This document shows positions 1-64,000 of a stretch of DNA of 64,000 nucleotides, piece after piece. Location of the stretch: NCBI GenBank assembly GCA_016906335.1, contig JADEYG010000012.1, positions 248,001 to 312,000 on the forward strand. Direction: 5' to 3'. Each line of letters begins with the position of its first letter. Positions within the stretch are counted from its first letter, which is position 1. Source of the DNA: Novakomyces olei (lineage: Eukaryota). The notes under the pieces are model-generated. The model saw only the letters and a program-made list of their open reading frames with translations, ran no database searches and was not told the DNA's origin. The position numbers were made by a program, and so were the translations under genes.

Positions 1-726
1 CGGACCACCCCCCTCTTTGCTGGGCCCTGCTCCACTCAGGGATAACATCCTGGACTGAGGGTAGAGGCTAGTATTCCGCTTGGTGGAATGTTCATAACCA
101 GGAGAAGGCTGCTGTCTCGTATGGGATTTGTGGGGTAATTTGTGGATCTCCCTGCAATATCTTGGGGCAGTGGCCCCCTCTTCTGGGACTACATGCTGCA
201 GGCCCGGACCATATTCCGCTCAATTTTATTGGGGACAGGGGCTAGTTTTCCGCTGAAGTATGTCGGTGGCAGATTGAAGTTTGAGACTGCGAGTTCGACG
301 GACTTTTGGAACACGATTTTCCTTGACCCACTGTCTTTCCCATATCCGCTGTGTCCGGCACAACCCTTGTTTCAACTTCGCAGCGATAATGGCTCGCTTG
401 AAGCTCTCAAACCTGGTGGTTATGCTGTCATGGTGGTGAGTGCTATGGACTGTTCAGCGTCTTGGTGGGACACCGCCTACTTAGTGCTTCAGGCAGGACT
501 CTATCGCTTGTGGCCCCCTGGCTTTCTCCAATGGCTATTACACGTTCGTGTTTTGGACAAGTACAGTGCTGCATGGTTTCCATTAGTTGCCAGTCATTGC
601 TTTCGATTTTGACAATCGACAAAGCCGACATTCCTTCTAATGGTTCATGGTGCCATCAAGTTCATCATGGACCAGCAGAAGTTTTGTCGGCTCGTCGTCT
701 TTGCAAAATCTCTTTACTTTCTTTGA
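1..726 (+). other. Degenerate coding-like, GC-richer segment of unknown origin (possible mobile-element relic), open at the window start
   Basis: Frame +1 runs about 240 codons broken only by isolated stops (about 43, 136, 610). There is no ATG start or recognisable motif, and the segment is GC-richer than the DNA that follows. Confidence 0.2.
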
Positions 727-1021
727 ATTTTCTAACTTTATACAGGCTTACAGGATTGCAATATATTTTTAATTCGCATCGGGTTCAGTATATTCGCAAC
801 AAACGTAACTCAAGTACTTTTTAAAAGATCGTTAACACCGGGTTTCAGTGGCTCATCAAATACTCATTTTCAAAAGTTCACTTCATTGATTTGCAAATTT
901 TGCCTTGTTCATAGTGAACCATTAATCGTATTAAAGTTGACAATCAAAAAGCTACAGCATTTTACAGTATAATGTTTTTGGCATTATTATTGTAAAGTAC
1001 CCGCATTTTTAGCAGCATCTA

Positions 1022-1195
1022 GTTAAAGTTCCCCAGTTTAATGGCACATTTCAGATATTGGATCCTGATAAATTGATCCATATTCTGTAAAGAGTATTTG
1101 CTTAGCAAGGTTTACTCGATAAGCTATCTGTGGGCGAGGCTCAGAAATGGGCATTATTATACGAGAAAGCCCACGCAACGGAGAGCTCGTGCTAA
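1022..1195 (+). mobile_element. Possible decayed LTR-retrotransposon gag fragment
   Basis: Translates VKVPQFNGTFQILDPDKLIHIL*RVFA*QGLLDKLSVGEAQKWALLY. This resembles the P-x-F-x-G...G-x-A-x-x-W pattern of Ty3/gypsy-type Gag and contains in-frame stops. Confidence 0.3.
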
Positions 1196-1715
1196 TGTGA
1201 GATTTTTCAATAATGATCGAAAAATAGTGGATTTCTTTCAGTTGACGTGCTCTTAGCTGTGTTAATGTAGGTTGTAACATTAATTTTATCATCTCTACAT
1301 TTTATTTCGTCGTCGTCTTTTTATTCATTTCTCTGCTCGATTCATTGCTGTCTGCCAATTTATTGAAACTATTGTTACGCTGACAATTATATATAATCTA
1401 ATTTTGTTACCTCTTCGACGTGGCTGCATTTAAATTAATATGACTATAGGGTTGATTACTTACAAAATTTGTATATTGTTATTGCAGTATCTCCTTCCAC
1501 ATTGTCATTTACCAACTCGATATATTATTCCAAGAGCCTCTAAATTTCAGGCAAATAAATAATAATTAACGATATAATATAATATAATTCAAGATTAATC
1601 CGGCCGCTTATCGGAAACAGTCAAAGACCAAGACGGGTATGATTGGCTGTGAGCAGGCTTTGATCTCGGGCAGATCGACGCTAACTGTAAAGCAGCAAAT
1701 TGAGTACCGCCAAAA

Positions 1716-2899
1716 ATGGTTCAAATTCCTCCGCCGCAGAGCCTTCAAACGGGGCACTACTTCTCCACTCCGATGCGCCTTGCCGGAGGCGATTGTGTAC
1801 ACGTCAATGTCCCACTTTACGATGCGCCGGTCCCGACACGGTCACTGCAGCAAAAGCAGCAAACTAGCCGAGAGCAAGATCGGCAACAACGGATAGACCG
1901 ATCGCTCTTGCGTCAGCAAAAACGAGAGGCTCATCACCGTGGACAGGAACGGTCACGCCGGCGGCAGCGCTGGGAGAATGGTAAGGAAGCAATAGCCCCA
2001 AAATTGGTTTAATTTGATTTAAACTGGTTAAATTGGCAAAATGACATAAAATGGAAGGCAACTAGAGTGTAAAGCTAGTGTAAAGCTAGTGTAAAGCTAG
2101 TGTAAAGCTAGTGTAAAGCTAGTGTAAAGCTTAGTATCTTGCTTGCGTTTGCTTTAACGCTTACACTTAAAATATGTCTCTGGGCCGACTAATGGCAGAT
2201 AATTTTGTCGGTCTCTCATTCATCTGCGCTCCGGAGAAGGTCGATTTTGTGCCCGGCTGGAAGCACTCGTCTGTTGCCAATGCCGAGTTTCGTGCCATGG
2301 CGGAAATTTTGCCTCGTGCAGCAGAAATTGTACTGCATGAAAAGCAGCGACACGCCTTCCCAGCGACTGATGAGCCTGCAATCCCGCGTGGTTTAAGGCA
2401 CCTATGTCGTCGGGCTAATTGCAAAGGCGTCGTGCAGAAACTGGAGACCCGTGTCCGGTCGCGATTGCAGCCGATTGGCGAAGAATACGGAGACGAGGCC
2501 GAATGGGCCCATATCGATACTTGTACCTCAACAGAAGAAGCTGCAGCCTTTGAAAGGTTTTGGATTCATCGTCTTGGTGCTTTCTATTGCTTGCCGACGA
2601 AAAGTAGGGACTGTTTCAAGAGAAACCAATGCTTACATCTTTATCTAAACACATTTGCCTGTTTTTTTTTTCAATGACTTTTTCTCCCCTGTATTTTTGA
2701 GTATTCTCTAATACTATGCTTTTATTTTATATTTTTCGAGCTCTCTATGATTTCAAAATAATCAGTTATACTACATTTTTTTGATCTTTATCTTTTTCTT
2801 ACTAATTGGATAGCTATAGAGCACTCTGATGGAGCACGGCGTGTGTACATACAGTGCGATCGGAATTTAAAGGCGCAATGGCTCTGTGATTTGTTATAG
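1716..2899 (+). CDS. R3H-domain protein with R3H-associated N-terminal domain (R3HDM4-like), 3 exons
   Basis: Exons 1716-1980, 2199-2603 and 2814-2899 splice in frame. They give RRRQRWENDNF (R3H-assoc motif) and ERFWIHRLGAFYCL...GARRVYI (RxxxH motif); TAG at 2897-2899. Confidence 0.8.
2066..2131 (+). repeat. Intronic minisatellite (AGTGTAAAGCT)x6
   Basis: Six 11-nt copies read directly inside intron 1981-2198. Confidence 0.95.
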
Positions 2900-3075
2900 T
2901 ACGTTTGCTTCACTTATTGACTGATATACACGCGCTGTACATTAGAATGTCTAAGCGTAACGTTATTACAATTTATTTCCTTGTCTCGATGATAAACCGA
3001 TTGTTATTACTGTACAACACCACACGATCAACGCCACAAGTACCAGAAAATCAGAGAAAAGAACTACACAGCGAT

Positions 3076-4220
3076 TCACCGCTTGACCCGGCTTTGCCTG
3101 GCATGGGGCCTTTGTTCAAGAACATGGTTCACCATTGATTGCAGACTTGAATCAGTGGAATCTGCAGCGTCAAACCCACCATGAATTGCTTTGACGGGCG
3201 ACAGGCGTTCGTCTATTGAATCAGCATAAACGAATGAAGAACTGTCTCCTGAAGACAGTCGATTTATCAAAGCCTGTGCTTGTCGAAGCCTGTCGTGCAC
3301 ACCATCAAGCTCAGTCCTGACTTGTGCAAGCTCTCGATCCCTCGAGTCGACTTCGTCCATGTGTACATAATTTGGGGCTAAAAGCAGCTCACGAAGATCT
3401 GCTATACGCAACTGCATTTGTGCTGCCAGTTGAGCAACACTCTGAGCTTTTGCGGTTAATAATTGAGGCCTTTTCTTGTTCCATAGAGCATTCAATTCAT
3501 CTAGTGATCTGTTCATTGCCGTCTTTAAAAATTCGTTTTCGTCCGCTACTTCCCGGAAAAGTTCGGTTAACCTGTCAATCGTTTGCTGGCATAATTGGAA
3601 AGCGCCTCCATCAGCATTGGGCATCTCGGCAGCTTTGACATGTCGAGCAGCCAGAGCTAAAGGCGCTGTTCTAACTGTCATACTCGAGCCGCCCTTGCCC
3701 CGGCAATGTTTTTCCTTTATACGAGCCAGCTGAGCGTCCTTTTCGCGGATTCGAACTGCCGCCTGCTGCCTTACCTGCTGTTCTGCCGTCTCCAGCTTTG
3801 CCAGTTGCAGTTTAAGCTTTCGTGTGTCTCCACGGCTCTCTGCCAAGGCAGATTCTGTAGTTCTACAGTACTTAGAGAAATATTATATAGGCAAGCTTAC
3901 AGTAATTTGCCCTTGTAATCGTCAACGTGCCGAAGCGCAGTCTCCAGTCGAGACTCCAGCCCGGTCTGCTTTGCATTGGCCGAGTCGAGACTATCACGAG
4001 CCTTTGACAAATCGCTTTGTAACTGCTCAAAAATGGCTCCGTCTTTTTCACGCTGACGTAGTAGCATGTAAACAACGTTTACCGTATCGGCCGCAGTAGT
4101 AGTTGTGAAGGAAAGAGGCTGGATTCCTTGTGACTCGAGCGCGTGATTAACGAATTTCACAGACGCGTCAAGATTGTCATCGTCACAGAAGCGCACGTGA
4201 CGAACTTGTTCGCGATCCAT
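3076..4220 (-). CDS. Coiled-coil ADIP/SSX2IP-family (Msd1-like) microtubule-anchoring protein, 2 exons
   Basis: N-terminus DDNLDASVKFVNHALESQG...TVNVVYMLLRQREKD fits the Afadin/alpha-actinin-binding family. A 38-nt intron (3863-3900, GTAAGC...TAG) joins it in frame to the coiled-coil ORF 3076-3846. Confidence 0.7.
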
Positions 4221-4620
4221 ATTGTTTCTTCCGTTTTGTAATTTGCCTTTTCGGTTTCAAAGGGGAAAGGTCGTTTGTTGCTCTAAAGCCTATTCTGAAC
4301 AAACGAGACTCTGTCGCATTGCTGTTAGCGTTTGTTTACATTGTAAACACGCAGTATTTACCTGTATATTCAATCGCAAATCTGATGCAAAAAGGATTTA
4401 TATAGTAGAATTATGATTGTATGGAACCACAATCACCAACGATCACTAAGCTTCCACTCATTTCCGACAATACAAAGAAGCAGCTCGAGTACACGATTCA
4501 GTAAACGGCCCTCTATCGATGCTTTATTTATCCACACAAACAGTTTATATATTAAGCACAACATTTGTAAGAATAGTATAAAATACAATTAATTACTGAC
4601 ATATAATAAATTATAAATTA

Positions 4621-4693
4621 TAAATAATAAATAATAAATAATAAATAATAAATAATAAATAATAAATAATAAATAATAAATAATAAATAAATA
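4621..4693 (+). repeat. Microsatellite (TAAATAA)n, about 10 copies, in a divergent promoter region
   Basis: Read directly from the sequence. Confidence 0.95.
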
Positions 4694-4848
4694 CAGTGTA
4701 GACAATTTACTAATATATATAAATCTAAAAACAGCGAGCTGGACGAATTTGTAAAAAGTAGCCATAATAATTAATATATGTAGTACAGCTATCAGCATCT
4801 TCTCCAGTATTAATAAACTCAACACATGAACGCTGGCCAATTGCCAAG

Positions 4849-6844
4849 ATGAGCAAATCAAAGAAGCGGGTGTCTTATTTTTACGACGGTTCGTTGACTT
4901 GAAGATTTTGACTTTTGTTTTCGTTAATATGGCCTTTTTGAAATCCAATTGCTAATGCAACCAACCAGCCGACGTCGGGAACTATCATTATGGTACGCGA
5001 ACCGTATACACGCACTCTTCATATAAAAGGGCCAAAGATGCCTCCTGATCCTCTCTGCTTTTGCCTGTGTCTTGTATGAATCGTCTAACTATAAAGGCCC
5101 GAATCACCCGATGAAACCGTTTCGTATGCGGATGGTAATGCCGAGAAAAATAGATATTTAATAATCAAATTACTAATATTTAAAGGTGCACAATCTCGTT
5201 GTCAACTACGGGCTTCATGCCAACATGAATATTCTGGTAAATCAAAATGCGCTTACCATCTGATCTGACTTGAAGCTGCCAAAACGTGCTACGCCGATGG
5301 ATATGACTCGGTGCCATACGGACGAGTATATTGATTTTCTTTACCGCGTGACTCCGGACACAATGGACAAGTTTCAGCTCCATCAATCAAAATGTATTTG
5401 CTTTTTATGGAAGAGAGCTAATCATAGTCAACGTTGGAGACGACTGCCCTTTATTTGACGGCCTGTTCGAGTTTTGTTCAATCTCTGCCGGCGGCTCTAT
5501 CGGTAGGCTATATATATATTTTTAACATTACAAGTACTAATTCTAGGCGCTGCTAATCAGCTTAATAACGGCGATTCTGATATAGCGATCAAGTACTTTT
5601 TTGTTGCTTTTAGTCTATTGTTTCTATATTTTTGTCGCTATTTCTCAATTCTAACCGACAGCTGGTCTGGCGGACTGCACCACGCAAAAAAACGTGAAGC
5701 TTCCGGGTTCTGTTATGTGAACGATATCGTACTCGCTGCCTTGGAGCTTTTACGGTACCGTAAACGTATCATGTACATTGACATTGATGTTCATCACGGA
5801 GACGGTGTTGAAGAATTCTTCTACACTACTGATAGAGTTATGACTTGCTCTTTCCATAAATTTGGAGAATATTTCCCAGGCACTGGAAGCATTAAGGACA
5901 CGGGTATTGGAAAGGGTAAAAACTATGCAGTAAATATCCCACTTAAAGACGGCATAAATGACGAGACTTATGCGAGCGTTTTCCAACCTGTTATTCGACA
6001 CATTATTGAATGGTACCGTCCCGAGGCAATTATTCTCCAGTGCGGAGCAGACTCCTTAGCAGGAGACCGTCTGGGATGTTTCAATCTTTCCATGGACGGC
6101 CATTCGCAATGTGTACGTTATGTAAAGAGTTTCGGGATTCCCATGATTGCAGTTGGAGGCGGTGGATACACTATTCGTAATGTTGCTCGGACATGGACAT
6201 ATGAGACTAGTATTCTTAATGACATTCAACTTGATAAAGGTATATTTAGAAAACGATTGTGTTTTGCTTTATTTCATTTTATTTTATTTTATTTTATTTC
6301 ATTTTATTTTATTTTATTTTATTTTGTTTTATTTTATTTTATTTTATTTTATTTTATTTTATTTTATTTTATTTTATTTTATTTTATTTTATTTTATTTT
6401 ATTTTATTTTATTTTATTTTATTTTATTTTATTTTATTTTATTTTATTTTATTTTATTTTATTTTACTTTATTTTACTTTATTTTATTTTATTTTATTTT
6501 ATTTTATTTTATTTTATTTTATTTTATTTTATTTTATTTATTTATCAATTGCTAATCAACAGACTTGCCTTTTAACGACTACCTCGAATACTATGGACCG
6601 GACTACAAGCTCAACGTGGAGCCAAATAATATGGAGAATCAGAATTCTCGGCAGTACCTCGACAAGATAATGTAAGGTTGACCGTGTATTTATGATCTAA
6701 CGCAGCAGATCGCAAGTGGTCGAGAATCTTCGTAGTATGCCGTTTGCTCCAAGTGTGCAGACACAAAACATTCCAAACGGTTTAGATTCGTTCTTCAAGT
6801 TTGATCAGGTCGATCCTTCGAGTGCAGCAACGAGTGCTTCTTGA
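4849..6844 (+). CDS. clr6: Class I histone deacetylase (Clr6/Rpd3), about 10 exons
   Basis: Spliced translation [42 protein letters not shown]...[11 protein letters not shown]...[19 protein letters not shown]...[29 protein letters not shown]...PFAPSVQ closely matches S. pombe Clr6 as recalled. Introns are canonical. Confidence 0.95.
6266..6538 (+). repeat. Intronic microsatellite (TTTTA)n, about 54 copies
   Basis: Lies inside the clr6 intron (about 6240-6562), just upstream of the branch point GCTAAT. It explains the spurious FILFY ORFs. Confidence 0.97.
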
Positions 6845-7603
6845 GTCGATATAGATGAAGATGCTATCTGTTTTGTTTTTATTAATTTTATCATTATCTT
6901 GAAGTGTTCTAATCAATCTTGGGATTTTCAATATTTTCTGGCTTTTAACAGTGGCACGCTTTGCCGTTTATAGGGAAATGCAACGCGACCATATAAACGA
7001 GCCTCATTGCTGTTTTAATTATTGCTTGTAAACATGCCTTACACTACGGCTACAAATTACGACTACCTTTCTCACCATACAATTCAGTCCTTTAGATGTT
7101 TAGCAAATAAATTCACCATACTATTTAAGCAACCATCGCATAAAGACACTGCTTTTTCATGTAAATAGTTGTTCACTTAGATCAAGTTCATTTAGTACAA
7201 TGTTCATGACAAAAATCAGGCGTCATTGGCCTGTAATTCATGTCTGGACTTTATATCGCAGTACATTTGCAAATGCTATCGAACCAATTTTGATACGATC
7301 GCCGTAAAGCCAGGCACAGGATAAAATAACAAATTTAACATTCGGAACGTTGGATTTATAATGGGATGATAGTAACAAATTTAGTAAACAAGCAAATGAA
7401 AAAAATAATGAAAAGTCAGTCATGACAAAAAAACGGTAAATATAATGGAAAAGTAAATGTAACGGAAAAGTAAATTAAAAAATGTGCAAGACAAATTCAG
7501 AACAAATAGAGTGCGAATTTGAATCAATTAGTCTGCAAGTGTGCCACGACACCACGACATAACAACGCGCTGCCTTTTAGCCTTAATATATATCTTGATC
7601 GTC

Positions 7604-9817
7604 TCATTTTGGAGTCTCCAATTTGTCCGAGTCGTTTACCGGTACTTTTTCCTCCTCTGGAGGCTCCAAATTATTCATACTTTCCCTCAATTGAAGCCGT
7701 CGCATACTGTGTTCCATCCGTGAAGACGCGGCCTCGGAAAGGTTTTCGTCTCCATTGCTAGCTTGATCTTGGGTTTCATCCTGATTTTCCTTTTCCCTGA
7801 TCGAACTCTCGTTGAATGGCTCAATTGCCTTCACAGGCTCACGAGCTTGAGCTCTCCTTTCACGCTGGTCTTGTATCAAATCCCGTGTCGGCTGTCCCAT
7901 TCGCTCAAGCTCCTTCCAACGTTCTTCATGCTCCCGTTTACGCTCCGGCTCTTCTTGCTTTTGCAATGTATATTCCTGCTGACACATTTCATACAATTTA
8001 GGGTTAATTTCCATAAACATTTTCAATGAACTGTAAATCATGTTGTGAATAGTCTTGTTCCAATGTGTCTTTGAGTTCTCATATAGCGCAGGGAAAATAA
8101 TTGGTAGAATAACGTCCACATTGTCGCTCACCAGATTACAAAAATAATCATTGCTCCAAAGGTAGAGCGACCGTTCAGCTACCTGAAAATGCTGGCTAGA
8201 AACGCACCTGGCCAGTTGGTAAAACAGCGGCTGCTCAATTTTGACAAACTCGTTTGGCTCCATGACCTCAAAGATATCTTCGACTTCGTTAAGGAACATG
8301 ACCTCCTTGGGACTGTTGACTTTTGGCCAAAACCGGAGCAGTCCATGCACAACATCCTCGGTTAGAGTTGGGTCTTTTTCTAGAAACTGTACAATACAAT
8401 ACGCAAGTTGTGGATGGTATATCCCTAACGGCCGCGCTTTGTGCAGAGGAAGAAGGACGCGTGTCAGGAACGTTTTGTGTTCTTCTTTTAGAGGCAGAGC
8501 GAAGCCATTAATAATACTGCCAAGAATCTCCAACAGCTCAGGGATCCCATTAAACCGTTCCGTTTCATACACAAAATGGAAAAACACATTGTTCATTGAG
8601 CGCCGGATGAAAGAACGTAAATTTAAAAATTTACCATAAACCCGGTGCAGTGTTGTCTTTAAAAAGTCGCGTTCCCTTGGATCCTCGGAATCAAACAGCT
8701 CCAGCAATTGCAACACAAACTGCTGGTCAATGTAGGCCTTTGCTATATTTGTATTGAAATCTTGGGACTCTATGAATCGAAGAAAGACCTCATAAACCAG
8801 CCTTAAATGTGGCCAGGTTACCTCGAGAACTGGCTCGTCCTCCTCCGGATCAAAGGCGTCCCCGTATGGGTTTACCGGTGGTGGAATCGGCCTAAATAAA
8901 TTGACGCGAAACATGTTTATAATCTCGGGATAAACGTTCTCCGTCAACACTCCGCGATTACGTGAAAAGTAGTCCACGAGTTCCGTTAATGTTTCACGCT
9001 TTATTTCCTTGCCAGAAATATCGGCTGAAGCATCCTCAAAATCGAATATAATATTACACTGCTCAATTTTTTGGCAAAGCAAACTGCCCCTTTCCGAAGG
9101 CGAAACATCTGCTAGCAAAGGCAATCGACTTATGTCTTTGGATTCTGAGGGCTGAAATCGCGAAGAGTGTTGCCTCTTAGGTGAGCGTAAAAGCTCATTT
9201 GCTATGTCTTTAGGTGTCGCCTGTAACCGGTCAAAACTGACAGAGCCAGGCGTGTGTTTAAGACTCAAATCACCGGGCATTATCTCGGTAGCGCCTGGAG
9301 GTGTAGGGACCTGGGGTAAGAAGGAGCATGAAAAAATAATCGTAAATAGAATGAAAACAAAAGAATAAGGAAATATATAAATTGAATAAAAATTTGAGAC
9401 CATACCACGGGAGAAGGGTACATCGGGATACTGTTAGATTTAAGATCTTGTGGAGACGAAATTCCATGATGGTCTTTGTTGGAAACTGGCGACGCAGCAA
9501 AAGGTGAAAAGTCATTATGTTCCGAGTTTTGTGGGTCTTTTCCGGGCGAGTCTTTTGACTTTTTGGTATCAGACCGCGACTGCTTGTCCTTGCTTGACTT
9601 TCCATTATTGCTGGATCCAGATTGAGACGAAGACGTGGAAGACGAAGAAGAATCTTTTTTACGAGAACTTGACTTTGAAGAGTCGCTCTGGCTTCTACTC
9701 CGGGACAGCTGTTTGTTCCAACTGTCAGTCTTGTTGCTCCTAAAGATAGGGGAAATAGGATAAATAAAATAAAATAAAAGTCAATGGAATTACCACTTTG
9801 TTTTTAAACCCTTTCAT
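7604..9817 (-). CDS. par1: PP2A regulatory subunit B56/B' (Par1/Rts1), 3 exons
   Basis: Start [21 protein letters not shown]56 motifs [35 protein letters not shown] and [14 protein letters not shown] are present. Confidence 0.95.
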
Positions 9818-10967
9818 GTCCGACTCGTCTGGTATTTGAAAGGGCCGTGTGCTGAATTGTGACTGCGATCTTGGATTCACTCAAAATAAATCAACAGTAC
9901 TAAACTCCGTGTTCCCCGCAAATGAAATGTTAAATAAAAACAAGAATCAAATCACTCCAGGCGAACAATTAAACTCTGATCCAATTTCCGATTGCCAATC
10001 CCAAACCCTTTATTTTGCCGTATTTTGAAAAAATGCAGCAAGCGCTCAACAGTATTTGTCAATTGTTCAATAGGATAAATGCTACCGGTACCTCCGGTCA
10101 ATCTAGTAACAAAGGAGATAAGAAGAGAAGCGGCAGCAATTAAGATTAGGAAGCGAGCGCTTTGATGGGAATCGTGTAAATCCAGGCAAGTAAAATCAGA
10201 AATCAAAACTACAATGCTTGAAAAGGAGAGGAAAAGGAAGACGAAGCAAAAGGTATCAGGCAGGGTCTTCACTTTATAAATCCCCTCTTCGGTCTGCACC
10301 GCAGCCAACAAAAGCAGACGCGGCAGCGTGAACGGCGAACTGATGCAAATCTTACGCACTGCCGCGCTCCAATCGCCTTACACCCTGTCTGAGATTGAAG
10401 AATGCCTTGCGCGTACTTTGGTGCACATATAATAGTACTTTATAGTAATTCTACGTATCTCCAAAGCAGACAAAAATTACACACATAAACTTAAAGCCAA
10501 GTGTGCTTGAAGTGTGAATGTCTCGTTTACGTATAAAATAATAATTATTTATTAAAAGGACTTGGCTGTGGATTCGCTATGGAGATTGAATTGCCTGACT
10601 CAGTTCTTGTTTAATATCGGCGGTAGGCTAAAAATCAACTACTCACGTCCGTTCAATGGCGTCTTCAAATTCTGGTTTTGAACTTGTCCCTTGCTAAATA
10701 GCAGCACAGGCCTCGTTTACTAAGGAGATTGTTTCATGTCTAAATTTTTTCTCTTACATAACGCGAAATTCCGGGTGATGTTTGTGACAGCGAGCGCACA
10801 AATGTATGTTACTTGTTACTTGTCATCCGCTTAACTGCAGAATTAATAGAGATAATGACTATCGAGTATTGATTGAATATTTAATTGGTAAATATAAAAA
10901 GTAGATAAATAATAAATAAATAAATAGATAAATAAACTGATAAACATTACAGGCTGCTTTCAGTTCA

Positions 10968-12731
10968 ATGAGCGCGAGAGACGAAAGGCTCAATGTAAGT
11001 CTGACAGATCGGCCATTAGTGGCGGTGGAAGTTCCCGTCAAAGTTGTTGATTATAACCGTGCAATTTTATCGCTCGGTGGCCCTGCGGCCGTGAAGAAGG
11101 TAGATTTATATCACCGTGAACTTGTCAATATAAACGTCGGGCGTTCGCCCACTAACACTAAAGTTTTGTTCACAATCGTCTACCGCGACTTTTACGTTCC
11201 GACCACAGGATCGGCATGCCCATCCTCTCGTATCCCACGCGCAACGTACAAACAGTATAGTCATACGAAGACGGCGACGGCGTGACGCAACAGAGCAGTT
11301 TAGTGTGGTTGGCTGTGTTTCTCAGGTTTATAGATTTTCGGGTAAGAAGAGCGGCAAGCTAGTATTTCTAACAAAAGGCCTTGCAGATTACCAATTCATA
11401 ACAAAGGATTCAAAATTTACGCGTAACTTTGAAGACTGTCTTCTCACTGGCGATGGTATGACAACGCAATTAATTAATTAATTATTTTTCTTTTTAAAAA
11501 TTAATCAAATAGTGGAAAAAATTCTTTCCTTTCGTGTCCCCGAGGAAGAAGATGACTTGTCTAATCTTGATGTACCGCCGCCACCTGTGTTCACCGACTC
11601 GGAACTGCCGTTTAATTATTGGTAACTTCCAGTATCTTCTATCTATCTGACCTCCAGGTTCCGTCAAACCAATTATTTGCGAGAAGTCACCACGGAAAAC
11701 GGTACGAGTGTAATTGCTCCAAGCTCTTTTTATACTCGGGCAACAATGCCCTCGGCTCGTTTTGAAGACGCGGCAGTTCCAGATTCTCCGCCCAGCTCTC
11801 TTCCCCACGGCAGTCGTGGACCTGTACGGGCCCTGGTTGACAAACTCCGTGATGCGTTTGCCAAAAGGCCGATGCACACACGTCGTTCTCTCCTCGCCGT
11901 AGCCGGGAAAGAGGCCGAATCTTTACTAAAGTATGCTATACCACATATAGCTTACTTTTGGCAGAATGGGCCTTTCCGTGAGTGTTATGCCCGATACGGG
12001 TTTGATCCAAGGCAGGACAGTGCCAATGCAATTTTCCAGACAATTAGTATTCAATTAAAGACGGCCGTGGCACCAGAAGTACTGTCTAGCTTTAAGGAAG
12101 AGTATGCAAGATAAATGAAAAGATTAAAGAATTATTAGTTATTTCATTTCTTGACTATTTGGTCATACTAATAACAGCCCCACTTCAGCGCACTTGTTCG
12201 ACGAGACGCATATGAATCTCAAATCAAAGACGTACCAAGTCTGTGATATGATTGACGCGGATGTAGCAGAGTTGTTTGCAACTGCAAGCCTCCGCACACA
12301 ATGCCATGTGAGTGCATTATAAAATATGAAAATATAATTGTTTTATGTTATTTCATTTTAATTATTCATTTATTTTCTCGTACTTACGGTAGCCACAATA
12401 CGGATTTTATCACAATTCAAGACTCAACAAGGTTCGGTCACTTGTACGGGCTAAATTGGCAGCCTTTGCAGACAACACGAGCCTTTCTCCGGCCGCGATA
12501 GACGATATAATGAGAAAAGAAGAGAAGTTGGAGGAAGACGATGAAGAGGAAGAAGAGCTAGCTCGACAGTCTAAAGAAGCTACTGATGCTGTTACACCGC
12601 CAGAAAAAATAGATGAGATTTCTCCTATACAAGATCTCGATGAATATGCCACAGAGCAGATGCGCCGGCTCGTGGGAGATCTGGGAATGGACCAGGAAAC
12701 GGAAGATTTTACTGGAATTTTCGGTGATTGA
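10968..12731 (+). CDS. sfc1: TFIIIC subunit tau95 (Sfc1/Tfc1), multi-exon
   Basis: Motifs AVEVPVKV...SLGG, FRPQDRHAHP, YRFSG|LADYQF and FAKRPMHTRRSL...YFWQNGPFRECYARYGFDPRQD, followed by an acidic C-terminus. Confidence 0.88.
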
Positions 12732-13010
12732 TTGATCAGGTTCGAACTGAAATGTAAATATAGATTTTTTTTGTGCATTATTTTACACAGTGCACACGTA
12801 GCACACGTAGCACACGTATTGAATTGTATAGAGCGCCTGTTTTTTATTTTTTTATTTATTTTTTATACTGATAATAATTGCAGGTCAGACTCTATATGGA
12901 ATTAATCATAGATTACTATCCACCCCAAACATTACAAACATAACGAGACCTACAGCATAAATCCATGAAACCAAAAGACTGTAACAAAAAGCTATTCTAA
13001 AGATGCCATT

Positions 13011-16000
13011 TTAAAGATACAGACTGGCCGAGAAAATGATATCACGCCGAATTTTCAAGATTGCTCCAGCCATTTTATCCTCAAGCTGAGCTAGTAAAAG
13101 GTTAGCATGTGACAACATCGACTTTATTAAATCAATATATTTACGCAAGAGGGATAATAAATAAAAAGAATAGTTTAATTTGTGTGGACTTACAATTGCC
13201 GATAGCTTTAGCTGCTTCACACATTTGGCGTAAAAGCTCCTCGAGACGCCGAAAGGCACGAATCAATGAACCTTCATAAACGCGAGTCATTTTACAGATT
13301 TGAGCAAACGAGGCGCCCTGGGCCCAAGCGAAGACGACGTCCATAAGTGCCGGTTTAAAGCTTTGCACGTACTCCTCCTCGTTCACGTCTAGTTTACTTT
13401 CCTGGGAAACTTTTGCGATACGACGAGCCGTTTCTTGTAGAATACGCAGAGGCACACTTAAGCCTTCCTTTAATTTTGGTGCTTCTTCTGTTTTCTCTCC
13501 GAAACAAAAACAGCTCAAAAGAGCCGCACACTGCTCGGGACTCAGGTCGTTGAAAACGCCGTTAAAGATCATCTCTGTGAGCAGCAACTCGTCGCCACTG
13601 CTAATCTCGCAAGCAACACTGGTCGTTAGAAAGAACAATGAAAAAGCTATGGATAAAAGACTAAAAAGAAACCGTAGGCAGCGAATAAACGAAATCAATC
13701 TTACCGTCCTTTCAGCTCGATAACGTCATCGGCCGATGTAAATCCGAGCCGACGGAGTACGCGTTTCCGACATTTTAGCTCGTCCAGTTGCATAATCGAA
13801 TGAGCGGCAAGAAGACGTCTTTTCAAATCCTTTATAGAATCGCGCAATTTAATTTTAGCCAGATACTGTTTATACAATTCAGGCAGACGCGGAGAATTGT
13901 GCAATGGATTCGAGAGCAACCGCGCCTCTAAAACCTCAATCTTTCGTATTAGTTTCTTGAATGATTCGTCCTTTATCCCGAGGTTATCGATAGGATCGAG
14001 CAACGCAATTCCGTCTCCGAACCGGCGTTTCACCTCCTCGATCGACCGCCGAACCGTGTTTCGCTGCTCTACATGCTTCAGATCCTTGGGCAGGAAAACC
14101 CTGACGTGTCCAATGCCATCTAGAGACGAGAGGAGTGTCGGGACAACTTGCATTTGGCCCTGCGCGTCTCCATCGGCACTCGGCGGACGAATCCACGAAG
14201 GGAACTCGCCGTTAGACTTGCGGGGAACGCGTTTGCTATCAGAAGCAACATTCAAAAGCACATCCACAATGTAAGACTCTGTTGGAGCATAATCCTCAAA
14301 GCTTCCACCCTTTGGCGGAGAGCGTTTAGCATAATTTACGACGACGCCCCATCCGAAATCGTACTGGTCTGTTTTGACCCTGACTAGTCTGCCGGGCTGT
14401 AAGAATTGCAGACTAAATGAAGGATGATTAGCGACCGTACGCATATCTTTCGCATAAGTATTCAGCTGCTGCACCAGGTCATAATAGTCGGAAATAGTGG
14501 CCTCGTCTTCGATCACAAGGCGGTCCCTCTCCGCCTCCACGTCTCGTAACTGGGACTCCATCTCGGGGACAGAAGCCGTATTTTGAAACTGGAAAAAACA
14601 CCTCTCCAACATAAACTCGGGGGAAATGCCCTCAACACGCATCAGGTTAAGTATCATATTGTAACTCAGATGAAAAGCAGAATCAAGGCGATCTGCTTCG
14701 CCTTTGAGCATGTTTTTAGCCACCATCGGCTCCATATTATCGTCAACCATGAGAACGACAATCCCCCGGTCATCGAGGCCACGTCGGCCAGCTCTTCCAC
14801 TCATTTGAATATATTCGCCAGAGCTTATCCATCGCAGCGCTGTTCCATCAAATTTACGCACATTTGTGAACACTACAGTTTTCGCTGGCATATTCAGCCC
14901 AATGGAGAACGTCTCTGTGGCAAAAAGCACCTTGATAAGGCCCTCTTGGAACAAAATTTCAATGACTTCTTTCAATATGGGCAAAAGGCCAGAATGATGA
15001 ATCCCAATGCCCCGGCATAGCAAGGGCTGAATGTGCTCAATCTGAGGAAGCTTCCTGTCTTGCTCTGACAGCGATTGGATTGCGTTGGTAAAGACTTCTT
15101 TAACCATCTCCTTTTCAGCGTCTGTGTTCATATCCAGCTTGCTCATTTGCAGGGCTAAAGCTTCACACTCGCGCTTACTAAAACTGAAGACAATGATTGG
15201 ATTGTAGTTTTTGATCATGATCATCTTGACAATCTTGTAAATGTCTGATTTGCCTCCTTTCTGCGAAGATCCCTTGCTAACTTTAGCTCTTTCTCTGCCC
15301 CGCTCTGGTACCGCTGCCGGGTCCTGGCCTTGAGCATCAGCCAACACGTTCATGGCCCTCTGGAAGTTTTCTTCACGGAAAGCAGATTTTTCATCCACAA
15401 CAAGATAGATGCCATCCCCTCCAGCGGGAAAAAGGTAGTGCTGCAAGGGCGTCGGACGGAAATCTGTATATACAACATGACAGGGCTGATTATGAATTCG
15501 ACAGATCCATTCTGCAAACTGCATTGCATTGGGAATAGTGGCAGAGAGGAAGACGTAATGGACTTTGTCTGGCAAAAGAATGATTGTCTCCTCCCAAACG
15601 ACTCCGCGCTCTTTATCGCGCATATAATGAATTTCGTCAAAGACTACCCATGCTACTTCACGCATTACCTCAGAGCCACGATAGAGCATTGACCGCAGAA
15701 TTTCCGTCGTCATTACCAGACAACTGGCATCCGGGTTTATTGTTACGTCGCCGGTCATAAGCCCAACATCGCCAAACTCTTGAGACATTTCTCGGAACTT
15801 TTGGTTGCTCAAAGCCTTGATAGGGCTCGTGTAGATTACACGCTGTTTGTTTCGCAAAGACTGTGCAATAGCATACTCGGCCACTACCGTTTTGCCCGCA
15901 CTTGTATGTGCAGAAACAAGGACACTCTCCTCTCTCTCAATAGACGAAATTGCCACCTGCTGAAACGGATCTAGAGTGAAATCGTACTTGCGCGCAGGCG

Positions 16001-16617
16001 GGTCTGGAGCTACATGCTGTGCAATTGGGACGTAGTTGTAGTTTGGCGGTAAGGCTACCTGATGCCGCACCTACAATAGTTAGTCGGCTGTTACAGAGTC
16101 TTTATTGACTGCAACTCTTCAAAGACAGGTACCGAAGCAAGCTTCAACGCCTTCATTTTTGCAATTATTTACATGTGTACATTTTTTCTCTTTTTTTTCT
16201 TTTTTTATTAATCTTTTTATTTTGTCTTTGCTCTATCATGCTGCCCTCTTTGTTGCAGCTCAACTGCCTTACCTGATGGCTTAATCTGAAAGGCTCGTTT
16301 TCTTGTACGGGAGCCTGAAACCCAGAAGACTGTGCAACTTCGCGAGACGCTTCTGTAGAAAACTCATCGGCCACTACTGCAGACTCTGCGACTTGCTGAG
16401 ATCCGTGCTCTACTCGAGCGCGTTTTGCAGCAGAATCAGGTTTGGGCACAGAGTCTCGCTTCCTGTTTTTTTCAGGCGAAGAGATCTCGTTCGCAGATGA
16501 TTCCGCTCCGTCTGCCTCAGTTTTTACTGCGCCACCGACGGCAGTATTCGGCGTAACGTTACTATTTCCTCCGCCAAACACGTCAAAGAGACGGTCTGTC
16601 TCCCCGTTGCCGTTCAT
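13011..16617 (-). CDS. mtr4: Ski2-like RNA helicase Mtr4 (TRAMP/exosome cofactor), 4 exons
   Basis: [19 protein letters not shown] and [10 protein letters not shown] motifs, an arch/KOW region, and C-terminal YEGSLIR...[13 protein letters not shown]. Confidence 0.97.
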
Positions 16618-16976
16618 GCTCTAAAAATTTGTTGGCTAATTATTCTTGATTATTGTTTTACTATATAATCATATATCGTCATGCTGTGTATACAATAATA
16701 GTGCCTTACTGATTACTCTATCTCCTATATTAGCTATATTTAGCTATTTTAGCTATATTAGCTATATTACTGGATTTATATTATCTTTAATTTACGATTT
16801 TACAATTTTACGATTTTATATTTAAATATGTTTATCTTTAAATCTCCAGATTTTTAAATATCTAGATTTTAAAATTTAGATTTTGAAATTGTTGTATATA
16901 TTGTTTTAATATACACTAATACTCATTATTGTATTTTATCGCAATTTTACACTAGCCCTACAAAATAATTGCACAA

Positions 16977-18683
16977 TTACTTCTTCCTTGCTTGTCCCCA
17001 TGAGGCTTCAGTGGCCACACGTTTCCTCCGCTCCAGTTCTTCAGGTGTGATCGTGTTTCCCTGTGCGTCGAAAATATCACGACGTCCACTCGCCAGGCGT
17101 TTAATATTCTCTGCCACATCATCGGCCAAGTTCGTATCGGCCTTCCGTGCTTCTTCCAGCTTCTTTTGTTCCCGCCAACGAGGATCCAGCAGTTCAATTC
17201 TAATATGCTCATCAATCTCAGAGGCAAGAAAAGTCCCATGGCAGTTTGGGCATATCTGAGTAAGAGCCCCGCGCCCCGGTGGAGCATTGCGCGGCTTATA
17301 ATTACTTCTAATTTTCATATCCCCGAGCCCTTGTGCTTGTGCTTGGGCTAGTCGAGCCTTCTCTGCCTGCGCAAACCGTTCACTCATCCTTTGATCTTGT
17401 CCAGGTGCTGATTCTTCTGCAGTAGCATCTGCATCGGAATTTACCTTAATATTATTAGTATCATTAATATTAGTTTTAGCAGTCGGAGCATTGTCAACGG
17501 GAACAAGTGCCACGGGCTCTTCAAAATCAGGAGGAGCCTCTTCAATTGCGTAATTGGCATCTGCATAAGTAAATTTCTGCTCTAAAGTCGCGTTTTGTAA
17601 ATCTATTAATTCCGTAGGCGCTGGTAAATCTGCGTGTTCATCGGCTGCAGTAAACTCGACCGTTTCCACTATCACATAATCATGCCAATCAATCTTTGCA
17701 AACTCCACATTATCTTTAGCATTTCGAGCCTTTTCTGCCTGTAATTTTTCTGAATTGTATCGCTGCCAACGAGCACGTTTTTTTGCTCGCTCTAGTATCG
17801 CATAACGGTCATCCACATCTTTTTGTATGCTTGCACGGTCGCCTTTTGCAGCCATTAACAGTATCTGAAACTGCCGCACAAGCGCGTTAAAGTACGCATT
17901 CAGAGAGCTGTTGGGCTTTAAGAAATCAAACTGAAAATTCCTGGCTTCTTTTTGAGCGAGCAACAGGGCAAAAGGTCGGCCTTTGGCCGCAACGTACTGA
18001 GCGGTAAGCTTGAGAACGTCCCTGTTACGTTAGACTTGAATACTTTGACAGACTCTACAAAAATAAAGAGCTAAATTTGTATAATAAACAAATAAATAAA
18101 TAAATAAATAAATAAAAGAAAATAAAGTAGACGCAGAGTAAGCAAATTTAGAAATATAATCGCGATGTAAAAGAGGATTTGACTGTGTCGCGAAAAAGAT
18201 CAAAGAGCACGAAGCAATGAAAACAAGACACAAATAGTAAATAAATATATGTAATAAACGTACAAATCCTGGGCAGAAATAGGCGGCAATGATTCGCTAA
18301 ACGCAAAATCATGGGGCCGTTCTGGCCCCGCCGGAGCAGCTGTCGTTTTGGGAGCAGGTCTAGCTAGAGTTGTACCGGAGACTGAAGCCGTTGGAGCCGC
18401 CTGAGCTTCTGTGATTTGGAACACGTAGAAATTGTGATACGGATCGAGTTCGTTGAGGAAAGAGAATTTAGCGTTTCCAGCCTCGCTCTCTCTCACGCGA
18501 TCTTCAAACGCACGACCATTGCGGGCAACAAAACTTGCAGTTTTCGTTATAATATCTTTTGCCGTTAGTTAAGACTATACGCTAAAATTGCGCGAGCATA
18601 CCTCGAACATCTGGTGGCGGCAAAATAGTCTCTGGTGGCAGTCGCGCCTTCAAGTCTGCTATCGCAGAATTCGCTTCGGTCAT
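16977..18683 (-). CDS. prp21: U2 snRNP SF3a subunit Prp21/SF3A1 (Sap114), 3 exons
   Basis: ILPPPDVR|DIITKTASFVARNGRAFE and KFSFLNELDPYHNFY (SURP 1), PPISAQDL...NFQFDFLKPNSSL (SURP 2), plus IDWHDYVIVETVEF and EHIRIELLDPRW. Confidence 0.93.
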
Positions 18684-18835
18684 TGTCGATTGCTCAGCAA
18701 AGAACCATCCATAAAATATACTGACATTAGTGTACAGACAATTATTGTTATAAAAGTATTCCTGCTATCAGAATAGGGTGCTTTATTCTAGTATTTTTAT
18801 TTCTTTTTATATTTTATCTATTTAAATCGCTGTTC

Positions 18836-18935
18836 ATAATTTTATAATTTTATAATTTTATAATTTTATAATTTTATAATTTTATAATTTTATAATTTTA
18901 TAATTTTATAATTTTATAATTTTATAATTTTATAA
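18836..18935 (+). repeat. Microsatellite (ATAATTTT)n, about 12 copies, in the prp21/RMD8-like divergent promoter
   Basis: Read directly from the sequence. Confidence 0.96.
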
Positions 18936-19014
18936 ATCCATATTAATATCGCCATACTAACAGGGCTATTCTAATCGTCATAGTGTCGAGCTTAATCGCC
19001 AGTGACTGTCAATC

Positions 19015-20828
19015 ATGTCGCGCCCTGCGCGCAGTGTCCGATTCCGCGATGAGGAAAGCAGTGCCGGTGACGATCCCGGCGAGGCGGCAATAAGAAATGC
19101 AGAACAAGTTCGAGGGCGAAGGATGCCCTCGTCGACGCTTCAGCTGGGAGGAGCGCCTTCGCGTCTGCGCAATATAAGTGTCGACTCACTGCTCGCTAAT
19201 ATGGGCGAAGTGCCCTCTGCTAGAAAGCGCATCAACGTCAATGCTCGTGGCAGTGATGCGGCAAGAATCCCAAAGCATGCTTTGCCCCAGAGAACTTCGA
19301 AAACGAGCCAAAAACTCGTACTGCTTCCGGAGGACAATGAGGCAAAAGCGACTACCGTCTTCCAAGGCGACGAGGACGAAGAGCCGCCGCGAGATGCAGT
19401 ATCCGTTCGCGGGTCTGATGGAATACGAACCCTGTCAAAGGCCAAAAGAAGTGTGGCAGAGAAAATGTCGCGTGATAGCCGCCGGGAGCATAATCTGCCC
19501 AGGGTGACAGCTTATTGCACTTGCGAGGCCTATCGCCTCCACAAGGCGGCCGTTTTTTTACGCAAAAATCATGAAGTAAAGCCGAGGATATACGATGAAT
19601 GCTTGTACGTGGCCTACCACCTGCCTTTGCTGCCCGGTGCAGATGATACTGGATGCCGAGTACAGAGCAGTCCCCTTGTGCGCGGGCTAAGAGGCGAAGA
19701 CCTGCTCGACCGAGAGATTGATCATACTGAACAACGTGATCATACCCGTGACTGGGACAAACTGGAGCGGAAAAGCAAGGAGCCTGAGCAGGATGAGCGT
19801 TCACCGCCGCAGGAGTCTGCCACTGATGACGAAGAAAGTTCGGCCAGGACTCCGCGAGCAAGGCCAGAGAGACGGGACTCTTTGCCCACGGCGGATGACG
19901 TGCCTCATATGTACAAGCACGCAGAACTCTTTTTGTTTTCTTATGGAACTGTCGTGTTTTGGAACTTTAGCGAAGTGCAAGAGAGGGATATTCTGGCAGA
20001 TCTAACGTTTGCGGACGATGGCACGCTCATGTCCAGGCCTTTACGTAGCGACGATTTGGAAACGGAAGAGTTTCATTTTGAATACTCCCCAAAGACACAC
20101 GCTCCTAGGGTAGAATTGAGTCTTTGATTTATTCATGATTATTTTATTATTATTATTTTTTTATTAATTATCTAACAATCCAGATTTATAATGACATGAT
20201 AACTCTCCGAAGTGCAGATCATTTCATTAAACTTGCCATGTCACACGCCTTGTCACAGTCTGTCAAACTTTCGCTGTTTGAAGAACGAATGGCGAGTAAC
20301 TTGGAGGATGCACAAGATATTCCTCGAAAATTGGCGCTTTCCGGTGAACTCGGAATGACACAGGTGTCCGTGCTCAAAATGTCTGGCCGTCTTTTTAAAC
20401 AACGCGTAGACGTAAATTTAAGCAGTAACGTTTTGGATACGCCTGAATTTTTTTGGGATTCCGAGCCATCGTTGCATCCTCTTTATACTGCTTTTAGGGG
20501 TATTTAGTTGTCTATTAAATTGTTGAATTTTACTGGTTTATTACAATGGCTAAATATACAGAATATCTCGAAATTAGCCAGCGTATACTCGTGCTAAATG
20601 AGAAATGCCGAGTAGTGTTTGACTTGCTCGATATTCTTGCCGACTCTATTGCCGACTCAAAGATGAACCGCATCACTTGGATCGTAATATATCTGATTAT
20701 TCTTTCAATCGTGGTGACTATCGTAAGTCTTGAATCTATACCGGTTACTAACTGGTCAGTTTGAAGTGGGTATTCGCTTTCTTATCATTGTTCGCACAGC
20801 AACGCATGACTCTGGTTTTGGCGTTTAG
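19015..20828 (+). CDS. DUF155/RMD1-family protein, RMD8/Sif3-like, 4 exons
   Basis: PRVTAYCTCEAY, FLFSYGTVVFWNF, PR|IYNDMITLRSADH, VNLSSNVLDTPEFFW and EYLEISQRILVLNE motifs, with a C-terminal TM helix; TAG at 20826-20828. Confidence 0.88.
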
Positions 20829-21303
20829 CGATTTAATTTATCTATCCATTTATTCATTTATCTCTTTATTGCTTTGTTTGTTTTTTGTTTGTTGGTATTT
20901 TATTTTTCTTAAATTCCTACATTCCGACTAATGCGACTTGATACCGCAGCATACATTTGTTGGTCTTTTGCACTTGATGAAGAACGAAATTTTGCAGATT
21001 AGATTAAACATTAGTTTATCTGAATTGTAGAACGCCAGTATTAAAGTAGATTGCGTAACAAAAATATTAGCAACTCTTCAATAAAACATGAAGAACTTTA
21101 AAATAAAATAGTATTTATTACCATATGAATGAACGTGTATAATAATCCCAACCTTCTCTATTACTTGTTCATCGAGTAACATGTCCCAAAATCTTTGTAG
21201 CCGTCTTCCAATATAATCGGTTATTATTACATAGTAGCCAAAGCCAGAAAACAGCCGACAAACTAGAAAAATTCGTCATCAGGGCAATTGATCGAAGTGC
21301 AAA

Positions 21304-23469
21304 ATGACTGATGCAATGGAGAAGCGCAATGATATTGTGAACCCAGACTCGACGCCCGATACGTCCAGTATGGATGAGGACGAGAAAGTTCTTGTAAGCC
21401 TTGATCGGTGAATACAAGGGGAAATGAGAAACTTGTACTGGCGTTTTGGTCGTTCTATCTTGCAAGGGTATGGTGGTAGTAAAGTAGAGAGCACTAATAT
21501 GGCGCGGGTGATAAGGGTGTGTTCCTCACACACTTTTATCTGAGATCATACCGCTCGAACTTGATCTGGACTATACCAGCGAAAGGAAGTCAGAATGCTC
21601 TGTTGTCTCCCCTTTATTTCTAAAATTTTTTAATTTTTAATTTTGTTTGTTTATTCTTATGTTTCTGTATTTTCCGTTTCATTTCCTCGCGCTTTTTTAT
21701 ATCTGTTCGACGTTTTACGTCTTATTATTTTTATTCTACCTTTTCGATTATATTTCTCATTTTGAATAATGTTAATTCGGTGGTAGTATCATCTAGGCTA
21801 CAGGCAAACGCTTCATCGTTCTTTTGGACAGTTTGAAAGTTTTGCTGCCAGCTTTGCGTCACTGTATTCTGTAGGCGGCGTTCGCGTCACATTTACTACT
21901 GGTTTGGCTGCTGGAGGTCCCTTGGCTTATTGGTATGAATTATGACATTTAGATGACATTGTCATATCTCTCTATTATTATATTTTTTGTATTATACTTG
22001 ATACCATTATATTCTCTTCATTTACTTCTGTATTTAATTGTTCAATTTCTGATCTTTCTCTTCTTGCTTCTTTTATTTTTCTAGTTTCCCCTTATCTAAT
22101 TCCCAGGACGAGCTACCTTGTCACATGGGTCTTTACACTGATCACGGCGGCCTGTATGGCAGAGATTTGCTCCGCTCTCCCCGCTGCTGGATCCATTTAT
22201 TTTTGGGCGGCTGAATGTGGGGGTCCAAGGTTCGGACGACTCTTTGGTTTTATTGTGGCCTGGTGGGCAGCAACAGCCTGGTCAACCTTTGTGGCGAGTA
22301 ACAGTCAGAGCGCCACAAACTTTTTGCTCTCAGAAATATCTGTATTTGGCATTGATTTTCCCTCTCCTGACAATGTTCGATTTCGAGCAGTTGCTTGGAT
22401 CGTTGCTGAAGGCATTTTGGCAGTATCAATCAGCCTTAATTTCTTACCCCCAAGAATCTACAAGACTGTATTTAGAGCAGCTGTTTTTGTTATAATGGTT
22501 GATTTCATACTCAATCTTATTTGGCTGCCTATCGGTGTCGTTGAGTCGTACGGGTTTAAATCCGGTCATGATGCAATGCTGGCTCAGTATTACGATATCG
22601 GCCCGGGCGTGTCTCATGGTTGGACATGGTGCCTTTCTTTCCTGGCCAGTGCAGGAGTTCTGGTCGGGTTTGACTCGGCTGCTCACGTTTCTGAAGAAGT
22701 AACAAACTCTGCAATGAGCTCTGCCCGAGGCATTTTTTGGTCGGCTTTTGCTTCAGCTCTTATTGGAGCACCTATTGTAGTTCTGTTTTTATTCTGTACA
22801 CCGGACCTGGATACACTTTACAGCTTGGATGCTCCTCAGCCCTTTGTGCAGTTGTACGCTTTGGCTCTGGGCAAAAACGCTCATATTGCCATGAACGTTA
22901 TCAATATCATCGGGTTGATGTTGAACACAACTGCTGCTGTTGTGGCTGCTTCGAGGCTTATCTATGCAATCGCCCGCGATGGGGTTTTGCCCTTTTCCTC
23001 CTGGATCGGAAAGCCCTCTGACCGGGGACAGCCACGTAATGCTGTTATTGTTATCTGGATAGTTGCTGCTCTCGTGTTGTGTACAATCCTGCCCTCAAAC
23101 GTGGCCTTTACGTCTCTTGTTTCCGCTGCCGGTCTGCCTTCTTTTACTGCTTACGCTCTAGTCAGTTTTGGCAGGTTTTTTTTAACACCCGACAAGTTTC
23201 GAAATTGCCCTTGGTCTCTGGGTCGATGGTCGCACATTATGAACTTCATCTCAATTATTTTCAATCTGTTTGTGACAGGCGTGCTCGTTTCCCCGTACGA
23301 GTGGCCTGTAACTGGGCCTACTTTTAACTATGCTGGAGTAATCTTGGGCAGTGTCACCATTTTTGGTATCATTTCTTGGTTCTTCATCTCGGAAGACAAG
23401 TGGATGTCTTCGCGACAGCTGCTTCTTGTTCAAGAAGCCAATGAGGAGCGGGAGAGCAGGAAGGATTGA
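21304..23469 (+). CDS. thi9: APC-superfamily thiamine transporter, Thi9 orthologue; exons 21304-21393, 21787-21932, 22107-23469
   Basis: Spliced LGYRQTLHRSFGQFESFAASFASL...GGPLAYW...AEICSALPAAGSIYFWAAE...RFRAVAWIVAE...SRLIYAIARDGVLPFS...PVTGPTFNYA matches S. pombe Thi9 as recalled. The intronic TPP aptamer independently supports a thiamine function. Confidence 0.9.
21488..21601 (+). ncRNA. TPP (thi-box) riboswitch aptamer in intron 1 of thi9
   Basis: P2 GCGG 21504-07 / CCGC 21551-54; 13-bp P3 21510-22 / 21528-40; CTGAGA junction 21540-45; CTTGATCTGGACTATACCAGCGAAAGGA (P4/P5, with CTGG/CCAG stem); closing AGAGCA/TGCTCT. Confidence 0.95.
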
Positions 23470-24369
23470 GCTGTTCCTGAGAGTGCTTGATCTTTTACAG
23501 CAAGGATTATTAGAGTAGGCTTTAATTATAATACTAGTAATATAGCAGAATGTCGTATAAAAGAAATAGGCCTCTAAAGAAGCAAAAAAAAAAATTTTAT
23601 AATTAGTTTTGCACAGACAAGCGAAGAAATTAATGAGTATACGAAATTCAGTATATGATGGAATATGATTAACAAAGGGAAACAAAGAAATAAAAAAAGA
23701 TGAAAAAATTAAAGAGAAAAGAAAAAAGAAGAGAAAATCCCGTAACAAAGAATAAACTCATTATAAATCAGTAATATTGTATACTTGATTAGTCCCAATA
23801 TTAATAATATAGGAGAGCTCACCCGATCAGTGTGACTCGGAAAAACCATACACGAATGGCGACTAACGATTGGTGTACGAAAATAAAATTATCCGGTCCG
23901 TAGCGGCCACAGCCTTAATTATGTCATTAAAAACTGCCGGCAATAAACTGGCAAACTTTTCAATTACAGAGCACTGTATAAAAGATTTAAGACTGCAACT
24001 TGACCAAAATCATAATTTATCGTTGCATCCATTGCAGGTCTCTGAATGCTGAAAGATATTGAGTGTAAAAGTAGTGATTGTGGATCGGATTGTTTATAAT
24101 AGCCATTCATTAATGGAATAATTTTCGACTACAGTCGGCGTCGTTTAATACAAGAACGGTCAATACAAGATCGTTCAATACCTTTTTAATCGACGTACTG
24201 AAAAGCCCTTCTTAAACTCATATGCAGACCATAGTTTATGAATACTAAGAATATCAAGGTGCCTTTGCCAATAGCGTAAAATCCCGTTTGGCGCACAACT
24301 TCACACTTCCGATACGAAGCATTCTACAGCTAATTGATTACTTGCAACTTGAAATTACAAACCTCCGCT

Positions 24370-24486
24370 TTGGCGCGCCAACGGCACATATAATCACGTG
24401 ACAGCCAATGACAGAATAAGGTATAGAAAGCCGAAAACAAATCGGCGCCTAAAAAGGTAGATCGTACGTTACGTGATTGCCCAATC
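24370..24486 (+). promoter_or_regulatory. Candidate E-box/SRE-like and CCAAT elements upstream of the flavohemoglobin gene
   Basis: ATCACGTGAC at 24393-24402 is followed by CCAAT at 24405. ATCGTACGTTACGTGAT at 24461-24477 is followed by CCAAT at about 24481. A palindrome TTGGCGCGCCAA sits at 24370-81. Confidence 0.35.
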
Positions 24487-24551
24487 ATAGATGGGACATA
24501 AAAAAGGGCAATTAAGCTCGACACCAGAGCACCAAATTCATCAAAATAACA

Positions 24552-26071
24552 ATGACGCTGGATGAAGGAACGCGGACTGTAATCAAGGCCACCGTTCCGG
24601 TCTTGCAGGAACGTGCCGTCGATATAACGAGGACGTTTTACGCAAACATGCTCAAAGCGCACCCGGAACTTTGCTCCGTCTTTAATCTGGAGAATATGTA
24701 TGTCTTTTACTGGTTGGATACGTGCAAGGGACCCACAAGCAGCTATTGATGTAGCCTCGTTGCCTTTTATTCTGATTTCTTTTTCTTCTTATTTTATTAT
24801 TATTTTGGGGCTTATTTGTTCGACTTTCAAATGCTTGCCGATCGGCTCCAGTTACAAGCAAATCCTGTACTGTGCACTAAAGTCACGTATACTGTATCAA
24901 AAGTAAATTACGGGAACCAGAGTTGCCTTGCTTATGAAAACTACACGTTCTACAATCCAATTGAGCCTATTCTAACATGTCTAGGCGAAACGAAAGACAG
25001 CCTCGAGCTCTAGCGGCCGCCTTGCAAGCCTATGCTTCCAATATCGATGATTTGTCTGTGCTGCAGGGCGCAGTTGAGCATATCTGCCAGCGGCACGCGT
25101 CGCTAAACATCGCAAAAGAGCAGTATGCAATCGTAGGCGAGCACCTACTCAAGGCAATGCTCCAAGTTCTCGGTAGCGATGTAGTGACGTCAGCGGTCCT
25201 TGGTGCTTGGGAGCTGGCATACTGGCAACTGGCAAATATAATGATTGACAGGGAAGCGCAGCTGTACAAGGAGGCGCCCTGGAGCGGTTGGCGCGAGTTT
25301 CGAATTGAACGCAAAGTGGCCGAGGCGCGTGATATCACAAGCTTCTACCTGACCCCAGAATCAGGCGACAAAACGGTCAACTTTAACGCGGGCCAGTACG
25401 TCTCCATTTGCGTTTGGCTGGACAATTACGGGATTTATCAGCCTCGGCAGTATTCCGTCTCCGATGCACCGGGAAAATTGCGTATAACGGTAAAAGACTT
25501 GAGCTCTCAACTACCGAATGGTGAGAATGCGCCGGGGCTCGTTTCTCACGTGCTTCATTCTCTGCCTACTGGCGCCATAGTAAAAGTGTCAGCACCACGT
25601 GGGGAATTCTGTGAGTCCATTGCTGCCGACCAATCAGAATTGCAGCAACTGCCCCCGCTCGTACTTGTGTCGGGTGGGATAGGTGCAACGCCGCTTATGA
25701 GCATTCTTGCCGATAACGTAAACCGCGGCACATCGCGACCAATCACGTGGGTTCATGCGTCACATTCCGCTGAGCAAGAGCCTTTTGTACAGCGAATACG
25801 CGAGATCGAACACGACCCCAAGCGCCAATTAACAAGCGCCATTTTTCTCACGGTCGGTGCCAGCAGCCCAGACACCTTCGCGGGTCACGTGGACCTGAAC
25901 AAGATCGCGAGCGCTCTCCATCTCGACCGGAGTGATACGGAATACTTTGTGTGCGGACCACTTGGCTTTATGAAGTCTGTGGACCAAAGTCTGCTCAGCT
26001 TGAAAATTCCCCGAGACCGAATCAAGACGGAAGTCTTTGGTACTGGATCGTTTAAGGCGGGACGCAATTGA
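24552..26071 (+). CDS. yhb1: Flavohemoglobin (nitric oxide dioxygenase), 2 exons
   Basis: Globin IKATVPVL...FYANML...ICQRHASLNIAKEQYAIVGEHLL, FAD-binding GQYVS...RQYSVS, and NAD-binding GGIGATP and FVCGPLGFM. Intron 24698-24984. Confidence 0.95.
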
Positions 26072-26454
26072 CAAAAGGATAAATATAGAACGTGGTGAAA
26101 GGCACCGCTCTGTAATACAAATATGTTGAATAGTACAATTACTACGTACTCTTTTCCACAAAATAGTGATTATTGTCTAATTTGTCCTTTCTTTTCGACA
26201 ACCGTCATTACCTGATCAAGGCTTTTGCTGATTGCACAGCCAACAGTATAGATCAAGCACCGTGTGCAATACTAGATGCATTTCGTAAACACCTTGATTG
26301 ACTCTTAAGTAGTCTCAACATGTGCGCTGTGACGTATTATTATAGCACAGTGATATATTTATGAGCAAACTATGTTATATAGGTATATAATTATTAAGAT
26401 CATATTCTTCTCAACATCCAAAGACAAGATGGTCGATTGGAACACACCACATCA

Positions 26455-26528
26455 GCTGGCGTGGCGCAGTCGGTTAGCGCGCTGAACTAATAATTCAGCG
26501 GTCGCCGGTTCGAGCCCGGTCGTCAGCA
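26455..26528 (+). tRNA. tRNA-Ile (anticodon AAT), intronless
   Basis: Acceptor stem GCTGGCG/CGTCAGC with discriminator A; D-arm GCGC...GCGC with A-box; anticodon stem CTGAA/TTCAG around loop CTAATAA; T-loop GGTTCGAGCC; downstream T-runs act as a Pol III terminator. Confidence 0.95.
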
Positions 26529-27267
26529 TTTATTTTTGTTTTTTTTTCTTTTGCATTATTTATTGCATTCACGTCTAAACGGAAACATAAAAATATGTGT
26601 CTAATGGATATGTGCCTATTGCATAATCCTAATTACATTTTAGTCGAGACACTTCGTTGCGAAAACTAAAGCGCAGGTACGCCAATGCATGCGGCTTAAA
26701 TCGTATACTTGTGAAACATACAACTTCCAATCACTTGATTATTTAATACAAAGTAGTTTATATAGAACGCTTGTTTTGCCATCTGAGTAATCGCGTATGC
26801 TATCTGTTTGACAAAAGATACTAGTTGGATTACGATACAACTTGGATTAATATCCTTTTGAGGCTTCTTTAGGAATTCAGCGAATGCTTTAGAGTTAAAG
26901 GCGTGCGTAATCAAAAGACTGGCAGATTACAAAAAGAAAAGAAGCAAGGGCATACAGTAAGATGATCAAATAACTTTTATTCTCCACACATGTTCCTTAT
27001 ACTATGGTCGTGCCCCCTTGGCCAACGTAATCAAACCCGGGCGCGGTAAGACGCTCATGCCCAGGCCATTGTCGACAGGTTAGCATCGGCATTTCTTCAT
27101 TACTCCAAGCTAAGCTGGCGAATCGACTCGCAATCAAGGAGAAGCCTTTTGTAAACAGCCAAAGCAGGATTGAAACTGCGTTCCTGTCCTGTCTTGTCCT
27201 GTCCTGCCTGCTGTGTGTATATGGGAGCAAGCGTCTATGCAAGGCAATATACCAACTGTATATACAA

Positions 27268-28482
27268 TTAACCTTGCAAGTCCTGCTGAATGTAAACGTC
27301 TCCTGCCACTGATCCGACAGAGAGCTGTCCAAACGCACTCGTGTCCGGGAACCTTTCGTCCTCGCCTTCGCCTGGGGTCACGTCCTTTGTCGCCAAAGCT
27401 CTCAACCCCCATCCACCGAACCCGTCCTCGAGCACAACTAGATTTTCGCACCGCTGGTCTTCGTCCAAGTGCACCATGCCAAAAGCCGTTTCCGCGAGAA
27501 TACGACCACGGAACTGGCCGAGGTAGGCTATAACGATACTGCCCGACTGTGACATGTGAGCCCCGTGCACGTCAAGCAAACGGCCGCCGGTGTTGCTGAT
27601 AGCGTCCACACGAATATTGCCGCTCGTGCTTTCCGTCTGTATTTCCGGGTGAGGGTATTCCCGGGCGGTAAGGTAGGGCGCCGCCGTGATGAGACCCGCT
27701 TCCGTAGCGAACGCGCTCTTCTTCCCCAGGGGAAACGAGCCAGTAATGTTACCTGCCGACGACTTTACGAGCACGTGATCGGCTCGGAGTGTCTGTGAGC
27801 GGGAGCGGATGGTTCCCCAGAAGGACTCGAGCACGAGTGTGCGCACGTGCATGTCCACGCCCTCGTGTACCGTAATATCGCCCGTGGGAAAAAACAAGGT
27901 CAGAGCATTTAGCGCAGATTGTGCGGGCACACGGATTGTGCATTGAGCACGTATACACGCACTCTGACCGCTCAGTGGCCGTGTTTCAAACACTAATTCG
28001 CTGCCGTTTGTGCTTGTCAGGGAGACGGACTTGAGCGCCTCAGAGTGAGTGGCCAATAAGACCCATTCGACGCCGATACTGTCGCCCTCAGCGGCCGCCT
28101 CAATGGCCACATCGACCATACTCATGCTCTGAGTGCTGTGCACTGCGTGCCTCACTGTAATATTCTCGCCTGCCAATTGGAAGCGAGTGTTCCCTTCAAA
28201 GGGCTCAGCCGCAGTCCCGCACAGGTCGCGGTCGGCCGGCACAAGAGCCGCCCGGTGGCCGCCCCCACCGGAGCCCCTGCCTGCGCCTTTTCGCCAGTGG
28301 GGGGCAATAACGCCAGTGTTGAACAAGACTTCAGCCACTATCAGCAGGAAAAGTAGGAAAGCGCCCGCTCTCAGACCATTGCGACGGCTCACCCATTTTA
28401 ACCGTGGGTGGATATAGTCTGTTTGCTCTTCGCCGGGTGCTTCCCCGCCGAGATCGTGCAGCGGGACCTGTTCATAGCTCAT
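27268..28482 (-). CDS. Type II membrane protein with a putative adhesin-like (DUF4097-type) beta-solenoid ectodomain, intronless
   Basis: 404-aa ORF with a short cytosolic N-terminus, a single TM (AGAFLLFLLIVAEVLF), repeated S/T-x-x-G-x-I units (SSAGNI, STSGNI, SQSGSI, SVAGDV) and N-glycosylation sequons. Confidence 0.7.
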   Translation of the reverse strand: MSYEQVPLHDLGGEAPGEEQTDYIHPRLKWVSRRNGLRAGAFLLFLLIVAEVLFNTGVIAPHWRKGAGRGSGGGGHRAALVPADRDLCGTAAEPFEGNTRFQLAGENITVRHAVHSTQSMSMVDVAIEAAAEGDSIGVEWVLLATHSEALKSVSLTSTNGSELVFETRPLSGQSACIRAQCTIRVPAQSALNALTLFFPTGDITVHEGVDMHVRTLVLESFWGTIRSRSQTLRADHVLVKSSAGNITGSFPLGKKSAFATEAGLITAAPYLTAREYPHPEIQTESTSGNIRVDAISNTGGRLLDVHGAHMSQSGSIVIAYLGQFRGRILAETAFGMVHLDEDQRCENLVVLEDGFGGWGLRALATKDVTPGEGEDERFPDTSAFGQLSVGSVAGDVYIQQDLQG

Positions 28483-28559
28483 TAGCAGTTGCAGCGCACG
28501 CTATTAGTACGCTTCATCCAAGGCTCGCTCCTTATATAGCTGCTCTATATATTTTAGTG

Positions 28560-28693
28560 TAGTATAATAGTATAGTATAATAGTATAATAGTATAATAGT
28601 ATAATAGTATAATAGTATAATAGTATAATAGTATAATAGTATAATAGTATAATAGTATAATAGTATAATAGTATAATAGTATAATAGTATAAT
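28560..28693 (+). repeat. Microsatellite (TAGTATAA)n, about 16 copies
   Basis: Read directly; begins about 80 nt upstream of the ATG at 28482. Confidence 0.96.
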
Positions 28694-29101
28694 ACAGATA
28701 TTACCTGTCAGCCAGGTACGTAATTTTTGTACACCAAAGGTGCATGCGATTTTCATTGTTTTAATGCGTATAATATTGAATATCAATACATGTAGTAAAC
28801 TTTGATACTATTGGCGTTCTTGGCGCTCAAGTAAGTTTACAGTCAGTCTATGGACGATCATTGCGAGATTTTGTCGGTAGGATAATAATAATAATAATAA
28901 TAATTATGATTATGATTATACGATAATAATATTATTCTTGTCGCATGTTATAGATATGGCACTCGTCCACTTGGCCAACACTTATTGGCTAATGCTACAT
29001 TTGTTCGTGCGAATGGGGCCTTATTAATACGGTACCGTGACCCTGTCCGGCTGTACACAGTATGTAATCCTACATTCCTCTGGGATACATCTATCAGTCC
29101 A

Positions 29102-30598
29102 TCAGTGCTTTTCTTCGTCAGACCGTTTTTCTTCCGACTGCTCCTTGTGCCTTTCCAAGGCGCGCGACCCTTTAACCGCATTACCGTCATCAATCTCCGC
29201 ATTTTCGTCCCACGTGACGTCATATTCACTGGCAACACGCCGGATTTCGCGTCGGATTTCACGGCCTTGCTGGATTAAATCCTCCCACCGATCCAAGCTG
29301 AACCCACGTTCACGGTAAAGTGCTTCCTGACGCTTCGAAATTGTCTGTTCCATGACATTTCGGTAACTCACGTCTCGGTGATGAAATAGAAACCAAGCAT
29401 AGCCCGCCAATGCGGCCACCAGGCCTACAATGTACGTTGTGGGCTCCATAACGTCCCATCCGAGATCGAAAAACGTAAGCCTCACCTAATCGTTAGTATT
29501 GATCAATAAACGATGACCGTACCGTGAGGATTGTATAAGCAACAAGTCCGTAAAATCCAAAAGATGCAAATCGGTAAGCATTGCGATTGGCAATCCGATC
29601 ACACTCGGCCTTTACATGAGACATTTCTTCGAGCTGTTTTGTAACTATTCGCAATTGCCGTCGTAGAAAGTATGTTCGCTCTGTTCGTCAGCAAAATTAC
29701 AAAATGCCATTAATGAAGCTGATAGGTACGAGTTGAAGTAAGTTGAAAGTGCAATATTAAAGCACAAATATTTAAAAAATAAAATCCTGCGTAGAATTCA
29801 CGATCCCTGTGAATGATGATGAAACGAGTCCCAATGCAAAGCCCAGGGACAAGCAATACGAATCAGACCGATTTAAAACGCATCGAAATAATAACAGACA
29901 ACCAACCTTCGAATGAGGGTACATTGACAATGATCTCTCGGCCTCCGATGCGTACAACAAACTGTTTATCCAGCGCGGCCTCACGCACAAAGTCTCCGAT
30001 ATTCGTCTCACTAGACCACCTCATGTTACGGTCACGCCCGTAGCCATGAAACGTAATTCGAGGCAGATCATTTTCGGCTACGCCTGCATCCTTAATTTCG
30101 CCCTTGACTAGTTGCTCCAAGTATGAAAGAGGCTGAAGCGGGTGAAGCACGAATGCGACTGCCTTTTCTGACGAATTTTCGCCGGTTGGAAGGGGCAGAG
30201 TTAGTTTAAATAACCGTGCTGCTGTGAATTGGAAACGGCCTTTGCGAATTAGATCTCATGCTAGTCAAGTACTGTGGTACCGGCGTCGTTTGCTACATTC
30301 AAACGAGCCATTTCTAATTTCTTTCCGTATTATATCTGCCTTTATTCAATAATTGATTACCATGAACAGCCTCCACCATCTCTGGCGGCTCACTGTCTCC
30401 GCTTCGGGTCTTGGAAGGCTGCCGCGAGGATTGAATAGCCGTGCTATCCGCCTGTTCCTTTTGTGTCTGAGCCTTTTGTGCACGTATTGTGCTGCCCGTC
30501 AGCGTACGGCAGCCAAATGCGTACGGCCGAGCAACGGGGATACCGAGTACAGGCTGTCTCGGAAACGAGAGCCTGCTCCAGCAAAGCGGCCTCCACAT
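29102..30598 (-). CDS. mcu: Mitochondrial calcium uniporter (fungal MCU), 4 exons
   Basis: Arg-rich presequence MWRPLCWSRLSF..., RLFKLTLPL...VLHPLQPLSYLEQL, VPSFE|ERTYFLRRQL...KAECDRIA, TM1, and the selectivity-filter motif LGWDVMEPTTY before TM2 and a coiled coil. Confidence 0.93.
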
Positions 30599-30842
30599 TG
30601 ACTCATATCCTCCATATCGAATCATACGCTGCTCAACGATGACGGCATTGCCTTCAGACCTTGTTATGTAAGGAGGGCCCTGTCCATAATACTGTACCAT
30701 TACTTGTACACCCACTCCGGTATTAACATACACGCAGAGTTGGGTGAAAGCAATACAAAAGATAATGAGAGATAGGATTGTGGACAGTGAGTGCTATTGT
30801 AGGGTAAAAATACGGTGAAATCGTAAAAAAGCCCATACACCG

Positions 30843-33384
30843 ATGCGGCCTCTATACTTGCTGGCGGCTCTGCTACCATTGACAGCCGCTCTTACAGCTG
30901 ACGAGGCGGGCCGCATTGACTTCCACTTGCCGCTAATCGGCTCTTTAATAGCTCCAGTTCAAGTATCGGGTTCTTTGTGTGTATGTGCGTCAGAACGAAA
31001 CTTTATCGCCGCCTTGGATTGCGAGTCAGGCGCTCTCAGTATGCTGTGTCCCAGTATTTATTTGCTTTTATTTGCTATTAATGCTACGAGCCTTCGCATG
31101 TACTAATTCAAAAAGTATGGCGCCAGGACACGGGAGGAAAGATTGATTTCTTTGACACATTGGACGGGAGTATGTATCACGAAACTGTTTCAAATTACTA
31201 TTGCTAACCGTGCGACAAGAAATATATGTCGGCGGGCCGAAGGGGGTACAGCGATGGGACGCCGAGACTGCGCGGTTCGATTGGCAGCAGCAGTCACGTG
31301 CTCACGCAGTGAACGCGCAAGATGACATTTACGCGTTGAACACGTCGACACCAGCATTGGCTGTAGCAGTGCGAAACACGGTATACACAGCCGTCTTACA
31401 CGATAATCTGCTGAGCGTGTACGACTATGATCTACAGGGATACCCACGCAGCAGCGGTGTCCCCTTGCTGCAGGTTTCAGCGCGCGGTGCACGGAATGTG
31501 GCGGTACTGCCCACGGGAAAAGTAATTTACACTAATGCGGGGACACTGCACGTGCTCTCGCTTACGACGGAAGACCACCGCTCAACGGCTCTGCTGCAGG
31601 GCGTTAAATCTTTTCAAGTCCTACCGGATTCGCAGCTTCTGGCCGTTGTCTCGGCAACCGACTCTCTATTGAATATTTACGAGGTCGATGGCACACATCG
31701 GTTTGGGCCTGTTGCTGGCTCAAATGCCGTTGCGGCCAGGGGCGCACTTGTGGCAGTAGCACAGCCTGACGGAGTGGCTGTTTACCGCGACGGGGAGCTG
31801 GTGGGACTCGCCGAGAAGAGTAAGGACCCAAGCGGCGTGCAAGTTAACCAGGGGCTTGGAATGCAAAATATAACCATCACACGGAATGGTGACGTAATCG
31901 TCGCAGACAGTGAGTCAATCAGCTTGTACCGTGTCACCCGAAACAAGGTAAACCGCGTGTGGACACGTGAAGAGTCGCTAGCTTACGCGACGCATGCTGT
32001 AGCCATTTCACTGCCACGCGCAGATCGCACCACGCTCCATGAGGCAGGGTACGCGGCACGCGTGCAACGCCATGTAAACGCTCTACTTGACCTGGCTCGC
32101 AAAACAGCAATAACGCCTGCTACAGATCGTAATGATCCCTTTGATTTACACAAGTATATAGTTTTTGCAACCAGCCGGAATACTCTTATTGCTGTGGATA
32201 CGGCAGACAGTTTGGATATAAACAAACGAATTGTATGGAGTGCGCACCTACCTGACAGCGTTTTGCAATTGGAGTCATCCCTTGCTAGCACGGTAGACAT
32301 CGATTTGACAGCAGGTGTGCGGTTAACAATTGACGCATTGAGTGGACGCGTTCTATCGCGCACGGAACGCGATACCCAACTGCCAACGCATTTTGCAGAA
32401 TCGGAGAGCAATCGATCTCTTGCAGGTTACGCAAACGGGAACCAAGTTTTTGCGTACTCGCCGCCGTTTGGAGCTGTTGCCGCGGCAACCGCCCCGAATG
32501 ACCCACGTTTACAAGTGCCCTATATCGGCCGTGTTCTAGGCGACCGACGTGTTTTGTACAAGTATTTAAACCCTAATACTGTAGCAAATGCCTGGGTCGT
32601 GCAGGAGCAAGAATTGCTGATCTCCATTGTTGATACCGCAACCGGCAACGAGGTTTTTTCTGCCACGCACGCTAGTGTCGACGCGTCAAAACCTGTTGCT
32701 CTTGTTCTCAGTGGTAATTGGCTTACTTACTCGTTCTGGAGTGCTACTGAGCACCGCTCAACTATCGTGTCGTGCGAGCTTTACGAGTCGTCTGTCCCTA
32801 ATGAGCGAGCACCGCGTGTCAGCACTCCTAATCATCAACAGCGGCAGCGGCCGGCGCCCGTTTGCGCGGCCTTTTCTGCTCCTTTTTTAATTAGCACGTT
32901 TGGTGTTACTCACACTGCCCAAGGAATTTCAAATCGCGACATTCTCGCATATCTACCCCTTTCTCGGCAATTGGCAGTTTTGAGCCAGCCGATGCTGGAT
33001 CCGCGTCGGCCCAATCTGGGAACGCGTAAACTATCTGCCGAAGAAATGGAAGAAATGCTCATACCGTATGAGCCCTTGCTTCTACCAACGAGCATTCTCA
33101 GCCATGTTTACGCGCTTTTCTTATCGTCTTCTTCAACCCCGCCAGTAGCAACGGCACAATTTACGGCGTTCCCGACGCGACTCGAAAGTACGAGCATCAT
33201 TGTCGCGTGGGGCAATGACGTGTTTGTCACACGAGCTACACCAAGCCGGCCGTTCGACGTGTTAAGTTCAAGTTTTAGCAAGGCCCAGCTATTGGCCACG
33301 GTAGCCGCGTTGTTAGCCGCTGTAGCTTTTACCCGTCCAATGGTTCATAAGAAGCAGCTTCGTCAACGGTGGGCGGCCGCATAG
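30843..33384 (+). CDS. emc1: ER membrane complex subunit 1, 3 exons
   Basis: Signal peptide followed by ALTADEAGRIDFH, GRVLGDRRVLYKYLNPN and PTRLESTS...PSRPFDVLSSSFSK, then a C-terminal TM and KQLRQRW. Confidence 0.93.
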
Positions 33385-33707
33385 GATATGCAGAACCATT
33401 TATATGATAAAAGTTGGATAGGAGTGGCTTAAAGAGAAAAACACATAATAATTAGTTTATAATTGCCGATATAAATCATAATGTATTTCAGTATGTTTCA
33501 CGTGCGACCACTCCTGAGGTTTGATATAAGGACGGAACGTTTTGATATACAATACTATGTGTACAATCTAATACTATCGTTGCTGTACTTTAGTTCGACT
33601 GTAATGACCAATACGGGCAAGAAAAGAATTGACCCTAACCCTAACCCCAACATATATAACAACCAACATGACAATTTCAGGGTTTATATTCAAAATCAAA
33701 TTAAAAA

Positions 33708-34914
33708 CTATGGGGTATCATCATCCTCGGTGCGCGCACGTTTAAGCGCACGAAACTTGCGGCTCTGCAACTTTCCAAGATCCTGCTTGCCAACATGAAT
33801 ACGACCCGTTTTATCGCCCAAGTCGTCCATATCAATATTTTTGCTTCGTTTCTTTGCCGTCCCTGTGACCACTGCGGCTCTTTGCAAAGATTGAGCCCAA
33901 ATATCGGACGCGGGCTCCTGTCGCCGGCGTATGGAAAGATCCAACCGTGGACCCATTTCCTCTAGCTCAACACGAGGCAGTAATTGCCCACTGCGTCGCA
34001 AAACGATTCTATAAGTTCTCAAATAAACAGTAGGCTGTATTGATCCCTGAGTTGCCAGCAATGAAGATGCTGGTTCTTCCGCGCTCACAACGACAACATG
34101 CTGTAATCCACTTTGATCTATTTGCTGACTGCTGGCAACATCGCCAGGCTGGAAAAAATCAAGCAATAAACTTTTCAGATGCATATATTCCTCACGTACA
34201 TCGAATATTTGTCCCTGGAAAATGATTAGCGGCCTGAGTCCAGCGCCCACTTTAGACCCGGGAAAGTCTCGTATTCCGCGGTAGGAGTCCACTCCAATTT
34301 CTAGCATGTCTAATATTTCACCGGCAAATGTACGGGCCCATACGAAATTGTGAGGCCGTTTTTTTTGGTGAGTCCCCAAGATTATGTGACTAGCATCGTT
34401 TTTCTTGGCTAAAAATTCGAGTGATGAAGCGTCTTCAAACGGGTGAATTTCGTGAGGCTTTGTGAATTTAATTGCCTGTGGTTTTTTTAAAGCAAACTGA
34501 AATTAGTACACTGTAAGGTATCAAGAAAAAGGGAAAGGGAAAGAGACGATTAAAAAGACAGGAAAATTGAATTGCGACAGTAAGCGCAACGAGATAATGA
34601 ATAGGTCAAAGCATGAAAAAAAAGAGATACAGTACGAACAAAAATTAAATCAATTAGAAAAAGAGACACATAAAAAACCGACAAGACAAACCATCTCTCA
34701 CGTCTATCATTTTTTGTTAGATCAAAACTTACAAGATCGCCAATAGCGTCCATTACAAGCTGTGAAGCCGTGCTTCCTCGCAGAAAAAGCGCAGTCTTTG
34801 CATTTTCATGAACTTGCGGCTCCCGCTTTTCCATTGCACGCTTGGACCGCGCATTTCGCGGTTTTCTAAACATTAACAATAGCAGTTTAGTCAAACTTAC
34901 ACTGTGCGAAGCAT
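33708..34914 (-). CDS. rpf2: Brix-domain ribosome biogenesis factor Rpf2, 3 exons
   Basis: MLRTV|KPRNARSKRAMEKREP, HPFED, HQKKRPHN, LPRVELEEMGPRLD and GRIHVGKQDL motifs. Confidence 0.95.
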
Positions 34915-35250
34915 TTTGAGAACTTTGGAGAGCTGTTCTTCCACAACTTTTGCTCCTTGTTTTATGAAAATTTATTATAAGTAGAATTTTATTTCATCCA
35001 TTAAAGTCGTAATGTTCCTTTACATTGGATTATTTATCCTCTTTTTTCCACATCCATTTAATTAATAGAATATAAGTATATTATGATAGAGATAATCAAT
35101 ATACCAAACACATAGTGTATAAATTACACTATACAATACACTATAGATGATATACGGAATTCTTGCGATTGCCGTATCTATACAAAGCCGAAACACGTTC
35201 AACGAGATTCAAACTCAGTCCATCAACATTTGACTCGACAATGTGACGAA

Positions 35251-35687
35251 ATGCAACGCGGAAAAGGCACCGCGGCGGCCTTACTTGAAGATACGAAAAC
35301 ACGCTCAACGCGTTCGCGCAATGGTATAATACTGTATAAGAGAGAATACTTACAATCAGGATGGTTTGTACAGTGATTTATATTTGTTTGGCTAACGCGT
35401 GCTTTTCCTTGTTAATTTAGCTTGACTTGCCGGTAAGTGTAATTGTTATCTAATTTCCTGTTTATATCTAAATCTTTCCGCTCATGATTTAGTGATCGCC
35501 ATTTAAAATGTGACGAAGGCAAACCTGTATGTTTGAATTGCCATCGATCACGTCGAGCGTGTTTACGTGGATTTCGACTGAATTTCGTCGAGCTTAATGT
35601 TTTGTCGCCGCCAAAAAGTTCTTTGCCAGCTACTGCTTCTGCTTTTTTCGAAGGTACGTTTAGAGGTGCTCTAGCTACACATTGAAT

Positions 35688-35758
<71 letters not shown>

Positions 35759-37282
35759 TACACTATATACATTTCACCTTTACTGTTTCGTGTTATCCAC
35801 GGTTTTCTGCTGCATTTCACCTTTTAATTCCTCCTTTCCCCGAGCTAAAGATTAGTATCGTTCCAGGATGATACAAGCGAGATCACAAGCCAGTATATTG
35901 TCGCGTCGAGGCCAACAACCTCGGAGAAGCCCTCAAGCAACGGGACACTCAAAAATTCAGCGTCTGATCGTCGTTTAAACGCCGTATCGGACAGTCACCC
36001 TCTCGTAAACGTTGAGCCAACCCCAATTTCAACGCCGACTGAAGCTCTTTATTTCCGTTGTTTTGTAATGGAATCAGGGGACTGGATGGACATTTTTGAT
36101 TCCAAGAGGCATTTTTCACATTTAAGTACACCTCGGGCTATATCAGACCCCTGTCTTTTGAACGCTTACCTCGCCTGTTCGGCGCGTCAGCTTTCACGTG
36201 TAAATATTTCCATGCAGGACGCTAATAATGCCCTTTTTTACTACAACAAAAGCCTCCATATGCTTCCTGCACGGCTTGAGGACTCAAGGCAAAGACGTAC
36301 GGGTGAAGTGCTAGCTGCTACGGTTGTCCTGTCTGTTTGTGAAATGATGGCGGCCGATGAAAAAGAATGGCAATCCCATTTGAACGGCAGTCGCAGCCTG
36401 ATCCTTGAAAATGGTATCAACGGGTCCAGCGGAGGCCTCGAACAGGCTTGTTTTTGGGTTTTTGCTCGGACAGATAGTCTGGCTGCTCTAATTACCGGAG
36501 GACAATGCCGAATTCCGCCCAGCAAATGGGCAATTGACCTCAATTTCCGTGATCGATCATCCGCAGAGGCAGAAGATGTATGGGCTAATCGTATCGTATA
36601 CATTTTAGCTCGCTGTGCTGATTTCATTTCTTCTTCGTCTAACTCTTCTTCAAATTGCCTGCGTGAATGGCGAGAAATATACGATTTAGCTCATGATTGG
36701 AGTGCTAATTTGCCCGTCACAATGCGCCCACTAACTGCTTCTATCCCACCGTCAACTATCTTCCCCACGCAATGGTTTGCTACTCCGATGGGATGTTCGG
36801 CAATTCAATTTTACCATTTAACAATGCTTTTAATGAAGCGATGGGCACGCAAGCCCAAGGAAGAGATCCTGCATCATGCTCGTCTTATTTGCGGTCTCTC
36901 TTATGTTTCTGCAAGCCATTCTTTCGATGTTAATGCGCTGCAGCCTCTTTTTTTTGCCGGTCGTGAGCTGGTTGCTGAAGCTGAAAGGCTTGTTTTATTA
37001 GACATCTTGCAGAGAATCGAACAGGAAACCGGTTGGGCCACCGAATGGCGACAGCGCCGACTTCGTATTGAATGGAGAATGCTGCAGGAGAGCGACAATG
37101 AAGGAGAGAGCGACAACGAAGAGGAAAAGGAAGGCAATGATGAGCGAAATGAACATGAAAAGGGCAGTGAGAGCGATTCCAGTAGTGAAAGTTCGAGTAG
37201 CGACAGCTTGAACACATTAAGCGTTTCTGCTTCTGCTTTTGACGCGACTGATTATCTTGTCGGAAGCGAAACAGAGTATTAG
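35251..37282 (+). CDS. Zn(II)2Cys6 transcription factor with a Fungal_trans_2-type C-terminal domain; 5 exons including 4-nt and 12-nt microexons
   Basis: Spliced [41 protein letters not shown], then FQDDTSEITSQY, WMDIFDSKRHF and IEQETGWATEWR. Confidence 0.88.
35687..35759 (+). repeat. Intronic microsatellite (TTTA)n, about 18 copies
   Basis: Read directly inside intron 4 of the Zn2Cys6 gene. Confidence 0.96.
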
Positions 37283-37388
37283 CTCTGCAGTTTGTATTTT
37301 TAGGTTGTATAAATATGAATATAAATATAGGTACAAGTATTTCAAACACAACTGTATGATTATACAATCACATACAAATCACCCTCGC

Positions 37389-39188
37389 TTAGACCTTTTT
37401 CCGCTTCGCTATAGGCGTCCCAGCATCATTCATTGAATCTCCATCAAACGAATCATTCGTCAGCCATTCAAACCCACGAAACATGGCCATTGACTCCTCC
37501 GTATGCTCAAATAATTCGTATGCCCATTGAGCAACTGCACTTCCTTCATGATTGTACATAATAGCATTTGCGAATACACGTAAAACCTCCCTATAAAACT
37601 CGGTCGTGGTAGCAATTTCCCCTGTTCGCACTTGATTTCGAAGAGTACGGAAATCTTGTGGGAATCTTACCAGCTGATCGTAATCGGGAGCATCACGTTT
37701 CGCTATAGGATGGGCAAATACATTGCCGTACCTATGCTGACTGATATTTTGCAAGGCAGGCAGAACCATTGCGGCAAATTTTTTATTTTGTTGTTGCTGT
37801 TGTTGCTGTAATTGCTGCTGCTGAGTCGGGGTCGCCTCTGACTCCAAATCTGCCGCTGGAGACGACTGAATCTCTTCATTTTCTGTGGTATTCGGAGCCG
37901 ATTCTTGCTCTGCTAACTGCGCTTCATCAGGCTCTGCCATTGCCGTAAAAGACTCTTTTCCGGCTTCTTTCGGTTTGTTTGATTCTTGATCTCCGAGTTC
38001 TGTTTTCTTCTTGGCCGGCTCAGCTGACTTTTGCTGCGGAATCGATACTTTGACCCGATCTGTCGGTGGCTTATCGGCAGAAATTGCCGACTCTTGACGA
38101 GACGGGACTTGCTCAGAGTCATTTCCTGCTTCTTTAGCGGCCTCTTTAGCGGCCTTGGGCTCATTCTTTTTCTCAACCTTCTTTTCTGTCGTTTTGGAGG
38201 TCTCTTTACTGACGTCTTTCAAGTTCGCCTTTTCATTCACAATTTCATTCGCCTTCTCTGCTGCTGAATCGGGTGGGCTTTCAGCTCCAGGCTCTGCGAG
38301 AGCCCGTGCTTTAGTCTCTGCTTTTGCTGGCTTTGATGCAGGTTTTGCCCCAGCCTTTGCTTTGGGCACGGGCGCCAAAGACGCTGGCTCTGTCTTTATC
38401 TTGGAATCTTGAATTGACTCAGGCTCGGGTTCTGGCGAAGGCGAAGGCGAGTCTTGAGAAGGCTGTGTATTCGTCTCGGACGTATGATCTCCGTCGTCCA
38501 GGGGAGCAGTATTATGTGCCATTGATGAATCATTCACACCTCTCCCAACGCTACCTGGTCCCTTTTTCTCAGAGTCATCACCGTTCCTCACTTTATGCTC
38601 TCCCGTAAAAGATTCTCTGTGCTTTTCCGGCACCACACTGCCCAGCTTTGCCTTTTCCAGATCGCGAACAGCGAACCGAAACCGATCCTCATAAGTCCGT
38701 ATAGCCTTCACGAGAGACTCCCTATATTGCTTGTACAGCTCGTCACATAGACGCAATAGCGAGTCGGCTGTTGGCACATTAGGCGGTTTGCATATGGAAC
38801 AACTTACACTGAACATTTTGATCGGCGCTTTCCCTTAGACTCTGTTAGCAAAATGGTCATAGTCCGAATCAGAAAAATCGAGGGAAAAAGCTGTAATAAA
38901 GTAGGTGACGCATTGAAAAGCAGTTGAAACTTTGCGGCAAGCTTACTCGTATTCCAAATTATGCAGAGTCAATAGACGCTTGTACCTCTCGGCACAAGCA
39001 TCCGCAGTCGGCACTGTTGGAGATTTCGTATCACCATTTGCCGCCGCGATTAATGGGTGCACAGCTATACGCTCTGCCACTGTTCCAAGCGCATTTGCGC
39101 CGTGCCGATGAATGAGCTGTGCTAAGAGCAAATCTTCCAGCTCGCCCCACTGCATTTTGCGATGCAAAGTTGAGCTTGCGTTCGCCAT
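37389..39188 (-). CDS. Bromodomain protein, BRD8/Bdc1-like (NuA4-associated)
   Basis: N-terminal WGELEDLLLAQLIHRHG...CAERYKRLL (SANT/Myb-like), a low-complexity linker, and a C-terminal bromodomain FAHPIAKRDAPDYDQLVRFPQD...VFANAIMYN. Confidence 0.8.
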
Positions 39189-39236
39189 AATAAATAAATA
39201 TTATAATTGGAGCTATTTGCCTAGCAGCGCCTATGT

Positions 39237-39294
39237 TTAGGGTTAGGGTTAGTTGAATTAAAAGTTGGAGTGGAATACTAAAGGGTTAGGGTTA
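39237..39294 (+). promoter_or_regulatory. TTAGGG (telobox-like) repeats in the bromodomain-gene/pol5 divergent promoter
   Basis: TTAGGGTTAGGGTTAG at 39237-39252 and AGGGTTAGGGTTA at 39282-39294. Confidence 0.5.
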
Positions 39295-39421
39295 TATACA
39301 CAGTTAAGGTACAATTTTGTCTAATTATGTATTCAGCTTAAATACGTACCTATTAGTTTGCTGTGCATTATTTTTTTTTTTGGGTCAAACAATCAAAGGC
39401 GACTGAGCAGCATTTTGCGCA

Positions 39422-42400
39422 ATGGCGCCGCTGCTTGACAGCTTCTACAAGTTGTCTTCTAAAGATTTACTTGTTCGCCAAGAAGGAACGCTTGAGCTCG
39501 TGGCAGCGTTGCACAATGCGGATGAAGGGGAAAGAACATACGCACTTGAACGTTTAAGCAAAGGTTTGACAAGTGGCCGACAGGATAGCAGAGTTGGATT
39601 TTCAGTGGCTCTTTGCGAGGTAAGTGTAGAGCAACGATTGATTTTGAGTGCTTTTTAAAAATTCCGAGCGTTGTCTGGGTTCATTTGCATTTACGTCACA
39701 ATCATTCCAAATTTTCTGGATATTTTTTATTCTCTTTCTTTAGCTTCTATTTTACATTCGCTGTTTCAATCGAATCTTTGTATTTTTTTTTGTTTATTTC
39801 CAATTTGTTTTATATTTTAAACTTAACTGCCCTTTCGTGTTTGCTTATACTAGTTACTCTCTCATCGACCAAAACTGGGGAGATACGCACTGGATCTTAT
39901 CGTGAAAAATACGCAGCCTGAGACCAAAGCTTCTGGGCAAGAAATTCGAGACTGCAATTTTGGACGGCTGTTTGGGTTGCAGGCAGTAGTTCAGTCGCAA
40001 TTTCTAACGCATATTAAAGACCCTGAAGAGCAATCAAGCTTGGTTGGTAGAGTGATTGATATAGTCTTGGAGCTCGCGGAAACTAAGGGTTGGATGAGGG
40101 AAACCTGCGGTCATGTAATGATTGCGTTAGTTAATTCAATCCAGCCTATAAATTTTCAGCTTCGACGGGTTTATGAGGAGAAGCTATTGAATAGTGCAAT
40201 AGTGGCGCGGACACCGGAGGGTATTGCATATTATATTATTCTTACTGCACAGAATTGCCATAGCAACGTATGGAAACGGCATCCGCTTGATAAAGCCAAC
40301 TTGAACCAGACGCAAAAAATCATGAAGGAAGTAGCCCAAGATCAAAATTCAAAAGATGAGCCAGCTGGGAACGCTCTTAATGCTGGGTGGAAACCGAAAC
40401 TACACTTTTCGTGGGAGTTACTGCTTTCACAATATCTACTGGAAAACAAGCAGGTATCTGAGAATTCAGGAATAGCTTCGTTTGAGGCTTTTTGGCTTGT
40501 TCTAGTCGATGAAGGCTTATTTTCAGCTACGTGCTCTCTCGAACGGAAGTTTTGTGGATTTCGTATTGCAGAACGTGCTATTAATTTACTCGGCGCCGTT
40601 TGTATTCCCACTGTCCTCTCTCAGCACTTTATGCGGACTTTAATTAATCATTTGGCCGATAACGACCGGTATCTTCACCGAGCCAGCAAGAAATGGGTAC
40701 GCGCCTGGCCAGAATTATTGTTAAACACATGACTATTAAACATTTTTTCTTTATTATTATCATATATATGTATTAGTATATGCATAGTTTTGCTACATCT
40801 ATGTTTTCACTATATTCTTATATCCATATTTATTTTTCGGTTTTTATTTTTAATTCTAAAAGTTTTGTCACTCACGTGTTCTAATTTTACAGGTTTCGGC
40901 TCTTTTTAGCTTTGCCCAGAATAATCAAGCATACGTCTTGCCCATAATTAAAGTGCTTTTATCAGGCAAGGATGGCAGTCTTTTCTTTGACAGGATAACA
41001 AAGACTAAAACAGTGGAACAATTAATCACCACAGCGGTCAAAGATGACGGAGAGGGCCACGATGAACTTGTCTCGTTTCTTAAAGAGCTTTTCTTTCATC
41101 CTAAACCTCAGAATAAAGCCGAAGATGACGCAGAAAAACGTGACCGGTCGATTCATTCTGCTCGAATGTACACTATCGAACTCCTTCTCACTTATGTCAA
41201 ACATAAAAGGTCGATACTTACTGAGAAACAAATTGCGTCCGTCCTCGATGTTCTTGCTACTTATGGGTTTTTACGCATGAAAAAGGTATATCTTAAAACA
41301 AACCAAAAAAAAAAAAAATATTCTGCACGATATTTAGAAATTAGGGTTATTAATTATTTCCATATATAAAACCCTTTTTCGCCTTGTTCTGATTATTTTT
41401 CCTTTCTTCATTTACATGTATCCTCATTTGATATTTTCTCCTTTTAATTAGTTTGCGGAATATGCTGACCGGAGAAGAAAGCTGTTGAGAGCACAACAGC
41501 CCAATCACTTCGTACCCGCTTACTTTCTTTCTTATCAACACTCAGTCCCTCGTCTAGAACGGCTTCAGAAAACGACTGTGACTATGCTGCTGTTTGTGTA
41601 AACATAATTTTAACAGCTCGTGACAAATTTCAAACGGACTATGCTCTGGACCTGTCTAAACTGGCACTGGAGCAATTAGGTTATGCAGCAAAATTGCTCA
41701 AGAAACTGCGTAAAAAAAGACAAAAATCCGGGTCTGCTCAACTTGTGGCCTTTGAATCGTTGATTTCACTCATTTTTCTCAGTGTGGCCAATGGCGATGA
41801 AGAAGCGGTGTCCGCAATTCCCGAGTTAGGTGATTGTTACACGCGGCTTTTCAAGAAAAGGTTAGAAAAAACGGAAAAAACAAAAGGACTAGACGCGGAA
41901 GTCGAAGAAGACGAAGAAAATTTGGCCAATGGCAATGAACAAGCGGGAAAAGCTGTTGACATTGCGGAAACAATGACAGATATGCTTTTGTCCTTGCTTT
42001 CTAGGCCAAGTGCGGCCTTGAGGAAATCGGTAGAACTCGTTTTCGAGAGTTTTGCTCCCCGCCTCACTTTAGGCTCATTAGGCCTTTTGATTAATGTCGT
42101 GCAAACGCCCGACAACGATGTAGATAATAATATTTTCGAAAATGACGCAGAAATGGAAGAGGAAGAGGAGCAAGGGCAGTTTTTGGATCATTCAGAAGGA
42201 GAAAATGAACAAAAATCTTCGAATAAACGTAAAGCTGATTTCATTGAAGATGCAGAAGTGTCAGATAATGCTATGTCTGATGTTTCATGGGAATCGGAAG
42301 CCGAAGCCGAAGCCGAAGATCAAGAAACTGAAGCTGACAGAGCGCTTGATCGAGCTTTAGCTGGTGCATTGGAGCCGAAAAAAAGGAAACAAGATGAAGA

Positions 42401-43037
42401 AGAAAAAGAAGAAGAAACGGATGAAGATGAGATGGGTGATGAAGAAATGATGCTAATGGACAAGCACTTGTCGCATATATTCAAGCAGAGGAAAGAAGCT
42501 TCTTCCAAGAAAAAAGATGCTCGGAATATGAAGGAGCAGATAATAGCTTTTAAATCAAAGACGCTGGACGTCATTGATTTGTATGTAAAAGCACAGCCGA
42601 ACAATCCGATTGTATTGGAATTGACTCTGCCTCTGCTGCAAGCTTACACAAATTCAACCGCAAAGAGTATTCACGATAAACTCACAAATATAATTAAAAA
42701 CCGGATCTTTCGAGCGAATCCTTCCCTTCAAGAGACAGGACAAGAAATGGATTTCGATCATGTTTTAAACCTTATTAAAGGCATCCAGGATTTCGCTTCC
42801 GTTGCGCCCGTGAGCGTACCTCCCTCTTGTATTACTCAGTGCTCAACCCTTCTTGTGCGGGTAATAGCTTCTGGTGGGAATAAGAAAGTGCTTTCCTCGG
42901 CGTTGGACATTTACAAACATTCTTTTGTAGAGTTTTTGACTGACCCAAAAAGTCGACTGCAGCCAGCTCTTTTCTCGGAACTGGTTAATTGGGGCTCTCA
43001 ATGGCGCCGAACGAATGCCGCCAAAGGGAAAAAGTAG
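39422..43037 (+). CDS. pol5: DNA polymerase phi/MYBBP1A-family nucleolar protein Pol5, 4 exons
   Basis: YALERLSKGLTSGRQDSRVGFSVALCE, FGRLFGLQA, RTLINHLA, FDRITKTKTVEQL, an acidic tract with MDKHLSHIFKQRK, and FKSKTLD. Confidence 0.93.
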
Positions 43038-43289
43038 GGTTTAGAGTTTAGGATTTATAACTACATTGTTGTGAGATGAAAATTGTTATCCACAATGCCC
43101 ATTCATACAGTAAGCTTTTAAATTTAAGAGGAACACATTCAAATTGAGTTCAAGCATCGGCTATTTTAATAAACAATGTTAAAACATTTCACATTTGACT
43201 TCTTGCTGTACATTTCCAATCTTTAAATCTCTGCTAATGAAATGCTACAATGTCACGTTACAATGATTAGGGTTAAGGTATTTTCAAAA

Positions 43290-45294
43290 TTAATTTGTAA
43301 TCGCGTCTACTTCATAACCCAGTAAAACCTCTGTCGAGACTCCTTCCCATCCTCTATTTCCGCCCGCGGAAAGCATGTAACGACACTGAGAATCGGCAAC
43401 TGCCAATATTTAGATACAAGCTCAAAAGGCAACACTTACGTAAAGAAGATATGGTCCCACCGTGGTGACCGGGTATAATGTTGAAAGGAACTCTAGAAGT
43501 ATCTTCCAAATCCCAAATGCGGATATTATCAAAGCTGGCACTGCAGAATTGTTAGAAAAAAATAAATATAAAAACCTAATTAAGAAAAACTGTAATAGAT
43601 AACGAGAAAAAATTAAAAAAAAAATGAATGAATGAATGAATAAAGAATAAATAAATAAATAGTTATGGCGCACCAAACCAAGTGCCGATTATTAGGCATA
43701 GTTGCCAGTGCACTCACAGGGCCCGAAGGGGCAGGAAACCGTAGAATACGCGACGTTTCGAATCCTTTACGAACATCGAATTCTTCGACTATACAATTTT
43801 TCCGACCGGCGTAAATCTTATTACCGTCTGTTGACCAGCAAGCCTGTCATTAGCCAATGCTTGATTGTTGCTAATATTCCGGAATTTGAGAGCAAAAGTA
43901 ATGATATTCATAACATTTAATATACAAAAAATAAATAAATAAAATATGGACCAAATGCTAAAGCTAGCAAAAAAGCAACTTATTTTAAATTGATCAATAG
44001 CTTTCCTCTCTTTATTTTCCTTATTAAAAAAACAAAAATAATTAGCAATGATTAAAAAAAACTTATTCCACATACATCCATACACCAGGGCGGGCACGCA
44101 CTGGTCGAGGTAGCGTTAGCCACTGGCTCAGGTACCCTACTGTCAAAAACGGTCAACTGGCCGCTAATACACGACACGAGAAAAACAGATTCACCGCTAT
44201 TAACGCCCAATTTTTCTGGCTCTGAAGGCTCTTCATCATCCTCATCAAAAAGCGGGTCATAATCCTCTGATTCCGTTTTTTGCTGCTGGTTTTGTTGCGC
44301 AAGGGGGACAGTAGCATCTGCCCAATGATTGCGAAAAGCAATCCCGCTAATCTGAGAAGCAAAAACTTTGAAATCTCGTATTCTCCCGCCAGTATTCAAG
44401 TCCCAAAGCAGGGCTTGTCTATCCCACCCGCCGGAAATAAAAGACTGTTCATCTTTAGCGAGTGCCAGTGCGGAAGCAGACAGCGAATGGCCTTTAAAAG
44501 TGTGTAAAATATGACCTTCATCGTGCCGAAGAGTCTGTAATTGAATTTCTCCAGTATCAAGGCCGGCCAGGCTCCAAAGCCCCTGGCCTTGGGCAGCCAA
44601 AGAGTAGACTATGCATTCTGCGTCCCAGTAGGAAAGCGTCACTCCTGCCCGGGTGACTGAATCTACAAACGGGTGCCTTTGTGCTACAGTAAGGCCAACA
44701 CTTCCCGTAATTGAAGCGTAAAAGTCATACTTTCTAATGTACCCGTCATTGCCGCCAGTCAGAACCCAGCGCATAGAATCTGTGGCACACATACAATTTA
44801 TGGAAGTGCCTTGTGGTGCTGCCATGTAAGCAACAATGCTGAAATCTTTGGCTTGGCGTAATCGCTCACGCTCTTTTGCATCAGATTCATCGGCCTCTGT
44901 TTCACTCGTGGATTTGCCAAGTCCATTACTGTTTAGCAGCTGAAGGTTTGATTGTGGATCATTAGTCTTTTCAGTTTCGTCCTGTGATTGAGACAGATCC
45001 TGAGATTTATCGTCGTCTTCTTCACCGTCATCGTTTTCTTCATCGCCTTCATCATTGTCCTCGTCATTTTCGTCATCATTGTCCTCACTCTTTTGGTCAA
45101 CATCTTCCTCATCTTCCACTTCCTCGTCCTCGTTATCCTCTATATTTTCACTGTCGTCGCCTTGAGGCGGAATGGAACTTTCGTCGTCTTCTTCCTCCAC
45201 ATCGTCTTCGCCTTCATCCGGCATTACAGAGTCCATGTCTGGCGTTAGTATTTCCACTTGTCGCAAAGCAATTCCTACCTTGATTGCCGTTCAT
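43290..45294 (-). CDS. spt8: SAGA subunit Spt8 (acidic N-terminus plus WD40 repeats), multi-exon
   Basis: Acidic N-terminus, GGNDGYIRKYD, LTVAQRHPFVDSV, QTLRHDEG, CPPWCMD and C-terminal GNRGWEGVSTEVLLGYEV. Confidence 0.92.
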
Positions 45295-45317
45295 CTTGCG
45301 GCCGAATGCTTCATGGC

Positions 45318-45545
45318 TTAATATAATTAATATAATTAATATAATTAATATAATTAATATAATTAATATAATTAATATAATTAATATAATTAATATAATT
45401 AATATAATTAATATAATTAATATAATTAATATAATTAATATAATTAATATAATTAATATAATTAATATAATTAATATAATTAATATAATTAATATAATTA
45501 ATATAATTAATATAATTAATATAATTAATATAATTAATATAATTA
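45318..45545 (+). repeat. Microsatellite (TAATATAAT)n, about 25 copies, filling the spt8/lipase divergent promoter
   Basis: Read directly; explains the spurious ILI/INI ORFs. Confidence 0.97.
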
Positions 45546-45659
45546 TTATAATTAGATCTTGATGTAATCTATACCGACCCAAACTCAATTCTCACTGTCA
45601 CATGAAGCCTCTTCCTCTCCTGGGCCGTCTTAACTGGTAAAGTCTCCTTTGAATCGTCA

Positions 45660-47164
45660 ATGCAAAAACTAAACACGCGTAGGCGCGACTATGTCGCTTT
45701 GGCCGTCGGATTGGGTCTCGTTATATTGGAAACGGCCGCTCGATTTGCAGCAATATGCTTGCCTGGCAACTTGTACGATGCGCTTTACCGTCTTTCGCAG
45801 CACATCACGCTCTTTTTCCGGAAGCAGTCGATCCCTGCAAACTCGTATGAAAAAGCTCTTCATGATGCTCCCAATTTCCAGTCTCTGGCGGGTATAGCTG
45901 GGTACGATGCTCAGTTTCATGTAGTGCAAACGGCAGATGGGTACACGCTAGGAATCCACAGAATTTGTGCGCCAAGGACTGGATCTTCCGATGGAGACGC
46001 AAATGCAAATGGCGCTTTAAATGCGATAAGATACTACGCAAACGGATTTGGGCCAGATGAATCGGAATCGAGTGGAGGTATTAGTGCAAGCGGCGATGGC
46101 AATGGAGATTGCGATGCTCGTGCCAATCACGCGCCTAAACGGAGGCGAGTAGCCTACCTCCACCATGGACTAATGATGAACTCGGAGGTTTGGATCTGTA
46201 ATATTAAACGGGAGAATTGCCTTGCTTATCGTCTCGTTGACGAAGGCTATGACGTTTGGGTATGCAATTTAATAATATGCAATTATTTGCTTTTTTATTT
46301 TTGTACTTTCCTATTAACAATCAGTTTGGCAACAATCGTGGCAACAAGTATGGGCGCAAGCATCGATACTACTCACCCAGCTCACAAGAGTTTTGGAATT
46401 TTTCTATCGACGATTTTGCCACGGGTGATATTCCAGCCACGTTGGATTACATTAGGGAAATGACGGGCGAGCAAAAAATCAGCTATATCGGATTCAGCCA
46501 GGGGACAGCTCAGGCTTTCGCTTCTCTCAGCTTGGGAAACCATGTTGCCGCTAAAATTGATGTCTTTATCGCTCTTGCGCCAGCAATGTCCCCTAAAGGA
46601 CTACGAAGCGGGTTTGTTAATGCTTTAATAAAGTCCTCGCCTTCAGCACTTTACCTTCTTTTTGGTCGTAAATCGCTTCTTCCCTCAACTACATTTTGGG
46701 AGACGATTATGTACCCGCCCATGTTTGTGCGAATCCTTGATTTGAGCCTGTACTATCTGTTTGACTGGCGATGTGAGAATATGTCACTTACACAAAAGCT
46801 CGCCGCCTATGCTCACCTCTATTCGACAACTTCAGTAAAGTCTCTTGTTCATTGGTTCCAAATAATCCGGTCTGGCCGGTTTCAAATGTATGATGATGTC
46901 GTTTCACTTTCAATGTCTGTGACAAACTGGAACAAGCATTATGTACCGGTTTTGTTTCCTACTAGAAATATCAGTGTGCCTGTTAAATTAGTATATGGTG
47001 GAAGGGACAGTTTAGCTGACATAAATGCGTTATTGAGAGAATTGCCGCCCGCGACAGAAGTAACGTGTGTCGATCATTATGAGCATATTGATATGTTATG
47101 GGCTGATGACGTGGAAGTGTGCGTAATACCTCATGTTTTGGCTTATTTGAAGCAAGTGAAATAG
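45660..47164 (+). CDS. AB-hydrolase lipase / steryl-ester hydrolase (Tgl1-like), 2 exons
   Basis: HVVQTADGYTLGIHRI, YLHHGLMMNSEVW, GYDVW|FGNNRGNKY, nucleophile motif GFSQG, and YEHIDMLWA. Confidence 0.9.
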
Positions 47165-47685
47165 GGGTTTGGATACTTTTGATTTATTTAATTTAAATTT
47201 ATTCAATTTAAGTTTATTCAATTTATTTCTTTTTTCATTTCATTTGTTTGATTTATGACTTTGGGTGAAATTGATTTGGGGAAAGGTCCGGTATTGGACG
47301 GCGTAACCTGCGCTTTAATTGTTTGAAATCTATATTTTATTGGAAAAAGCAAGCAGGATATTGTATTCACTTGTACAATCCACATTGGGCTGCTCGTGAA
47401 GTATGTATTGTGGGACTTTTAATGATTTAAAAAGTTGCATCTGTTAGTGGACCAGTGGTGTAACATTATAATCTGAACGTTTTAATGAGAGCAACATTTA
47501 ACCGTAGAAAATACAAGGTTTAGATGGTAGATGTACGCGATGATACGAAGAATAATAAAACTGGTGCGCACAATGTTTTTCATATTACAAGAATGGGGTT
47601 AAACGCAGAAGGAGGGCGTACGAGATTGATCATAGCAAACAATTAAACACTAACAGGCAACAGATCAGACTCGAATATTATCGAG

Positions 47686-48054
47686 CTACTCATCGTCCTC
47701 GAGTCTCCCATATCCAGAGCTAGAGCCACCATTGCGACCAGCTTCTCTTGCAGGATGGTCACCTGGCTTGAAGCTGCCACTCGATGCATGACCTCCTTTG
47801 AAAAAAACATCGGCCTGAAAGTAGCTTTGGATCAATTATTTGATGAGTAGACGAAAAGAAAAAATGATAACTAATTATTTAGTCATAATTGGCGAGACTA
47901 TTTAACTCGATTAACAATCCTCTTACCTGAACATCCCGATCAAAGCTGGCAAACCTATGATTAGATCCTACAGTTTGACCACCTTTGCAGGCGATATCTT
48001 CAACCTCGTCGCGAGAAGGTTAGCGAAATTTCCAGGGTTCGTGTTTGTCGACAT
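47686..48054 (-). pseudogene. con-10-like KGG-repeat stress protein gene with a 1-nt frameshift
   Basis: MSTNTNPGNFANL/[shift]RDEVEDIACKGGQ...FASFDRDVQ, then intron 47815-47926, then ADVFFKGGHASSGSFKPGDHPAREAGRNGG...EDDE*. This is colinear with Neurospora CON-10 as recalled. Exon 1 is 128 nt, one base short of staying in frame. Confidence 0.85.
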
Positions 48055-49204
48055 AATGGCTCTCAAGTATTGATTGATTTTGCCTTTTATTGCAATTCAA
48101 GAGCAAAATTGATGTAGACATACGGCGAAAAAGATTGCGTGTTTATAGCAGAGCGCTCACGGGCCGATAGAACGTCGCATGCAGCCATTACCCAATCGCC
48201 TCATCAATTACCACCGAATGCTGTCATTTAACATCGTTTAAGGTGCCATATTGTGTGCTGTAGAGCACTTGTGAAAGCGTCATGATTGTATAGACAAATC
48301 AAGCGCCATTACTCCCCTTTCACCAACGTATTGTCTCGATAAAGTTGAGCCCTGCCTCGATATGTCGTTGGCAGTAATATTTGCGACTCGAAAGGATACT
48401 GGTTGCGTCATTACTCGACCCTACGTATTCCATAAAAGTGGAGCACATAATTTTGCAATAATATTGTAATGCAATTTGCTTGGCTGGATATAATATTTTG
48501 GTTAATAAATAAAATATAATAAACAGGAAAACTAGCCCTAGCGCGACCTAGAGCAATTTCACGCGGAGCCGGGATTACGGCGTACTACGTAAGACTGTTA
48601 TCGAGAAACGTTTATGGGCGATACGTAAAACTGGACGATGCGTAACATTAGTTTATTTTTCCAGTGCAAGTTTGTAGCGCAAGTCCTGTGTGCAGATGAC
48701 GGGCGAGCTTGACATGCCCTTTCCCTGCTCTCGATTCCTGTAATGCGTTTAAATATAAAATTGAACTGCTAAAAGTTCAGAATTGTAGCAATTTGGGTTT
48801 GCAAAAGACAGTATAGATCTCAGCTTTCCGGGAATAATGGAGACATTTTAGATATGGGAAAGGGATTTGTGTTTAAACGAACTTATTTCGGCTCTGCGAT
48901 ACCGATCAGATAAAAAGGTGGTGTCTTTCAAACCTTTTCACAGCATCAACGATTAGACAAGTTTAATTATGTTGGCAAATAGGTTTGGTCGTCTGATATA
49001 TAGGAGACACTTTAAAGATGCTTGCTTACAAAATATACTTTAGAAGAGACTTTATATAGAGATACTTTGAAGAGACCATTAGACTTGAAAGCTACATACA
49101 AAAGTTACTTTATACAAACGATTATTTTTACAAGAGATACTTGAAAGATAATTTCCATACACAGACATTTTATATACACGTTAGACACCAATTACTTTTT
49201 GTTT

Positions 49205-49395
49205 TCTGTATACTCTGTATACTCTTTATTCTCTGTATACTCTGTATTCTCTTTATTCTCTGTATACTCTGTATTCTCTGTATACTCTGTATTCCTATAC
49301 TTTATATACTCTGTTCTCGACATACTTTCTTTGTATACTCTGTATTCCTCTACTTTATTACTCTGTACTTTATACTCTGTATTCCTCTACTTTAT
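49205..49395 (+). repeat. Degenerate 9-nt tandem repeat (CTCTGTATA/CTCTGTATT/CTCTTTATT)
   Basis: Read directly; explains the spurious ILCILC ORFs. Confidence 0.85.
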
Positions 49396-49763
49396 TTAAT
49401 CCCTACCTCGTAATCGTTTTGTAATGTATGGATGGATGGCGTATATAACAGCAAAATAAAACGCCAATCAAGCAGCAAGATCCATACTGTATACATTCAT
49501 ACACACACCACCGCAGTCGAGCCAGAGAGGAAACGGCCTTGCGGTGGCGAATTGGCGCACACGGCTTGGCGGCACTGCGAACGGGGTGTGCTGCTTTGAT
49601 CTGGTGCGGCTCTGCCGCCCGACTCTTCCTCGGCTCCAGTTCCCGCTGACAGCAGTCGCTCCTTTGATCAGTAATCGAGTAGGGAAACGGCCGACTTCTA
49701 CTGTAAAGTGCCACTACTCTATGTGTATGAACGAGTCTAACTTTAGGACTGTCTCTTTGGTCA

Positions 49764-52700
49764 ATGGCACCCACACCGGGGCACGTGCACGCGGTGCCTC
49801 GACGGCAGGCAAGTATGCCGCTGAAACTCTCGGATCCAGATTCTGGCCGGCAGCAGCACGCTAACCAGGCACCTGCCCGTGCGCAAAGGAATCCGTCTGC
49901 TCTGCAGCCAATGACGCAGTCCGCAGATGCGGGCAGTCCCGCGTTTACATTTCCCGCTCGGTCAATGAGTATGAACAATGCTCAGCAGTTTAATGAGCCT
50001 CAAAGTATGTGCACACGCTCGTGGATTTGTGGGTCGCTGCCTGACAAATTTGGGTTTTGTTTTATCTTTGATCTTTTGTTTTTGTTTTCATTCTTATCTG
50101 TTTTTATTATTTGTTTTTTTGATCTGTTTTATTTGTTTTTTTATCTGTTTTATTTGTTTTTTTATCTGTTTTATTTGTTTAATTCTTTGGAGCAATCATC
50201 CGCCTATGCCTTGCATGGCTTGCAATAGTATGGAGATTGGCTGTCATACATTTCCAGTTTTCTTGGACCGTTTTCCGCCGTGTGTAAATACGGGCTATCT
50301 GTTGAGAGCATACTTCTTTTTTCCTTTCGTTTTGTCTACTAATGGCTTTGCTTTGTTCTATTTTGTTTTGTTTTGTTTTGTTTTGTTTTATTTTGTTCTG
50401 TTTTGCTTACTATTTATCTCTACTTAACCCTTTCTACTGTCGCTGACTGTGAATTAGCTCGTAATCGACCGCCTTTCCCAGACAGTAGTCATACCTCATA
50501 CACGACTCCCCACAGCGGGAACGGGTCCAGCCATGCACCGCATGTTTCCCGGATTCCCTACTCTTATACCGACGTTAGAGCTTCCAGTTTTTCTGCTGGT
50601 AGCACGAGTAACACTGCCGGCAATGCGGGCAGGAAGATGTCTATGGACAGTGCAATTACACGCAGTGGCTCTCGTGAATCTCGAGAACGAGTTGCGTCAA
50701 TGACAGGTTTAAACTCTCCTCATTCAAACTCTATGGTATCTGTGCGGAGACCGAGTCTTCTGCCCGGACTGTCTTCCGCTTCTTCGACTATATACACAAC
50801 TTCCAAGAGGGCTCCACTCGTTTGTCCCGCTCTTGTTTCGCGAGTGGCGTACGAGTTGCGGGCGCGTATTCACCTGGCAGACTATATAAAAGACGGATTA
50901 ACGTACAAGGATTCCTTTAGGGGCTGCGATGCTGTTGATACTATAGCGTATATAATAAAAACGACAGATCGGAATCTCGCTCTGCTGCTCGGCCGAGCAT
51001 TGGACGCGCAGAAGTTCTTTCATGACGTCACTTATGATCACAGGCTAAGAGACTCTGTGACCGAAGTATACCAGTTTCGTGATTCTATTCAGCCGTTTGG
51101 CGAAGAGAGCAGTTTTGATGATCATCGAATAACTCTGCCAAGTAAAGGCACAGCAGCCGGCTCCAGTTCGGGTCTGGCAAACCTTGGCTCGACTGCTTTA
51201 CAGAATAATTATATCAGCGCCAATGCAAACAATAATGCAAACAATAATGCAAACAATAATGCAAACAATAATGCAAACAATAATGCAAACAATAATGCAA
51301 ACAATAATGCAAACAACAACGCAAACAATATTGCAAACAATATTGCAAGCAATATTGCAAGCAATAATACAGGTCTCAACAGTGCCAGTGCTCATACTTC
51401 CGCCCAGCCGGAAGAGTTTGCTACAAAAAGGTCGGGCAATGCGTCACGTGGCCACCATCAGGGCAGTGGTGGCGGAACTGCCGGGCTCAGTGACGATGGG
51501 CTGCCGAACGGAGTCTTTACGCTGCTGACAGAGTGCTATTCGCCTACATGTACTCGCGACCGGCTCTGCTACTCGATAGCCTGCCCTCGGCGACTGGAGC
51601 AGCAAGCCCGGCTGAACATGAAACCTCAGCCTGGGCTTAAACGTGAGGGCTCCAGAGCCAGTTTGAACGGGCTGGATGACGCTACAGAGTCGTCAGAGCA
51701 AAGGCTCTGGATCAATACTGTCCCGAAGGACGTTGTGGACAGTGTGGATGAGGACGAGAAGCGGAGGCAGGAGATTATCCATGAATTAATATACACTGAG
51801 CGAGACTTTGTCCGTGATCTCGAGTACCTGCGAGATTTCTGGATAAAGCCGTTGCGTGGCTCGACCATTATCCCGGAGCAGAGACGAGATAAATTTTTAC
51901 GTACAGTCTTTGGCAATTCTATGGAGATCCTTAGTGTTAATATGAGACTGGCTGATGCGCTGACAAAGAGGCAGCATGCCAGGCCGGTTGTTCATACTGT
52001 AGCGGACATTTTTTACGATTTTATACCCAGATTTGAGCCTTTTATCCGCTACGGGGCCAATCAGTTGTATGGCAAGTACGAGTTTGAGAAGGAGAAATCG
52101 AGCAATCCCGCTTTTGCCCGGTTTGTGGGGGAGACGGAGCGGCTTAGGGAGAGTCGCAAACTGGAGCTCAATGGCTATCTGACTAAACCCACGACTCGTC
52201 TGGCGCGGTACCCTCTGCTTTTGGAAGCAATTAAAAAGCACACGGCCGATGGAAATCCTGACAAGGAGGATATAGTGGGCGTTGTTGAGCGGATCCGCTC
52301 CATTCTGGCACGGGTCAATGTCGAGTCTGGTAAATCGGAGAACAGGTTTAACTTAATCCAGCTGAACCAGCAGCTGCAGTTTAAACCGGGCGAGTATTAC
52401 GACCTGCAGCTATTGGAGCCCGGGCGTGAGCTTATCTTTAGAGGAACCTTGAAGCGACGTAACGTGGGCTCAAGCAATTCGAGCGATACGAGTTCAGATC
52501 TGCAGCTGTTTCTGTTTGATCACGCTTTGGCCTTTGTGAAGACTAAAGTCGTTTCCAAACGTGAAATTTACAGAGTATACCGCCGGCCGATCCCGCTCGA
52601 GTTTTTGATTCCGACCCAGTATGAGGACGTTGCTGGCAGCGGTGGCAGCAGCGGCAGCATCAACACTCACCACCACAATACGGGCTCAAGTGGGGGTCTC

Positions 52701-54351
52701 AGTGGGGGTATTGCTGGTGCCGGTGGGGGTTCCGGTGGGGGTTCCGGTGGGGGTGGGGGTAGTAATGGTCTAAGTAATACTGCCAGCACCGTTACTGGTT
52801 CTTCGTCAAATTCGGTTGTGACGAAAAACTCGCTCGCTAAACGGCCCTCGTCCTCGCTGCTTCCGGGCTCAGGCAAGTTTAGCAATGGAGAAATATCGAG
52901 CGGGAAGGGTTATGCGGTAACGTTTACCTACCTTGGCCGGCATGGGTACAATCTTACGCTCTACGCCACGACTTATGTGAGCCGGAAAAAATGGCTTGAG
53001 CATATTGAAAAGCAGCAGCGAGTGCTGCAGGACAAGCATGCAGTTTTTCAAAATGTGCTCGTCAATGAAAAGTATTTTATTGGCAGCAACAAGGTTAATT
53101 GCACTGCATCGTTTGGTATGGCAGCTTTATCTAGTTTTATTTAGCCATTATTTATTTTTATTTTTATTTTTATTTTTATTTTTATTTTTATTTTTATTTT
53201 TATTTTTATTTTTATTTTTATTTTTATTTTTATTTTTATTTTCGTTCTAACAAACAGATGGAGGTCGGCGGCTCGTGTTTGGAACAGACAATGGCATATA
53301 CGTAGCAGACAGACGGCCTCATACAAGCACGAAAACAATGCCTGAGCGTGTTCTTGCAGTTACAGGAGTAACACAGGTCGATGTAATTGAAGAGTATTCA
53401 ATGCTGCTTGTCCTTGCTGATCGGACGCTCTACTCTTACCCGCTTGATTCCCTCGACCCAGAGGACAAGACGTTGTCGAACAAGCGTGGCCGGAAAGTAG
53501 CAGGTCACACCAGTTTTTTCCGGGCCGGTGTGTGTGCGGGTTCAGTGCTGGTTTGTGTGGTTAGGAGTTCCGTCTTGAACACAACGATCAAAGTGCTGGA
53601 GCCAGTGGAAAACCCTGCCATGAACAGACGCAAGCCGGCCTTTAAAAAGCTGCTCGCTGGCGGTCAGGATCCATTGAGGGTCTACAAGGAGCTCGGCATG
53701 CCGGCAGAGAGCACGTCTATTCATTTCTTGAAGAAGACGCTCTGTGTAGGTTGCACAAAAGGCTTTGAGGTAGTAAACCTGGAGAAACTGGAGACCCAGT
53801 CTCTCCTCGATCCGGCAGACACGTCGCTTGAGTTTGTAGAGAAACGGGAGAACGTTAAGCCGCTGGCAATTTACCGTCTCAACGGTGAGTTTCTCCTGTG
53901 CTATAGCGAGTTTGCGCTGTATGTAAACAAGCACGGGTGGCGGACTCGACCAGAATGGTTTGTAACGTGGGAGGGAGTGCCACAGGGCTTTGCCCTATCG
54001 TATCCATACATTATTGCCTTTGAGCCCTCCTTCATCGAGATTCGGCACGTTGAAACGTCGCACCTGGTTCAGGTTATTACTGGGGCAAATATACGGCTGC
54101 TTGCGGACGGGCGTGGGACGATCGGCGAAGGCGGAGAGATCCTTTATGCCTGCGACGACAAGTCTTCTTCCGTCCATGGAGGCAGCAGTATCATTTACTC
54201 CCTTATTATGACAGGCAATTCACGCGTGCTCCCAGGGATGCATAATAACCCGCTAAGAATCTCGTCAATGCCCTCGCCTCTGGCATCACCCACTTTTTCT
54301 CCACCGGGGCAGCCTGAAAGTGCAGGAAAGCAAGTGGGGAACCGGCTCTAG
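49764..54351 (+). CDS. Rho1 guanine exchange factor of the Rgf1/Rgf2/Rom2 family (DEP-DH-PH-CNH), 3 exons
   Basis: DEP IKTTDRNLALLLGRALDAQKFFHDV, DH RQEIIHELIYTERDFV...KPTTRLARYPLL, and CNH DGGRRLVFGTD...SLLDPADTSLEFV. Introns 50005-50457 and 53116-53257. Confidence 0.95.
51222..51366 (+). repeat. Coding 12-nt repeat (AATGCAAACAAT)n encoding ANNN units
   Basis: Read directly inside the Rho-GEF exon. Confidence 0.95.
53149..53243 (+). repeat. Intronic microsatellite (TTTTTA)n, about 15 copies
   Basis: Lies in the last Rho-GEF intron, just before the branch point TCTAAC. Confidence 0.96.
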
Positions 54352-54660
54352 TCTTTGGGAGGTTTATATACAGTATTATTGATAAAAGCTGGGTTAAAGA
54401 CGGAGGGGAAATTAATAAATTTGAATGGTCGCTTTGTAGTACATCGGCGGTACAGTCTGTGCGGATTGCGCTGTGGTATTTATGCTCACGATATCGGTAG
54501 TGGGAGATACAACCGTGTGGCTGTCGTAGAGTATAGCGCAACGATCACGATTATGTCGTCATTTTTATTCTTTTTATTTTGCCATGTTTTTATCTGGACT
54601 TTTGTTCATGTTGTTTTGATTGCTTTTACTCGGTCTCTTTTCTGCTGCTAATGATCTTTG

Positions 54661-54794
54661 AACTGAATTATTAAACTGAATTATTTAACCTGAATTATTT
54701 AATCTGAATTATTTAAACTGAATTGTTTAAACTGAATTGTTTAAACTGAATTATTGAACTGAATTATTTAAACTGAATTATTAAACTGAATTAA
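54661..54794 (+). repeat. Minisatellite (AACTGAATTATTTA)-like, about 10 copies of 13-14 nt
   Basis: Read directly from the sequence. Confidence 0.93.
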
Positions 54795-55733
54795 TGATTT
54801 TTAAGAATTAGTTTTAAATAAATTGAAAGAGTGGACAATGTGTACAATGCCGTTTCGGCATGCAATCATGCAATACTCTAATCGACTCGTGCATCCGTAC
54901 AAGTTTCAAGGTTATGCTTGTATCAACAACTTTTTGTCCGCAAACGTAGTATTAATCTTATTCTCTCGTATTGCATTGTAGTGATTTTTTCTTTTATCCA
55001 AGTTCGAGTAAATACTTTGAGCGGCGGAAGATTAAACCTCTGCATTGTTGCAAACACTACTTGTTTACGCATTTCTTCACTCACCCCGGTTAGACTGATT
55101 TCGCAAATGATTGAATTGACTGTGAAAATAAGGTACCATTAAAAATCCGTAAAAATTGGACAAAAATCCAAGTAAAACCCATTAGAAAGTAGGCAAGAGA
55201 CTAGACAGCCACCAACAAAGTTAAGATTCAGCCAGCTCGGAAAATTTCAGTCTACTGTCACGTGGCAATTCATCGATCGGAAACTCGAAGACGGTGAAAT
55301 ATACGTTTAAGGTTTGCGTGGGATGATATACTCCATATTAAAGTTTGAGAGTCCGAATATGGAAATGACTGATTATACTGCTTCTTTATAAAATAAAGAG
55401 GCCATTTAACCTCTAATGTTTGATACTGTTGGCTTTTCGTCCGAGTTTGGCCGTGTCATCGGCTTTCACATTAATATTGGTCACACCTTTTGCAGATCCG
55501 ACTGTTTGTTTGGGTAAATAAGCGCACAAGGCAATGAAGGGTTGAGGGAGCCGCAAAACGAGAAAGCAAGACAGCATGTATAAAACGGTTGGACAGGAAA
55601 CAAAAGGAACATAAAAGTCAAAAGCTGAAATTAAAGAGAATATCAGAAGCACATTATAGCATTATTAAATAATTAAACAAAAATTAATAAAGCAGCGGCC
55701 TTTCAGATTGTCGATATTAAAAGGAATAGGTGA

Positions 55734-57605
55734 ATGGCAAAAATGCTTTTCGCATTCATCGTTTTCCTGCTATTAGAAGCCTCAAAAGTTTCAGCTCTCA
55801 GCTCAGCCAACGAGGAGAGATTTGCTCTCAACTTGAGCGCATCCTTGCTACAACCGACGCTAAACGCTTCCGCACAAAGCTCAATCTGCCGTCGAAATGA
55901 CTTTATAAGCGAATCGGCGGCAGCGAATACAATTAATTTGCAAATGGCTGTACATGAAGGAGAACACGACTTGAATGCGTGCCATTGGCATAATGAAGTC
56001 TAGTATGCTCAACACTGAAATGCTCTTTATGTTTGATTTGTCCTTTTCAATTATTACTCACTGTCGTGCTCAATGTCCTTGCTGCAAGCAACGACATACG
56101 ATTATTGTCACTGTTTTTCAAAATACTGGCATTTAGTCTTCGAATTATACTTTATTAATTGTGTGTTTTATATTTTTTATGCTAACCAATCGTACAGTTA
56201 CTGTAAAGAAACGGCCGTCGAGGTAAAAGACTGCAGTCTTGTACGATCAGTGTCTAAAATTCCTTTGCGAATTGTCGCTACAGTTGTAGTTTTGCTTACG
56301 AGTGCAATAGCAATTTACCTCCCTATTGGTGTCAGGCGATGGTCCTACTTTTCAGAGAATAGCATTATCTATATCATATTTTCACAGTTTGGAACTGGGA
56401 TAGTGCTTTCAACGGGCCTTGTACACTTATTCACACACGCCCAAGAGACACTGGACAACGATTGTGTTAAAAAGTACATCGATTACGATGCTACAGTGGG
56501 CGCAATTGTTCTCTGTGGGATTTTAATCTCTTTTCTAGTGGAATATTCGCTGCATCGAAAGCTTGATTGTACTGGGAAGCAAGATTCTTGCTGTCAGGGC
56601 GGCGCAGTATCGATACATTCGAATCTCAATAATGAAAACTTGGGCAAAAGTAGTGGGTCAAATGGCAGCTTTAACGGGCGGCCGCGTCAATTGCTGAAAA
56701 ATGCCAAGCACGACGGGAGACGAAACAATAAGAATGATGACAGTAACGACGATAGTAGAACCGTTTGCAGCACAAGCAATTGGCAATCAGTCGTCTCCAA
56801 ATCTAAAGACACCGTGTCAGATTCTGATAGCATTGCTAAAACTGATTGCCAAATTAGGCAGACGCAAGTTGATTTGACAAACGGTCTATTTTCCGAAAAC
56901 AGTAACGAAACTTGTTCGAGCCTGCAAAACTCTGGTCCTATTTTCGAAAGCATTGAGAAAATGGAGATGGAAGAAAAGGCTAACAGTAAAAGCACATATA
57001 GAAATTGCACAGCTCCGACTCCGGACCGACCAGATCTTGAAAAAGCCATCGCATCCACAGACAGCTCAGATTATAACAATGACGACCCTGACTTGATAAT
57101 ACCAGCGGCTGCAAAACATAAACAAGCACTTGAAGTTTTGGTTCTGGAGGCGGGGATAGTCTTTCATTCAGTTATAGTCGGACTTACGCTGGCCGTTACG
57201 AACAACGAAATGTTTACAAAGTTGTTTATAGTTATAATCTTCCATCAAATATTTGAAGGATTTGCCCTGGGCAGTAGAATAGCTACAGTGCCTCTTCACG
57301 CCATGCGAATGACCAAAAAGCTGATAATGTGCATTGCTTTCTCTGTTACTGCTCCGCTCGGAATGGCCATTGGACTAGGTGTTATGCGTGTTTATAATGC
57401 AAATGACCCAGCAACAATTATTGCCATTGCTACTCTCGACGCTCTCAGCGCGGGGATTCTTATCTGGGTGGGGATAGCGGAAATGCTGGTTCCGGAATAC
57501 TTACACGGGGGCCTGCAAAAGTGCTCAATGGGGACTTTAACAGTCGCTCTAGCGTCTGTTTGTGCGGGGATAGCTTTGATGTCTTTCCTTGGGAAATGGG
57601 CCTAA
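55734..57605 (+). CDS. ZIP-family zinc transporter with a signal peptide and extracellular Cys/His motif (ZrfC-like), 2 exons
   Basis: Intron 56003-56197 joins CHWHNEVY|YC. ZIP motifs QFGTGIVLSTGLVHLF, LEAGIVFHSVIVG, HQIFEGFALG and C-terminal GKWA are present. Confidence 0.9.
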
Positions 57606-59190
57606 TTGAACAAAAGGATGTATACAATTGCGAAGCAATATACAGCCAAGGCGTACGAAAAGTGATTAGAAAATATTGTAATGATGATAATAAATTAATC
57701 ACATCGAGCCTTGATCGTTTTTACTTGGTATTTTTTTCAAATTTTAATAGTATCGATGCGAGTCAGATGGCATCTGTAGATAGATCATACTGGAAATACC
57801 TTTAACGTTGTCAAGCTTGAGCATTACCTTGCTAGCTTCTGAGCCGAGAGTCTATTACCTTCCCAGTGTTGAGGCATTCGTTGTGATTGGTCAAAACACA
57901 TAAATTGTCATATTATGAATACATTCTAAATGCATTTTGTTGTATTTATTGTCACAAAACAGAAAGTAGACATATTATTACATCATAATCCTACCACGCG
58001 TTATGTGGGATAGCGCTTGAAATAAGAAACAGCCGACTTTGTTTCTTATACGGCGCAATTGTAATGTAAATCACAAAAAGTCAGGACAATTGCAAAAGTC
58101 TACAATTACCAGGGAAAAAATCATGAAATAAACTGAGAAATCGCAGTAGGGAGTTTATGCTTTCAGTTTGGGTCTACTTCATTTGCTTTTTTGATCTATG
58201 TACGACTACAAATTTATTGCGATCTTTGCATGGCAACCGAAATTGTATACCGAAAACGGTACTTTTGCTGAATAATCCAGACACAAGCTTGACACAATCA
58301 GCCGTTCCAAGCTAAATTCTCTATTTTCGTTACTTTTGTTTGGCTAAATTAAACAGTTTTCACACTTATAATCTTAAATAAATAACGAAGAAAAGAAATA
58401 AGAAAGGTCCACAATTAGCTAGAAAACTGTGTTTAAACATAAATCAGGCACAGCATTGATGAGCAACTCAATTGCACGATGTACATCATCACAAACATTG
58501 CTATTTTTTTAATGATTTTTCACAGAGACTTGCCGTGATATATCTAGTATCTCTCAAAGGCCAGACCAGTCCTACGTGTACGTTTTCAAGACAAAGGGTC
58601 TACGAAACTGTTACAACTGCTATTCTTCGGGCAATCCCGTTCCGTCTAATATGCTTGCAAACATTCTCGAATTCAGGGCCGGCCATACAGGTCCGGGGAA
58701 CCAGTTCCCAAGAACCAGTTCCCAAGAACCAGTTGCAAGTAACAGTGCCTTATTTACGAGCGCAGCCTGAAGCTTTTTGTGCACCATAAATAGACATTTA
58801 TACATTTTGTCTACCTTTATTTTGCTTGCTAATTCAAACAGAAGCCTATATAGCTTGAAATTTATGCGGATGCTTAGAGAAATCGCGGGAATAAGCTGTA
58901 TTTTGGATAAATAAAAGCCCAAAACCCTAAATGTAGAGATTTAGTCCTTTAAACATACTCGTACCATACTTGATTATTAAGGCTATTATTTTATTTCAGT
59001 TGTGCGGGATATTTGGTTTAAAACAAGAAAAGAAGTGGACAAAGGAGGAAAAATAAAAATAGAAATAACAATAACAATAGCAATAACAATAACAATAGAC
59101 AAAATTAACATAAAAAAACATAGAAACATAATTAACTTTTTCTTCCCTTTCTTGTCTTGCAAAACCCACTTTTCCACTCCTTAATTTCAA

Positions 59191-62100
59191 CTACTCATCC
59201 TCCGTAATATCGCCATACTTCCAAATACCCTTATGGCTCTTTTGAGCCTCATTTTGTCGTTGAACTAGATCGTCCAGCTTTGATTGGTAGACACTTTCCC
59301 AGGTCTGTTTTCGTTTCGGCATCACATGGCCCAAACCTTCGTCAACCAGTTCAGCATTAAGGCTGTCCTTCTCCCGTACTCCCTTTACAGGATCATAGAC
59401 AGTCAAATACAAAGTGCCATCTCGTGCTCGCCAGTCCACATTTGCTACTAAGGATTTATTGCCAGCTCTGCTCAAAAGGAAGCTGCGTGCCTCCTCATCA
59501 AACTCTCCGCTCGGGTCGATGACAATAAAGCTCAGCTTTGCCTGATGAGCCTGTGGCGGCAGTGCACGAAACTGCGAAGCTGAGGGAAGCGAGGAAAGTT
59601 GGTCTAAAGGCAAAGACTCAGAGTTTCCATAATCAACGTACTGAACTTGCACAGTCGCGGCCGCCCTATCGACCCTGCGAACACGCGCACGGTACCATTG
59701 GCCGTCTTCAGAAAATTTTGCCGCTAACAATTCACCGTTGCGCGGAAACGTTTCCAGCCGGGAAGTTTGCTTGTTTAGATCCAGATTTAGGGTGCTCATT
59801 AGAGACTCTAAGCCCTTGATTTCTGAAATGTTAATAATAAGATGATAAGTAAATTACGTAATTAAAGAATAAATATATGAATTAGTTGAAAAATAAACTT
59901 TCAACCATTGCGTCCAATTCACTTACGATCGTTGATTATCTGGATTGAAAGTTCATTGCCCGCACCATAATCTGTAATCGCTATATCGATATACTCTGTT
60001 CGTGCAGTTTGCAAATCTTCTTCAACATTGGCAGAATTGTCTGGCTCCTTCGCACCAGTATCCGCACCGGGATCATAATCATGCCAAATCTTTTATTAGT
60101 GACCCAAAAGCGATAAGATAGAAACAAAGTAGAAATAAAAAAATATTAAACAGTTACAAGATTTATTTTTCAATTCAGTACTTACTCCCTTTCTAGAGTT
60201 TTTGGCAGTTTCTTGGGCCGACAAAAGGTCGCCACTGTACGGCAGAAAACTTGCTGAATACTCGTGCACCTGAGCGTAACCTTGAGCAACCAGAGAAATA
60301 GCAAAGTTTTCCTTTTTCACAAACAATGTACCGATAAAACCACCAACTTTATCGACATTATCGATAGATATTTCAACATCATGTTGCAAAGCGGCTCTTA
60401 CTGCAAAAGCAAGAGCTTCATCACCAAACGGTTCTCCGGCTCCAGATTTTCCGGATGCTCGAGGAGCCCGAATTCCGGCGAGTACAAGCGTCAAACGAGC
60501 ATTTTCACGTGGAACGAAAATCCTAAACCTTGAGGCCGATGAAATATGCTCAACAATTCCGGCAACACGGCCGAGGCGTTTAAGTGAAGACAGATATTGT
60601 TTAGACCGCACTGAAGTTTCGGACGCGTCAACTACTTTTGGAGCCTCATGCGGTTTCCCAGAATGGAGGCCCTTCTTTGCAGTGACAGCCCTGATTGGTT
60701 AAGAAAAATATTCCAAGGGAAAAGAAAAATAAAAATAATCCATAAAAAACTATAATGTTAAATGTTAAAAAGCACAACATACTCTTGCTCAGCTGCTACC
60801 AAAGCATCGTATTCCATGGATCGGTCTTCTTCACCGGATTTGTGACGTATAACGGTGGCAAGCCCATTAGCCACGAGATCGATTGCGATATTCCTGCATA
60901 TTTAATTTAACAACTAGAAACTAGGTAAAAAATTAGATGTAAAAATAAAAGAATATAAATACAAATACCAAATTGGACTATTCAACTTACTTGCCATTCA
61001 CAGTCACAGTCGCAAGATCTTTTGCCTCGAAGCCTTCATTCGCAGGCCGATGGTAATCAATATGTATTTTAACCGCTTTTCCTATCAGTCTTTTGCGCAA
61101 ATATTCACGACCGTCTGCCTGCCATGAGACTTCGTTAGGATACGTAGTGCGTGGACCACGAATACTCGAAAGGAAAAGACGTCGAGACTTATTGCTGTTG
61201 GGTATATCGACTTCCAAAGAATCAGCAGAGTAAATTCGGATAACATTGCCCTCAAAGTTATCTTTGTCAGTTGGCCTATTGGTAGAGACACGATTCTTCC
61301 ATATAATGAGACCGTTCTGTTTAGCCGATCTGTCCCAGTCAGTAAGAGTTTACTATTAACGAAAATATTGTAAGTGAGTCATAGAAGAAGGGGTTGCAAA
61401 AAACAATACAACAGAAGGCGATTTAAAACAGAAAGGAAGGAAAAACAGTTAATAAAACGGGGAAAAGGGGAAAAGAGGCTGCCTTCGAAAAAGCTATCAG
61501 ACCCATATAGTCAATTTGACAATTTTTAAAAAGTGAGTCAAAACGAAATTATAAAAATAGTCATAATTAGAGAGAAAAAGCTCACGCTTCAGCAGCCCTG
61601 TAGACTGTCATATCGGCCACTCCGACAATCGGACTTTGCCAATCCGAAACTCGAGCAAATCCACTTTGTAAGAGAAGTTGAGAAATATTTCCAGCTGGAT
61701 GAATAACTTTAGCCACAAAACTGTTGCCCTTTTGGTTCACTCCGAGTAGCTTAACCTTAACATTTCGTTGAAGCAGTCGCGACTCGACAAAAAATTGTGC
61801 CTTAACATTATTTAATACATATCTACGAAAAGTATGGAGAAGAAAATGTAAACAAAGTAGAATGAAACCAAGCCGAAAATAAAATAAATTAAATTAAAAT
61901 AGTATACTATAGTAGAAATAAATACAGAAAAACAAAATTAAAAAAAATTAAAAAATGAATAAAATGTATACTTCTTCTGCAAACGGCTCACTGGCCGCCT
62001 CTTCATTTTCGTCAGAGCTCCGTTTTAGAATAGGCGTTCGCACACCGGCAATCAAAACGTTTACAATCTGTTGTTGTCCACCAGGAAGAAAAAGACGGAC

Positions 62101-63039
62101 CCTCAAAGAGTCTCCAGAGCGGACCTGCTCAACAATGGCTTATGGGTTATTTTTGTATCATACAAAAAAACAATAAAATTTTTAAACAATGTGAGCGTAC
62201 CATCCAGCTCTTGGTCCTTGTACTTTAGCAAGAACGTATCCGCCGACTCCAAATCATAATGAGTCAGGGGAGCAGACACTCCCGGTGCCCATACTCCCAC
62301 TTCTGATTTCTTTGCAAAAGCTTCGGCGGCAAGTAGCGACTGTACGTAACTTTCGTCGACAGCCTGGCGAGCCTGCACTGCACCTTCGTGCACTTTAGCA
62401 TAGCCTTTGCTCACCAGCATGTAGCCGACATCAGGGCCATTAGGAAGACGAACTTGTCCGTACTCTCGTGCTCCAGCTCCGGTGCCTGTTACATAAAGAA
62501 CACGAAACTGTACATCTTTGCCGACAAGCAATTGGCGTACTGCTTCACGTGATTCAAAGGCATAGGGCTTTGGTCAGATACATGGCAAATTAAGACGTGA
62601 AAAAGACAGGAAAGGTTTGGTAAACGATAGATTTTATATAAAAATAGTGGCCACGTCAGCCGGTGTTGATTAAACAATGAAAAAGTCGTTGAATGAGCAA
62701 TTGCATGGGAATTTATCAAATCCAACGTAGACCGTCTGCAAACAGTTACAGTGAACGAATAGCCAATGTATAAAACAAAAAAATAAATTAAAATCCAAAG
62801 CTAAAAAACCAAAGTCTAAAATTCAAAGCCTACTTCATCGCCTTCCCGCTTCAGCCGTGGACTGCTCAAAAACGCGAGCGAGAGCGTTCTCTCCGCCGGG
62901 AGTCCTTGAGGTTTAGGTTTGCCCTGAAGGACGATAGTATCGCCGCTGGCCGCTAGCAGACAGTTTAGCAAGCAAAGACAAGAGCATTGAAGCATTTACC
63001 AGCCTTGACTTTTGCATTGATGATAGGAACTCCAGCCAT
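59191..63039 (-). CDS. snd1: Tudor staphylococcal nuclease (SND1/Tudor-SN), multi-exon
   Basis: Repeated SN domains (SGDTIV, AFESREAVRQLLVGK, GREYLRKRLIGK, EPFGDEAL) and a Tudor domain AKFSEDGQWYRARV...VQYVDYGNSE, ending GIWKYGDITEDE. Confidence 0.95.
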
Positions 63040-63634
63040 TGCCTTGTTTTCCGGTAGAAGCCTCTGGCGCAATGATGATTGCAATAGGCGTGTGAGGTTA
63101 AATGTACTCTTATTATGGCGTACGTGTCTGAAATTGTTACAATATTGACTACGAATTATTTTGTGGTTTTTACGTCGTGTTTATATGGTCACCACGAATA
63201 AATAAGGACTCGAATTTACATAGTCTTTGTATTGAATGCTTAAGGTTATACTTTAAAGTTACGAGAAACTTTATGCTTTAGAGTCAGTTGGCCACTTATC
63301 GCTTATATTTTGTACAATAAAATGATAGGGCCAATTAAATAGTACGTGGAATTGTCATACCAATAATGTAGCAATAACGTAGCAGTAATGTACGTCAACT
63401 AAAGTATGTCAATGTGTGGCAATAATGTACGGTGGGAATAATATATCAACCGAGGGCATTTGACCGGCGGTCGTGGCTGATTGACAATGTAGAGCAAAAC
63501 AGTTGAAGCGCAATGTATTATTGTACAGTAAAGGATATGCAAAATGCATGTAGAGAATTTACAAACAGAGTATACAAGAAAGAATAGAGATGAAATGCAT
63601 ACATCTGATTTAGCAATAAGTGTAAAGAAGGGTA

Positions 63635-64000
63635 TCAGACAATAACGGTTGGCCGAACAGTGTTGGTGGCAGGCACTGTAGTAAGCCAGGCGTGCCTCAG
63701 TAAAAAATACGTGGCCATCAATGGCGTCATAACCAGTCCCAGAGCCCCACCAAAGATCAATTTGTAAACCTGCGGAAGAGGAAAGTGATTGTAATAAAAG
63801 TCGTTGCCACGTTTATGTCCAATGCCGGCCAGAATGCCCATAGCCACGGGCCAAAACGTTAGAAAAAGCGGTACTGACAGTATCAATGCACGAATTGCAT
63901 CATTAACAAGCCAGAGCCAAAAAAGGCCAACTCGTACCCAAAACTTGTGAGGCTCGGGCGGGTGCCAATCAAACGCAGTAGATTGCAGCCCAAAGTATTG
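63635..64000 (-). CDS. 3' end of an uncharacterised multi-pass membrane protein (5' part lies outside the window)
   Basis: Frame is open from 64000: QYFGLQ...FWLWLVNDAIRALILSVPLFLTFWP...PQVYKLIFGGALGLVMTP, with hydrophobic helices. Confidence 0.65.
   Translation of the reverse strand, partial: QYFGLQSTAFDWHPPEPHKFWVRVGLFWLWLVNDAIRALILSVPLFLTFWPVAMGILAGIGHKRGNDFYYNHFPLPQVYKLIFGGALGLVMTPLMATYFLLRHAWLTTVPATNTVRPTVIV

Follow-up and report, generated by a model that had tools for sequence, protein, structure and literature searches.

A switch that senses TPP and turns the gene off is probably housed in the first coding intron of a THI9-like APC permease gene in the 64-kb stretch of DNA analysed here (the window), where it would act by selecting the 5' splice site in an NMT1-like ('Type III') manner. 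Direct support for this reading comes from the aptamer, its position in a conserved coding intron, the in-frame stop, the S2-like site, two mutually exclusive predicted folds and the recurrence of the layout in related loci. To our knowledge eukaryotic riboswitches are rare and few of the fungal ones have been bench-tested (NMT1, THI4, NCU01977, DUR31).

The host gene and its first intron

The gene model has three exons (Table 1) and yields a protein of 532 aa with no internal stop; upstream of the ATG at 21304 a stop is found at a distance of five codons. Intron 1 follows codon 30, and the junction created by its removal, ...DEDEKVL/YHLGYRQTLHR, agrees with the DxxxLxxLGYKxxLHR pattern conserved in full-length homologues. 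Moreover, the end of exon 1 fits ...MD(S/E)DE(R/K)xL followed by GT, as seen in 37 related loci and in full-length homologues. The gene model and the homologue-supported junctions agree with the initial annotation, which had located the aptamer inside the first coding intron (21394-21786). What annotation gains is the correct model of the gene, with three exons and a first intron that would be regulated.

Table 1. Coordinates of the gene, the aptamer and the elements of the putative switch (positions in the window)
Feature	Position	Strand	Basis
Exon 1, 30 codons, ATG 21304, end ...SSMDEDEKVL	21304-21393	+	gene model, homologue-conserved end
Intron 1, 393 nt, phase 0, GTAAGC...TAG, holds the whole switch	21394-21786	+	homologue-supported junction
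S1, productive 5' splice site, GUAAGC	21394-21399	+	gene model, conserved exon end
First in-frame stop (TGA) on intron retention, 5 codons past exon 1	21409-21411	+	read-through ...KVLVSLDR-stop
Alpha element, anti-aptamer strand complementary to aptamer 3' half	21439-21470	+	duplex energy, folds
S2, candidate alternative 5' splice site, agg/GUAUGG	21468-21473	+	GT-site list, fold, position in relatives
Whole TPP aptamer (outer helix, P1, P2, P3, CUGAGA, P4/P5)	21488-21601	+	RF00059, fold, covariation
Aptamer outer helix	21488-21493/21596-21601	+	minimum-free-energy fold
Aptamer P1	21500-21503/21589-21592	+	minimum-free-energy fold
Aptamer P2	21504-21507/21551-21554	+	minimum-free-energy fold
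Aptamer P3, 13 bp	21510-21522/21528-21540	+	minimum-free-energy fold
Aptamer CUGAGA (J3-2)	21540-21545	+	
Aptamer P4/P5	21560-21585	+	minimum-free-energy fold
Alpha-prime, aptamer 3' half (3' strands of P5, P4, P1 and outer helix)	21573-21600	+	alternative pairing with alpha
Exon 2 (YHLGYRQTLHR...GGPLAYW)	21787-21932	+	gene model
Intron 2, 174 nt, GTATGA...CAG	21933-22106	+	gene model
Exon 3 including the stop codon, bulk of the APC permease	22107-23469	+	gene model, Pfam, homologues

The TPP aptamer

An Rfam cmscan of the whole 64-kb window against 4227 families gave one TPP match, at 21494-21605 (+), which covers the RF00059 model completely (positions 1-105) with 56.5 bits and an E value of 2.2e-8. 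The initial annotation had suggested a covariance-model search with RF00059, and the score obtained is above the curated gathering score of this family (54.3 bits). When folded alone, 21486-21603 adopts the canonical P1-P2/P3-P4/P5 three-way junction in both the minimum-free-energy and the centroid folds; its minimum free energy of -35.7 kcal/mol (z -2.21) was matched by 3 of 200 dinucleotide shuffles. A complete thi-box had been claimed at 21488-21601, and the fold gives the same limits, the 13-bp P3, the CUGAGA and the closing helix, together with the CUUGAUCUGG-loop-CCAGCGAAAGG described at the same time. CUGAGA in J3-2 and ACC...GAAC.UGAUC...GCG.A.GGA in the P4/P5 arm are all intact (21540-21587), and these motifs we take to be the conserved ligand-pocket contacts of the crystal structures. 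Judged from its sequence, the intron element is a genuine TPP riboswitch aptamer, which would be expected to bind TPP.

Elements of the putative splicing switch

The initial annotation had proposed post-transcriptional control of thiamine uptake in this lineage, and the layout is that expected of a splicing switch, with donors, an in-frame stop and an aptamer within a coding intron. If the candidate S2 were used, 74 nt carrying the TGA would be kept in the transcript. A search of public sequencing runs for 21250-23500, made with RNA evidence in mind, listed none. S2 occupies the position of the GTRAGT sites in related loci, and in the minimum-free-energy fold its GGUAUGGU pairs with ACUAUACC (21570-21577, the P5 loop and 3' strand). 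The alpha element overlaps S2 and lies about 20 nt before the aptamer outer helix. Its best local duplex with 21573-21600 has an energy of -19.7 kcal/mol, reached by 1 of 40 shuffles; an earlier run gave -18.8 kcal/mol, reached by 2 of 60 shuffles, and in another run 5 of 200 shuffles did as well, so that the significance of this pairing within the window is modest (p about 0.025-0.033 with 40 to 200 shuffles). The helix is rich in G-U pairs and weaker than that of most relatives (-19.7 versus a mean of -24.6 kcal/mol).

The rod formed by alpha and alpha-prime is the minimum-free-energy fold both of the intron and of 21436-21603. It is also the ligand-free minimum-free-energy fold of 21384-21625 (-68.0 kcal/mol), where enforcing the aptamer gives -59.4 kcal/mol, that is, a cost of 8.6 kcal/mol. 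In this same segment the mean unpaired probability of S2 goes up from 0.22 to 0.43 once the aptamer is enforced, and that of S1 is unchanged (0.27 versus 0.29).

Another candidate, CUUGAUCGG (21400-21408, after S1), is a copy of the P4/P5 5' strand and was considered as an NCU01977-style partner of the aptamer 3' strand. It was set aside since the predicted folds give it a local partner or join it to the first part of exon 2.

Conservation in related loci

The window was compared with 80 related metagenome loci, many of which are closely related, so that fewer independent events stand behind the counts than their size suggests. With R1, a class-specific model of the aptamer built in this analysis, the aptamer was found in 48 of the 80 loci, always on the coding strand and 190-549 nt before the equivalent of exon 3. 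When only loci with 700 nt or more of sequence upstream are considered, R1 finds it in 41 of 59 and does not find it in the other 18. The aptamer has the same intron position in every locus (37) where the end of exon 1 could be located, and exon 1 ends at ...DE(R/K)xL before GT in 38 of 45 entries, window included. The relatives that share this intron position have about 55-60% protein identity to the window permease. Most relatives carry a micro-exon, xxLGYKQ, followed by another intron.

Only two matches among the 80 loci reached the Rfam gathering threshold. An absence of the aptamer from the relatives was nevertheless rejected as the explanation, since a motif scan, relaxed Rfam searches and model R1 all find aptamers there; at E up to 0.01 Rfam recovered 11 of 15 motif-positive loci, with 33.5-47.7 bits. 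The Rfam scores of the relatives are depressed by their long P3 inserts.

The stems covary. In a set of 19 related sequences 88.2% of the cells are paired, compared with 32-44.5% when the partners are slid, and in 13 of the 27 aptamer pairs both sides change. On four of the five covariation measures the observed value was reached by none of 500 shuffles, and on the fifth by one of 500. The compensatory changes include P5, with CUGG/CCAG versus CGCU/AGCG, and pairs in P2 and P1.

These results bear on whether the aptamer matches by chance or is a relic in decay and no longer regulates, which we consider highly improbable. The score is just 2.2 bits over the Rfam cut-off, the aptamer is missing in 18 of 59 related loci and therefore loss does occur, and a 2022 modelling paper speculates, in its treatment of thi9-group aptamers, on a loss of function (PMC8786325). 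However, the E value of 2.2e-8 was obtained over 64 kb against 4227 families, every conserved core motif is intact, the stem differences from other loci are compensatory, and the orthologous intron position is common to relatives with some 55-60% identity in protein.

The layout of the switch was counted in 34 distinct entries, the window among them. In 32 of these the stretch from S1 to the aptamer contains a GTRNG site, and in 31 of the 32 this site is preceded by an in-frame stop. In 26 of the 34 entries the final 34 nt of the aptamer have an upstream partner whose pairing beats at least 95% of shuffles; no significant alpha was found in the remaining eight. The mean duplex energy of the aptamers is -24.6 kcal/mol with their own upstream region versus -21.3 kcal/mol with foreign ones, a difference reached by none of 10000 permutations, and for the window the corresponding values are -19.7 and -16.2 kcal/mol (rank 3 of 23). 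The upstream element therefore tracks its own aptamer. Among the eight entries without significant alpha is L024, the locus with the exon structure most like that of the window, where only 41 nt separate S1 from the aptamer and neither an S2-like site nor an alpha is present.

Some relatives, such as L024, must therefore manage without S2, and the aptamer might be functional by governing the use of S1 (intron retention), as has been proposed for Candida DUR31, with the S2-like site being irrelevant. In the account of Donovan 2018 (PMC5997356) the second donor of Candida DUR31 was hardly regulated and unspliced RNA was dominant with thiamin, which in C. parapsilosis mainly raised the unspliced RNA; the DUR31 authors suggest a control of first-donor access. 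Moreover, a TGA is met five codons into any retained intron sequence of the window. We nevertheless judge intron retention through S1 to be unlikely, since the predicted accessibility of S1 is constant (0.27 versus 0.29) and it is that of S2 which shifts (0.22 versus 0.43), and a consensus-like GTRNG just after alpha in 32 of 34 entries is hard to explain if unused. In physiological terms the S1 and S2 readings have one outcome, as in either case the gene would be switched off by way of the TGA at 21409.

Identity of the permease

The only Pfam families matching the window protein at E up to 0.001 are AA_permease families, with AA_permease_2 at 6.8e-47 (160.8 bits) and AA_permease at 9.1e-18, in accordance with the APC-family host claimed initially. 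A look-up in the ESM Atlas gave generic amino-acid-permease clusters only. The closest homologues are fungal and about 60% identical, the best of the matches listed being 61%. The source name 'Thiamine transporter thi9' stands on 11 of the 120 homologues listed, most of which are named amino-acid, GABA or polyamine transporters. The names of these homologues suggest thiamine as the putative substrate. The APC-type thiamine transporter Thi9 of S. pombe has been characterised by experiment (Vogl 2008, cited by Donovan 2018, PMC5997356). Like the window protein it is an APC-superfamily permease (of the plasma membrane in the case of Thi9), and its name is the one borne by homologues of the window protein. 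The riboswitch is placed by the text of Donovan 2018 (PMC5997356) in Thi9 orthologues of other Taphrinomycotina, and apparently not in S. pombe itself.

The switch could also be real and the cargo a different one (a precursor, another cation or an amine), which would make 'Thi9-type thiamine transporter' an overstatement. Pfam assigns only the broad AA_permease_2 family, the thi9 name reached just 11 of the 120 homologues listed and did so by automatic transfer, and according to Mukherjee 2018 (PMC5882874) no single substrate is assignable to the riboswitch-linked transporters. We find a different cargo doubtful nonetheless, as S. pombe Thi9 has been experimentally shown to be an APC-type thiamine transporter (via Donovan 2018, PMC5997356) and control by TPP best suits a thiamine-related cargo.

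Proposed mechanism

An S2-type splicing switch is favoured because the layout matches both the NMT1/THI5 mechanism and the 'Type III' of Mukherjee 2018; the intron combines an intronic aptamer, a second donor-like site, a stop before it and a complementary aptamer segment. In the scheme that we infer, which presumes TPP binding, the use of S2 and this direction of regulation, alpha (21439-21470) would pair with 21573-21600 at low TPP, so that the aptamer would be unfolded and S2 (GUAUGG, 21468) buried. Splicing would then proceed from S1 (21394) to 21786, the acceptor, which would allow the 532-aa transporter to be made. At high TPP the ligand would lock the aptamer fold and thereby free alpha and S2. 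Either splicing from S2 or no splicing would keep the TGA at 21409, and translation would end after 35 residues. The transcript retaining intron sequence would be a likely target of nonsense-mediated decay, which would bring the uptake capacity down.

Lineage and extent of the class

A single-gene quick tree is compatible with a Taphrinomycotina origin of the window and gives it weak support. The chances seem to us about even that the intron with S1, stop, alpha, S2 and aptamer predates the split of the deep, Taphrinomycotina-like lineage of the window from its Pezizomycotina-like relatives, that it represents a distinct short-range platform in which one rod both unfolds the aptamer and masks S2, and that the class is undercounted by Rfam surveys. 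Such surveys would greatly undercount it because only two of the 48 loci found with the model pass the Rfam threshold; the standard threshold misses most members of the THI9-type aptamer class. The comparison with the 80 related loci also yields a concrete, mutable model consisting of alpha, S2 and alpha-prime.

Comparison with known systems

In Neurospora crassa NMT1/THI5 (Cheah et al. 2007, via Donovan 2018, PMC5997356), as in the window, two upstream donors face one downstream acceptor. In the description given there, part of the aptamer is base-paired to the second-donor region in the absence of TPP, as is predicted for the window, and TPP frees the second donor and leads to a non-productive mRNA, as we propose here. 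The window differs from NMT1/THI5 in that its intron sits between codons, behind codon 30 of the reading frame, and the part that would be retained has an in-frame stop.

N. crassa NCU01977 and Candida DUR31 (Li and Breaker 2013, via PMC5997356 and PMC5882874) are transporter genes that also carry the riboswitch in a coding intron. As these sources describe them, use of a wrong donor introduces a premature stop, and the 3' (P1') strand of the aptamer has its partner in an alpha element located close to the donors; the window has a similar layout. However, their hosts belong to the SSF/SLC5 family and the window host to the APC family, so that it is not a member of that group, even though its switch would operate in much the same manner. 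Moreover, the pairing is described as spanning about 500 nt in introns of 600-900 nt, whereas in the 393-nt intron of the window about 100 nt separate alpha from alpha-prime.

The 'Type III' arrangement of Mukherjee et al. 2018 (PMC5882874) consists of an internal intron of 200-400 nt with donors S1 and S2, a stop between them and an acceptor past the aptamer, and every feature listed there is present in the window at sequence level. The class is presented in that paper as being without experimental observation. Its authors describe an amino-acid-transporter class in Basidiomycota that is absent from the Ascomycota of their data set, and propose that the TPP-bound form blocks S1, of which the folds of the window give no sign.

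The closest counterpart is the THI9 group ('TPPsw-AA'; Blastobotrys adeninivorans THI9; PMC5997356, PMC5882874, PMC11683625), described as combining a TPP aptamer with a Thi9-like APC permease, as in the window. Donovan 2018 (PMC5997356), citing Moldovan 2018, reports THI9-linked TPP aptamers in Taphrinomycotina, Pezizomycotina, Basidiomycetes and Blastobotrys, which bears out the earlier caveat that such aptamers might already have been surveyed. What is found here is a further case of this already reported arrangement in fungi. No experimentally validated member of the group is given in the accounts of PMC8786325 and PMC5997356, and what is known of the group comes from surveys of sequences only. 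What sets the window apart from the surveyed members is its lineage, for which the matches listed include no close relative (best identity 75% for Mtr4 and 61% for the permease). The copy that it adds to the THI9 group is compact, scores high and belongs to an ascomycete lineage that has been sampled poorly; with a short P3 and a second donor embedded in the competitor helix, this copy is a convenient first experimental construct for the group.

The TPP aptamer and its host gene

The whole 64-kb window was scanned with Rfam cmscan at curated thresholds and two RNAs were recovered, a tRNA and a full-length TPP aptamer (RF00059) matched at 21494-21605 (+) with E 2.2e-8. Taken alone, 21486-21603 is predicted to fold into a textbook TPP junction (-35.7 kcal/mol, z -2.21), and 3/200 dinucleotide shuffles folded as well. 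The match and the fold therefore bear out the aptamer coordinates and anatomy proposed in the initial annotation, and the covariance-model check with Rfam TPP was passed, the score of 56.5 bits lying above the gathering cut-off of 54.3. The element at 21488-21601 presumably binds TPP.

Features of the permease gene and of the aptamer in its first intron
Feature	Position	Strand	Basis
Exon 1	21304-21393	+	three-exon gene model
Intron 1, GTAAGC...TAG, 393 nt, phase 0	21394-21786	+	gene model
Outer helix	21488-21493/21596-21601	+	predicted fold
P1	21500-21503/21589-21592	+	predicted fold
P2	21504-21507/21551-21554	+	predicted fold
P3, 13 bp	21510-21540	+	predicted fold
CUGAGA	21540-21545	+	aptamer element
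P4/P5	21560-21585	+	predicted fold
Exon 2	21787-21932	+	gene model
Intron 2, 174 nt	21933-22106	+	gene model
Exon 3	22107-23469	+	gene model; Pfam match

The three exons give a spliced product of 532 residues without internal stop, and exon 3 matches the Pfam families AA_permease_2 (6.8e-47) and AA_permease (9.1e-18). Among the matches listed, the closest proteins are fungal permeases of about 60% identity; these best relatives belong to Pezizomycotina and to three genera of Taphrinomycotina (Savitreella, Protomyces and Saitoella). The source name "Thiamine transporter thi9" is carried by 11/120 homologues listed, and thiamine is the probable substrate of the window permease. The exon 1/exon 2 junction (...DEDEKVL/YHLGYRQTLHR) agrees with the family consensus DxxxLxxLGYKxxLHR, so intron 1 is a coding intron and not a 5'-UTR intron.

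The genes around the permease gene are housekeeping genes (Mtr4, Prp21-like, RMND1-like, flavohaemoglobin-like and EMC1). Other neighbours are B56, RhoGEF and a ZIP transporter, and no thiamine-related gene was seen among the neighbours. The flavohaemoglobin-like open frame (24965-26068, +), with globin, FAD-binding and NAD-binding domains, lies just 3' of the permease gene, and 26455-26528 (+) encodes a tRNA-Ile with an AAT anticodon, scored at 65 bits by Rfam and also called by ARAGORN. For an Mtr4 fragment of the window, identity does not exceed 75% among the matches listed, where Saitoella is best and Taphrina, Protomyces, Pneumocystis, Schizosaccharomyces and Neolecta follow at 72-73%. 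In a quick tree of a single gene Pezizomycotina and Saccharomycotina form well-supported clades that do not include the window, which is placed on its own long branch among Neolecta, Taphrinomycetes and Schizosaccharomyces (weak support, SH-aLRT 80). On such sequence comparisons the source is best read as a deep, Taphrinomycotina-like ascomycete.

Distribution and conservation of the aptamer

Scanning metagenome contigs with a permease alignment gave 80 related loci. At the Rfam gathering threshold the aptamer was found in only 2/80 (L024 and L031), while a core-motif scan placed it in 24/80. Of 15 motif-positive loci submitted to Rfam with E up to 0.01, 11 were confirmed, with scores (33.5-47.7 bits) depressed by P3 inserts of ~40 nt. 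R1, a class-specific covariance model built from 19 sequences, detected the aptamer in 48/80 loci (E <=1.2e-10), always on the coding strand and 190-549 nt upstream of the exon-3 equivalent (median 365; 506 nt in the window). The Rfam gathering score catches 2 of these 48 THI9-linked aptamers, examples of the class being L008:1278-1406 and L054:672-805; long P3 inserts of ~40-100 nt lower the scores to 33-48 bits. Surveys relying on that cut-off probably undercount the class.

Where 700 nt or more of upstream sequence is available, the aptamer is present in 41/59 loci and absent from 18/59 (L013, L049-L053, L068, L069, L079 and 9 others). Some aptamer-less loci are still 55-62% identical to the window protein; they may be losses or paralogues.

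The stems of the aptamer covary. In the 19-sequence alignment 88.2% of stem cells are paired vs 32-44.5% with slid partners, both sides have changed in 13/27 stem pairs, and the observed covariation values were reached by 0/500 shuffles on four of five measures and by 1/500 on the fifth. In the window P5 reads CUGG/CCAG, in place of the common CGCU/AGCG, with compensating changes on both strands. The same exon-1 end, ...(M/I/Y)D(S/E/A)DE(R/Q/K)xL followed by GT, occurs in 38/45 entries, window counted, so the aptamer intron is orthologous across these permease genes.

Most relatives have a micro-exon xxLGYKQ (+GT) 3' of the aptamer and then another intron; the window and L024 are without that extra intron, their exons being fused. 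The micro-exon, of ~7-8 codons, lies 60-130 nt past the aptamer (L008:1476-1496, L031:3703-3723 and ~20 other loci). The aptamer-to-acceptor tail of the window (21603-21786) is very U-rich and, at 184 nt, longer than the ~60-130 nt that separate aptamer and next coding exon in relatives.

Expression platform

Translation running on into intron 1 stops after five codons, at a TGA (21409). A donor-like site, agg/GUAUGG at 21468 (candidate S2), lies 20 nt 5' of the outer helix, and splicing from it would keep 74 nt, stop included. The aptamer is unformed in the minimum-free-energy folds of the whole intron, 21384-21625 and 21436-21603, in which an upstream element, alpha (21439-21470), is predicted to pair with alpha-prime (21573-21600) in the 3' half of the aptamer. 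The S2 sequence GGUAUGGU is predicted to base-pair with ACUAUACC in the P5 loop and 3' strand. In 21384-21625, forcing the aptamer fold costs 8.6 kcal/mol (-59.4 vs -68.0). S2 then becomes more accessible, its mean unpaired probability going from 0.22 to 0.43, that of the normal donor S1 (21394) being nearly flat (0.27 vs 0.29 with aptamer enforced). The alpha duplex energy of the window was reached by 5/200, 2/60 and 1/40 upstream-sequence shuffles in three runs. The whole-intron fold also has 21398-21410 predicted to pair with 21779-21799, at the intron end and exon 2 start, a pairing that would place S1 close to the acceptor.

The platform was compared in 34 distinct entries (33 loci and the window), whose counts are not independent events because many loci are close relatives: in 32/34 the stretch from S1 to the aptamer contains a GTRNG site, preceded in 31 of these 32 by an in-frame stop, and in 26/34 an upstream element that overlaps this site or precedes it by 0-33 nt pairs with the aptamer's last 34 nt better than at least 95% of shuffles. 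A significant upstream element was not found in 8/34 entries (L014, L041, L059, L062, L033, L060, L077 and L024). The element tracks the changes of its own aptamer, with CGGCGCAUA opposite UAUGCGCG, CGCGCUC opposite GAGCGCG and, in the window, UUGC...GGUAUGG opposite CUAUACC-A-GCGA. For 23 representatives the mean duplex energy was -24.6 kcal/mol with the own upstream region vs -21.3 with foreign ones, a gap reached by 0/10000 permutations (window rank 3/23).

The clade of L014, L041, L059 and L062 (S1 at L014:1132) has non-consensus exon-1-end hexamers (GTATCT, GTAGTT, GTAACC), a consensus GTATGT ~90 nt downstream in 3/4 loci and a significant alpha element in 0/4. The switch of this clade may work differently.

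Intron 1 is most likely an OFF switch. When TPP is absent the alpha:alpha-prime helix would mask S2 and splicing would occur from S1; when TPP is present the aptamer would retain alpha-prime, releasing S2, which would presumably be used as a splice site and introduce a premature stop in the transcript. Alternatively, the intron may simply be retained, the variant that has been suggested for Candida DUR31.

Comparison with known riboswitches

The Rfam match, the gene model and the layout uphold the initial annotation of a TPP riboswitch in a Thi9-type gene; TPP binding, S2 use and the substrate are the probable parts of the present reading. The guess in the initial annotation that THI9-linked aptamers might already have been surveyed was right: the relevant passages of Donovan 2018 (PMC5997356), citing Moldovan 2018, place riboswitches in Thi9 orthologues of Taphrinomycotina except S. 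pombe, Pezizomycotina and Basidiomycetes, and likewise in Blastobotrys adeninivorans THI9, and describe them as still awaiting experimental characterisation. Validation is lacking for thi9 according to a passage of PMC8786325, and full-text literature searches yielded no experimental work on THI9 riboswitches. A TPPsw-AA group is named in a passage of PMC11683625, and the pertinent section of Mukherjee 2018 (PMC5882874) reports an amino-acid-transporter class in Basidiomycota, absent from its Ascomycota set.

The THI9-linked TPP riboswitch is thus a known kind to which the window adds one more copy, of value for its lineage, its compact, well-scoring aptamer and a platform model open to testing. 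The OFF switch read here has the layout of the Neurospora NMT1/THI5 switch as outlined in Donovan 2018 (PMC5997356), and it fits the "Type III" class, as defined in the corresponding section of Mukherjee 2018 (PMC5882874), transposed to a coding intron.

Follow-up and report, generated by a model that had tools for sequence, protein, structure and literature searches.

A candidate TPP riboswitch of the THI9 group in intron 1 of a Thi9-like permease gene from Novakomyces olei

How might a TPP aptamer that lies within an intron determine whether the surrounding gene yields a complete protein? We considered this question for a locus in a 64,000-nucleotide stretch of Novakomyces olei DNA (hereafter the window), where an aptamer-like element follows two potential 5' splice sites near the start of a permease gene. 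Our favored answer, which we consider fairly probable, is that the element is a fungal TPP riboswitch of the THI9 / amino-acid-transporter group – situated in intron 1 of a Thi9-like gene and acting as an OFF switch through 5' splice site choice.

A Thi9-like permease gene with a TPP aptamer in intron 1

The host gene is organized as follows.

21304..21393, + strand: first exon of the Thi9-like gene (ATG at 21304; 30 codons; last residues of the exon ...MDEDEKVL by translation)
21394..21786, + strand: intron 1, 393 nt, putatively riboswitch-bearing (acceptor AG at 21785-86)
21787..21932, + strand: exon 2, YHLGYRQTLHRSF...GGPLAY by translation
21933..22106, + strand: intron 2, between exons 2 and 3
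22107..23469, + strand: exon 3, the APC permease body (Pfam AA_permease_2, 6.8e-47)

Sequence similarity identifies the encoded protein as a Thi9-like APC permease, a putative orthologue of Schizosaccharomyces pombe Thi9. Its best protein matches are fungal and share 55-61% identity, and the names that sources give them include 'Thiamine transporter thi9' and amino acid permease. The gene very likely encodes an importer of thiamine that is subject to direct feedback by the cofactor of its product, a reading that aids annotation of thiamine uptake in an unannotated fungal genome. Thiamine transport has been demonstrated for S. pombe Thi9 only, according to PMC5997356.

The exon boundaries are consistent across relatives. 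Exon 2 aligns with residues 45-90 of an annotated protein, P0006, at 65% identity (E 2e-19), and the end of exon 1 follows a pattern common to 13 related loci, ...MD[SA]DE[RKQ]xL/GT, where the slash marks the splice site; annotated P0006 reads ...MDADERYL-KSLGYKQ. Intron 1 separates codon 30 of the ORF from codon 31, and the acceptor at 21785-86, which frame continuity requires, preserves the frame into YHLGYRQ.... In the orthologues that we inspected, the aptamer intron runs from ...DExxL/GT to just before xxLGYKQ, as it does in the window.

The initial annotation of this DNA had placed a TPP aptamer in intron 1, downstream of the second donor.

21489..21600, + strand: predicted TPP aptamer with a two-part P1 (GAGCA/UGCUC plus UGGC/GUCA), P2, a 13-bp P3, P4-P5, and the loop ACUAUA

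The Rfam model RF00059 bears this placement out, matching 21494-21605 over model positions 1-105 with 56.5 bits against a gathering score of 54.3 (E 2.2e-08). In the RF00059 alignment, the CUGAGA junction and the GCG..AGGA motifs of P4-P5 are intact and the P5 loop reads ACUAUA where the consensus is uUAAUa. When segment 21489-21601 was folded alone, the canonical aptamer was its minimum free energy (MFE) structure (-34.1 kcal/mol). The aptamer lacks P3a, and its P1 combines four canonical pairs at the junction with an outer extension of 5 bp. The RF00059 score and the canonical P1-P5 fold thus identify the element, at the level of sequence and predicted structure, as a TPP riboswitch aptamer.

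Two donors, an in-frame stop, and a competing upstream strand

Three features of intron 1 could link the aptamer to splicing.

21394..21399, + strand: S1, the distal (productive) 5' splice site, GTAAGC, in the context CTT/GTAAGC; its position is conserved in orthologues
21468..21473, + strand: S2, a candidate proximal alternative 5' splice site, GTATGG, in the context AAGG/GTATGG
21409..21411, + strand: TGA in the reading frame, encountered when either 21394-21467 or all of intron 1 stays in the mRNA

On reading the sequence, we found the positions originally assigned to S1 (21394), S2 (21468), the pairing partners discussed below, and the TGA (21409-11) to be correct, as was the 35-aa product. 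Past 21393 the frame encodes VSLDR and then reaches the TGA, which gives the predicted 35-aa product by translation. The segment retained upon splicing from S2 would be 74 nt long and would carry this stop. Within an intron, an in-frame stop is unremarkable. The S2 hexamer of the window, GTATGG, is weaker than the strong-donor pattern that we used (GTRAGT/GTATGT), and additional donor-like GTs occur at 21476 (GTAGTA) and 21479 (GTAAAG), both within 12 nt of S2.

Full retention of intron 1 would yield an identical 35-aa product, so the stop cannot distinguish S2 usage from a model in which TPP blocks intron 1 splicing outright – for instance if branch-site or acceptor determinants were concealed – with pure intron retention as the outcome and no role for S2. 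Unspliced, stop-containing products of Candida DUR31 are discussed as regulated species in PMC5997356. We nevertheless give this model only a slim chance: the aptamer's 3' end lies ~180 nt upstream of the intron 1 acceptor, the predicted folds showed no pairs linking the aptamer to the 3' end of intron 1, and a conserved second donor would be left without explanation.

A connection to S2 had been suggested by the initial annotation, in which GGTATGGT at 21467-74 can form 8 bp (one G-U) with either ACTATACC at 21570-77, in P5, or ATCATACC at 21545-52. When 21380-21640 was folded with RNAfold, the MFE contained precisely this proposed pairing of 21467-74 with 21570-77. The second partner, AUCAUACC (21545-52), is pairable on paper, but the MFE and the ensemble both choose P5, and we saw no comparative support for it by eye. 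In the MFE, the S2:P5 helix is flanked by others, which together define two strands.

21439..21485, + strand: alpha, a predicted anti-aptamer strand that contains S2, supported by MFE helices with the aptamer 3' half and by shuffle tests
21559..21600, + strand: alpha-prime, consisting of the P4 5' strand, P5, the P4 3' strand, and the P1 3' strand, and able to pair within the aptamer or with alpha

The alpha:alpha-prime helices of the MFE are 21440-49/21590-99, 21453-56/21584-87, 21460-63/21579-82, 21467-74/21570-77, 21477-79/21566-68, and 21482-85/21559-62, of which 21440-49/21590-99 engages the P1 3' strand but contains many G-U pairs. In this modeled fold, the 8-bp S2:P5 helix is one segment of an anti-aptamer arm of ~45 nt that also pairs with the 3' strands of P4 and P1.

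Shuffle tests separated the long arm from its 8-bp segment. Taken singly, the S2:P5 pairing is within chance: the duplex between 21394-21493 and P4-P5 (-15.6 kcal/mol) was matched by 41% of 1000 dinucleotide shuffles. A GGUAU:AUACC match is expected anyway where a donor consensus meets a conserved aptamer motif. The duplex between 21394-21493 and 21553-21620 instead reached -48.7, a value attained by only 2/1000 shuffles (-32.6 +/- 4.4), and a second shuffle test of the extended complementarity in the window gave z = -2.76 and f = 0.010. The long alpha:alpha-prime complementarity therefore exceeds chance, unlike the 8-bp helix alone. An outer helix, 21410-27/21603-19, is also present in the MFE, and we considered it as a conserved clamp. 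We rejected this candidate, as it is within chance in the window (z = -1.26), falls below a z of -1.5 in only 3 of the 14 loci compared (the window plus the 13 related loci described below), and reaches f <= 0.05 just in L057 and L069.

Predicted energetics are compatible with a switch between the two pairings. Enforcing the aptamer helices cost only 8.4 kcal/mol in ensemble energy and raised the unpaired probability of S2 from 0.22 to 0.46, while that of S1 was 0.30 in both cases – values to be read with the caveat that thermodynamic folding of 250-nt RNAs is unreliable and ignores co-transcriptional folding. For the window, these values agree with the original proposal that the free aptamer masks S2 and that TPP binding frees it; strong S2:P5 masking, however, is restricted to few loci, as described below.

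Our preferred reading is as follows. Without TPP, alpha (about 21439-21485, with S2 inside) would zip onto the aptamer 3' half (21559-21600), preventing aptamer formation and burying S2, and S1 (21394) would be joined to 21787 to encode the full permease. With TPP, the aptamer would close, alpha would be freed, and S2 would become available. Splicing from S2 or a neighboring cryptic donor would then keep the 74 nt with the TGA, leading to a 35-aa peptide and, probably, to an mRNA of low stability.

Comparison with related permease loci

We compared the window with 13 related permease loci from metagenomes (14 loci in all). These loci are related to one another (e.g., L040/L052/L073 and L008/L021), so that the counts below overstate independent support. 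In a broader set of 80 related loci, 29 carried an aptamer core, located by regular expression, at a distance of 251-568 nt upstream of their exon-3 match; of the remaining 51, 29 had at least 700 nt of upstream sequence without a core and 22 had too little upstream sequence. Rfam scored a TPP riboswitch at or above the gathering threshold in 4/17 related loci, and a search below that threshold, with E <= 0.01, confirmed one in 8/11. The low Rfam scores of the related aptamers are due to long P3 inserts.

The layout of two donors with a premature stop, as the initial annotation had described it for the window, recurs in all 13 related loci: S1 interrupts the identical codon position, a second donor follows 61-114 nt downstream with an in-frame stop between, and the aptamer comes next. 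An in-frame stop separates S1 from S2 in 14/14 loci, and in 13/14 the stretch from S1 to S2 has a length not divisible by 3. Exactly one strong donor hexamer is found between S1 and the aptamer in 12/14 loci, where shuffles predict 1.44, though S2 positions in the orthologues were picked by the same donor pattern that was later tested against shuffles. The S2 of the window corresponds in position to this strong second donor. None of the 14 S1 hexamers matches GTRAGT/GTATGT.

The competing strand is also a shared feature. In 14/14 loci the upstream segment is complementary to its own aptamer 3' half, with z from -0.19 to -4.55 and f <= 0.03 in 8/14; in a control, the same comparison with the aptamer 5' half was centered on zero. 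Pairing of alpha with alpha-prime is collinear in 14/14 loci, according to per-locus duplex predictions that were anchored on gap-free aptamer 3' columns and are structure-fitted, hence biased. A MAFFT alignment of the alpha-to-aptamer region misaligned the alpha strands in several rows and was left out of pair counts. The unbiased check is a swapped-partner permutation test: cognate alpha/alpha-prime pairs averaged -23.8 kcal/mol against -20.4 kcal/mol for swapped pairs, and the cognate mean was reached in 3/20000 permutations. The alpha of the window ranks its own aptamer first among the 14 possible partners. Comparison among loci thus supports the proposed OFF-switch reading.

These results also bear on a view of the aptamer as a relic that is decaying or has no regulatory role, with the S2:P5 pairing a coincidence of donor-like GGUAU and conserved AUACC. 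Such a view could draw on an Rfam score just 2 bits over the threshold, the four canonical pairs of the junction-adjacent P1, the 8-bp helix being within chance, and a speculation in PMC8786325 that thi9 riboswitches are less conserved and possibly functionless. We find it improbable given that the aptamer, folded alone, adopts the canonical structure as its MFE and has a P1 extended in two parts, that its core motifs are intact, that the long complementarity exceeds chance and is specific for the aptamer of the window itself, and that the entire layout is preserved in 13 related loci.

Direct pairing between S2 and P5 fared differently. The duplex in the window (8 bp, -12.6 kcal/mol) is the strongest among the 14 loci, but only L045 and L057 also reach -10 kcal/mol or stronger, and the pairing is weak in the other 11. 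Covariation of S2:P5 in orthologues, which the initial annotation had suggested as a check, was not borne out, since cognate and swapped S2:P5 pairs across the 14 loci did not differ significantly (1577/20000 permutations). In predicted ensembles, S2 is paired with the aptamer 3' half in only 6/13 loci and unpaired to the aptamer in 7/13. Alpha extends to S2 in only 5/14 loci and ends 6-49 nt upstream of it in 9/14. From these results, direct masking of S2 may be a local feature rather than the conserved principle.

The same observations raise an alternative that resembles the N. crassa gene NCU01977, in which the bridge acts by looping rather than masking. Without TPP, alpha:alpha-prime pairing would loop out S2 and the aptamer 5' half and bring S1 near the 3' part of the intron, favoring S1; TPP would break the bridge and lower S1 use, to the benefit of several cryptic donors or of plain intron retention, with no single S2 essential and the stop at 21409-11 abolishing the product either way. 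That the co-varying, conserved element is alpha:alpha-prime with its P1 3' strand, and not S2:P5, fits this alternative, as do the loci in which alpha stops short of S2 or the ensemble leaves S2 unpaired to the aptamer, and the cluster of three donor-like sites in the window. NCU01977 itself has no single critical alternative site, and its alpha lies near a 5' splice site without overlapping it (PMC3597705). On the other hand, S2 of the window sits inside the best S2:P5 helix of the 14 loci, the single strong second donor kept in 12/14 loci suggests that it is used, and a 393-nt intron with ~120 nt from alpha to alpha-prime is compact beside the figures that PMC5882874 gives for that type, introns of 650-900 nt and a separation of roughly 500 nt. 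On balance we judge looping rather unlikely, although it is the likeliest of the alternatives to splice site choice through a buried S2.

Relation to known fungal TPP riboswitches

Fungal TPP riboswitches of the THI9 type, and a mode with two donors plus an in-frame stop, are already in print, and the window leaves the understanding of eukaryotic riboswitch function unchanged. An in-frame stop in the ORF taking the place of uORFs, as the initial annotation had it, is anticipated both by the published 'Type III' mode (PMC5882874) and by the products of NCU01977 (PMC3597705). The THI9-group riboswitch and the 'Type III' mode are so far predictions only, and Thi9 riboswitches are described as remaining to be characterized (PMC5997356). 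The window lends itself to testing because it is compact: its intron of 393 nt has a candidate donor embedded in a competing helix, and the 13 related loci offer natural co-variation to guide mutants.

According to Donovan et al. 2018 (PMC5997356), Moldovan et al. 2018 reported the THI9 / amino-acid-transporter group (TPPsw-AA), which appears in PMC11683625 as well. The window resembles this group in its Thi9-like APC permease host, in an intronic aptamer close to the 5' end of the coding region, and in a P5 loop that differs from the usual RUAAUR, a deviation noted for the group in PMC11683625. The unusual, poorly conserved P5 loop of the group was unexplained as of 2024 in that source. The window differs from the 13 metagenome loci in its P5, which is CUGG-ACUAUA-CCAG where theirs are of the CGCU-UUMAUK-AGCG type, and in lacking the extra intron that they have after the LGYKQ mini-exon.

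'Type III' splicing (Mukherjee et al. 2018) involves an internal intron of 200-400 nt with two donors upstream of the aptamer and an in-frame stop between them; PMC5882874 presents it as a generic model, stated as not experimentally observed, and its main text makes no mention of permease, APC, or thi9. The window has the same sequence layout – a 393-nt intron, GTs at 21394 and 21468, a TGA between them, and an acceptor just before the next exon – as do 13/13 related loci by their predicted donors.

In N. crassa NMT1 and THI4 (Cheah et al. 2007, per PMC3597705), ligand-free P4-P5 pairs with nucleotides on either side of the 5' splice site nearest the aptamer, and TPP unmasks that site. The MFE of the window, its predicted ligand-free fold, likewise pairs the flanks of S2 with P4-P5. 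The intron of the window, however, interrupts the ORF, its predicted OFF product has a premature stop, and its competing strand additionally covers the P1 3' strand.

NCU01977, a DUR31-type gene, was described by Li and Breaker 2013 (PMC3597705) as using alpha:alpha-prime pairing over a long distance, and its stop-containing alternative 5'-splice products, encoding truncated polypeptides, have been shown experimentally (PMC3597705). As in the window, its competing element lies between alternative donors, pairs with the P1 3' strand, and co-varies with it. NCU01977 has a long intron, a separation of ~500 nt, an alpha clear of splice sites, and a DUR31 urea-transporter host, whereas the window has a separation of ~120 nt, an APC permease host, and an alpha that covers the 3' strands of P4 and P5 and overlaps S2. 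One tentative possibility is that the THI9-group platform is a hybrid of these two known fungal mechanisms, in which an anti-aptamer strand of 25-45 nt between the donors co-evolves with its own P5-3', P4-3', and P1-3' strands, and in which the P5 loop may vary as some lineages (the window, L045, and L057) recruit it to a local second donor.

The permease gene and its first intron

The forward strand encodes an APC-family permease whose first intron contains a TPP aptamer, with the exon structure read from the sequence at 20900-22500.

Features of the permease gene and its first intron
21304, +: start codon ATG
21304-21393, +: exon 1, 30 codons, directly followed by GTAAGC (S1)
21394, +: GT of S1, the distal donor, at the end of exon 1
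21409-11, +: in-frame TGA
21468, +: GT of S2, the proximal donor-like site, with GGTATGGT at 21467-74
21494-21605, +: TPP aptamer RF00059 (Rfam 56.5 bits; gathering score 54.3), inside intron 1
21545-52, +: ATCATACC, second possible partner of 21467-74
21570-77, +: ACTATACC, pairing partner; P5 loop plus two stem bases
21785-86, +: acceptor AG of intron 1; frame restored into YHLGYRQTLHRSF
21933-22106, +: intron 2, leading into a 454-codon exon
to 23469, +: last exon, 454 codons; Pfam AA_permease_2, 6.8e-47

The initial annotation placed both donors and both pairing partners correctly, and its premature stop was confirmed by translation through the intron, which reads VSLDR and then TGA (35-aa product). 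Among 8000 candidates scored, the last-exon protein had 768 matches at E ≤ 0.001, none identical to it in the collection searched; the top matches were fungal (55-61% identity), with source names 'amino acid permease' or 'Thiamine transporter thi9'. Exon 2 is 65% identical to residues 45-90 of P0006, a related annotated protein, whose exon junction (...MDADERYL-KSLGYKQ...) matches that of the window (...MDEDEKVL-YHLGYRQ).

Three other features lie nearby on the same strand. An open frame at 20139-20507 matches DUF155 (RMND1/Sif2-Sif3/Mrx10 family, 1.1e-34) and belongs to the gene upstream of the permease; a 368-aa flavohaemoglobin-like frame at 24965-26071 combines a globin domain with FAD- and NAD-binding domains and probably represents the terminal exon of a gene starting further upstream; and a tRNA-Ile gene (anticodon AAT; Rfam 65 bits, ARAGORN) occupies 26455-26528.

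Predicted folds of the intron

ACTATACC and ATCATACC can each form 8 bp, including one G-U, with GGTATGGT. The minimum free energy (MFE) fold of 21380-21640 (RNAfold, -70.4 kcal/mol) contains the 21467-74/21570-77 helix, embedded in a long interrupted helix.

Other helices of the MFE fold (RNAfold)
21440-49 with 21590-99
21453-56 with 21584-87
21460-63 with 21579-82
21477-79 with 21566-68
21482-85 with 21559-62
21489-92 with 21553-56

Because of this long helix, the upstream intron arm is predicted to compete with P5, P4-3' and P1-3'. Against 1000 dinucleotide shuffles of 21394-21493, the duplex of the arm with 21553-21620 was exceptional (-48.7 versus -32.6 ± 4.4; reached by 2/1000), while its duplex with P4-P5 alone was ordinary (-15.6; reached by 41%). 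The S2:P5 pairing of the initial annotation is therefore present in the MFE fold but unexceptional when confined to P4-P5.

On its own, the aptamer segment adopts its canonical fold (-34.1). When the aptamer helices are imposed, the ensemble loses 8.4 kcal/mol – a gap of a size that ligand binding could pay for – and S2 (-3..+6) goes from a mean unpaired probability of 0.22 to one of 0.46, with S1 at 0.30 both ways. S2 and the aptamer lie inside an outer helix, 21410-21427 with 21603-21619 (AAGGGGA/UCCCCUU plus adjoining pairs), in both free and aptamer-enforced folds. For the window this helix does not exceed chance (z = -1.26); L057 and L069, two related metagenome loci, are the only ones with a significant value.

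An anti-aptamer strand across related loci

A protein alignment of 17 rows, run once against metagenomes, yielded 473 pattern matches and 298 confirmed relatives, the best 80 of which were studied further. A regular expression located the aptamer core in 29 loci, at a distance of 251-568 nt upstream of the exon-3 match, and did not find it in another 29, each with at least 700 nt upstream; upstream sequence was too short to judge in 22. At its threshold Rfam recognised TPP in 4 of the 17 loci tested; a search at E ≤ 0.01 added 8 of another 11 (34-48 bits) and did not list L049, L073 and L037. Thirteen loci were analysed (L008, L009, L015, L021, L037, L040, L045, L049, L052, L053, L057, L069 and L073), and counts over them overstate independence because several are close relatives. 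Duplicates and apparent near-duplicates, recognised on visual inspection and from the core sequence surrounding the aptamer, were left out (L010, L041, L054, L056, L065, L066, L070, L071, L075), as were loci cut off upstream or with S1/S2 not placed by patterns (L002, L020, L029, L051, L061, L064, L074). L037 is absent from the partition-function ensembles and L021 from the alignment of the region that runs from the anti-aptamer strand into the aptamer.

In the related loci the codons preceding S1 are the same (...D[SED]DE[RKQ]xL|GT) and the aptamer intron stops just short of xxLGYKQ. There, this motif forms a mini-exon of ~21 nt followed by another intron (L008-L073); in the window that second intron has been lost and exon 2 continues for 146 nt.

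With the window counted, the S1-S2 interval (61-114 nt; no multiple of three in 13/14) carries an in-frame stop in 14/14 loci. Between S1 and the aptamer, 12 of the 14 loci have exactly one hexamer of the strong donor type (GTRAGT or GTATGT), a number that shuffling would put at 1.44; in the window and in L021 a weaker hexamer takes the corresponding position (GTATGG and GTAAGA, respectively). No S1 hexamer fits the strong pattern (0/14). A masking switch would need such a weak distal and strong proximal donor. Pure intron retention would also carry the stop; set beside the recurrent single donor, we regard it as very improbable.

The region S1..S2+25 was complementary to the aptamer 3' half above shuffles in 14/14 loci (z -0.19 to -4.55; f ≤ 0.03 in 8), with z of -1.16 to +1.83 for the 5' half as control. 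Pairing of this strand (alpha; ~21439-21485 in the window) with the 3' half (alpha-prime; 21559-21600) is collinear in all loci: P5-3', J5/4, P4-3', then P1-3'. Swapping partners between loci weakened the pairing, from a mean of -23.8 kcal/mol for cognate pairs to one of -20.4 for non-cognate ones, and for the divergent aptamers (window, L045, L053) the own partner ranked 1/14 in each. The check for covariation in orthologues that was proposed initially gave a positive result for alpha/alpha-prime (cognate mean reached by 3/20000 permutations) but not for S2:P5 (1577/20000, not significant).

Direct S2:P5 pairing is not conserved. S2 (-6..+8) scored -12.6 against the P5 hairpin in the window, -11.2 in L045 and -10.9 in L057, with the remaining 11 loci weak, at -1.4 to -5.0; partition-function ensembles pair S2 with the 3' half of the aptamer in 6/13 loci and show essentially no such pairing in 7/13. 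Alpha extends to S2 in 5/14 loci and stops 6-49 nt short in the rest. Because direct pairing is not conserved, the family principle seems to be an anti-aptamer strand between the donors, and the window is a case where S2 came to lie inside it. The observation in the initial annotation holds; its interpretation is supported in part, for the helix in the window's MFE fold and the recurrence of two donors with a stop, but not for direct masking as a conserved device.

Separately, a distant Thi9-like paralogue (L050, 45-47% identity) has a TPP aptamer within 3060-3270, ~95 nt downstream of the permease stop (TAA, 2986-88) on the same strand (Rfam 57.9 bits at 3082-3193); L042 (near 5600) and L047 (near 5568) share this arrangement. 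With donor-like GGGTAAGT and branch/acceptor-like ACTAAC...TAG on its flanks, the L050 aptamer may mark a riboswitch intron, either of a 3' UTR or of the 5' UTR of a downstream gene that went unrecognised, and its P5 (CUGG-ACAAUA-CCAG) is similar to that of the window.

Proposed switch and known systems

The most likely reading, which we favour with moderate confidence, is an OFF switch. Without ligand, alpha:alpha-prime pairing would hide S2 and S1 would be joined to 21787, yielding permease. With TPP bound, the aptamer would close and free alpha and S2, and splicing from S2 (or from further donor-like GTs at 21476 and 21479) would yield mRNA with the TGA at 21409.

In NMT1 and THI4 a 5' splice site is masked by P4-P5; in the DUR31-type Neurospora crassa gene NCU01977, control is by alpha:alpha-prime pairing that involves the P1 3' strand, and alternative products contain stop codons (passages of Li and Breaker 2013, PMC3597705). 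The main rival is NCU01977-like looping, with a contribution from retention and no one proximal donor being decisive. Loci where alpha stops short of S2 would suit it, the single strong donor hexamer less so, and we hold it possible though unlikely.

The 'Type III' arrangement places two donors, separated by an in-frame stop, in an internal intron of 200-400 nt, and is called 'not experimentally observed' in the relevant passage of Mukherjee et al. 2018 (PMC5882874). THI9 homologues with riboswitches are described with characterisation still to come (Donovan et al. 2018, PMC5997356, in part), and THI9 riboswitches occur in Taphrinomycotina, Pezizomycotina and Basidiomycetes (PMC5997356, citing Moldovan et al. 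2018). In the portions available of literature on TPP riboswitches with thi9 or fungal amino acid transporters, we found no experiment on a THI9 riboswitch. One source speculates, in the part available, that the thi9 group has perhaps lost function (PMC8786325); set beside the co-varying strand, a dead aptamer appears quite improbable here. The remaining novelty, set against the passages cited here, is the hybrid, co-varying anti-aptamer strand, together with a possible explanation for the odd L5, lacking RUAAUR, described in a passage on the amino-acid-transporter group TPPsw-AA (PMC11683625).
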